DNA of 55,621 bases, from the NCBI GenBank assembly GCA_000934665.2, contig KZ538660.1:1-55621 (forward strand), given 5' to 3'. Positions 1-55,621 of the stretch are shown here, in pieces. The translations under genes were made by a program, and so were the position numbers. Source of the stretch: Catajapyx aquilonaris. Its lineage: Eukaryota. The notes under the pieces are model-generated. The model was not told the origin of the DNA. It did not search any database and saw only the letters and a program-made list of their open reading frames with translations. Within the stretch, counting starts at the first letter, position 1; each line of letters begins with the position of its first letter.

Positions 1-3000
1 CTGCCGCCATTTTTTCCAAGATGGCGGCCGTAATAGGCGAGAGAAAAAATGGCGACAAGTTGAATTTTTAACTTCTGATCATGCTTAACAACTTCCCGCA
101 AACAGATAAAAATTAACGCGAAATCTGAGCGAAACCGATATTTTGAACAATTCTGCCCGGACTAAGAATTGGCGAGATAGGAGCCGGCAAGGCACTCCTT
201 AGTTATGAGTCGACGGCACGCTTGAGACCACCGGAAATATGCATTTGCCGCGAACTTGCCTTTCTTGTCTTTTTCTTCCAACAGGAAGTTCGACCTTGAT
301 GCTGGCACCAACGGGCCCGGAAATACCTACGATCGGTTCAATTTCCTGCTGGGTTTTTAAATTTACTTTTCATATTTGGTTATATTCTGTGAACGTGTGA
401 AGCATACTTCGACGCAACGTATATACGGAGGGCCAGGGAGGTTCGTAATGTCCTTCACCTTAACAAATATGCGAAAAGTCAACATTGGCTATTTATTGAA
501 CTGTCACGCCGATTCGGACACGGTACGAACAAAATACCGCATTGTTATCGATATTACCGATTTATTTGCACTTTTTTGGGTCCAGTGAGTATCGCATTTT
601 TCCCTCCCATTTCAATTTTCTCGCAATAATTCTGCCTGCCCTCTAAGCCCGAACACATTAATTTCCTTGCTACTCGTAACTGTCATTTAACACCGAAGCA
701 TAAAACCGATCTCGAGCCCAAAACTGTCACTACACTCGATCGATTTTAAACTTTGCATAATTTCGAGCACGATTCAATATCGGCTACAAGTAGCCTATAC
801 ATTTAAATACAAAAGGTACAGTCCCATGCAAAAATATGGTGACGGACTTTGAAGCTCCAAGCTCCTATAGTCAGACGTGCTCATTACACTGTGTTAATTA
901 TTTCGAGCAATTTTTGTGCAATGAACCATGGGTGTATCTATCAGAGAGTGTAAACAATCAAACTTGTCTGGTCGCTAACAAGCAACAGACTGTAGGAGAC
1001 GGTCCATCTCCACTGAGGTCGATTTATTTGTGGAGTGAAAAAAAAAAAGTTCCACAAAAGAAGCAATTATAGCTGAAGAAATAACAATGCCTCCAGCAGT
1101 GGAACTGTATAGAAAGCCAGGATTTTGTTACAAGCAGCCGGAGGAAATATGATGGTTTATAAGGCTGTCTTGTTTCCTTTCCAGCGATGCGACAGATGGA
1201 TTGCGCCTAGCATTTAATGAATTGCGCAGTGATATCCTTCTGAATGTGCAATTCACAACCGGTAATGCACTCTCATCAATTTCATTAAATGTCGGCTTTA
1301 GCGAACAATGTTCGAGTATACAAATTGAGCATCATCAACCATTGCTGTTTTTTTGGTTTTTTTGTTTTTTAAATTATAAGCGATTCCTGTAGCCATTTGA
1401 AACTTTTTAACAAACATGGGGTTTCACAACTGCCGAGGCTAGACAGGCAAAAATTGGTTTCGCTTTTGAGTAAGTTTTTACACCCTCCATAAAAATATAA
1501 CGCAGCATCACGGAGAAAGCCATCTTTCTTGTTATTGCCACAATTTGTGCACGTTTTGCGGGGTGTATCTTTTCGCGAAACTAATATAAAAACACCCAGC
1601 CATTATTAAATTTCCAGTCACTTGGAATCCATAACAGAACCAATAGCATCAGAAAATTCATTTAAGCTACTTATTGCATCTCCAGATGAAATTCTTGCGA
1701 AGACATATTAACATCGATAAGAGTGGTGTTCTTAACATGTTACAACCACAGCCACCAGGTCCCTATTATGAATCAGCAGTTGACAGTACTTTACCGACTT
1801 ATTTTCAGGTGATGACATGATTTGAACAAGTGGCCCGTGCACACAATGGCCTGGTTGGCCCAAGTTATAATCTGGGAGAAACAACGGGGAGACAAAGTAA
1901 GCATGGCAACTATAATCCACTTTCGTTTTCCCAAACCAAATCAAAACCAGGACTGATGGATGCAATGATCATAACTCACTTGTCACGCAGTGACAATTGC
2001 ATTACTGGCCATTGAGGTACCAGTATAGAGCGAATTGACTTAGATTTTTGAGTTCGCGGATTTTGTGGGAAAAAAACGACACGACAACTAATACTATTTG
2101 GCCAACTTGGAGGTTAACACAGGAGAAAATCAGAATACAACAAAAATGGGATTGAGGGAAGGGTGAAAACAAAAAATATACCGGCGAACCATGTAAGTAC
2201 GGACAAAGGCTTCTTCAACTCTTGGCAGACATGCTTCCGACGTCAAATTTTGCAATCTACACTTCCGACTTGTGACTCCCTGAACATGTAAATGACAAAC
2301 TTGGACACACAGAAGGTCGTAACATGTGGCCTATAAACCTCTTTAAGAATGGGGCCAAGATGATGAGTCATGAAATCACTGAGTTAAGTGTCACGACCTG
2401 CAAGTACTGTTCAATCATTACCATCGTGCCCTTCTTCCGTTGGTTTATTTCCAGCAAGGTCAGGAGAGGCCCACAAAGGATATTACTGCAAGCTAATTTA
2501 GTCGTAGGTCATCACCTCAACCTGTCCTTATACAAGAGGTGTAGGAGGACTCCGATATTTGTCATAATTTTTAGTGAGGCTGGTATCGGAAAGTATTAAT
2601 GAAAACGACCTAAATACATGCTGTTGTTTTTAAAGGGCCCAACAACCCCATGACCTATATATATACACACACTCTCGGTAAAACAACGGAGGTTTGATTG
2701 TAATTTGTAACAAGTCAACTTTTGTATACGTGTGACTTATTTATTTCTAAAATTAGTACTTGCTGTTGTATATAATCACCATCTTTTTTTCACGCTGAAG
2801 GTAGGCACTGTATTACAGGACCTAATGATGCACTCGTCATGTGCATTCATATCCGGATTTTTCTAAGAGTGTGTCATTTATAACTCCTACCTGATGGCAT
2901 TAAAAATTATAAAGACCTAAGGCACCTTTATGCGATGAGTCGACCTAATTCGACATTGACGTAGATATTTTTCCCTCCTTTAAAAAACTACACGAAAGAC

Positions 3001-3351
3001 CCGCAAACTTCTTAAACGAATTCGAAAACCTGACGCGCTATAATAACACGGTGCATAGTATATCCCTATACAGTAGTATACACTATTTTAACAAAAAGTA
3101 CCGTACGTAAATCGGTTAAACGGCAGTCGTTTTTGGGTCGATTGGCTTCGACCCAACTCGAAAAATTTGACAGCTCAAATCGACGTTCGTATGTTTGGGT
3201 TAAAGTTCTAACCCTCGCAGAGGTACTGTACAGAGTGCCCCAAAAGCGGAGTATTATAACATTAGTATCCCAGCTTTTGTGTAGCAAAAACGAGTTGGTT
3301 CAACACAGTAAAAAAAATCATTCAAAAAAAAATCAGGAAAATGTTAAATTA

Positions 3352-3406
3352 ATCATCATCATCATCATCATCCTCCTCCTCCTCCTCCTCATCATCATCA
3401 TCATCA
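3352..3406. repeat. compound microsatellite (ATC)n(CTC)n(ATC)n
   Basis: Visible directly; it explains the poly-I/L run in ORF 3133..3426. Confidence 0.9.
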
Positions 3407-5176
3407 AGTATATTTGGTCGAGCTAGTACACCTGACCAGTCCACCTCGGGATCACCTTTCCACTTTGGAGGAGGATTCGGATTTCCAATTTTGCCCCTTT
3501 ATTCGCAGTTATACCATCATTAGTATTGTCTTGGTATTGTCCATACCAACTGCAACTATCGTCACGGTTTACGTCATAGAGGAGCACGGTCAGCTCTTTA
3601 CTGAACGTAATCACCCTCAAACTTCAGTAATCAGCATTTCCCATTGTAAAATGCATGTAACTAGACTACACCTTCGTCATGCATCCTGCTATGCGCCCAG
3701 GGTATTTTGGCTCCTTTATATCTTTACGGGTTTACTGCTCAACAACTGTCACTATCATTCATTTATCTCGTGCAGACAAGATTTATGTCTTTCATTCTCA
3801 TATGCATAACTTGTTCCGTCAAAATACTGTACTAAAACGCGTCCGAAAAAATATTATCAAATCTCTTTACATGAGGCAGTCTCACGCTTGTCACGAGCGG
3901 ATTCAACCCACAAGAACAACCCAGGGTACCGGGTTACTTTAATGAATATGAGTATATGACAAATGATATTGCTGTAGCCCACTCTCGCCGCCATGAAATA
4001 CGCCGAACATAATCTACATATCATATTATGCTGTAATTAACATATATTGTGGCCATTGCACGGGAATTACGGCGTTCTTTTCACATGAATAGGGGAGAGG
4101 TGTTCTTGTTCATGGCTGGTGTGAAATGGTGCTGTGATTCAATGGTATATAGGTGTATTTCGTGGTTGTGTTAACATTGACTTAATATTGCGCAGTACAG
4201 AAGCGTTGATTGAAAGCTGTCTTCCCTCTCTGTGTTAAGAATGCGTGACTACAGAGCTGATTATCACTTTCGCAGGGAAATGTCATGATTGGTTGTTTTT
4301 CTGACAGGAACGTATATGCACCATACACCAACACACTGAAATAACACTATGAGAGGAAGCTAGGCCGTACGACATTTTTTGCTCAATCACGTTATTCGGC
4401 GACAAATTCTCGTACAAACCTGATTATTTCCCCCCTAACTGGATAGCCAATTAGTGCAGTGATTGCCCATTTCTCTAGGAAAGCCCTTTTGGCCCACAGT
4501 CTGTTGCGCGCTTCAATTGCTTCATTTTTTCCCCCCCTTTACTTGGGCAGAGAGAGACGACGAAAGTGGCCTTTGAACATCAATTTTCTCCCATCCCAAC
4601 GTAAGTCCTGCGTGCGACATGCCACACGGTACCTACACAGCAACTACCTCGATATCGCAGATCAAAAACAGACCAGCTACTTTCCGGCAAACTGGCAAAA
4701 GCGGGGACTTTAACAGCACATGTCGATTTAAGTGTTCAATCGAAAACACGAGCCTCAAATATGTTCAGCTAGGAGACGGAGCTCCATGCCATTTCCAGAA
4801 TAGCATTTGTACATAACCATATACTTGTCCCGCTCCCATAATATGCGCATCTAATGGACGTCATACCCAGGCAGAGATAGTTTTCCCGAAAAGTCTGTGG
4901 AGATGAAATGAATCCTGCATGCCATCATTCTCCTCGTTATTATAGTCAAGTATTCGCGGTCCAGTGAAGACTAAGCAGCATCACGGAATCTGCGGAACTG
5001 CCCGGAGGCACGCAAGGGACATACTGGAAATTCCGCGCCAAGGAAGCTCCTGCACTCAAAGTGTCATTGTCGTCTCCGTAAAAACACAGCAAAAACAGAG
5101 TACACGGTATGTAGAACCCACACAAACGCATCACTGATACCCGCTACTAGTTTCTTTATTTTAAATCCGTTCACTA

Positions 5177-5549
5177 ACAAGGGAACGACCAAGGTCGGTC
5201 GCCTCCGATTTGGTTGAAACTCGCTTGAGGAGACACTCATGTGCGATAGACACAGTGGTTAAAGTCCTAGATGACACTGTCCAGCCGTTTCCGAGATATG
5301 AGCGACAGAAACATCCGAATTTTGGCCGCGTACAACAGGCGTCGGGCGGGAAGGGACAAGTGCAAGGCCCGGCAAGGCCACTATTTCCATATACGCGCGG
5401 ACAAAATTCGGATGTTTCTGTCGCTCATAACTCGGAAACGGATGGACAGTGCCATCTAGGACTTTCACCACAATGTCTATCGCACATGAGTGACCCCTCA
5501 AGCGAGTTTCAACCAAATCGGAGGTGACCGACCTTGGTCGTTCCCTTGT
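5177..5549. mobile_element. ~370 bp foldback MITE, near-perfect palindrome
   Basis: ACAAGGGAACGACCAAGGTCGGTC...GACCGACCTTGGTCGTTCCCTTGT. The arms pair over about 150 bp, which is why ORFs 5210+ and 5259- mirror each other. Superfamily unclear. Confidence 0.85.
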
Positions 5550-5589
5550 AAGTTCCTATTGACGCCTTCACCACACTTGGAAGTGTTGT

Positions 5590-6350
5590 TATCATTTGTT
5601 ACGTCAACTCGTGTTTAACGTGACCGCGGTATTGCAATATCACCTGCGACTCAAGTTCCGGCAGCTGATCTTCCAATCGGTTGCTGGAAAGGTACCAAAC
5701 GGATGTGGGAAGATCATAGCATCCATTTCCTTTGAAAAGGGGTGTTCCGCAAAAGCTTTCTGGCGATCGTGCAGCGATAGCACATAAACATCCCTTGACA
5801 CGGGAGGAATAGACTATATACTCGCGAAGAAAGACTCTGGACCTATAAACGCGAATCGTTCCTGCAATAAAATATCCGTAATGCTGTTGGAGATAATTCG
5901 ACGTCGGTTTTCAGCTTTCATAGTCCCTGTTCACAACTTCATCCTGAAAGTTAGACTTCCTTGGAAAGCACAAACTTATGATGTATAGCTCTAGAAATTC
6001 ATAACCTCCGGTTAATGGTTTCACCCGGAAAAATGCAGCATATAGGAGGTGATTCTCAAGTGCCATAAACAGTTACGTTAGCGCTCATAAATTCAAAAAG
6101 GTGTGCATCCGCTTTAGCAAACTTTAGTGCGGCAGGGTGTGTGGCCCATATCTCATATTGCGCAAAATTTGCTATATGCACACAGTTGATCGAAAGCGTG
6201 TAGACGAACCTCTCCGACGGCTCTTGATCACTTCCTACAACCTGGCAAAAAAATTCTGGAAATTGTACAATAAAATGTAGGTGCTGTGGACTGGGTTGAA
6301 ATGACAGTGACTTTGAGTAATTCCCGTGTAAAGACTGCGCAGTCGACACT
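5590..6350 (-). mobile_element. decayed Helitron/Helentron Rep-like remnant
   Basis: The minus strand gives AALKFAKADAHLF and, about 120 codons downstream, EMDAMIFPHPFGT...LSRR*YCNT. These resemble the ALxWLKxNNxLY and AFPxLFPTG...YFNxRL motifs of RepHel N-terminal regions. Interrupted by stops. Confidence 0.4.
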
Positions 6351-6859
6351 ATCCAGCGTTACTGCTCAGCAGAAAGTTCTAAGTATAGGACATCTTATAG
6401 CATTCTCCGTACAGTTCACGCCATGCACAAAGAAACCTTGACTTGTTTCGCCACCTTCAGCATTTTGGCAAGCGAGAACTGAGAGAGTGACCAAAAGACG
6501 AAAGAAAGGCTTGGCGTCAAGAGTGCTGGACATATGGGCTTACAAAATCTGTTACCACGGTTTAAAAATTGCTTGCATCGACATGATGTTTGTGTATGTT
6601 TTGGCCACCCAATTGCATAGTTGGTAACCACGCCACGTGGCTTAGGTCACGAAGATCTGATGCAAAATCAGGCGCCAAATAAAAGTTGGAAGATCAACAA
6701 CACTCCACGTTCCAACTGCCTCTACAAAGGCGTAATTATACATAACCTTGTAACCAATATCAGTGTGGACGAGTTACACTTTAAGAAGTAGGACCACCAA
6801 CAACAAAGAATATATAAAAAGGTTCAAAAAAACTATGTCCATAGATCATTCTACATCAG

Positions 6860-7480
6860 ACCTTTTATTTAGCTCCGGGTGGGGCTTTGGGAGCTTATTT
6901 GTGCAACCAAGGCAGGTCAAATAATGAGGTTAGGAGGATAGTGGGGATCGGGAAAAGATTTTTGCACAACCTCCTTCTCCCGGCCAGAAAAAAGAGAGAG
7001 AGAAAACAACTCCCCGGACCTGCTCCGGATGGGGCCTATACCAAACCCTCCACCATCCACTTGAAAGCTATTGAGACGCCGCCACTATTATGTCCTCTTG
7101 GCATTTGCACGTCAGAAGCGACCCCCCCCCCCGGGCAACCCCTGGCCTATATAAAGAAATCCGAAAGTCACGCTCCACATGTGGGCTCGTATATATACTG
7201 CCAGCTGCGATGTGTCATTTCTCCAGTTGCGTATATGTACCCGATCTGATCGACATAGCCGTACGCCCTGATCCAATATGCTGTTGCTGTCCGCAAATAG
7301 TGAAGGTACGGAGGCTGTCAGGTGCAGTCGAGGTGGCTGCCCGGTGCAGCTATAAGTTATCTGGAAGAATACAAGCCATGCCTGTCCTATGCAGGCAGCA
7401 GTCGTGCGTGCGACATACCGAGCAAGGAATAAGGGGTTATAGGAACTATTAGGCAGTACCACTAGGCCTGGAGGTTAACA
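6860..7480 (-). mobile_element. probable non-LTR retrotransposon 3' fragment
   Basis: Degenerate RTG..L..NL...CG..H (CCHC-like) coding remnant, followed by a UTR-like stretch ending near AATAAA on the minus strand. Confidence 0.3.
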
Positions 7481-8663
7481 TATCCCTGTACACCTTTTTG
7501 TATTATATGCTATACTGCTTTAAAAAAAAAATCATACCGCATAGTAATGTTTCCAGAACTAACATCGTCTATTTCAATTGAAAAAGAGATTTCATATATT
7601 CCCAATGACCAACTACAAAGACCTGCAAGTGTACCATGGAATTGCCTCTCTTTTATTGCGAAGCCCTCCAAAAAAAGACAACCGACACTGACCCCCGACT
7701 TCTCTCGCATGGAGGGCTTCCACCAAACCTCAACGTATCCTACCCAAAATCTGCGTGTTAAAAAAAGTTTTAATGTAAATAATTGTAATTAACCGCACAT
7801 TTAGGTGGAGCACGCCTGCTGTGGGATGAACGACCGAGCCTATGGAGGTGTTTGATGGACTTGTCGTGACGGAGTGGCGAGAAAATGATGCTGCCATGCC
7901 GGTGAGGTGGGGTAGTTTTTCTTGGCATATGCTGGGAGCCTTCCAGTTTTACCAGTCAAAATTGCACATACGTGTACTTCGACAATAACATACTAGCAGG
8001 TTGTTTATGCTACAAATGTATGGAGAAGTCCATTTATGAGAACCGAATGAAATTATTAAGGTGCCAAACCTTAATCCTGATCCTATAAGGGTCAGTTGTA
8101 TGGAAGAAAATTAGAAAAATATATCCGATTACGTATCGCTATTCACAATACATATTCTGACATAATTGGTGATTTCCTGTTTAATTTGCTTTCATAAAAC
8201 CGGCCCTTACACTGAAACATTCTTGGCTTGTGTAAATTTTGGCTGCGAGAGCTCGCCTCGGCAAATTCTATATCTGAGTGGTTTTGTCGGTGCATCAACT
8301 GTGCAGAGAAATATGACCTGCGGCCAATTTTCCTGAGTCTGTCCAGAAGGCTGTGCAGTACGGTACATGGCAAAGGTTAATAACCCTGAACAGGCGGTAC
8401 CTCGTCTCCAAGAAGTAAAATAAAACACATTAGGGAGTACGGTGGTCTTAGTGGTTATACCTCTAGCCAGTCAAGCGGGAACTTCGCTATAGGTCCGGTC
8501 TCTTTTCCGCTTTTCTAGAGAGGTGCACATTATTTGTAGCTATACTCCTTTCCCTGACCAGAAGGAAAGATTTGGTTTGAAGAAATTCCGAAATGAATCG
8601 AAAACTACCCATTACTCCATTTGGCATATTTCCCTTCTCAATATGACACATACACACATTGTA

Positions 8664-8774
8664 CAGTGCTGGACATATTAGCAGTCCCTAAATGTTAACT
8701 TAGTTGCCAGGTAACGCCAGCGCCGCCAATGCCGAAAAAGAAACATTTAGGGACTGCTAATATGTCCAGCACTG
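8664..8774. mobile_element. 111 bp Tc1/mariner-type MITE
   Basis: TA|CAGTGCTGGACATATTAGCAGTCCCTAAATGTT...AACATTTAGGGACTGCTAATATGTCCAGCACTG|TA; perfect 33 bp terminal inverted repeats (TIRs) and a TA TSD. Confidence 0.9.
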
Positions 8775-9381
8775 TACATGTTTATTTAAAAAATAAGTTT
8801 TATATGACCGACATTCCATGTTGATATTTCAGCAACAAATGCAACACTTCAAAAAGGCAAGGCACAAATTCGTTGAACACATTCTATGATAAATGTCTGC
8901 AAACACTCCAAGATGATGCCTTATACATTGCCTCAGTTAGCGACCTACAGCAAGTTTCCAATCAGCCCCAAACTTAGCCCATTCAAATACGGCGCTGGAG
9001 CACCTATACCTCCGGTAGCTGACGAAATTGCGTCACCAAATAACTTTTTCAATAACCGCGGAACCAATAACGTGCCCCTGAGCCTTCAAATTAGTGGAGA
9101 TGGGGTCGAGTTCTACCATATTCGGAACCTTCCATCGTCGCGTCGCGTCGGTTCCTCCCATTCCAGGTATTCGGTGCAGTGCGCAGCCACTTCAAGGCTC
9201 AGTCTCACCCGTGGTCTCACCTATTCCCCCATGATCAAGTCATACGAACAAAATGGCGCGGGCAATCCGAAATCAATCTGCAGCACGACCTGGATGGTCT
9301 GGGTTCTACAGACCACGTTTCTCATGGTTTGCAGGTCAAACATTATGCACTAAAAAATAATTAAGGTGGTTCCACACTTAC

Positions 9382-9459
9382 CTTTCCTTGCATAATCAAT
9401 CTGATTGTGAGTGTAACTGAAGGGTCATCGTTGGGCACGGGCTTGTCTATGGATGCCAT
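9382..9459 (-). CDS. mub: poly(rC)-binding protein (mushroom-body expressed / PCBP3-like), first coding exon; remaining exons lie left of the window
   Basis: ATG at 9459 gives MASIDKPVPNDDPSVTLTIRLIMQGK, followed by AAG|gtaagt. DPSVTLTIRLIMQGK is the start of KH1 in insect Mub. An acceptor tacttgcag|A at 9515 implies upstream non-coding exon(s). I did not find the next exon (EVGSIIGKKG) in 1-9380. Confidence 0.9.
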
Positions 9460-10590
9460 CTTGTGTGTCGCTTAGTATTGTTACTTTGGAGCTGGGAAGT
9501 CAGCAGGGTCGAGTTCTGCAAGTAGAGGAACACCTCAGCATACGGAATCCAGTCCCACTACAACACACACTCCCGAACAACTATTTCCACCACACCACAG
9601 TTGAGGGTAGCACAAAGGAGGTGGGGACAAAATGGGTGGGGAGAAGAGAGAAAAAGTCAACAACTAGCGTCGAAACACGATCACGGTTGCGACATGAGTC
9701 TCACTGTACTTGCGGGACCATATAAATAGACCGGGAGCCACGCACGGAACAAGACAGTCCTCCCCACCACCCGCGGCCCCCCAACCCTAAACATGTGGTC
9801 GCTCGCCCCTGATATATTTTTACTACCTGTTGCCTGCGGCAGGGGCCAAATTCGCCCGCAAATATGTCCCTGGGCGAGTCGCTGCAACTGCGCTCCTTTT
9901 CTTTAGTCGCCAACCCAAGAATCCCACCCCACTAGAGAGGCCCAGTTCGTCTACCCACTTGGCTGTCTAACGAGGAAGTTTGTGCCTCCCTCCTGACCTC
10001 ACCTATGTTCCACATTGCTCAGGTGGAATTACCACTAGCATCTCTGGGTGATATAGGTGTGAGGAGGACCGGGTGTGCAGCGCAGATCGCTGGGGACTCG
10101 TACTTACGAGATGCTAGGGCAGAATGTGACGGGTACCTTTCCTTCTCCCACTATCGTCAAATATGATCCAGGCATCCAGGATTAGCCTCGCAAGAGGCTA
10201 TCAAGAGATTATTTACAAAGCTGCAAGCCTCCTCCCAGGTCCACTTCCCGCAGTATGAACATTCACGCCCTCTACCATCGAATAGCGCACAGTGTGGGGT
10301 GTCACAGCATCCGAGTAGAATCGGACCAAATATGGCGGCACCCACATCAAGGAAAATTGCATTTTATACTCAGGTACGACATCCTTAATTTAACAAAAGC
10401 CTCTATGGGGTTATATGATCCAAAATCAATAGCGGAGAGGACTTCCTGGTAGCAAGCACTATAATTGGGTGCCTTGGATTACAGGACCCGAGTTTCCTCA
10501 GTCAACTGAGTAACAAAGATGTAACAAAGGACGTTCCAACTGCTTGGAAATGTGACCAACATTTTGCCTGTATCTTGCCTTTTTCACATA

Positions 10591-10808
10591 CAGAATTCCC
10601 CCTGTATCCGCGCGTTATTGGTTCATATCACAGTTTAATTTTAAAATTATACACATTAAGGCATCAACCAAGACAACTAAAAATAAAATAAAATACTTAA
10701 AACAATGCACTAACTCACTGTTATAAAAAATAAATAGTGGATTCTTTTTCATATTTTTATTAAATATTTATTTGATATTTTCAAACCGCGGATACAGGGG
10801 GATTCCTG
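10591..10808. mobile_element. pogo/Tigger-like MITE
   Basis: TA|CAGAATTCCCCCTGTATCCGCG...CGCGGATACAGGGGGATTCCTG|TA. The internal AATTATACACATTAAG..CATCAAC segment recurs at about 53599. Confidence 0.75.
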
Positions 10809-12318
10809 TACTTTCAAGGGCACCGAAATTATTATTCGTTCTAATATTCGGTTAAACCGAAGCATCCTTTCAGGCAGATCCGATAACTTGGCTGCCCCAG
10901 TTGCGAATTTCGAAATTTCATTTGCTGCATTAGTTTGTAGTCGATATCCCATATATTGCTATTTTTCCTACATTCGTTTTCCAGTTTCTGTAATTTCAAA
11001 TATGCAGACACTGCCTCAAATCTGGAACTGTTTATAAATGACTGTCTGCGGAGTAGCAGCACTTCTGCGTATACGGATCCATACACCTTCTCAACCCCAG
11101 ATAACAGAGGGAGTCTCTTAAGTTTGACGTCGTCGCGTCGTATTCTTGGATTAGCCAGTAGTGTAAACCCTGAAAATGTCGGACACTAGTGTATGGCACT
11201 GATTCCAAACAAGCCGACGTCAGTTGAAAAAAGTATGACAACATGACAGAAATATACTCCTAAGCCAAATTTGATGGTGGTTTTCCCTATAATTATCGAG
11301 AGACGGTCTCACCAATTAGCAGTAGGGCAATCTGTTAGATGTGTTATTTCACTTAGATAATCAGGTTGCAAGACGTGATGAGAGGGTTACCGTAAAATCT
11401 AACCGTTGTGTGTGAAATTTAAAGAATTCCATGCGTATTTATAACAGTATACAGTATTGTTTTTTCTATTTCATTTCCTCTAATTGGCATAAACCGAGTT
11501 GATACATTGGGAATGACCCACTTGGAACTACTGGTATCCTAATTTCCATGCCAGACCCCCCTAGCTGCAGCGATAAGCTCATAAGATTCCCACACAACCT
11601 AATATTATAGCAGTATAGCACCTAGAAGTAACCGTTCGTAAAGCTCCAGCCATAACTTCGGTACCTTAATATGTCGGAACACCATGAGTGGGTCACGGTA
11701 ATTTACCACGAGTGTCGCTTTCCGAGTTTGATCTTCCCACAACCAGGTCTGAAGCCCAGCAGCCAGGAACAGCGAATCAAGTGCGAGAGGAAGACCAACC
11801 CATTCCGTACCGTTCGAGCAATTCTGATACCTTATTTCACTTAAGCTACAACCTCATCACAATGCGGTGTGGTGATTCCAAACAATTTGTAGATTAAGAT
11901 CATTTACGACTAGTAATCCCTTTCAAGTAAGGGTACTCGGACGCCCCCTTTCCGCCAGTAAATTACTCCAAGACATTACTGGAGGCCCAGATGACCCGCA
12001 AAATGACGTCATCCCTCCCTCTCTCGCCGCCTTGCGATCAATAGGACCCCTTTCTATCAAATGCTAGGTGCAAAACCATCCGACGTTGTTTGCCACGCCG
12101 CTTACACATTGAAAGGACACAGCCATCCGCATCACTCCATCTTACAACCATCACCACTTCTTGTGGAGGTTTACACCACACACTACTACCCCTGTACATT
12201 ATGCGACACGAGTACCAAGAAAGACGGATGGGTTGCATAGCACACAGGATGAACATACGATACAGAGGGGGTGGGATTCAGTGGGTGAAGACTGCATAGG
12301 GCTGAAAATCTAGAGCAG

Positions 12319-12663
12319 CCCCTGGACACTGCCCCTACTATCTTATTGCCTGCCGGGGCGTTTTGCATGAGGTGCTCACCTGAGAGCGCCATAAGACCTT
12401 TCATGAAGCTATTATGTGGCGACCCTACCGGACTACGCTGAACTTTATATAGATACAAAAGGAAAGCGCTACATTGGGGGACCCAACATGGTCGCGGAGG
12501 CCATGTTGGGCCCGCATGTAGCGGCTTCCCTTTTGTACCTATAAAGTTCAGCGTAGTCCGGTAGGGTCGCCACATAATAGCTTCGTGAAAGGTCTCATGG
12601 CGCTCTCAGGTGAGCACCTCATGCAAAACGTCCCGGCAGGCGATAAGTGGGAGTGTCCAGACC
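12319..12663. mobile_element. palindromic PIF/Harbinger-like MITE
   Basis: Arms of about 160 bp pair (CTGGACACT...AGTGTCCAGACC|TTA). Confidence 0.8.
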
Positions 12664-13584
12664 TTAGTAGTCTAAGACCATGATCTAGAGTTTCATGGTT
12701 GTCAGTGTCGTTCTTTTTTTTTACCTGATGTTTTTCAGTATATAGGCCTGACAAAGACAGGTGAGAATGCTGTCGTCCGCAAAGAGGAAACTGAAGTCAC
12801 ACGTCAAGTGAGAAAGGCTCTTCCATCTTCTGTTTTATTTTGGTAAACAGGCTTCGTTTCCTCTTGGTATATACTGTAAATCATCTCTTTCCACATAAAG
12901 CACAGCATCCACATTGTTTTTTATCATAGCACATCCCGATCCTCTTTGCAATGCATAAAATCAATAACTTTGTCGTTTGTTGCCACACAACGTTTTAGTA
13001 ATGAATGAATGGCTGTGCTGAACCAAAAAGGCTAGTTTTTGCTTCAGAGCCATAAACAGGCCTTTTTTTGTCAACGCAAACATCCCGGTACAACTTTTTA
13101 ATAATTGCGCCAATACGTTTGTTAGCGGCGGGGACACACACTATGAAAATATCATTAAGTACCGTACCGAAACTTGATGATCGTAATATTACAACTTTTG
13201 ATTATCAAACCAGTATAACTGATACTTCCGCAAATTAAAGAAACTGGACGGATGAGGTCCAGTTCTTAAAGCAATAAGGCTGTATACATAAATGTTAAGT
13301 TGGCAAAAGAACTAAATTGCAACATTGAAAACTTCAAAAATGAAAAGCGGCGTGGCATAATGTGCTGCCAGCCTTACAAATAGTATCCACTTCCGTTTTA
13401 AAAATCATTACTGTAAATCGTGTCACACAGCAATATTATTCGGTATTCCATTTCATGGATTTTCGTGTTTACAAACTGCTATTTCAAAACAAATTGATTT
13501 TATGATCATCCGCAACTTTTAGCGCAGGTTGATGCTACTAATATGTGTGTTACGCAAAATAAATCGCAATTTATTGTCCTAGAG

Positions 13585-14026
13585 CAGTGGTTTTCAAACT
13601 GGGGTATACGCCAGCACAATTTTGGGGGCAAGCGTAAGATATTATGCAATGGCGTCCGGGCAAAAACCACTTGTGATTTTTTGGACTGAAGTTATGGAAG
13701 ATCATCTGGGCCTGGCAATCTGTGCTCTGACGTTCTTAATAATACAGTTTGTTACTACCTATTTATATGAAGCTAATTTTTTGGCGTTACCATTTATGAA
13801 AAAAATGTAGTCCTATATAACCGTCATCGATTCTGTCTTGAGAAAGACCTCAGGCTTTAATTGATCCCACTTGTCCTTATTACTGACCATAATTATATGT
13901 GTGAGAAATAAATAACATTCATCACACTAACTGAAGTGCCCACAATTAGCCTACTATTTTTATCTAACAGGATCGGACTGGGGGTATACAAACTGTCCTG
14001 ACATTTTAAAAGGGGTACAACCATTG
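13585..14026 (+). mobile_element. hAT (Charlie/Buster-type) deletion derivative with a transposase dimerization-domain remnant
   Basis: TCCTAGAG|CAGTGGTTTTCAAACT left end. The translation FLIIQFVTTYLYEANFLAL...KDLRL matches the F.TTYLCE.GFS...DLR motif. The right end ACCATTG is degenerate. Confidence 0.7.
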
Positions 14027-17000
14027 TCTTGAGAGTATTTGGTTTCCTATAGCCGTGAAAATTCACGCTAGAAGGCTGCGAATTTGCCATTTTTACCCGC
14101 CTGATATTATCATAAAACACCATACAATTGTCACATGATCCCCGTTGTCTCAAGGACTTATGCCGTTTGTATTTTGGGGGAATTAGACTTTCCCTCCTTC
14201 CTTATATATTTTTTTTATTCGAGGATGAAAAGCTCGAGAGCAGTCTCCGCTCCTCATGGAGTCTGATAAACTGTGTTGTTTCTGCTAGCAACCTCCCCCC
14301 CCCCCNCAACCCCCCCCCCTTTTTTTTTTTGTTTCGCTGCGTACGAGTGTGTCCTTACACTTGTACCCTTTGGAGCTGGGTCCTACGAAGACGTTACTTC
14401 TTGACCCAACCTGCTGTATGGTGCCATTGCTGCCGGATGTCCTGGTGAACACTATACTTCCTCCGGAACTCACCGGGGAATTCGTAACTACCATGGTTGG
14501 CTCCTACTTCACGTTGATGTTACACGTGATCATCCTCCGACGTTGTGCTGATATATCCTTTTTGACTTCCGAGGTACACTTTGCAAATTGGTTGTGAAGT
14601 AAGGAACTTGTGAACTCGGGTGGATATTTTTGTTAGTTGCGTTTTTGATTTTTCGCAACTCTTTCTTCGGCTGTGCTGATGTGTCCCTCACCGTTGTTAC
14701 GGTTGAAAACGTGTGAGGTAGTGAAGATACATTTATTTTGGTCTGGGAATGTTCATTGACTTTTGAGTGTTTCCTTGCCTTGAAGCTGCTGCATTTACCG
14801 AAGAGTGTGATCACCATTTCTTCTTCCGCAGCTACCTTTTTTGGGGTAGGGTTTTGTCCTATTGCAATACACCCCCTACTTTTCACTTCACATTTTGCCT
14901 GTTGGTTTGTATTCGCTTCCACATGTCTCAGTATTGACAAACCTTCCGGAAGAATTGCCCATTTGATTTGTGGTGCGTTATCTATGATTTTGGGGGAAGG
15001 GTTGACTTATGTAAGCCCAACCTACCTAGCCGTCCGTTGCCCATTTGAAAGATTACGTAAAGTGTTTGGGTTATTTTGCTTTAACAAGCTGCAAGGAACT
15101 TGGATAAATAAATTGATGTGTAAATGCAATCTAGTACTTACATCTCTGCTCCTTTGTCCTATAGCATTGGTCAGTTGCTTTTTGTAATTGACACAAATGC
15201 TCATATTTTTCTACTCGTACTTTATTTGGTGCTGGGATTAAGTTCCCTATTATTCCCCCACAATTATTGGAGTTTGCAGTAATTTTAAATGAGGAGTCCA
15301 CCAAGGATTGATTTTCCAAATATAAATTTTAGTCCCGCTTGTGTCTAATAATAATAGTAGAAGAAACAGTAAAGCTCATTTTTTCTGTGGGCTGTAACAA
15401 TCATATAGAAAGCCCGAATTTGCGTACGTTCGCATTTAAAATGGCGATAATGAGCACCAGGAATCCATTTTTAGTCATTTAAAATGAAGGCAAATCGTGC
15501 AATTGTCATTCATGGGTATGTATACCGTACCCTCGACGAATAAAATACCAGAAAAGGCACTTATGGAACGTATTATGGCAGTATAATGCAGAAAAAATAG
15601 CAAAACCTCAATTTTAAACGTCGGAAACCATGCATGGAAAAACTACATTTACTTTTGAAAAACATGTTAGAAGCATCCCCATCCAATAAGGCATTATTGC
15701 CGGTCAATCATATTCAATCCTGAGACACCCTCTTGTGCTGGCAGTGGCGAGAAGTATACTCAAGTATAAAAATCAGCTTTAAGACGGAATTTCCAAAGTT
15801 GTCTCATCATCACTCTTTCTTATTGCAACCCAGTCGTAAGACATGAGTGAAATATTTCCAAACACCCTGTTGGTCTAAATTGTAACAATAAAACCATAGG
15901 TCTCGGCACATATATCTCGAGAGAAATCGATGAGCGGCAATAATAGCTGATATTTCTCTAAATGACATATCTCGCGAAGCCAGATTCAATTTTTTGAAAC
16001 AGTCCAAAAACATCGTCGACAGGAGTAATACGCTAGCCTAATTATAAAACATCGAAAATATATACTAAAACTACGAAATTCCCCAGATTATACTGTTCGA
16101 CCTTCCTCTAGTGCACTGTATATATAACTGCATCCAAAGGATGTCAATATTGATTACTATTTTGTACAACAAGACGTCAATTATCAGCAGTGTAAAAAAA
16201 AGAAGACATCAATAAAATATTTCCAATTTTCACAAAATATAGCAATATTAACAGCAAAGTTTTTCGAGACCAATAGCAGGTTGTATGAGAAGCACACCAA
16301 TAAAAGAATGAGTTCAGCTACAGCAATAACCCAATTTTACGGGATAGTATAGATCTTATCCGGATGCTATCAATAATATCGGCAAGAGCGGAGAAAAGTG
16401 TTATTGGATAAGGGTTTTCCGGTTACGAAAATGATCAAAGCTTCAAGTTAGGGTGACTGTGTCATATCGGTTTAGCATTTCTCATTAAGGGTCATGTACA
16501 GTACGCAAAAATTATCTGGCTGAACCAGTCATTTGCCAGAACGAAACACTCACCAACAATATAGGTCTTACGCTTCAGAGTAACTCCGACAATCGCGCCA
16601 CCGCGTGTCTACTGCACATAAAGTCGTTCCCACAATTAAAACTAAATATAAATTCGTCGACTACAATGAATTGTCTCGTCTGAAGTTCATGTCACAACAC
16701 TTAACGCGACACACGGATGGAACGGAGACATAATCATGAAAAAGTTATAGAAACTGCTGTACGTCCCAGTAGAAACTCACATTTGTTCCTTGCACACCTG
16801 GCATACCAACGAATTAAGTTGTTCTCTCGGATAACAATCGCATGGCATGCGCAACACGCCTTGAACTACTGTACACTTCTGCATTTTCACCTTCTGATGC
16901 AGCCCCAACGCCCTTTTATCCTCCGACCCCCCCCNCCCCCCAAAAAAAAAGTTACTGCCAGTTAACCGCATGATAGTTTCCAGCGATGTGCTGAGATAGC

Positions 17001-17234
17001 CATCTGAGGCAAACCCAACCATTTCCCCCCAAATCCCCCAAACTCTGAAAATCGTTTGCTATCCCTCTCACCATCCGCCTGACTCGCCATCCCCAAGCTC
17101 TTCTCGCCGAACGGAATTGGCACTTACTACATTTTCCGAACGGGCATCACTTTGCAAGTGGTCCCTATACGTGTACTTACTCTCCACCAAACACTTTTCA
17201 ACATCCATCAAAGAACAGCAACAAACATGCTCTT

Positions 17235-17237
<3 letters not shown>

Positions 17238-17294
<57 letters not shown>

Positions 17295-17313
17295 TTATTA
17301 TTATTATTATTAT
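17238..17313. repeat. (AAT)n microsatellite abutting an inverted (ATT)n
   Basis: Visible directly. Confidence 0.9.
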
Positions 17314-18190
17314 TGCGGTTCTGATGAAGTAGCACATTTCGCTAGTGCACTCCAACCTCACTTATGTCTAGATTGCACAAAGCGTAATAGTCCTCAGCAT
17401 GAAGACTTCCTCGAGTGGAAGCTGCAAGTGCATGAAGATACAGCCACGCCTCATGTAATTTGATTTCTCCCCTCAAGCTCGCCCTGTAAATTGACAAATG
17501 GACCTCCTAGTAATAACGTAGGCCCTGAGTGCGCGAGGTGGCAGGAGAAGGATGACGGGAAAAGCAACAAAGTAGCCAAGTCGTGCAGAGTCGCAAATGT
17601 GTACAATGGGACTGTTGGGGAAAAGGGGAGATGGTGTTGGAGTCGTGACTATGTCGAGGGAACGAGTGAGTGAGCATCCTGTGCAAACCCCGGTCCTTGG
17701 AAAAGCCCTCTTCGATTCCCTCTGATATTCATCTTCCCGTGACGTCGTCATAGCAACCAACCCTGCTGTTCCTGACGATTATTAACTGACTACGTCTACT
17801 CCGCACCATACACCAATTTCCTCTGCCATCATTAAATGTGGCGTTTCCAACATCCCCCAGTTTTCGCAGATACAGGAAGTAACGCAACATACCTTCACAT
17901 ATGATTGTAAGTAACCTGATGCACTCTGAATCCCAGGCTTCCCTAGCAACCACTCTGACTATGCAGCCGGATGCTGTGGGGAAAATCCGCCGCTCTGGAC
18001 ACAATAAAGACTACGCATTCGTCAATGCAAATTTTCGCAATAATGGATTTTGCATGCCAGAGGAAGGGGAGGGCTGAAGAGCTGGGGGGATTTCGGCAGA
18101 AAATTTCGGCGCGGCTGCAGTGCTCCCACCTGGAGGACTCTGCCTCAACACCAAGGCAGTCTTTTAGTATGAATCCCCTCCACTAATCAA
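17314..18190 (-). mobile_element. decayed CR1/L2-like LINE 3' fragment
   Basis: The frameshifted remnants AWDSECIRLL and RAFPRT resemble the LGWxSL..RL...FFPRT C-terminus, and the stretch ends at a trinucleotide tail. Confidence 0.35.
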
Positions 18191-21100
18191 TAGTCGGCTG
18201 CATAGTCTCCCTCTCCCACCCTCACACACACACCACACACAAAGGAATGCAGGAAAGTGCTTTCCAACCTACAGACATTTCCTCACACACCACTTTCATC
18301 AGATAGGCTTATTAGTAACTAAAATATAGCATCGCGCTCCGTAACTTTACAAGCGGCCATTTTTTCCCCCCCAACCCTTGACAACAACGGTGGACTGGGC
18401 CGCAATGTTGCAATTTCCCTGAATATCCCTGCTGGCACGGAATTTCATCGTGACCACTGTCCGCCGCCGGGCCACTCGTCTACTCGAATAATGACCGGAC
18501 AACTCCTGAATAACACTTGCGGTGTCAGAATGACCTGTCACCTCTTCTTGCATCTTTTTTGTCTCATTACCCCCCACTAAAAAATGGCTTGCTTTTGGGT
18601 ATCACAGCCCTTAGAATCTCTGCCTCCGGAAGCAGTTTTGGATCCAAAAGTGGAGCAATTTTCTTCAACTTTGTGCCCAAATAGCCGGCATCCCACCCCC
18701 CACAAGATCAGGCGCTGCATATGCATGGGCGCTGCGCAATTTCGTAATAAAAGAAATCGATTGCTCGCCAGCCGTCAGGAACATCAAAAAGCTTTCGCTT
18801 GAAATGCACTAGTTTAGAAAAGCAGCAAGGGGGCGACAGAAACTAAATAGAAAAATACCCGCAAATTTGATACGAATATCAGGTGACTCCATGCTTGTAA
18901 TGGGCGTCATTTCAGAAAGAAATGCGTACCCGCCAGCGATAAACCCCCCAAAAAATGAATTGTATTGCCAGTTTTTCCCAGGCACTTTGATGTAAAGCCT
19001 AAGTGATAAGCAAAAAAAAAAAAAAAACGACTAAAAAAATTGAGACCGGTTTCAGCAAAGCCCTAGGAGGGACAACCATTTTCCATTCTTCCGGTTACTA
19101 ACTTGGGGGGTCTGAAAAGAGATGGTGGTCGGTCTTACTCCCCTGCTGGCCTGATCGATAAGCGCAGCATCCATTATAGTAGGTTTAGTGGCGCATCGGA
19201 ATAACAGGCAGCCAGCCAGCCAGCCATCTCTATATGTATGGCCATGGTCTCACCCAGTCCATCTTTCATGTTACGTTTCCAATCGTCCCTTACAGGGGAA
19301 ATCCCCTAGGTTGAGGTATGTTTCCTACCCCCAGAAACCAGCATTTCAAAAGCCTAGTACGACCTCAACCTAGGGCCACACCTATACACACGTTGACTCT
19401 CGCACTTCATGTGATTTCAGATTATCCCTAGGCGTACCGCGGTGCAGTAAACGTCTTCTGGTTCTTGAATACATTGTTTGAAGACGGATGAGACCTAAGA
19501 GGGGCAGGTCAATGACGACACGGTATAACCTCCGTCCCCCACATCGATCCGACTCCAGGATTGAAGAGGTCACGAGTGTTCCGAGTTTCACAATCATCCA
19601 ACACCCCCTCCCCACCCCCCAGATCCTACCAACAACAGCGGCCTCGAAGGAAACTGGGAAGATGCTGGTGCTGCTGCTGGGACACATTCCCTCCGCCCTT
19701 CCACCCAACTCACTGTCCAAAAAGGCCGAAATCGATAGCAAACCCCTCCTTCCCAATATATCCTTCTTTTTTTCATTTTTTTTTTTTCCTCTCCCGTTTC
19801 CTGAACCACGGTCTAGACCTTGTCCTGAACTGGGTTTTGTAAGGAAGCATCTTACCGAGGAGACGTAATTAACCCATGAGCGGTTGTAGCTGTCCATATC
19901 GGCCTCATTTGTCAAGGGATTGACCGAAGTAAAGCACAAGCGAGGGAAACAATGGGTCAAGGTCTAAATCAACATTTCTCACTAGAACGACATTGCAGGC
20001 CTATATGTGACAAAATGCTAATTAATTGCCACAGGGAGGGAATCAAAAGTTACACAAGTAACACCACGGGGAGAATCAGTAAGGATGATGGAGGTGGAAG
20101 GAAAGGAAGAGATCGAAGTGGATGGGAGGAGAGAAAGTGTCAAGACTAGCACCCCAGAGAAGGACCAAAGACATCATCAGGACTTGTGCAAGGGAATCCC
20201 AGAAAGGATGGGTAGACTATGGGGAGTCGCATCTTTTGTGAAAGTGGAACTTGGGAAAGGTTTATGGTGGGAGGGGATTCACCGAATGGAACAGATTGAT
20301 GAAGGACAGTCAAGTGATTTAAGGATGAGGGCAGTTTGGAGGAACAAGGATATTGCCAAAGGAACGCCTGGGCCGTAGGACACACAGTCAAAATAAAACA
20401 CTTCAGGAAAGATTATCCCTTCAAACTCTTATAACAAGCATTTGGTTCATCGACCCCCCCCCCCCCTCCCCCCCGCAACTTCTTCCTGCGATATCTTGAG
20501 AGGATTTCGCGAAAGAGAGCGCGCCCTAATCGATGCCTCGGGTGAGTTCATATCACTTTAGATGCGCATCTATAGCTGTGGCAGAAAACCAACCCCTGAT
20601 ATATAAAATGACGAGTTCTGTGATTTCTATACCAAAAATTGACATATCCGATAAAATACGACATGTCTTCAAAACAACCCCTGTGCATTAATTTGTGTCA
20701 ATTTACTGCCAAGAGAAGGGGAAACCCAATCACAATAATGATTTAACATCGTCACCCGTCAAGTTAAAATGACAAAATATAAAGGCAAAATTTCCCAAAT
20801 TATGGCATAAATTAAACCAGATTTGAATGCAAGATCAGCGTCTCTTCCTGCAGGCTCCACAATAATCACATTGTCATTGTCAGGTGCTTGGCTTTTCCAA
20901 AACTCTTTTACAAAAATTAACTCATAAAAGTATTATGACAAAGCCAAACAACCCAAACTGCCTGCAGTATACCCTCTTAATGGTTGCTGCATGTCTCAAA
21001 ACGCCAGTTTGTCAATCCATCTACATAATATACTGTAGCTCCTTTTTACCCACACCATAGCAAATCATCCTGTCCAGTGTCAGTTTGATATCTCATAAAA

Positions 21101-22829
21101 ATTAGAAGTATCTGCCATAGTGTGGTTTGTAGACACTGAAAGAGTGGACCTGCTGAAGATTTTGTGCCTGATTTCATTGGCACAATCAGCGGAAATAGCA
21201 CTATTTCTCTGGGGAAGTTCCCCGAAGTTGATGGTCAACATGAAGTACTTCATTCAGCACTCAGGAAAGCCAATCATCGAAGTCCATATCCCAAATCATC
21301 ACGAGCAGTTCATTAAGTCTTCCCACACACTAATGGGTCGGAGTCACACACCATCAGGAATCACGCTAGTGAAGCCAGAGAAGATTATACAATAAAACAT
21401 TTGATTTCTTTCGCCTCGAACGAAGTTGATTGATGATTCAGCAGTAGATTTTTGTGTGTGTCCCTCACACAAAAACCTTGCAAACATGAGCAGTTGCAGG
21501 ATACATTTACACATGTAGTCTATGTACTTGTATACTATATGAAAGTTAGTAGAAAGTCGCATTCATGTGGGTGAATGTGCGCCCAGAAGTTACAGTGAAC
21601 ATTACTGTTTTTTCTTCTTCTTCATAATTGCCTCTAATGTCAGACTTGAGCATGACAGTTCCTGTGTGAACATAGCCTGCAGCTTAGATTTGAAGATTGG
21701 GTACCATAAGCGAGATTATTTTCCTAGATTATTTCAGCAGTAATACACATTTCGGAAGCTTCTTGGCTATACGCTGTATTATACCGGTGCGCAAGCTACA
21801 GGCCTACTGTCAAAATCGATGCAGTGACAAATGACGCTTTTTTCCGCTTAATTTGCTTTGGGAATAAATTAGTTGGTTATCAAAACGTTCTGTAATAGGC
21901 TACACCTAATGAGGTGAAGTCAAAACATGTTAGCCCCAGGGGTTAGCCTATGCCCTGCATAAAGCCTGTATTTATTACTCTGGTGACAGCTAAACAGCTA
22001 CGGGTGAAGAAACTTCACTGAAATACGCCATGTTCATCTGTAATGGGGTACGAGTGATGCCTTGTAGCCTGTCCACCCAGCAAAAGCTAGTAGGGCCACA
22101 TATGGCTAGGCCTAGCCATGTCCCCACTCACCACACAAAGAGGCTACAGTTTCTGAATTCCGTCATGTACAGTATATCTATATCCTATATGCGGTAACTT
22201 CTTTTGGTCACTCCCAACCATTTCTTGAGTTGAAGATGCTCAACAACTCGCCTATCACACGTTCTTGGTGAAAAGTTGTAATTTATCAGGAAAATATTGT
22301 CACCACAACTATAAAAAAAAATCTGGTCAAAAGTTTCTGCTTATAACCCGCATAATAGTATTGATTTCGACCAGTCAATGCCCTGGGAATGCAGAAAGTG
22401 GAAAATGATATCAGCCGCCAATATTGGTGAAGAATATGGTAAGGAACTAATGGTATTTCCCCACGGTTTGGGGCCTCATCGAATAACAAACGAGAAGATG
22501 TGACATCTAAACGACGTTACACTCCTTGAGGGAAATTTAACAATGTCGCTCTCACACACGAGGTATTCTTGAGTGAATTGCCTGTTGTTGTTTATTACTT
22601 ATTTTCTTGAGGGTGGGTGTAGCGTATTTTCATACAATTACAAGATATTAGAACTCACCCATTATTTAAATGCAGCGATGGAGACATTAAAGCGTGAATT
22701 GTGAGCGACAGTAACCGGCCATCATGTTCCTCTATATGGCGCAGGTGACGTCTTTCCACCCATATCAAAACTGAAGCAAAATCACCATTTATACAGCCAC
22801 TTAGGGCCACCTGGCGCTGTCGTCGTTTC

Positions 22830-23230
22830 AGCATTCAGAGCAAGATTTCATATCAGATTTTTTCAATACAAAGATCGATCGAAAGATGGTACTCTGGAGT
22901 ATAATGATCACGTTGGCTTTCGTGCAGTTAATTCGCAATTTACATGAAAATATCGTTAAAAAAAAGACGCGTTCTGTTTTCTCGCTATCAAAGTTGGTCA
23001 AGAGTTCGGAAAGTGATATGCTTGTAAACACTTTTTATGGCAGCCACAACTGTTTCAAAGATGTGATCATAAGGACTCCGCTCTTCAATCTCTTGTACCA
23101 ACACGAATACTAGCAGTCATTCAAACATAACGAATGGTCACTATACATATTGCTCTTGCAACACAGCATCCTCTTAAAAATCACAGCGCTGAACTGTAAA
23201 TCCACACTATAAAAGACGCACTTCCATTGC
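22830..23230 (-). mobile_element. decayed mariner transposase N-terminal remnant
   Basis: The minus strand reads ARAICIV...CWYKRLKSG...P*KVFTSISLSELLTNFDSEKT, resembling the mariner HTH WFxRFKSG...GRP...L.ALL motif. Contains stops. Confidence 0.5.
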
Positions 23231-26200
23231 TTTATAAGCGTTTTATCGAAGCTCTCAGCAATTACATGGCGTTGTTAAGGGCATCAAAGACGACTTAAGA
23301 TGCGTGGAAAGAAGAACTGTTATTCAGTGTTCGCCAGGCGTATAAATGCACTGTACTAAAATTAACAATTTTTACACGTCAACGCAGCAAGAAACATTCA
23401 GTTGACAAATATTCTACTACGACTTTTAGTCTCTCACATCCCAATTCAGGTACACCCACGCATTTCGGGCGTTTCAAAGCTAACACGCTATTTTGCCGAC
23501 TAAAAATATTACACCTCGGCAAATTATATTATGGTGGCGGTGAAATATCAAGTGCCCTACTCAACGTCTTGCCAGACTTTTTGCAACATCTATTTGTGAT
23601 GTAAACACTCTGACATTTTTACGAGTACCTTGAGATGGGGCTACACCGGGTCTGGTATATACCTCACGCGCTCTCATATAGGGACGGGAAACCAATTTTA
23701 AAAATTTAGGCACAATTCGCAATTTTCCCCCCTTTCCTGAACAAATACGAAGATTTGTCCAAAATTTTATGTTTAAAAACATGCATTATGCGCAATTGAA
23801 AATCTGAAAAGCACCTAATGTATAAATTATTAAATTGGCCTTTTTGGACCCTATATAGGTACTGTACTTCATCAGAGTACATCCATAATACAAGGGGCAC
23901 TTAAAAATATCTTTTTACAAACTAATGGTCGAATTGTGGCTATTTACTGTACATGTAGCCTCCATCCGACTCCGAATGAGTCCAGAAGTTGAATAAATTC
24001 TTCCAGACTTTTAATTTAACTCATTTCTTTGCTAACAGAAGCATGCAATGTCAATCCTCGCAACTCCAGATAGGCGAAATAAATGCCAGTATATCGTAGT
24101 TCTCTGTGGAACAATCCGAGTCCTCGCCCGACACATAAAACCAATAAACGGCCATATTTTTTTGCTTGTGCAAGATCTCGCGTTTCCATTCGCGTACGTC
24201 ATGGCGTTCTAATAAACCCGGGTTCAAATTCCACGAAACTGAGCATATTAAGACAATGGTGGGCCTGAGAGGTGACCTTCAGTTGCGAAACAATGTACGT
24301 ATTGTCCATGATGAAGAAGCGTCTCAAGCAAAAAGTAAGTTTAACGAGGTTTCAAATTACCAGTTTCACTAACAACCTTTTCACAAAGCTCTGCACCAGA
24401 AATTTAAAAGCATTATTTTTTGCCCCTCCTGTAAAATTAATAGGCCTATACTTACGGAGACACGAGATGTTGCCTTGGGGTTTGCATTGCGGACGACGCC
24501 GTGCATTAGGGAGTGCATGGATGCTAATTAAAACAAAAACAGTTTATAAACACTCCAGGTGCGCCTTATGTGCTTCTTGGATAACATTTTCATGAACTGC
24601 ACAAAGGCCTATTAGACACACATTAATTTATTAGGGCACACATAATGTACTTCGTGAAAATGGTGTGCCACCTTACTTCATGAGGCACAAAATAGGCCTG
24701 TTTTGTACCCCTTCCCGTGAGGTACCACAAGAGTGCAATCTAGTACGCTCTTTAACCTTTTTGTTTTCGCAAAACCCTTTGTTCTCCACAAAAGTTCGCC
24801 GAACCAGAGAATACCCTTTGCCACAAATTTCTCTTGGAATTACGATTAACTTTGATCAGAGTGCTATTGTTCACTTGGCAATGACTTCTTGGTAATACTT
24901 TTCCGACCTGAGAATAACGGATCCGAAGAAATCTGGACTTTTAGATACTGGAATATTTTCCGGACTATAATAGATGAGCCGCCATTACCCACAAATCCTT
25001 TCGCGGAACTCTGGGGTTCCGCGGAATTCCGGTTGAAAACCGGATATAATTAATGCACTAGACTTTCTGTCCTGGGTTCAATCTTCTACACTGTATCTTA
25101 GTTTCTCCATGTGAATATCGGGTATAGTTCCCGAATATAGGCCACAGTAGCTTCCTTTTTCCCACCATTAATCCCCAGGCTCCCTTTGGCGGCGAAAAGT
25201 AATGCGAATAAATATCATTTCAAAAATCTCCTAAGAAGGCTCAGCCTTATCAAATGAAGTATTTTCCGATATTATTAACTGCTCTGCAGCAATGCAGTTA
25301 CTTTTTAAACCCGTATTCCCACAAAATATCTCTCACTCAAAGTCTATTTAATTCGACATTCCTCTAGTATTCTATCAATAATTATAGCACCTATGCTGCC
25401 ATTTTTCCTGGACTCTATCATGAAATCATATAGACCACCGCACAATACCACGTACACAGACAGTCCAATTGTGCAGGTTGGCATATACCACAAAATAATT
25501 CGGAAATGAAACTACGAACCTCCAATATTCCCATCTTTCCCCCGACCCACAGTCAGCCTGGCAACACCGAAACCTCTTTTCACTATAGTCAAGCCAACTT
25601 CCCCGCAAGTGCACGGTCCACCGTGCATACCTTTTCACGCATCTCCCCTCCAGTTCAATAACATTCCGGACACGGCTAGTGGACATCGACACTACCTCAC
25701 CAACCCTTTACCCTCCCCCCNNNNNNNNNNNNNNNNNNNNNNNNNNNNNNNNNNNNNNNNNNNNNCCGCTCCAAAGAGCCTCTCAAGCAAATACCATGCA
25801 TACATGTGAATCCCTCTTCCGGGATGGGATACACTGTAAACCGACTAGGTGGTTGAAAATGGCGCTTACCTTGCCGCACTGCGGCAGGGGGTAACCCAGT
25901 CTAATTTTTGGAGTCTTTCTGTCTGATGTCTTCACCCCCACCCACACCTGTGATACACACCCACACATACAGCCTCTTCACGCCATACAAGACACCACCT
26001 ACACGGACAAGGTGAAGGGGGTGGTTTGCTTTCAGACACTATGGCTTCCGACAGCCTCCACTTCTTCCTACAGGCCACNNNNNNNNNNNNNNNNNNNNNN
26101 NNNNNNNNNNNNNNNNNNNNNNNNNNNNNNNNNNNNNNNNNNNNNNNNNNNNNNNNNNNNNNNNNNNNNNNNNNNNNNNNNNNNNNNNNNNNNNNNNNNN

Positions 26201-29200
26201 NNNNGCATCCATCTGGACCCCCCCCCCCCCCTCCAACTAGCCAACCATGGTCCGTCCCTTTACTTTTTTTTTTCTTCTCATCTTGTTGACAATTCCGTTA
26301 TTTGAGCATGATAATAAATGCGGTACGCATATTGACCCTCCCGGCTAATGCGGATCCAAAATCGTTGGAGGCAGCATGTATGCATTGCAAGGCTAGGCTG
26401 CAGGGACCCTCAGTTTGCCCTCTCAACCCCCCCCCACCCACACACACGCACACTGTGTGCTATTTCATTTGTTCAAGCCCTGTTCAAGCCGATGTTCACC
26501 TATGCACTCCCCTAAAANAAAAAAAGGGGGGGGGGGGGGGAATTGGTTTATCCTGGAACACGTGCAACCCTCATCACTGACGGCCTATCCGCCAGGATAA
26601 AAAATTATCCGCGTACCCTCTCTTTGCCTATGGGGCCTCTACCCCTCTCCCTCTTCCCTCCTGAGAGAAATTACATTCCAAGCATTTCAAAACCTGCCAA
26701 TCAATACTGCATTTGCGCCCCATGCTGGATGTACCCACGGTCCGGCTGCCCGATTCCGTCAAGCAAACACTCCCCTTTCCCCAGCTAAATGGTAAAAGGG
26801 GGGGGGGGGGGGTCCCGTGCAGCAGACTAAACGTCTTCAGTGTTTGTCCTGGAATAACCCAGTCGTGTCTGACACTTAGAAAGAACCTCGTTGCCGATTA
26901 GGTCGTCCCCCGTTGGTAAACAACGTTCCTTTCGGCTGCAAGTGGAGGGAACAGAATAGACCGCAAAAAAATAGAAAAAAAAAATCGAAAAAAAAAAAGA
27001 AAAGTCGGCCCGGGTTAGAAGCCCGGGCAAAAGTATCTGCGCTTATTCGCGACGCGTTTGTCACCTCCACCCCAACCCACCCCGACAATCACGGATGAGC
27101 CGGCATAGTCAGCTATTAATAGCGTGGAAATGTGCCCTGCACTCGACATGAACTGCCGAGGTCTTCTGGTGCCCCAGTTGAGACGTTGTGCCTAGATGAG
27201 AATCTTTGCATGAGGAGGAGGAGGCGAGGGGTGTACTATTGCACACACGTGATTCGCACTGGAGGTTGTCCATGTGTCGTACACATTGCTGGAATAGTCT
27301 ATGCACCAGTTCCGCCAATACTTGCGACAACCTTCCATTTTATTTTAGAACCCCAAATTGTACTGACATACAGTAATGTAAGGAGACCCACTTTTACCAT
27401 GTAGTACTGAGAGGAGGGGGTGGAGGATCCCCTGGCTCGACACCAAGTAGGCCACCCCCTATCTATATAATTGTCTCTACATACTTTCAGCTCACAACAA
27501 ACCAGTTCAAGTACCTGCCAGCAGTATTCATCAGGCACACTAAAGCGGAGTAACTGCGTAAGTGCCGATAGAGAGTGCAGCAGCTAGCCAAGAGCTGTGC
27601 AACCTCCGGTCAACAAACGGCTAACGTGTGCAGCGATGTTGCTTGGGTTGGAAACGTTGCCAGGGTAGAGTTGGCACATGCTCTCCAGGTTTTCCATCGA
27701 GATGTATGCCCTTTCGGAGGGGAAAAAAAAAAAAAGTTTTTGGACTGGCAGTTCTTCGTTGAAATTATCCTTTCTGACGTGGAGGGTACGGGGTAAAGGA
27801 GCTGACAAGTAGGTTGGACATTTGCCCTATGCTACGTATTCGTACACAGGACCTAATTTTTCAGCTTCTCGCCACATATACCGAGGGTGCAAACATCTTG
27901 CTTTTCTGCCAGGCATCCAACTGACACCGAACGTGATAAGCCAAGGCACATGCACGCTCTCAAGGTTCGAAGCAGGGGAAAAACAAGGGGCAAGTCCGGC
28001 AACTCGGAGTGCCTTACATACTACGCGTATATAGTTGCATGTCATCCTTAGAACTCTGGAGGTCATTTACACAAAACCGAGGAAACTATAGTACCGCTCC
28101 GGACCAGGTTTCTATGCACAGAAGGGAAAGTCTATAGAAGACTGCTACAAAATACTCGAAACAGAATGTTTGTACGCAGTGGTCCTGTCTTTCTGAACCA
28201 CCCTGCTGTATAAATATTCCACCTGCCTGTGCGATAAGCCTTTCGGGAAATGTCACCGTGATTACGACACTACATAGGGAACTGCGACATAGTGTAGGCC
28301 TACTTTTAAATGTGCACTGCTCAGGTATTCTTACTCCCCCATCCTGACTGTGAGCCAGCAAATTACTATATGCACTTCCTTGTTAATTTATAACACCGAA
28401 GCAGAAATATATCAAATATTCTGGCATTCACCTATCATTATTATTTTAACAATTAGTCGTATAAATTTCCTTAAATACTTTTCAAATCTTCATATGTTCC
28501 TGCCAGCCAATGACAAAACAAACCCACTACAATATTAAATTGTTATCCGAAACAATCTGTCCTATGTCCAGAATGCACAACTAGGTATGTTTCTATTTTA
28601 CTATATACTGTATACTGTACAACCACAAGTCAGTGTGAATGTGAGGCAATGTACAAAACACGCGCAGAATGCCAGTAACAAAACCTAGGAAATCGTTGCC
28701 ACGTTGGACTTGCTCAGTTGAAGTGTAAGTTGGAATTCAGTTCTGCAGAAATACTGGGTGGAAGGAAAGTTAAATAATCCCCGCCCCCTAACGGACATCG
28801 ACCTTTCCTTTGTAATTTCACTAGTGTTGTTAAAATGTTAAATGTCATATTCAGGCGTATTCTGCAACATTTCCTGGCCACAAATTACTAATCTTCCATT
28901 GAGTGTATATGACGCACTTAGGACGTGGCCATGGGAAGTTTCGGGGGGGGGGGNGGGGGGGGAAGAATAATCAATGGCAGAATCGAGATCTGCAAATACT
29001 CCGTGCAATAAAAATCTCGGGTGCAACTAATCTTCAGTAACGTTATAACGGTTTCAATTACATGTCGATATGGTTCGGTATAAGTCAGATAAATTTGTCA
29101 AAAATTTTCATGATTTACCTACGAACCTGTATAACACATATTAAAATGCAAATTCCTGCTTTTTACTAACCACAAAATGACCAAACGTTACGTACAATTT

Positions 29201-29929
29201 ATAAGCACTCATAAGTGGTATCAATACGAAAAATTAGAGAATATTCGACCACGGTTTTAAGGTCCAATTTTCAAGCTATATGCTCACACACATTAAATTC
29301 ACGCGATAATGTGTATAGGGAATGCAATAAAACACGACGATGAGTTTTTTTACCGTCAAAACTAGCAATGTCGATTTATATCGCGACTATGAAACCAATG
29401 AATGCAAAAGTTACACGCAAAAAAAATGCAAATTGTAGTTGACCAGCAGAAAAGAACTGCTCATGCTTACGCAGGATGAGACCATGGTCCATTATGAAAC
29501 TTCTGGATCAAAAGTATCCTATTCCATAGGAAGGCCAGTTGGGTAACAATTCCTGCATGCCTGGACCATAGAGAACATTCAGAGCACAAAGGAGTTGAAT
29601 TTAACTAATCAAGCGTGTTCGAAATGAATGTAACTCAATCATCCAAAAGGGGGGTAAAACTTTTCGCATAACTTATGTCCGCTCAGGAACAAAAGTATTC
29701 AAATATCTTACATTTTAAGTGTATAATCAAGTTATTAACGAAGATTGGATAAAAATAATTATACCAATGTCTCAAACTTGTCTATACTTTAAAAACCATG
29801 CTGGGGAGAAAATTCCGCCATTTCCAAGGTTCCCGGGTATTTTTTCTCCCACACTAAAATCAATCCGATTATAGTGATACCGCCATATCTACATATTAAT
29901 CCGCCTCTTAGTTTATTTCCTCCTGACAG

Positions 29930-30218
29930 CCGGCCGGTACAGTGGAATGGTGATAAGGCTGATAAGAGTGATAACCATACTACCTTCCACCTCTGAGGTG
30001 TGTTCGATCCCCGGATCGGACGGATGATTTCTCACATGAGAAAATCCTCCGTATCGATGGGTTTTCTCCATGTTCGAGTGGGGTTTCTCGGGATACTCAA
30101 GTTTCTACCCACAATCAAAATCTATCAGCAGCGGATGTAATAAATAAAGTATGGTGTTGAAAACAAGATCCCCTGCAAGGCCCCAGTAGGTATATCACGG
30201 GGGATTATTATTTATTAT
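29930..30218 (+). mobile_element. tRNA-derived SINE with a V-domain-like core
   Basis: B-box GTTCGATCC, core GTGGGGTTTCTCGGGATACTCAAGTTTCTACCCAC, and an (ATT)-rich tail. Homologous to the split copy at 44452-45475. Confidence 0.75.
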
Positions 30219-30249
30219 GTTTATTCCTGTCAGGTTTACCTGCAGTTGT

Positions 30250-30518
30250 TTTACTCAGGGTCCCCTACATGGTTGCCTCCCCCACCCTAACCAGGGTATT
30301 GTCTCCACGTAGTCCTTATGGGGCGTCCATATTGGATCTAGATTGCATGCTGGAGGATAGGAAATTGGCAAGCGTCCAATTTTTTTTTTCAATGACTTTT
30401 TTTCACTGTATGCAGAACCAATCTGATTTAGATCCAATATGTCGGAGAGACAATACCCTGTCTAGGTGGGGGAGGCACTCATGGAGGTTACCCTGGTTTT
30501 ACTGTGTCAGGGAGTAAG
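30250..30518. mobile_element. degenerate palindromic MITE
   Basis: Inverted arms GCCTCCCCCACC..CAGGGTATTGTCTC..CATATTGGATCTA / TAGATCCAATATG..GAGACAATACCCTG..GGTGGGGGAGGC. Confidence 0.65.
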
Positions 30519-31263
30519 GACGACATCATTATGTCTACGATTTAGTATGAATGAAATGGTAATCCTCTCGCTGCTCTTCCCCTACTCCACTAATTCCATG
30601 TGATATCTCTGCGCTTAGAATGTATAAAGTTGGATTCTAAGGCCTATTCCTTGCCCTTCAAATGGTCGATCGTGAAATTAAAGAGAGAAAACAGCTGATT
30701 TCTAATATGATTATCCTTTCAACGGAAACTGCCATCCCCAGTACCCTATCCACGTCTATTTTTTCTTCTTTTTTAAAACTGTCATATAGGACAATAATTC
30801 CAATCGCATTCCTGGCAAGCAAAGAAGCCGTATAAAAAGTAGTAACGCAGCAAACATATATGATTTCTTCATAACTACACCTTTGTGAAAGTTAGGTCTC
30901 AATAACGGATACTGGGATAATCTTGCCCAACCAGTAACGACAAGTGCAATCAGCAATAAAAACTAACTCAGGTTCATTTTCATTGCTGATACATTTAAAT
31001 AAATTCAACATATAGAAATGGTTAAAATGAAAGCATGCCAATCACATTGACATTTTGAAAGTAAAAGATGAAAAGTCCCGAGGCTTCAGGTGATTCTCCA
31101 CCACTCACTCGCCAATTCAGTTGACATAAGAGCAATATTGCAGCCAAATGTTGGATTCCAAGAAGAAGAAAAAGCGTCCTCATATGTGAAGAACAGCGGA
31201 CAGAATCAAGTTTCTGATATACCGGAAGGAAGGGAGATCGTGGCGTGTTGACGCGCGGGGGTA

Positions 31264-31340
31264 CTATATCGTTCAAAAAGACTGAGACAATTTTGCACAA
31301 GGGAAGTTCAATATCGTCTCGATCTTTTTGAACGATATAG
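31264..31340. mobile_element. 77 bp TA-flanked mini-MITE
   Basis: TA|CTATATCGTTCAAAAAGA...TCTTTTTGAACGATATAG|TA. Confidence 0.8.
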
Positions 31341-32339
31341 TACACTGAATCAAACTCAATATCTTTGGAATTCAAGATCCGCCAGCCCCCATAGACTGTG
31401 ATTCCGTGTCTTTCGGATGAGTATATTTTGTTGTTTTTTCCGACTCCTGGATTTATTTTTCAAATGAGAGCCATTACAATGACCTAGCCAAAGAGACTTC
31501 TGAAACCTCTGCTAACGGAAAAAAATGAGTAAATTATGGCCGCGATAATTTTAGCATCTGCAAGACATGCTAATTAAAAACAATAGGTTACAGAAAGTTG
31601 GAACATGTGTTGCCCATCGATGTCAATGTGGCTTATGGGCCCATTTCCATTTAAAATCCTGCCAGCTGAGAGTAGAAGGAAAAAAAAAAAAAAAACGAAG
31701 ACTAAAAACAGAGGCAGGAAGCTATGACTCAAACAATTGTCAGATTCTGACCTAGGACATGAGCTTTGGCCTTTAGGTTAACTTGCAAGTGCCAAATAGT
31801 GGAATTTTTTTCCCCCTAGCTCCGAAGTCCCACCGAGGTGATTCAATTTTCTTCATGAAATACTTCAACTTGCCCTATGATACATTATGTTTTCAGTTGC
31901 AGAGCTAATGTAAGCGTGTTCTAATAGTAAAAAGCATTGAAGATTGTGTCATTGATGCAGAAATGAAGAGGATAGCATAACTTTTCAAGAATACTAAAAA
32001 TCAGAGAATTAGGTAATAGAAAAAATTTAATGGCAAAAAATTATTCAACTTGTCCAGTTCATACCTACATCAAAGATTACAGGTGGATAATGGTGACAAT
32101 AACCAACAGCTGGCAGAACTTTCTGTCAACAAGTGCACTTACCTTTTGGCAGTGGTTATCAAAGTTGTTGTGGCACAAAATGACAATTCAAATTTTGTAT
32201 TTAATTTCATGGGTGAATTAGAATTTTTTTATGTGATAAATGGACACTGTGATCCACCCTAAGCGGACTGTAGTCAATTATATAATTTGTGGAAGCCATG
32301 TTTTATCATGTTAGGAACCTTGTCCAACCTCCATGTATA

Positions 32340-32713
32340 CAGAGTGATGCCAAAGATGTGAACTTTCTCTCTGATTTAGGCTTCTTGTAGATTTCTAGGA
32401 TGAAATTACTTTCGTTGATTTTCGCGATTTCGACTTCATTACGAGATAACCAAGTTTATATTCGCACTAGATGCACTGGTAATTCAGAGATCACTCTGCA
32501 TATCATGCAACACAAGTAGCAGGGATATTTGGCAGATCGCCTGGCTCACAAGTTGACCCCTAATATCTATATACTGGGTTTATCTACACTTAAGAAGCAA
32601 TATTATCTCCATAATGAAGCCAAAATTGTAAAAATCAACCAGGATCATTATGTCATAGAAATTAGAAAGTAGCCTAAATCCGAGAGGATGTGTGCACCAT
32701 TGGCACTACCCTG
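32340..32713. mobile_element. Tc1/mariner-type MITE with long degenerate TIRs
   Basis: TA|CAGAGTGATGCCAA...GATTTAGGCT / AGCCTAAATC...TTGGCACTACCCTG|TA. Confidence 0.7.
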
Positions 32714-33286
32714 TATATGCCTACAGTATATTAGGTCTCATTGCAAGTATATGTCCCTTAATTTATATTTTCTCAACCGTTACCTCTCACTAGGAGGCCC
32801 TATAATAATGACTTTTTTTTTAAACATTCAACATAATCATTTAATTGTTTTGTGTTACTTTGAATGATGAAGCAAGAAACTTTTTAAAATGTTCCAGCCA
32901 ACTGAACAGATGAAGACGTATTTTGGTTCTTTCCAACTTATATTGAATTAATTTCAGATTTGTAACAGTGACCCTAAGTTTTTCATGGGCATGGTGAGTG
33001 TAATCAAGCAGGTATGGTATAGGAGATGCAGTCGGACTCTCATTTAAATTTAATCAGCAATGCCAGGCATCATGACCAAAGTTTGTTTCGGATTTCCTTG
33101 CACAATTCCAACCAAATGACAGGTCAACTTCCTATATATGTAAGGCACTGCCACTTCTCTCCTATGAATGTATCCCTCAAGGAATGAGTTGATGGGTACC
33201 GGTAGTTTAAAAATCGTATTATACTCCCAAATGTTCTCATGTTCAAATGTAAAGACTTGCTCGATCAACAAGCTCTAGTTTGTCTC

Positions 33287-34480
33287 TTAATTTGCATAAG
33301 AGTACACCTGAGCCAAAACAAAATTAATGCACATGTTTGCTATTGGTTTAACTCAATGGTTGTAATGAACCTTTTTTTAAAAATAATTGATATTAAGGAG
33401 GTTGGCCCACCATTGCCTTTCAACCTCCAAGGATAGGGAAGGAAGGAAGCGGCTGTGGCCTATTATACAGACGCAACCCCGGAATTATCCTAGAAAGACC
33501 GTGGAAAACCATAGAAAACCACGGTCAGGGTTGCTGGCCCCGGGATTCGAACCCAGGACCTCCCGATTAGCAGTCGGATGCCCTATCCACTATGCCAACC
33601 TGCTTCGGTTCGTAATGAACCTGTGATATGACTCCTTTCCCGCTCCTTTCTCATTTTATGATATTGCAAAACCTAAAAGGTAGTGACTTCCCAATGAGTG
33701 CTTGATATCACCACCTGTCATCAGCATACTTCTTAAATAAATTCAACAAAAATTACCATTTCCTCCAGGTAACCGAAAACTGGGAAAGTTTCAGTCTGCA
33801 TAATGGAGCGAAATGGCCCCATGTGCAAAGGATTCTTTTTATCGCTGCAAAATGTTGGCCGTATATGTAAATTCATGATCATTCCCAAGCGTTTATAATG
33901 GACTTGTACAACGCACTTCCCAACCATGACTGCACCTTATTTGCTTCACAATGTTTGGTCAGCCCACTTTGGTAGCCTGATACAGTATCAAAAACCAATA
34001 CTGCAAATTCACACCAAATAGGAACACTACAGTAAAAACCTTTTCAAATAATTTACCTTTTCAGTAGGAGAGCACAACTTGGTGGGTGTGTGTGTGTAGC
34101 CAGCTGAAGTATCTAAAGACAGAAATGGGGGCGGGTCGAAGCAACAAAACACCAAGAAACCACAGCATGTGTATGAAGCATGTATCAGTACATACCAGAA
34201 ACGAAGAACGAAGTTGCAGGTGCTGCAGATTTGGTGTGTAGATACACTGTAGGCCCTGACGGCCTCTTAACCGGCGACACTGGTGTGCATTAGGTCACAA
34301 GCGCAATGATAGGGAAGAAAAGCATAAGAGAAGGAACAGATTCCACTTGCAGGTAGGAGGGTGCGTTTGGCACTGGCCTGGCAGCGAGAGAGGCTGGAGT
34401 TCTGGACAAACATGCACTACATCTGGCGGGAATGTCTAGTGCACGTGCGTGGCTGCCATTTTGAATCCGGACCACGCGCT
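33287..34480 (-). other. candidate spliced transcript (5' UTR exons of mub, a lncRNA, or a 63-aa smORF gene)
   Basis: A chain of canonical splice sites on the minus strand: donor 34196, exon 34112-34057, a 56 bp intron, exon 34000-33757, acceptor 33307. A YY1-like CAAAATGGCAGC sits at about 34452-34463. Confidence 0.45.
33373..33611 (-). mobile_element. insect-type tRNA-derived SINE
   Basis: B-box GGTTCGAATCC on the minus strand, a GGAAGGAAGCGGCTGTGGCCTA body, and an 11 bp TSD GTAATGAACCT at 33362 and 33612. Confidence 0.88.
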
Positions 34481-34582
34481 TCTTTCAAACACGAGTTTAA
34501 CCTCTGCCACTAGTCTAAATCGGTCTAAACCATGTCTAAACCATCATGGATATGTAATAACATTAATAAATTACTATATCTA

Positions 34583-34585
<3 letters not shown>

Positions 34586-34648
<63 letters not shown>
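34586..34648. repeat. (TA)n(CA)n microsatellite
   Basis: Visible directly. Confidence 0.95.
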
Positions 34649-34649
<1 letters not shown>

Positions 34650-34849
34650 GTCAAGCAGCACACCTTCCACCAAATCTTTGAGAACCTTGACCAAAATTTA
34701 GCGACATGTACCGGTACTACTCATCGCAGGAAGCCAAATTATTACACCTCTGCGTTGCGTGGTTGCATAACTACAGAGTGTCAAATGTACCAATTTTCGC
34801 GTCTTTTTGCTGTGTCCACTGTCACTTAGATTGCCATATCTCCTAGGTC

Positions 34850-35300
34850 AGGTCAAACATAACATTTGATATGTGCATGCCAAGGGTAATTTTACGCTCT
34901 ATGAGATGGTCATGTTCATTTTTAAGAAATCCAAAAATTGAAAGTCCAAGATGTCGCCTAAATCTTTGATTTTGACATTGTTTATTAATGGCTCTCTACC
35001 ACTTCTTTTGGATGGGACTTAAAATGACAAGGGCAATGCTTACTTGACATTTCCGAAAAATCTGGAGAACCTATTTTTGATGTTTGCCAACAATAATACC
35101 TTTTTTGGTTCCAAACGCGTCCCGTCAGTGCTTGTAGTCACCTCATTTGCAGGACCATAACTCGGAGAAGGTCGAGTCAAATCTATATTTTATATGTGCA
35201 TTCAAAAGGTATTTTTATGCTCCAGGAGATGGTCATACTCAAAATTTAGAAATCCAAAAATTTTAAATCAAAGCTACGTATTTTGATATTGATATTGATC
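34850..35300. repeat. ~325 bp degenerate tandem repeat; the second unit resumes at about 36400 after the foldback insertion
   Basis: GAGATGGTCAT...AGAAATCCAAAAATT occurs at about 34903 and 35227. TACTTGACATTTC..AAATCTGGAGAACC occurs at 35041 and 36431. Confidence 0.65.
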
Positions 35301-35334
35301 AATAACACTGATCTAAATTTTTTGACTTTTTTCT

Positions 35335-36360
35335 GTTGTTTTGAAATAAACAGGTGTATCCAAACCGGTTTTCTCTGCATATTACGAAAATGACATTGAA
35401 AATCACCTACTACCTCCAGTTTTCGAGTTACAGGGTGTGTCATAAATTCATGTGGGTATGTCCACATGTCCAGCGTGTGACGTGGATGGAATTGACCTAC
35501 AGCAACGTCCTTACACCACATTGTTGTGACACTCATCCTTGTTACGACCACCAAGTTTCATTCTGATTGCATCATTCCACTGGGATTTATGCAGGTGTAA
35601 AAGTGTGGGTCGGAGGTGCATATCAGTGAACTTGCGGGCATCAAATGAAATCATAATTATGTCATTAATCATGGTAACATTAATTGTGATATTGTATGAA
35701 GAGTAGGTGGCGATGCTCTATCATACGCCATCATCAAATAAAGTGCATGACAATTCAAGATGGATCAGGAGCGTTTGGAAGAGACTCCCACCCATGGACA
35801 AAATGTGTAGTGTTGCATACTTTGCGGCTTGCGCCTTCCCAATAAATTGCCTTTTGTGCATGGGTGGGAGTCTCTTCCAAACACTCCTGATACATCTTGA
35901 ATTGTTGGGCACTTTTGTTGATGATAGCGCATGATAGAGCATCGTACTCTTCGTACAATATCACAATTAATGTTATCTCGATTAATTACATAATTATGAT
36001 TTTATTTGATGCCCGCAAGTTCACCGATATGCACCTCCGACCCACACTTTTACACCTTCTGAGGTGCATAACTCCCAGTGGAATGATGCAATCGGAATCA
36101 AACTTGGTAGTCGTAACAAGGATGAATGTCACAACAATGTGGTGTAAGGTTTGGTTTGGTTTATTCGGAAGAAGCCAAAGCAACTGTGGCTATCTGGCTA
36201 TAGAAGACACAAAGGTGGGACAGATGGAGAGAGAAAAAACCAATGTGAAGTTATGACACACCCTGTAACTCGAAAACTGGAGGTAGGAGATTTTCAATGT
36301 CATTTTCGTAATCTGCAGAGAAAATTCCTTCAGACAGACATTTCCATTTCAAAACAACAA
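35335..36360. mobile_element. ~1 kb foldback element
   Basis: Inverted arms of about 450 bp (35335-35800 and 35850-36360) surround a loop of about 45 bp, giving mirrored ORFs in the track. Confidence 0.85.
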
Positions 36361-37054
36361 ACCTTGCATATTAGTGTAATCAACTGCTACGATTTCTTTT
36401 GAATGGCACTTAAAATGGTCAGGTAATGTTTACTTGACATTTCTGCCAAATCTGGAGAACCGATTTTCGATATTTGCAAAATATAAAATTAGTTTAGGTG
36501 CAAGATGTTGCCAACAGCTTGTCAACCCATGCCCTGTCATCAACCCAGCCCACCGGGCTCCTGTGTGCCCAAACGATAGCCCTTCCCCTTTATTGACTTG
36601 GCAGGATACCAGGTGAAGTAACATTGCACCACTCATGCATTGTGTAATATCATATCCACTTCATCTGGTACCTTGTTGACTCCCTCCTTATATCAACAAA
36701 AGGTTCAAGTCTACAATCTTAGGAACCCTATACTGTAAGGTTTCACTTTAAAATAATTCTTCTGCATGCTCTGATGGTCATTATCAATTTGAAATGCTAA
36801 GTTATTCTTTGGCTGGCAATAAATGACATCAATATTTACACTTGATTTTTTTAATGAGCCTGAATAAGTTGATACATTTTCTCTTTCTATACGAATTAAA
36901 ATTTGGGAATGCAATTCACGTGAGTAAATTGATCAAAAGCAGTTTTCTTGCTTTGCCTTCAGGACAGGGGAAACACAAAATAATTAAAAACCCAAAGCAG
37001 TAGTATTGTAGTGGACGGATCGACTTGGTGGCAGTTGTGTTCATAAGGCACATC

Positions 37055-37205
37055 CTAATGGAAGGCTTCCTCGTAAGCCCTTTCAAATGGTGGCCCCATC
37101 ATCTCCACATCCTTCTTGGTAATAAACCGACCAGGTAGGTATGGCAACATGTCAATGCCAAACTTCTTGAGATGCTCAACACGTTTTTCCTGGTACTTCT
37201 CCATC
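37055..37205 (-). CDS. MNS1: MNS1 (meiosis-specific nuclear structural protein 1), last coding exon 10
   Basis: ttttcag|G acceptor, in phase with exon 9. KMEKYQEKRVEHLKKFGIDMLPYLPGRFITKKDVEMMGPPFERAYEEAFH* aligns with the MNS1 C-terminus ERLKLLKEHATNLLGYLPKGVFKKEDDIDLLGEEFRKVY. Confidence 0.88.
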
Positions 37206-37838
37206 CTGAAAATTATTAGTTCACCATTAATGAAAAGCATAAAAGGCAAAGACGAACCACAAAACATGAAATAAGTTTAGACTTTATCCCAAAGGGTCAC
37301 TGCACAGAATTTGCAGGGTTGGCTCAAAATATTGGGCAAAAAACTCTTGATTACAAAGGTGTGACAAGTTTTCTTACAACTTATTGGAAAGTCCAGTGGT
37401 GATGTGAAAGTTGGCTATAAAGCCTACATCTGATAGGTACTGCCTTATGGGAACTGGTGTAAAATAGACAGCAGATATTCATTAGAATTAGAAATACCAA
37501 GTAATTTTCCAACATTACTCTCTCCTGGGAGAGTCTCTGCAGGTAAATTGTAGTGCACATCCAAAGTCATTCTCTCTCACCAATAGACATGCAGTTTAAT
37601 ACTACTTTGCTGTTGGAGTGCTGGTTTTCACTGAATCTGAATAAGCCATAGAGCAGATGATGCACATTTCCCATCAATGGCCTTGTGCCACAGACCTACC
37701 ATTCAGTTCTGAGAAATATGGATTACACCCTTGGAAGCAAGATTTTTGCCACAATGTTTAGAGCCCAACTTGAATTGATTGCCGAGTCCCTTTAAGATGA
37801 GCAAAATCTACAATAAGTACAATTCAGTATACATGTAT

Positions 37839-38067
37839 CAGGAGTCGAATTTAAAAATCTTTGTCCAGATGCAAAGTTTGCACTTCAGACTTTAAACTGG
37901 AGTGCAAATTGCTTACTTGGAGTGCTTAATTTTTAATTACTGGGTATAGCCATGTTTAAAAGCAGAGCCAATGGGAGTGCAAACTTTGCACTCCAAGGCT
38001 CGGTTTGGAGTGCAGATGAAAATTTTGGAGAGCAAATTGGACCTTTGCATCCATATATTTCGACCCC

Positions 38068-38069
<2 letters not shown>
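37839..38069. mobile_element. hAT-like MITE with GGAGTGCAAA subterminal repeats
   Basis: CAGGAGTCGAA...TTCGACCCCTG TIRs, repeated GGAGTGCA/TGCACTCC motifs, and an adjacent (TA)n at about 38073-38106. Confidence 0.65.
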
Positions 38070-38110
<41 letters not shown>

Positions 38111-38357
38111 AGATGGAATCCTTCAAGAAGATTATGTGGAATGAGTAACCTATGATTTAGAAATGTTGCACCATTGCAAGGGAGTCTGAAAGCAGTCCCC
38201 AAGTCCATGACAAATAGTGACAACTAAGAATAGTATTTGGAAAATGCCCATAGGCCTATACATTGAATATGATTACCACATGACTCTGATATCAGAAAAT
38301 ACCTCAATGTTATCATTCCTTCCTGCTGATTCAAGGAATCACGTTAAACAAGCTTAG

Positions 38358-38674
38358 CCCTAATAAGATGGGCGTATCATATGCTGATACGCTGGCTTTA
38401 AAAAATTCTGCTGGCGACACTATAACGTTTTCCCACTATGTAACATGGTTTGTGTGTGGCTTTCTTTATTTTCTCTCACGTAATAAATCGCGAATTTTGG
38501 ACTACAAAATCTTGCATAAATAAACCAGATTAACTTGAATGACATCACCTTTTTGCAGCTGATGAAAAAAAAACTCCCCCCTTCCCAAAAAATTATGGTG
38601 GCCTGCAAATTTTGACATACAGAGTTGCCCCCAAACCTCAGGAGATTCCACCCTAAAATTAGTGCAAAAGAGAA

Positions 38675-38735
<61 letters not shown>

Positions 38736-39352
38736 CTATCACGACATTTCCCTATAAGGGGTAGTCAGCGATGACAGGAGCCACGAGCTAACCCAAAATA
38801 TGAACTAAATTAAAACTAAATTAAAACAAGAGAGAATTCAATCGTTTTAAAATAAATAAATAATGTTCACAAATGCCAATTAGTGGCTGGCGGGCTACTG
38901 CGCAACTCCCACCAGGCCTTCGCCAAGATGGAGGGGCGCATGCCCTGCAGGGCTTTTGAACAGCCGTGGAGTGAGGCAGGTTTCCACTCGTGTGGGGGGT
39001 GCATGTTTGTCTCTGTAGCTGAGATGCCTGTCCTGCAACATATTATTCATGCGTACAGGTCTGTTCAGCAGCGCCAGGACGACATACACATATACTTCTT
39101 GTCAGCGCAGGAGTGACAAAAAATTGGAGAAAAAAATAAGCAGGCGTGAAACGCACCCCTGCAGCATTGTTGAGACATTTAAGAATTTAAATCTCTGCAT
39201 GGTATGGCAAGAGGGTCCCATAAATGGCCTCAGGATCAAGCATAGACACTACAGGTTGTTACTCACAAGATTAGTCATGTGTGGTCCCTCAAATGACAAC
39301 ACTAGCAATTTTTTTGCAGATTCTTATAAAAAAATTGCTCGTCTAATTAGGG
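38358..39352. mobile_element. piggyBac-like non-autonomous element, family A copy 1
   Basis: TTAG|CCCTAATAAGATGGGCG...GCTCGTCTAATTAGGG|TTAA; colinear with 44525-45291. Confidence 0.85.
38678..38830 (-). mobile_element. 5'-truncated LINE 3' end with a (CAT)n tail, inserted in the piggyBac-like element
   Basis: TSD AGAGAATTCA on both sides, and the site is empty in the sister copy at about 44840. The body ATCACGACATTTCCCTATAAGGGGTA is shared with 52130. Confidence 0.8.
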
Positions 39353-39785
39353 TTAAATACAGGGTGGACGGAAAGTTTCGGACCCCCCCAGGTTTTTTAA
39401 CCCTACTTTTCACAGCGTCTTTTCACATATTTTAAAAGTCCACAAGCAGTTCTAATGTACACTATCTTTTGAAGCATAATCTTGAGAACATCTGAGCACC
39501 TTCGCTCTCGCAATTCCATTAATAACTTCGCCTCTGTGACCCATCTAAACATCCTATCTGTTTTGCGTTTATTTTGCTTGTTGCCTTGGAGGACCCGTGG
39601 TCATATTCTGCGTCAGATAAGGTTTTTATGACCCTTTTCCATGAGTTCCCCTTCATGCAAATGTTGTGAACTCACTCCTGACCTTATTTTTCGCATTGGT
39701 CCATAACCTGGTCCAATAAAAATTTGAAAAGGAATGCATGAAATGGCGGACCCGGATGCATTACTTTCGAATTCTCACATTGATT

Positions 39786-40083
39786 CCATCACATTTGTCT
39801 CCATTTTTACTTTGAAATAATTTTTTGGTGCGAAAGGACGTGAACGAAAGGATGCGTCATGTTGATTAATTTACCAAGGTAGGACTGTTTACTGTCCTTT
39901 CCCACAAAAAATTATTTTAAAGTAAAAATGGAGACAAATGTGATGGCTTCTGCTCTCTAGACTCTAGAGAGCAGAATACAAATATGACACTGATTATAAT
40001 CAGTGTCAGAAGGCCAGAATGCAACCTTAAAAAATCTACCTATAATAATTATTATAGGTCGATTTTTTAAGGTTGCCTTCTGG
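39786..40083. repeat. array of four consecutive palindromes
   Basis: 39786-39946 (long arms), 39948-39976 (14 bp arms, 1 nt loop), 39985-40008 (perfect 24 bp), and 40014-40083 (70 bp, no loop). Confidence 0.9.
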
Positions 40084-40284
40084 GCAGTGATCAGTAAGTA
40101 AGTAATGAGTTTATTCCAAAAAGGAGCCATAATGGTTCCGTGTTTTGGAAGGAGTCACTTCTACATATTTATCTCAACAATCTTATAACACAATGTCACA
40201 AAACCTTAAGAGTAATACAAAAGGTGGTACCATATTTAAATCTCCAATATTTTTTTTATATTTTATTTATTTTATTTTATTTAC

Positions 40285-40610
40285 CCCGTGCCAGGCATCA
40301 ATGGCCTATTTGGGGGGTGGCACACGACCATCAGTTTTCTCTGTCATTTTTCTTCAGTCACCGGTGCAAGGAGTCAAGGATGTAGGGTAGGGGTAGGGAT
40401 TTTTGGGGAGGGAACATGGGGTGCAAGTGCAATGTCTACAACATGGGTCATGTGCTGTCCCCCAGGAGGCTAGGTTGCCAGACACCTCCTTGGTGCAGGT
40501 CAGAGACCCTCCCGACGCAGGTGAAAGGAAAGTTCCCCAGGCGGGGATCGAACCTCGGGCCTTTCACACAGCAAGCCGTGACGTTACCATCACGGCCACC
40601 ACACCTCCCC
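40285..40610 (-). mobile_element. tRNA-derived SINE
   Basis: The minus-strand head GGGGAGGTGTGGTGGCCGTGATGGTAACG...GAGGTTCGATCCCC contains A/B boxes. Confidence 0.75.
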
Positions 40611-40844
40611 ATTGAATCTTATATTGTATCCATCTAACCAGAACTGTTGTGAGGCATTTCTCAGATTTGCTATCAATTGGATAACATACAGGGGTAGTGG
40701 TAAGTGAAGGTACAGCTGTTGGCGTGGGCCCACTATCATGTTTGCATACAGTGATCAGTATTAGGCTAATATCCTGTTTCCTAGGTTGCACCATTGTTCA
40801 TTATGTGGGTCTCTGTCTGCCAATCTCACCATTAAAAAGCAGTA

Positions 40845-41177
40845 TAATCCTGGGTGGTGCTTTCACCCCCAAACGGGGGTATATCACACAGACCTTTATT
40901 TAGTCATATGTGTACATTTGGAACCTATTTTTTGAAGCGCCCGGGCCCACGGGCAGGATGACAGGAGGGGATGTGCAAAGTTCAGTGCGCGGACTGACAT
41001 TGGTACATTTTGTGAACTCCCCCGGGTGGATATGTCTATTGGAGATTCCACCTGAGACGAAGCCAGATGACCTATACTCTGCACGAGATGACGGGGGGTG
41101 TCTCCGGGCTGGGATCGAACCCGGGACCTTAACATCCGTGGGCGCGTACGTTACCGCAGCGCCACTCCGCCTCCCCC
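40845..41177 (-). mobile_element. tRNA-derived SINE, same family as 52745-53068
   Basis: Head GGGGGAGGCGGAGTGGCGCTGCGGTAACG...GGGTTCGATCCC; the body is colinear with the second copy. Confidence 0.85.
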
Positions 41178-41377
41178 ATTACAAAGCAGTAGTGCAAGTA
41201 GCTGCATTTTTTTCTAAAGGGATACCCAAACTTTTATCATCGCCTAGGTTTTTGCCGATTGATGCCTCAAGATTTCTCACCACTACTATTTATTCTTGTT
41301 TTGGGCCAATAATTACACTGGCAGCTGGAAGTGCGATAAATAAGAAACAGCCTCTGCCGTCCCAAGGTAAAACACAC

Positions 41378-41454
41378 TAACTGTAAAACTAGTAAGGGTG
41401 AAGGTCATGTGAAGGACATGCATGTGACTTTCACCCTTACTAGTTTTGCAGTTA
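41378..41454. repeat. 77 bp hairpin / mini-MITE
   Basis: TAACTGTAAAACTAGTAAGGGTGAAGGTCA...TGACTTTCACCCTTACTAGTTTTGCAGTTA. Confidence 0.8.
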
Positions 41455-41592
41455 GGGTGTTTTACCTCGGGACAGCAGGGCCTGTATACAGGGCATTTCT
41501 TCCTAATATGTCGTCTGGTTGGCAGCACATTTCTAGGTCCAAAAACAAGTAAATAATGTAGGAGTGAGAAATCTCGAGGGAGCAACCATTAA

Positions 41593-43194
41593 CCCCTTTG
41601 CTACCAGCTAGGCCGAAAACGCCTAGATTTTCCCTTACGCTAACGCCTAGATTTTCCCTTACGCTTACGCCTACTCTGAAGATATGGACAAGATATTTTA
41701 CAAAATAATAATAGCTATATTTACCCATTCATGGAAAACACTATGAATGTGTTGCTAACAATTTTACTCCTCTAGAAGTCCCTAAATTAACCCTCTGTCT
41801 CCCGCTCGATAATGCACTCTTTCAGTCAGAGTTTAAAAAGAGCGCCCTAGGTGAAAATCACTGGATCTGGCACCACTGATTTCGCTCTCAATTCATGCAC
41901 AAGAGGGGGCTGAAAATTGCGAGGCATCAACCGCCTTATATGATATGCATAAGAAGGTGACATCCTCCTATTGCGACATCTACGCTGTTTTTTAAAGGCG
42001 GCTTCCAGCCCTCTAAAAAACCCAAGAAAATTCTATATGATTGCCTAGTCTCTCTGTTAAATTATGAAAACAGTAAGTGTCCGTTAAAATATTTTTAAAG
42101 GTCGGTTTAAAAAGAAGTAATGTTATCCGCCAGGTGCAACAAAAGGCGGCTCAGGCGGCAAGCGGGCAACGCCCAGATCTCAGAGCAGTCCGCCTGGCCA
42201 ATTAGGAGCGAGGACAATTTTTACAACCAAAATGGCACCGGGGGAGATTTCCTACCCTTCACAGATCGTTCTGATTTTTTCCCAGGCGAAAAGTATGTCG
42301 CAGAATTTCGGGAATTTTTAAATGGTTTTCAGCTGCACGTCCACTTACCGAGAAATATGCGGCAGGGAGCTGTGTATATTTAAATTTGAGCAGTAAGTGT
42401 TTGTTTCGGTTTGTTTACAATGAATGAGACCTTTGGCCTATGACACCGTGCCATTAAAAATATCACGCAAGTGGAGTAACTACTGATGAACGTAGAAACT
42501 ATGAACATTTCCTAAGGCTCTGGTGAAAGAAATTTCCATTGGGATTATATCAGTGAATTTAAAAATATATATTTTGTTTGGTTGTATTATAATACAAGCA
42601 AAATGGGCCACAGGAGACAAAGGGTTAATTTCCAAAAAGACCGCCTTAAAATCTCAAAATTACTACCGACCAACCGTTAGGCTGATTTAATTATGAAATA
42701 AGCTAAAATATACAGAACAACAACCTTGAGAAGCATGCCAGACGAATTTGTTGAAATCGTCGTGCTTTGCAAGAAATAAATTAGTACTTATTTGCAGATT
42801 GCTGGCACTATGGAAAACTCCAATTCAAATTGGGAGTTTTCCGAAGTGTCAAAACGCTGCAAAGTACTTATTTATATCTTGCAAAGTACAACGATTTCAG
42901 CAAATTCGTCTGGCATGCTTCTCAAGGTTGTTGTTCTGTATATTTGAGCATACTTCATAATTAAATCAGCCTACCAGTTGGCCGGTAGTACTCTAATTTC
43001 CAGTTTGTAAATCGGTCTCTTCGGAAATTAATTTAGGGACTTCTACAGGAGTAAAACTATTCTCAACACATTCATAGTGTTTTCCATGAATGGGTAAATG
43101 TAGCTGTTATTATTTGTAAAATATCTTGTCCGTATCTTCTGAGTAGGCGTAAGGGAAAATCTCAGCGTTTTTGGCCTAGTTGGTAGCGAAGGGG
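41593..43194. mobile_element. piggyBac-like palindromic MITE, family B copy 1
   Basis: TTAA|CCCCTTTGCTACCAGCTAGGCC...GGCCTAGTTGGTAGCGAAGGGG|TTAA; sister copy at 51636-53371. Confidence 0.9.
41791..42624. mobile_element. piggyBac-like non-autonomous element, family C, nested in family B
   Basis: TTAA|CCCTCTGTCTCC...GGAGACAAAGGG|TTAA; the empty site CCTAAATTAATTTCC is seen at about 51791. Confidence 0.88.
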
Positions 43195-43226
43195 TTAATG
43201 ACATAGATGACGATAAAGATTTGGGT

Positions 43227-43611
43227 TCCCCTGGACACACTAGGTGCAATGTCCGTGACGGAATTTCCGGCACGGTCCGCTCAAAAATCTCTAACACATG
43301 GAAGTAACCGGGATTCCGTTGGGTTGAGAGACACACGATGGTTTTTCCGTCGAGCACCAGCAGTAGACACAGCGGAAAAAATTGGCTCAGTTTTCCATCG
43401 GGGACAATAATCCCACTGCAATACAATGATTCTGCAGAGGGAATGCCACACTACCGACGGAAAAAGCAGGCATGGAAACCAGGGGGATTGGTAGCTGAAA
43501 GAGCTGCAAGGTGGCAGCACAGTCGACAGAAATTCAGTGTGACAAAAAGTTACAAAATCAATCAGCGACAGAATTTCCGTCGCGGAGATTCCGCCTAGTG
43601 TGGCCAGGCCC
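43227..43611. mobile_element. PIF/Harbinger-like MITE
   Basis: CCTGGACACACTAGG..TCCGTGACGGAA / TTCCGTCGCGGA..CCTAGTGTGGCCAGGCCC|TTA. Confidence 0.7.
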
Positions 43612-44524
43612 TTAGACATATGTGGCCACCCACCCAACCTTTTTATTTGTAGGGAAGGCTGCAAAAAGATCAACTCCCACTCTTGCAGTGCATTCAGTGC
43701 CATCTGTATTGGGATAAACTAACAGGATCTGGCAAAGGTCACCTCATTCCCAGCCATTAATATCAGGATCATATCCTGCCACTTAGGCAACCACTGCATC
43801 AGCCGGAGTAGATCATTCTGTCGGCCACCTTCCCTACAAAAAAGCTGTTGGGTGGGTAGGTGGCCATGTTTGTCACAGGGAAATCAATATCTTGATCATC
43901 TATGATCTATGTCATTAACCTTAGCTCCCTTGACATTTTTCACCCCTACATTTTTGACTTGTTTTCAGCCAAGGAATACATTACCAACCAGACATGCTAG
44001 TTAGAAATACCCTGTGTGTAATTGGTCTTTTACACAATGAAATTTCATTAATCTTGGAGATTTTTAACTATTTCAACTAGGGCCTAACTAAAAAATATAC
44101 AGAGAGTTAATGAATTCAACCGACAAACTGCTAGGGGTAATAGAGTTGACCTAGACAAACATATTTCATATAGACATGGAAAGGGTGCGCTCAGAAGCGT
44201 CAGGCGAAAGGTGCTAGGCGAGCTGACTGTTTAGTTCCTAGTTGGCACACAGAAAACAACGCCACCTAGCAACTAAACAGCATAAGGATGAGGGTACAAA
44301 CCTCAATAAGACATTTATTGGAAAAACATTAAACCGTTTCTGCTGATAGGAAAAACCTCAAAAACTGTCACGGTATTAGGCTACTTGTAGCATTTCAAAT
44401 TAGCTGCTTATCCTTCCTCTTCACAGAAAATAGCAATGGCCATGGGCTATTTATAATAATGGATACCCCGTGACAGGCCTCCTTGGGCCTCTTAGGGGAT
44501 CATCTTTTACATATCCGACTTTAA

Positions 44525-45291
44525 CCCTAACAAGACGGGCGTCACATATGCTGTGACGCTGGCTTTAAAAAATTCTGCTGGCGAAACTATAGCGGTTTCC
44601 CACTATGTAACGTGGTTTCTGTGTGACTTTTTAAATTTTCTCTCGCGTAAAATATCGCGAGTTTTGGACTACAAAATCGTGCACAAATAAACCGGATTAA
44701 CCAGATTAACTTGAATGAAATCATCTTTTTGCGGCCGCTGAAAAAAAAAACATTAAAAAAAAACGACCTTGACCGGCAAATTTTCGGCATACATAGTTGC
44801 CCCCAAACCTCCTCAAGAGAATCCACCCTAAAATTAGTGCAAAAGATGATTTAATAGTTTTAAAATAAATAAATAGTGTTTGTAAATGCCAATTAGCAGC
44901 TGCCGGGCGTCTGCGCACTTCAACGCCGGTCTCTGTATGGCTCGAGGGGCGCATGCTCCGTGAGGTTTTTGAATAGCTGTGGCTCAAGGATGTTTAGACT
45001 CGTGAGTGTTTATCAACACAGCTTGCTTGACAGGCCTGTGCCGTAATTCATGCTATGTGTTTATGTACTGCTTTGTTCAGCGATGCCAAGGCTACATACA
45101 GATAATTTATTGTCAAGCAGGCAGAGTGACAAAAAATGGGAGAAGTCGCGAAACTTAACCCTCTACGCCACCTTGTTGTACATATGAGAGTTTCCACTGC
45201 ATATGAATGAGAGGAGGGTCCCAAGTCCCAAAGAAAGCGAATTTTTTGCAGATACTTGCAAAAACGCGTTAAACCACCCGTCTTATTAGGG
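44525..45291. mobile_element. piggyBac-like element, family A copy 2, inserted into a SINE
   Basis: TTAA|CCCTAACAAGACGGG...CCCGTCTTATTAGGG|TTAA. Confidence 0.9.
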
Positions 45292-45295
45292 TTAA

Positions 45296-45475
45296 TCATT
45301 GCCTGCGCTGTGATGGATTTTGATTGTGGGAGGAAACGGGAGAACCCTGAGAAAACCCACGCGAGCACGGAGAAAACCCATCAAAACTCCATCCACATAA
45401 GTGTCCTCCGTCCGACCCGGGGATCGAACTCGGGACCTCAGAGGTGGAAGAGGCGCTAACCACTCGGCCACCATG
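45296..45475 (-). mobile_element. tRNA-derived V-domain-like SINE, 5' half (3' tail at about 44452-44520)
   Basis: A-box TGGCCGAGTGG, B-box GAGTTCGATCC, core GCGTGGGTTTTCTCAGGGTTCTCCCGTTTCCTCCCAC. The tail matches 30168-30217. Confidence 0.85.
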
Positions 45476-45504
45476 TCGATGGGCTATTTATTTCAGTTCC
45501 ATAT

Positions 45505-46398
45505 GAGGCGCTTAGAACAAAAGTGGCCCTAGTCCAAAAAGCTCAAGTTGGGATAATTCACCTGCAAGTTTGGAAGGTCATAGAAAAAAGGGAAATCATA
45601 ATGATGTCTTCATCCATATTATGTCAGATTGGGAATCATTACAGGGCAGTCTTTTTTAGATATATTGCTACTGTAAAAAAAACATTGATTTATTGATAAA
45701 AAATCATATGTGACTTACACCATAATGATCCTACAGAATCATGGACTTACACCATTGTTGACTGGATGTAATACAATTGAATTAGGATATAATAGACTTC
45801 AAGGGACAGCGGAAATCAGTCTTGTTATAACCAAGGTCTGTTATAGCCGAATACACACGCCATTTATTATGGAAATATGTCGGGACCGTCCTTTCGAGTC
45901 TGTTATAGCCGAGGCTGTTATAACTGGTCTCAACTGTATTTATAAAATTTCCTTTGATCATTCCTCAATTTTAACAAAAATGATTTTAGTAAATATTAAT
46001 TTCAATCAGAAATTTAAGAGAAGGAAATTTTTGGCAAATACGAGTATAAAAAATTCGCAAATTCACAAAATAATTTTAAACATGGCAAAACTGACAGCCA
46101 CACACTTATTATTTGCCTTACACAATATTATTTTGTCCACAGAGGTGCTCCCAGAAATATCGCTTGCATCTTCGTCGGCCATCTTTAACAGCTGGTATGG
46201 GACTTACACCAGGATTGCTCCAAGGAGTAGGCAACTCTCCTTGGAGCATAAATGACATTATGTCATTTACTCCCCAAATGTACAACTTAGTACTTATACC
46301 ATTTTTTTTCACCAACTTGGAGTAGTTCTCTGAATGTGATGGCAGTCCTATCTCAAAAATGGTATTTTTGGACTTGCGCCACTTTTGTTCTAAGCCGC
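45505..46398 (-). mobile_element. Sola-like DNA transposon remnant, with a nested Tigger-like MITE at about 45774-45936
   Basis: TIRs GCTTAGAACAAAAGTGGC..AGTCCAAAAA / TTTTTGGACT..GCCACTTTTGTTCTAAGC. The minus-strand remnants LYIWGVND, WEHLCGQNN and LKFL resemble Sola YNFGVHD / SDNCGGQNKN / KFL..GH. Confidence 0.55.
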
Positions 46399-46656
46399 AA
46401 GCGGACTTTAGGTGCTAGGTGGCTCTGTTGTTGCCAGTTTACTGCGCTTCGCGCCGTTGTTTACTATCTGCACATCACCTAGTAACTCAATAGTTCGTGC
46501 GTCTGAGCGCACCCGTTCCTCGTCTATGAACCCCCTCTAGATGGAGTTTCTGGACACGGGTTCCTATGTGAAATATGTTTGTCTTGGTCCCCTCTATTAC
46601 CCCCTACATGCTTGTCGTTTGAATTCATTTACACCCTGTATAAAGAGCCTCTATGC

Positions 46657-46873
46657 CAGGGGTGGCCAAACTTGCTTAACGTAAGAGCCAAATGCAATAA
46701 ACTTCGGACACTGAAGAGCAGCAAGACATGAACAAATATTACAGAATTACACATACGTTTTTATTGTTCCATGATCATTTTTACTGACCAGAAAAGGAAT
46801 AAGCCCAGTCAGCATAGAGCCGCACATATAATGTCAAAGAGCCGCATGCCGTTCGCAAGATGCGGTTTGGCCA
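46657..46873. mobile_element. hAT-type MITE
   Basis: CAGGGGTGGCCAAAC...GTTTGGCCAC with AGAGCC(G)CA subterminal motifs. Confidence 0.7.
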
Positions 46874-46900
46874 CGATTTTTAGAGACCAAGTTGTATTTT

Positions 46901-47231
46901 GGGGCCGTCCAGACGGGCTGACCTTAGCCGCGGCCGGCACCGCCACCGGCCCCGGCACCGGCTTGCGGAGCCACGGCTGGCCACGGTACCCGTTCAGACG
47001 GGCACATATTTTAATAATAAGTAATAGTGGCCGGTAGTCATGGCAGCGACAAAAAACAAGTGACGCGCAGTATCCGTCGCCGAGGCCAAGCCGTGGCCAA
47101 GCAGCGAGCCAACTTCCAGGAAGTCGGCCAACTTGGCCGACTTCTGAGCCGTGGCCGTTGCCGTGTGAACCGTCGCGGCCTCGACCAGCCGCGGCTGGCC
47201 GCGGCTAAGGTCGGCCCGTCTGGACGGCCCC
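46901..47231. mobile_element. GC-rich Harbinger-like MITE
   Basis: TTT|GGGGCCGTCCAGACGGGC.GACCTTAGCCGCGGCC...GGCCGCGGCTAAGGTC.GCCCGTCTGGACGGCCCC|TTT. Confidence 0.85.
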
Positions 47232-47337
47232 TTTGAGTGGAGTGTCCCTTTAATCCTTTGCAGCACCCATTTTTTTACAAGTTCAAATAGTTGGCATATC
47301 CTGATAGACACTAAAATTATAAAAAAAACAAACATAC

Positions 47338-49173
47338 TTCTCTGCTTCATATGCTGCCAACTTATTCAGTTCCTCCACACGACGCTCTATGCGCATATTA
47401 TGCCACCTCCGGTTCTCATCTATCTGGTCCCTCAAAGCTTGTCCATACTGCAGGCCATTCTTCCTTCTGCAGTCTCTACTCTCTTCAGAGTATTTCATGT
47501 CAGCTGCATACTTGGAAAGGATCTGAACGAAACCACATTTATTTGTAACATGGACTGCTGCAAATCACAGTATTCTCACCAGCCGGTGATTCCTCTCTTC
47601 AGCTAGTTTTGCCTTGTGCCTGTTGTTAGCTTCTCGCTCCAGATTCTCATAGTAGGAGCGAATCACCAGCTCTTTATGACCTTTGGCCCTGACTGCAGCA
47701 CATAAATCCTTTTCCTTGTCCAACATTTCTTTTTGGAACACGTTCATCCTCTCCTTGGTTAACTGATCTGCCCTAAATTTCGCCTAACAAAGAATATAAT
47801 TGAGTCTCTGCATGGATAAGGCAAGTACAGTGTACTTACTTCTTCTTCTGCTTGCCTCTGTACGGCCAACAGGTAGGTCCTTTGCCGTGCTGCTTGAGAT
47901 TGGCGCAATTTTTCTGGGCGAAGGTTTTCCTTCTTCTCCAGTTCTTTATGGTACTCAACAATTTTCCTACAAACAAATCATTATAGATGACGGTGAAGGC
48001 AGTTAAGAGTAACATTCACCTGTCTATCTCTTCTTCTTCCAAAGCTTTCTTCATGCTCTGATTCTCAATGCATTTCAAATCATCTTCCAGGCACTGCCTC
48101 ACAAAACCTTGTCCTTCCAGCTTAGTTTGCAGGGCACTAAAGTGAGGAAGAGAATCAGGAGAATTCAAAATTATTTGATCCAGACAACTCACTCTCGTTT
48201 CTCCTGCTGATATTTCTTTTGTAGAGTATTATGAATGTCTCTATCAGTTATAAGATGATGTTCTCGTTCAAGTCGCTTTTGTTCACTGTTAGCAAAGCAC
48301 TGTAGGTCTAGAGCACTGTGATAATCCAAGCGCCTCAACAGCATATTTACCCTTTCCTCAGCCTTCTCTCGCTGATAATTTCTATTATATTCTTCTCGGT
48401 CTATACCAGCTTGCACTTTTGCCCTCTGAAATACAAGGTGTTAGTACACAAATGTCAACAGAACTTGTGCATTCAACAAGTACCCGTTCCTCCTCCCTCT
48501 TGGCCTCATCTTGAATTAGAATCATTTGGTTCATCTTGTACACTGTTGTCTCTCTCAGTTGTCGATCCAAGGAGCGTAGATCTTGCTCATGAGTATGTAC
48601 CCTGGAAAAAGCTAGTGACAAAAGAGCAGCCAGTGAAAGCCTGAATGAATGGAACATACCAAGATAGTTTCCTGCTTTGTTCACGAATGGCCTCCTTCTT
48701 TATATTTGCAGCTAGTTGGCTCTCAAGCCGAAGTTGAGATTCATACAATTTGGACTTTGTCTTCCGCTAAATTACAAATTACAAGTTAAAACAGGTCATG
48801 CAAAAGCTCTTACTGTTCACTGTACATCATAAATATATTTGTCCAACGTGGATTCTAAATCCTCCAAGATTGGGTGTCGCAGCATGTCTGAAAAGACTCC
48901 ACGTTGCATAACCTCTTCCAAATAAGCACGCTTGTGGTCCGTCATCTTCCACTTTTCTAATGTCCTTGATGCGTCCAAATCAGCCTGCTCATCTTCATGC
49001 AGTTTCTGATAATACAGTTCACCTGTCTGCAAAATTTCAAGAATACCGATTAGTCACATAGGGTAACTTCTGGTGCACTGGTACATGTGACAATCACACT
49101 CCTGTTTTAAAAAAAAATTAACTTTCAGCAACCTCCAACTCACCCTAAACGGAGTTTTATCCGGGACTGGCAT
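47338..49173 (-). CDS. MNS1: MNS1 ortholog (axonemal microtubule inner coiled-coil protein), coding exons 1-9
   Basis: GT-AG, phase-consistent exons: 49173-49144, 49026-48826, 48766-48660, 48601-48484, 48425-48193, 48136-48020, 47966-47840, 47783-47580, 47522-47338. With exon 10 the total is 1473 nt, or 490 aa. The motifs YYQKLH, DLRSLDRQLRETTVYK, EEEIDRKIVEY and ILSKYAAD are colinear with recalled human MNS1 YCKKLH, ELRELEKKLKAAYMNK, EEENRKIIEF and MLAKFAED. The exon 2 donor is the least certain. A non-coding exon probably ends at 49425. Confidence 0.88.
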
Positions 49174-49556
49174 CTGACCTCTTATAACAGCAACTGGAAC
49201 TTAGTTTACCTGAAAGTAAAACCACATGAAAGGCAACATGAAATCTGGCGGTGACAACAACAGCAGCAGTACTACAGTGAAACGACTGAAACCCAAGGTG
49301 AAACCACTCTACAGCAGACCACACTAATTGTCCACTTCAGAAAAATTTCGTTCTATTCCTTCCTTTCGCTTTTCTCACAGCCCACACCTCCCTCACATTG
49401 CAACCCTCTCCACCAGCAGCTTACCGGGAGTTCTTTTGTAACAGTCTGGATGCAGCCTTGTAAAATGTTTTGTAAAGAACGACACCAACACGTCTACACC
49501 CAACGAAGCGGCGGCAGGATTTCTACTATCAACTACCAACTGCCAAAACCAGCGAT

Positions 49557-49569
49557 GTTACCAGGTGAC
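49557..49569. promoter_or_regulatory. RFX X-box in the MNS1/TUBE1 bidirectional promoter
   Basis: GTTACCAGGTGAC (minus strand GTCACC-T-GGTAAC) fits GTNRCC(N0-3)RGYAAC and lies between two divergent cilia/centriole genes. Confidence 0.7.
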
Positions 49570-49858
49570 CGGCTCTCCAAAACAACAATCATTAATTATT
49601 TAGTTTAACACCGTTGCATATGTAATAAAATATTAAAAAATATAATTTACAAATTTAGTCACGTTTCCGCTTCTAAATAGCGTAACAGTAACTTGACATT
49701 TTCCCAGAAAGCTTTGCGTGCGCGGGAATCTGTTACTGTGCCACCAGCACCCGGTACTACCTAGGGCACCATGAGGTGTCCTGTTGGCTGTTGGTGCACC
49801 TTCGGCCACTAGCTGTGTGTTATTCCTAGTCGGTGCTAGTCTTTGCAGATGTTCTAAG

Positions 49859-50309
49859 ATGCCGTCGGAAATCGTTATTATTCAAGGTAACCTATGAGAG
49901 TTAAGACAGAGGCTCAGGTTTCATGTTTTATTGTTGGCTTCCAGTGGGTCAGTGTGGGAACCAGGTTGGGGCACGGTTCTGGCTGGCGGCCATGAGGGAG
50001 CTAGGGATTAGAATCCCAGGTGAGAAGACTGAGAAGTCAAAAAAAGTGCAGACAGACCAGGATGCATTGCAGAGCTTGTTCACCTATGAGAAGGCAGCTA
50101 AGACTGGCAGGTCGACGGAGCTGAGGGCCAGGGTAAGCTGGATGGAATCATCCTTGGGTTCGAGTTGGATTTATCTGGATGTTCCATTTTTAGGCTATCT
50201 TGATTGATATGGAAGAAGGTGTTGTGTCCAGAGTGTTGCGCAGCCCTATTGGGTACTTGTTTGATGAGACGCAGTTAGTGACAGCAGCTTCAGGATCAGG
50301 AAATAATTG
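49859..50309 (+). CDS. TUBE1: epsilon-tubulin, exons 1-3
   Basis: Exons 49859-49886, 49945-50132 and 50194-50309 give MPSEIVIIQVGQCGNQVGARFWLAAMRE...LRARAILIDMEEGVVSRVLRSPIGYLFDETQLVTAASGSGNNW. LIDMEEGVV and SGSGNNWAVGH are epsilon-diagnostic. Confidence 0.93.
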
Positions 50310-50527
50310 GTGAGGACTGATTTCATAGGACGAGGCCTACAAGAGCCAGTCACACGAGGTTGGATTCATTAAAATTATCAGAGTTTTAATGTAGCCAATC
50401 CTATCTGTGTGAACAATAAGGTATTTTTTTCTGTCAAATGTAGCTCAGGTGTAGGATTAAGAATCTTATATTGTAAATGTATCTGACCTGGTATAACTGG
50501 CGTGAAAGGAAATACCAGATGAGTGTA

Positions 50528-50698
50528 CAGTGTCAGAATTAATCGAGGCATTCGAGGCACTGGTGGCTAGCGACATTTTCCGAATCGGCAGAAGAAGAAA
50601 TCGAAGATAAGGATTCTGCAAGCCGGGCGAGCAAGATTCCTTCTTCTGCCGATTCGGAAAATGTCGTTAGCAGTATGCTTCGATTTAGTCCAACACTG
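50528..50698. mobile_element. Tc1-type palindromic MITE
   Basis: TA|CAGTGT...ACACTG|TA, with the strong inner stem CGACATTTTCCGAATCGGCAGAAGAAG / CTTCTTCTGCCGATTCGGAAAATGTCG. Confidence 0.8.
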
Positions 50699-50748
50699 TA
50701 CAATGTAATGTTTGGAAAAAAAGATGGTGACCGATTTTTGCTGTCTTA

Positions 50749-51157
50749 GGCCAAACGCAAATAGGCAACTTGGAGTATTTGTTGTATTTCCAAGTATCAC
50801 ATTTTCCCACTAGACAGCAGGTGTATTGTGGCAATTTGGGAGCAACATACTGTCATTCAGACAGCACATGTAGGATTTTTTGCCATGGCTGGGGTAAATG
50901 CAATGCACTTCGTGAGAAACAGTCCAGAGAAACAAGGCAAGGTAGGGGTCAGGCCAGGCTTAGGATTTTATGGCACTATGAGGAGAGAGTCTACACTAAT
51001 CATGAAAGTTTGAAATGCCTCCAGGTTGCCTGCAAGTTTCATGCATGTAATTAACATGGCAACTTGCATGTGAAGTTTCCCAGCACATGCGCTGTTTTCA
51101 TCCTGGCAGGTTGCTCAGGCAACAAGCTGATCCCAAATTGTCTGTTTGCACCTTGCC
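50749..51157. mobile_element. degenerate Harbinger-like MITE
   Basis: TTA|GGCCAAACGCAAATAGGCAA...TTGTCTGTTTGCACCTTGCC|TTA. Confidence 0.55.
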
Positions 51158-51635
51158 TTAGGGGCAGTCAACAGGTTCTTGGACAATGCTGCTGTTGAGA
51201 AAGCTCAAATATTTTCTTAGTGCTGACTTTAGGAATGATTTTGTTGAGCCCATGAGCAGACTGTTTATTTAAGTCATGCACCCTACATGCAGCATGATGC
51301 TAGAATATCACATTAGTGCATATTGCAAAAATTTCATTTTCAACCAGACCTTAGGGATACAAAAGGCCATTTAACATTTTGGTCCAGGACTGCTAAGTAC
51401 AAGTAAAATGAAGTGGTCACAATCAGTGGGGCTTGGAGCAACTTACTACTGGCGATCAGAGGTCCTTTTGCATAGCTAATTGCCAGTGGTTACACCTGAA
51501 TTGATAACTGCTGAGTGTTAGCTGGTAATTGCGATTTAAATGGTTTCTTGTGGTGGAACCACTGCCAGTTAGTTTGACATTCAAAATTCACGCCATAGAG
51601 TGCTTGCTGATTTCTGAGTATTTTTTTCCTATTAA

Positions 51636-52051
51636 CCCCTTCGCTACCAGATAGGACGAAAACACCTAGTTTTCCGCTTATGCCTACTCTGAAGATAAAG
51701 ACAAGATTTTACAAATAATAACAGCTATATTTACCCATTCATGGAAAACATTATGAATGTGTTGCGAACAATTGTACTCCTCTAGAAGGCCCTAAATTAA
51801 TTTCCAAAATGATCGCCCTAAAAACTCGAAATTAGAGTAGGCCTACTACCGGCCAACTGTTGGGCTGATTTAATTATGAAATACGCTAAAACCTTGAGAA
51901 CTGTGCCAGGCAAATTTGCTGAAATCGTCATACTTTGTGAGAAATACTTATTTGTGGCTTTTTGACACTAAGTGAGAAGTAAATCAATTTGGGAGTTTTC
52001 CGAAGTGTCAAGAAGCCAGAAATAAGTATTAATTTATTTCTCGCAAAGTAC

Positions 52052-52124
<73 letters not shown>

Positions 52125-52674
52125 ACACCATCACGACATTTCCCTATAAGGGGTATTCAGGGGTGACGGGAGCCACAAGCTAACCCAAAATATGAACCAA
52201 ATTAAAACTTGTAAAAATCAACCTATAAACCACCCATCCAGATGACAAATTCTCAATATTAAATTTTAAATTTAAATATTACACGACTATGCCATGCAGT
52301 ACTTGAGAAATCCCCCCTGGAAGAGGAATCAGCAACTGTTAAATTCTTCCAAGTGACTAGAATATTCTCCTCCAAACGACCAGAACACCCACAGGCCAGC
52401 GAGAAGAACCAGCATACAGAAATCCACACCCGAACTCCAAGCACTGTGCAGGACAGAGAGAGAGGCAGACACCCTTGCAAGTATGACTACCGGTGTCAAC
52501 CTATATGCATTACTGTGCAAGAGATATTTGCCAAACTTGTAGTTCTGCACAGCACCCAGAGCCTCAGTATGAACTTCCAGATGCCGAATCCTCCCACCAA
52601 CCCGCAAACATTCTAGCCATTCGGAAAAATTCAATGGACACTGCCATTCCTCACAAACCCGTGAATATTCTACC

Positions 52675-52743
<69 letters not shown>

Positions 52744-53371
52744 GTCTGGGGTAGTGCTTGACTTCATCTGAGGTATGCACCACGGACCTTTATTTATTAT
52801 GTCAAGTAAATTGGAGCCTTACGTAAAGCCCGGGCCCATGGGCAGGATGACAGGAGGGGATGTGCAAGGTGCAGAGCAATGTCTTATCCATGGCCATTTT
52901 TAGTGAACTCCCCCGGGTGGTTTAGTCTGTGGAAATACCACCCGAGACGAAGCCAGAGGTGACCCTGAACTCTGCATGAGATGAAGGGGTTGTCCCCGGG
53001 TTGGGATCGAACCCGGGACCTTAACATCCGTGGGCACATACGTTACCGCAGCACCACTCCGCCTCCCCTCTCGCAAAGTACAACGATTTCAGCAAATTCA
53101 TCTGGCCAGGTTCTCAAGGTTGTTGCTCCGTATATTTTAGCGTATTTCATAATTAAATCAGCCTAACAGTTGGTCAGTAGTACTCTAATTTCGAGTTTTT
53201 AAGGCGGCCTTTTTGGAAATTAATTTAGAGACTTCTAGAGGAGTAAAATTGTTTGCAACACATTAATAGTGTTTTCCATGAATTGGTAAATATAGCTGTT
53301 ATTAATAATTATCTTTAGAGTAGGCGTAAGCAGAAAACTAGGCGTTTTTGGCCTAGCTAGTAGCGAAGGGG
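51636..53371. mobile_element. piggyBac-like MITE, family B copy 2
   Basis: TTAA|CCCCTTCGCTAC...GTAGCGAAGGGG|TTAA; homologous to 41593-43194. Confidence 0.9.
52054..53068 (-). mobile_element. SINE (53068-52745) plus a LINE 3' fragment (about 52675-52130) within a single 15 bp TSD
   Basis: TSD TCTCGCAAAGTACAA at 52039 and 53069. (AAT)n occurs at 52052-52090 and 52676-52742, and (AAC)n at about 52091-52125. Confidence 0.85.
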
Positions 53372-54298
53372 TTAACTTGAAAAGTCAAGTTTTAGCAGAG
53401 GGTTTATTGTCCTCTTTACATGCCACCACAGAGCTCCCAATTATACAGTAAGCCCTCCATATCTACAGGTGACTGGTTGCAAACTCCCCTCCCAAGTGGA
53501 TAACTGAAACCTACAGACTACCCAACCAAACCCTAAAAGATGTACCGATGTTTTTAAACACAAATATACAGTATGCCTGTGATAAGAGTCGTTTTCAAAT
53601 TATACACATTAAGACATCAACAAAAACAATTAACAATAAAACAAGACAGCTACAAAAATAAAGTTCTGTCCTGTCATAAAAATGTGTTGGATTTGTTACA
53701 TTTAATTTTTATTTAATATTTCATGTTTTGAAGACACATATATAACTGAAAATGCAAATAACAAAATTGCAGATGCGGGTGAACTCATGGTACTTGTCAA
53801 TAGTAATACTGTAATGGGATGGGTTTCTGACCTGTGCATAAATAAAACACCTTGCAACATTACATCAGTAAAGACATGGTTATACTGCACATAATTATGA
53901 TGGGCAGAACTACAGCTGACTCTTGTGTATTGACATACATGTTCAGAAGTTCGCTGACATCAGTGGAAATGTCATGGACTCTCCTGGTTCGTACTTCTGT
54001 GTCTGAGAGTATCCGAAAATTATATGAGCCAGTCAGAAGAACCAAAGACTCACTCCCTCTCATGCAACTCCCCTCACTACCATTCCTCACTCCTTTAGGA
54101 TACCCACATAACTTAACATGTGTATGAGATATTTCCACCAATACAGATGCATGCTCAATTCTGAAACATAGTGTAACATTCCTGAGTGTCTGCTTTGTAA
54201 TGTAGCTTAATAACTGTATTGAAAACCAATATGATTTTATTCATCTCTTTTATGTATCTTGTTCTATTTTTATCAAACTATGGTTCTCTCTATTTCAG

Positions 54299-54487
54299 GG
54301 CAGTCGGCCATCTGCAGTATGGCAGACACTTTCGTAAGAAAATAGCTAACTCATTTCATAGAGTCACTGAAAAATGTCCTCATTTGGAGGGCTTCCTCAT
54401 CCTGCATTCCCTAGGAGGTGGTACAGGTTCGGGCCTGGGAACATCTGTCCTTGATATTCTTGAAGAAGACTATCCTTTGGTTCCAAG
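54299..54487 (+). CDS. TUBE1: epsilon-tubulin, exon 4 (gene continues beyond the window)
   Basis: tttcag|G, in phase with exon 3: (W)AVGHLQYGRHFRKKIANSFHRVTEKCPHLEGFLILHSLGGGTGSGLGTSVLDILEEDYPLVPR|gt. Contains the tubulin GGGTGSG signature. Confidence 0.93.
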
Positions 54488-55132
54488 GTGACAGCTACAA
54501 TATACTGTCTAATTCCTTTCACTTACAACAGACGTCACCAAGCCCCCTTCTCCACCCGTCCACGCCTCCACGGACTGTACTTGTTACTGGGTGGTTCCAT
54601 TTCAGATCAGCCAGTGAGTGAAAAAAGGTGTCAGGTCATAGTCATCGATTTTTTTGAAAAATATATATGTGAAACCCACATCGAATTGAACTCTTATGGA
54701 ACAATCAGTTTTACCAGATTAAATTTAGTTATCGAGTTATTAATATTTATTTGAAGGGGTACCAAAATCACAATCACGCGAAGACTCACTTTTTCCCGCT
54801 TTTTCCATTGCTTTCAATGAGGATATCTCGGGAACTGTTCAGAGAACCAACATGAAATTTTTAACTCATGCTTTTGGAATGACACGCTGTTATGTAATGC
54901 ATAAATTTACCTTATTTAATGGTACAGTCACCTGCAAAAAAATCTCCAACATTGCATATTTTGGTCAAAATTCGCATATTTCGGTATTTATTACGGCGTT
55001 ATGGTAAACGTGACGGTTATGCCGATTATATTTTGTGATATACTCGGTGACCCCCTCCAGGCTATGAAATAAAATCTTCGTTAGCTCCGCGTGTAGTTGA
55101 GATATGCGAGGTGAAAATATGGCAACAAGCGA

Positions 55133-55621
55133 AAACATGCATATTTCAAAAATTATTTTCTCAAAAAAGCCATTTTTAAAAATTTATTTTTGTTTTTTAT
55201 TTTATAAGGTCGGACATGTTATAAAATTAAGTAGTGTCAAAACCCGGTATATATTTCTTATACGTGAGATATAAACTTTTGTAAAGTAACAACATTCGAA
55301 ATTGGGCTACAATATGCACACTTAAAATAAATATTTTCTCGAAGAAGCCATTTTGAAAATTTAATCGTTATTTTTTGTATAACAAAGTAGCATGAGTTCG
55401 ATTATAAAATTATATCAAAATTCGGTATATATTTGTATTCAGTTAGACACGAATTTTTTTTACAGTGATGATTTTTGTTTCTATGCAACAACATGCACAT
55501 TTCAAAAATTAATATATGGAAAAAGCCATTTTAAATATGCAATATTCTTTTATATTTCATAAAGGAAAGACCGGTTCTGTCATAAAATAATATAAAAACC
55601 TGGTATAGATTCTTGATGATA
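55133..55621. repeat. ~178 bp tandem repeat (about 2.7 units), probably internal to a DNA transposon starting near 54754
   Basis: ATGCA.A.TT.AAA...AAGCCATTTT...GGTATA.AT recurs at about 55135, 55313 and 55493. Confidence 0.75.

Follow-up and report, generated by a model that had tools for sequence, protein, structure and literature searches.

Two divergent genes at the locus

The window (the whole 55,621-nucleotide stretch that was analysed) contains two genes lying head to head, and their exons are collected in Table 1 together with the candidate regulatory elements around them. The start codons are at 49173 (minus strand) and 49859 (plus strand), where an earlier sequence-only reading had placed them correctly, and are separated by 685 bp; together with the spliced contigs, they establish that the divergent arrangement described in that reading is real. 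Both transcripts are present as contigs in a single sequencing run, which is one run and not a tissue or condition series. The kind of run is unrecorded, and the one ground for taking it to derive from transcripts is that nine GT..AG introns are missing from its contig.

Table 1. Exons of the divergent gene pair and candidate regulatory elements, in window coordinates
Feature	Position	Strand	Details
Minus gene, exon bearing TPH match	47338-47522	-	Spliced contig; sub-threshold Pfam TPH over 47340-47522
Minus gene, exon	47580-47783	-	Spliced contig
Minus gene, exon	47840-47966	-	Spliced contig
Minus gene, exon	48020-48136	-	Spliced contig
Minus gene, exon	48193-48425	-	Spliced contig
Minus gene, exon	48484-48601	-	Spliced contig
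Minus gene, exon	48660-48766	-	Spliced contig
Minus gene, exon	48826-49026	-	Spliced contig
Minus gene, second exon	49144..49209	-	ATG at 49173; donor GTGAGT after 10 codons
Minus gene, 5'UTR intron (215 nt)	49210..49424	-	GT 49424-49423, AG 49211-49210; missed by the sequence-only reading
Minus gene, non-coding exon 1	49425-~49505	-	Contig joint 49205 to 49421 (cut +4); bin depth ~85 nt; 5' limit is a minimum
Promoter X-box, imperfect palindrome, 13 bp	49557..49569		Plus GTTACCAGGTGAC; minus GTCACC-T-GGTAAC; consensus scan
GCGGGAA core	49722..49728		~75 bp upstream of the tubulin contig 5' end
Epsilon-tubulin exon 1	49800..49886	+	ATG 49859; 86-88 nt precede the piece that begins at 49943; bin depth ~87 nt; 5' limit is a minimum
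Epsilon-tubulin exon 2	49945..50132	+	GQCGNQ nucleotide-binding start
Epsilon-tubulin exon 3	50194..50309	+	Colinear tubulin match
Extra RFX half-sites, tubulin intron 3	51025 and 51058
Intron-3 X-box, more canonical, 14 bp	51110..51123		Minus GTTGCC-TG-AGCAAC; fits the NN-spacer form; missed by the sequence-only reading
Forkhead-type word TGTTTGC	51143		20 bp from the intron-3 X-box
Epsilon-tubulin exon 4	54299..54487	+	GGGTGSG loop; Pfam Tubulin

The nine introns belong to the minus-strand gene, in which the exon carrying the ATG is followed by eight coding exons (47338..49026) through eight joints, all reading CT..AC on the plus strand, with introns of 53-59 nt among these coding exons; a stop codon is present in the intron that separates exons 8 and 9, which is 57 nt long and in frame. 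From the ATG exon on, the spliced frame runs for 1322 nt and codes for 440 amino acids, among which E, R, L and K are abundant, and its 3' end is still open. Of the 1804-nt contig, 364 nt fall beyond 47337. A candidate last exon at 46408-46534 preserves the frame and would bring the protein to 482 amino acids, but it stays a guess, since an unspliced continuation would run into a bin without cover.

The plus-strand gene is epsilon-tubulin, as had been read from the sequence. Among eight matches, the best named ones are 'tubulin epsilon chain' of the bee Osmia at 54-56% identity, compared with about 38-42% for beta-tubulins, and the Tubulin/FtsZ GTPase domain (PF00091) is recognized on exon 4 with E 1.4e-13 (52 bits, cut-off 33). 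Colinearity with epsilon-tubulin extends over residues 9-188 (exons 2-4); the class was called by identity from the first ~188 residues, after which the gene leaves the window. Exon 1 also carries a two-codon mini-uORF at 49849.

For the minus-strand gene, the proposed name MNS1 stays putative; the sole family signal is a sub-threshold match to Pfam TPH (PF13868). When the nine coding exons were queried singly, this profile was matched by one of them (exon 9, 47340-47522), with E 2e-4 to 1e-3 and 18-20 bits (cut-off 27), over positions 265-326 of its 352. MNS1 was found neither in a word-index protein search with exons 5 and 9 (14 and 17 candidates, none scoring) nor in a full HMMER search of exon 8 against 1.84 billion representatives; among the sequences of the PDB, exons 2, 5, 8, 9 and the candidate last exon matched no cilia protein, and an Atlas search with exon 8 gave no usable match. 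The lone HMMER match of exon 8, P0009, is a low-complexity Kelch-like protein. Among the language-model look-alikes of exon 5 (scores 0.90-0.92), some clusters have RIB43A, CFAP141 or TPH in 12-23% of their members, and the TPH cluster is, by its recorded taxa, commonest in arthropods; we note this as a lead only.

The TPH family covers MNS1 (~495 amino acids) and other axonemal and centrosomal proteins. We consider it a serious possibility, held with slightly less than even confidence, that the gene encodes another TPH-domain protein, of the CFAP45, CFAP53, CFAP210 or trichoplein type, in which case the promoter reading would be unaffected and the named pairing would be wrong. This is consistent with a Pfam domain common to several ciliary and centrosomal families, with a signal of 18-20 bits in one exon, and with exon-wise searches that returned no MNS1. 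The blanks are, however, uninformative, because one exon makes too short a query for any TPH family to be reached, and the confirmed 440 amino acids (~480 with the candidate last exon), with an all-coiled-coil make-up, suit MNS1. The gene is predicted to code for a coiled-coil protein of roughly 440-480 amino acids, of the TPH and cilia type, possibly MNS1. That both genes are of cilia or centriole type, as first read, is upheld with the proviso that the cilia role of the minus-strand gene, like its MNS1 status, derives from the sub-threshold domain match.

An RFX-type site in the intergenic gap

The contig 5' ends (~49505 on the minus strand, ~49800 on the plus strand) mark the minimum reach of the two transcripts, so that the untranscribed gap between them is at most ~295 bp, with an AT-rich centre at 49583-49660. 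A spacing of ~0.7 kb, given in the sequence-only reading, therefore holds between the ATGs, but the promoter itself is much shorter. Bidirectional promoters are usually defined as having divergent start sites with a separation below 1 kb, and both the transcript reach and the 685-bp ATG spacing place this locus in that range. No transposon is recognisable between the ATGs, in agreement with the first description: by blastn, 49100-49950 has no second copy in its own window, giving chance matches of 12-27 nt only. The remainder of the window, described as saturated with transposable elements, does contain short SINE/MITE-like, non-autonomous repeats, and the description rests on these, since Pfam found no family in nine long ORFs elsewhere in the window.

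The motif GTTACCAGGTGAC is present at 49557-49569, as had been noted, ~50 bp upstream of minus exon 1 and ~230 bp upstream of tubulin exon 1. Its minus strand, GTCACC T GGTAAC, fits the classical RFX consensus GTNRCC N0-3 RGYAAC with a 1-nt spacer. On the plus strand, the half GTTACC matches the RFX monomer site (GTTRCY) perfectly; the other half, GTCACC, departs from it (PMC10530576 for the consensus and the monomer motif). The palindrome does not fit the 2-nt-spacer forms GTHNYY AT RRNAAC and GTHNYY NN RRNAAC, and scans of the window with the 14-bp ciliary consensus (GTHNYYATRRNAAC, GTHNYYNNRRNAAC) returned one and seven sites, the 49557 site not being among them. The label 'consensus X-box' is thus right for the classical RFX consensus but not for the 14-bp ciliary one, and the weaker X-box-like words reported at 49732 and 49757 were returned by none of the five consensus sets scanned. 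According to PMC5838959, validated human RFX-target X-boxes concentrate in a 'robust' window of -500 to +500, and the 49557 site lies within that range of both contig 5' ends. Since true start sites cannot be fixed from contigs, it could also fall within a longer 5'UTR.

An RFX-type site between the two genes, as first claimed, is real and improbable by chance. The classical consensus occurs three times in the window against 0.53 expected, and the probability of at least one such site is ~0.003 in 296 bp and ~0.007 in 686 bp (about 0.3-0.7%). For the 1-nt-spacer form, three strand matches were seen against 0.07 expected, a number reached in none of 100 shuffles. The loosest, Drosophila-type consensus is unenriched in the window (19 sites, 18.0 expected). 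One consensus site, at 8703, lies within a repeat-like, palindromic element at a distance from all identified genes, showing that such motifs also occur outside a cilia context.

The X-box had also been described as single, which is inaccurate because epsilon-tubulin has an X-box cluster of its own in intron 3 (51025-51123), made of a second, more canonical X-box and two extra half-sites. The stretch 50971-51170 is the only place in the window with at least three half-sites per 150 bp. Forkhead words such as the one beside this cluster are common in the window (3.8 per kb), and none occurs within 60 bp of the promoter X-box. The GCGGGAA at 49722, which we take to be an E2F-like core, is one of eight cores of this type across the 55.6 kb. 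For relatives of the locus, metagenomes were scanned with tubulin exon 4; of the 39 tubulin loci recovered, all at no more than 53% identity, none has a relative of the minus-strand gene. A genome-contig scan with exon 5 of that gene gave no match, and a search for look-alike windows likewise returned none.

Readings of the promoter

Taken together, the layout, the splicing, the motif and its rarity make a compact bidirectional promoter of the RFX type of cilia genes, lying between the two genes, credible. We infer, tentatively and with a little under even confidence, that this region of at most ~295 bp contains an X-box bound by an RFX dimer and serves the TPH-type coiled-coil gene and probably epsilon-tubulin as well. 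Most likely, RFX would bind 49557-49569 as a dimer in ciliated or flagellated cells and would activate at least the nearer, minus-strand gene; epsilon-tubulin would probably receive RFX input too, possibly through the same site, whose shared use is conceivable since a palindrome has no orientation, or through the X-box and half-site cluster of intron 3. In favour of this model, palindromic X-boxes are over-represented among dRFX targets (PMC2375033), and mns1 is listed in PMC3889689 among the Rfx2-controlled cilia-beating genes of Xenopus. Against it stand the 1-nt spacer, the imperfect GTCACC half, the failure of the 14-bp C. elegans-type consensus, the unenriched Drosophila-type consensus and the absence of forkhead words within 60 bp of the site; PMC2375033 also states that dRFX dependence is not predicted by an unconserved X-box upstream of a single gene.

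A stricter form, in which the one X-box is a shared element coupling both genes, so that a single site would drive the co-expression of basal-body and axoneme components, appears unlikely to us. The palindrome does lie between both first exons (~50 and ~230 bp off) in a gap of less than 300 bp, and both transcripts occur in one run; but its distance from the minus-strand gene is four to five times shorter, the tubulin gene has its own candidates in the E2F-like core at 49722 and the intronic cluster, and presence in one run is uninformative on co-regulation. We give a similarly low probability to a chance match or non-RFX site, with separate core promoters brought together by a neutral rearrangement accident. 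The non-canonical spacer and imperfect half-site would agree with this, as would the unenriched degenerate consensus and the location of one of the three consensus sites of the window (8703) in a repeat-like element with no identified gene nearby; moreover, the sequence-only reading had scanned the whole 55-kb window, which implies some post-hoc selection. The palindrome might then bind another factor, and its GGTCAC core, as we presume, resembles the insect core-promoter 'motif 1'. What argues against an accident is that a strict-consensus site would fall in precisely this gap with a probability of ~0.003-0.007, that another strict site lies within 1.6 kb at the same gene pair together with the sole half-site cluster of the window, and that both genes are of classes typically under RFX control.

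At the other extreme, the promoter X-box and an intronic RFX/forkhead enhancer might form a head-to-head MNS1-like/epsilon-tubulin regulatory unit conserved across a whole animal lineage, with the linkage maintained by selection; this we regard as very unlikely. If it were true, the supply of centriole-triplet tubulin would be tied to an axonemal inner protein. Drosophila Rfx is reportedly required in sensory cilia and not in sperm flagella; if the host is an insect, RFX control of the promoter favoured here may matter in few cell types.

Relation to known systems

Both bidirectional promoters and cilia genes controlled through X-boxes are already well known, and as it stands the locus is one more X-box promoter in a single genome, a plausible but fairly ordinary arrangement of cilia genes. 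The literature search gave no paper joining MNS1, X-box and RFX and none placing epsilon-tubulin in the RFX regulon, and word look-ups gave nothing on an MNS1/epsilon-tubulin pairing. By their titles and the starts of their abstracts, the papers naming both proteins are sperm-biology reviews; in the X-box/RFX/cilia literature, the passage found on 'bidirectional promoter' concerns Cep290 in Xenopus. Were the pairing and the X-box conserved, they would offer a natural case of two cilium-building genes under one RFX-bound promoter and a compact element to drive paired reporters in ciliated cells, and might point to epsilon-tubulin as a member of the RFX regulon.

Human MNS1 and TUBE1 are on different chromosomes. 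With the vertebrate mns1 gene, which PMC3889689 describes as Rfx2-controlled in Xenopus, the locus shares a coiled-coil gene, here a candidate of the TPH type, that has an RFX-type promoter site, whereas the neighbouring gene differs and the orthology to MNS1 is putative. Modules of RFX and forkhead (FOXJ1) sites in motile-cilia genes are described in PMC5245798. The putative intron-3 module resembles them in combining a full X-box with two half-sites and, at 20 bp from the X-box, a forkhead-type word, and is unlike them in that forkhead words are common here and absent near the promoter X-box. Such modules of motile-cilia genes are reportedly also known from work on Fd3F.

As in known bidirectional promoters, the genes diverge, with at most ~295 bp between the transcribed regions and an AT-rich centre, although the limits here come from contigs rather than mapped start sites. 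In comparison with the RFX/X-box ciliary promoters (DAF-19 in C. elegans, dRfx in Drosophila, RFX2/3 in vertebrates), the present candidate has a spacer of 1 nt instead of the usual 2 and fails GTHNYY AT RRNAAC; like them, it is an imperfect palindrome of the form GTNRCC N0-3 RGYAAC with one perfect GTTRCY monomer half, situated ~50-230 bp from the first exons of two genes of the cilia or centriole type.

The head-to-head gene pair

The window is made up of short spliced genes amid SINE- and MITE-like repeats. The two start codons named in the sequence-only reading, 49173 on the minus strand and 49859 on the plus strand, were both found, with 685 bp in between, and the stretch 49100-49950 has no second copy within the window. 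On homology the plus gene is epsilon-tubulin, as that reading had proposed: a search with exon 4, which also matches Pfam Tubulin, returned 8 matches, the best named of them being Osmia 'tubulin epsilon chain' entries at 56% identity, compared with 41-42% for the beta-tubulin matches, and exons 2, 3 and 4 follow the bee protein colinearly over residues 9-188 (tblastn of the matches). The gene extends past the window end after exon 4. A mini-uORF of two codons (ATG TTC TAA) stops one base ahead of its start codon.

The minus gene is outlined by a 1804-nt contig from the public run X1, which matches the window with zero mismatches. It leaves out nine introns; each runs CT..AC when read on the plus strand, hence GT..AG for a minus-strand gene. 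Eight of the nine are the 53-117-nt introns already predicted from sequence; the ninth (49210-49424) lies upstream of the ATG, which makes the first exon non-coding. Joined by coordinates, the coding exons give 1322 nt, or 440 stop-free codons, covering the gene without its 3' end, and the product is enriched in E, R, L and K. An open stretch following an AG acceptor is a candidate last exon and would bring the total to 482 aa; the beginning of its translation is similar to the C-terminal region of TPH-family members. In the intron that follows exon 9 sits a MITE-like, GC-rich element whose 38-nt terminal inverted repeats match at 95%.

Features of the locus and of the surrounding window
Feature	Position	Strand	Remark
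Promoter X-box	49557-49569		GTTACCAGGTGAC; minus strand reads GTCACC T GGTAAC
Intronic X-box (14 bp)	51110-51123		tubulin intron 3; minus strand reads GTTGCC TG AGCAAC
Epsilon-tubulin exon 1	~49800-49886	+	
Epsilon-tubulin exon 2	49945-50132	+	
Epsilon-tubulin exon 3	50194-50309	+	
Epsilon-tubulin exon 4	54299-54487	+	Pfam Tubulin, E 1.4e-13
Minus gene, non-coding first exon	49425 to at least ~49505	-	run X1 contig
Minus gene, exon 9	47338-47522	-	
Minus gene, candidate last exon	46408-46534	-	
Mini-uORF	49849-49857	+	
AT-rich stretch	49583-49660		between the two first exons
GCGGGAA core	49722-49728		
MITE-like element	46901-47231		
Inverted repeat (119 bp)	8660-8778		GTTGCCAGGTAAC at its centre, 8703-8715
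Probable SINE copies	41094-41186; 52986-53078		
tRNA-Ser(GCT)	33532-33603		ARAGORN

Identity of the minus gene

The sequence-only reading had labelled this gene MNS1. Exon 9 matches Pfam TPH (E 2e-4 to 1e-3; profile positions 265-326 of 352) at 18-20 bits, under the curated cut-off of 27, and the remaining eight coding exons hit no relevant Pfam family. No named relative was returned by word-index protein searches with exons 5 and 9 or by PDB sequence searches with exons of this gene, and the sole match of exon 8 in a full HMMER search was a low-complexity Kelch-like protein. As a lead only, language-model look-alikes of exon 5 (scores 0.90-0.92) fall in clusters with 12-23% of members carrying RIB43A, CFAP141 or TPH, the recorded taxa of the TPH cluster being mostly arthropods. 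All these searches used single unspliced coiled-coil exons of 35-77 aa, which carry too little signal for a blank result to be more than weak evidence; the gene may therefore be MNS1, and is most safely called a coiled-coil gene of TPH type. The TPH family includes MNS1, CFAP45, CFAP53, CFAP210 and trichoplein, proteins of the axoneme or the centrosome, and there is a considerable chance that the gene encodes a member other than MNS1, which would change the name and leave the mechanism as it is.

Promoter and intron-3 X-boxes

The run X1 contigs (run of a kind not on record, taken as transcript-derived since the introns are skipped) do not give true start sites, so the 5' extents of both transcripts are minimum values. 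By bin depth, about 85 nt of the minus contig fall within 49282-49612, taking it to at least ~49505, and the 86-88 nt that precede exon 2 in the 272-nt tubulin contig fall within 49613-49943, with a 5' end at ~49800. The untranscribed gap is thus at most ~295 bp, and the 0.7-kb intergenic promoter envisaged earlier shrinks accordingly. The promoter X-box, present where that reading had placed it, is upstream of both first exons, ~50 bp from that of the minus gene and ~230 bp from that of tubulin. About 75 bp upstream of where the tubulin contig starts is a GCGGGAA core, E2F-like and one of 8 in the window; control of E2F type would suit a centriole-duplication gene.

The description of the promoter X-box as a consensus site held for GTNRCC N0-3 RGYAAC, as quoted in PMC10530576, and failed for both 14-bp C. 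elegans-type patterns; the site also matches RTNRCC N1-3 RGYAAC, the least degenerate search pattern in the Drosophila screen of PMC2375033. It is unlikely, in our estimate, that the 13-mer is a chance or non-RFX motif between accidentally adjacent genes. The 1-nt rather than 2-nt spacer and the half-site GTCACC, which deviates from the monomer motif GTTRCY, do count against the site, and the loose consensus GYTNYY N1-3 RRNRAC is not enriched (19 observed, 18.0 expected), in agreement with the statement in PMC2375033 that an X-box present in a single species is not predictive. GTNRCC N0-3 RGYAAC itself occurs 3 times in the window against 0.53 expected (60 Markov-1 sequences), with P ~0.003 for at least one site in 296 bp and ~0.007 in 686 bp, and the 1-nt-spacer form gives 3 strand matches against 0.07 expected, a count reached in none of 100 shuffles. 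Neither of the two weaker X-box-like words reported at 49732 and 49757 was recovered by any of five pattern sets.

The same reading spoke of a single X-box and overlooked a second, more canonical one in tubulin intron 3. With half-sites at 51025 and 51058 it forms a cluster (50971-51170) that is the sole 150-bp stretch of the window with at least three half-sites, is single copy there, and may act as an intronic enhancer; 20 bp from the X-box is the forkhead-type word TGTTTGC, such words being common (3.8 per kb). The cluster is ~1.3 kb downstream of tubulin's first exon, within the 'permissive' -2300..+1400 human-target window described in PMC5838959. Two strict X-boxes within 1.6 kb strengthen the case for RFX input and weaken that for a single X-box; we consider it doubtful that the 13-mer, placed between the two first exons, serves both genes by itself.

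Elsewhere in the window, the perfect palindromic X-box centred in the inverted repeat is distant from any identified gene; the repeat resembles a small foldback element or a MITE and, if multi-copy in the genome, could spread RFX sites. Two repeat copies, 89% identical and containing a tRNA T-arm in reverse complement, are probably tRNA-derived SINEs; ARAGORN called no tRNA at either and one intact-looking tRNA-Ser(GCT) at another position. At 44317-45640, 46303-46633 and 50275-50936 summed run X1 contig depth rises to ~300, compared with 14 for the minus gene, and many contigs join across or continue unlike the window, which suggests transcribed multi-copy repeats.

A putative bidirectional RFX promoter

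Tentatively, we favour a genuinely bidirectional promoter whose 13-mer would be occupied by an RFX dimer in ciliated or flagellated cells, activating at least the nearer, minus gene, with RFX input to tubulin arriving through the 13-mer, the intronic cluster or both. The original observation is thus partly confirmed and its interpretation partly supported. A metagenome scan gave 39 tubulin loci of at most 53% identity, none with a relative of the minus gene, and a scan of genome contigs for relatives gave no match. We found no literature joining MNS1, X-box and RFX; the three papers mentioning both epsilon-tubulin and MNS1 are apparently sperm-biology reviews. TUBE1 is absent from the main text of the three RFX-target papers searched and of PMC10530576; supplementary target lists may include it.

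According to the respective papers, epsilon-tubulin is tied to centriolar triplets (PMC5653238, PMC11896610), MNS1 is a doublet inner protein (PMC12842877), functional human X-boxes lie mostly at -500..+500 of start sites (PMC5838959), and X-boxes are enriched in core promoters of multiciliated cells, with one probable bidirectional promoter at Cep290 (PMC5245798). Control of cilia genes through X-boxes is well known, as are head-to-head promoters, and the present locus would be one further such promoter, in one genome.
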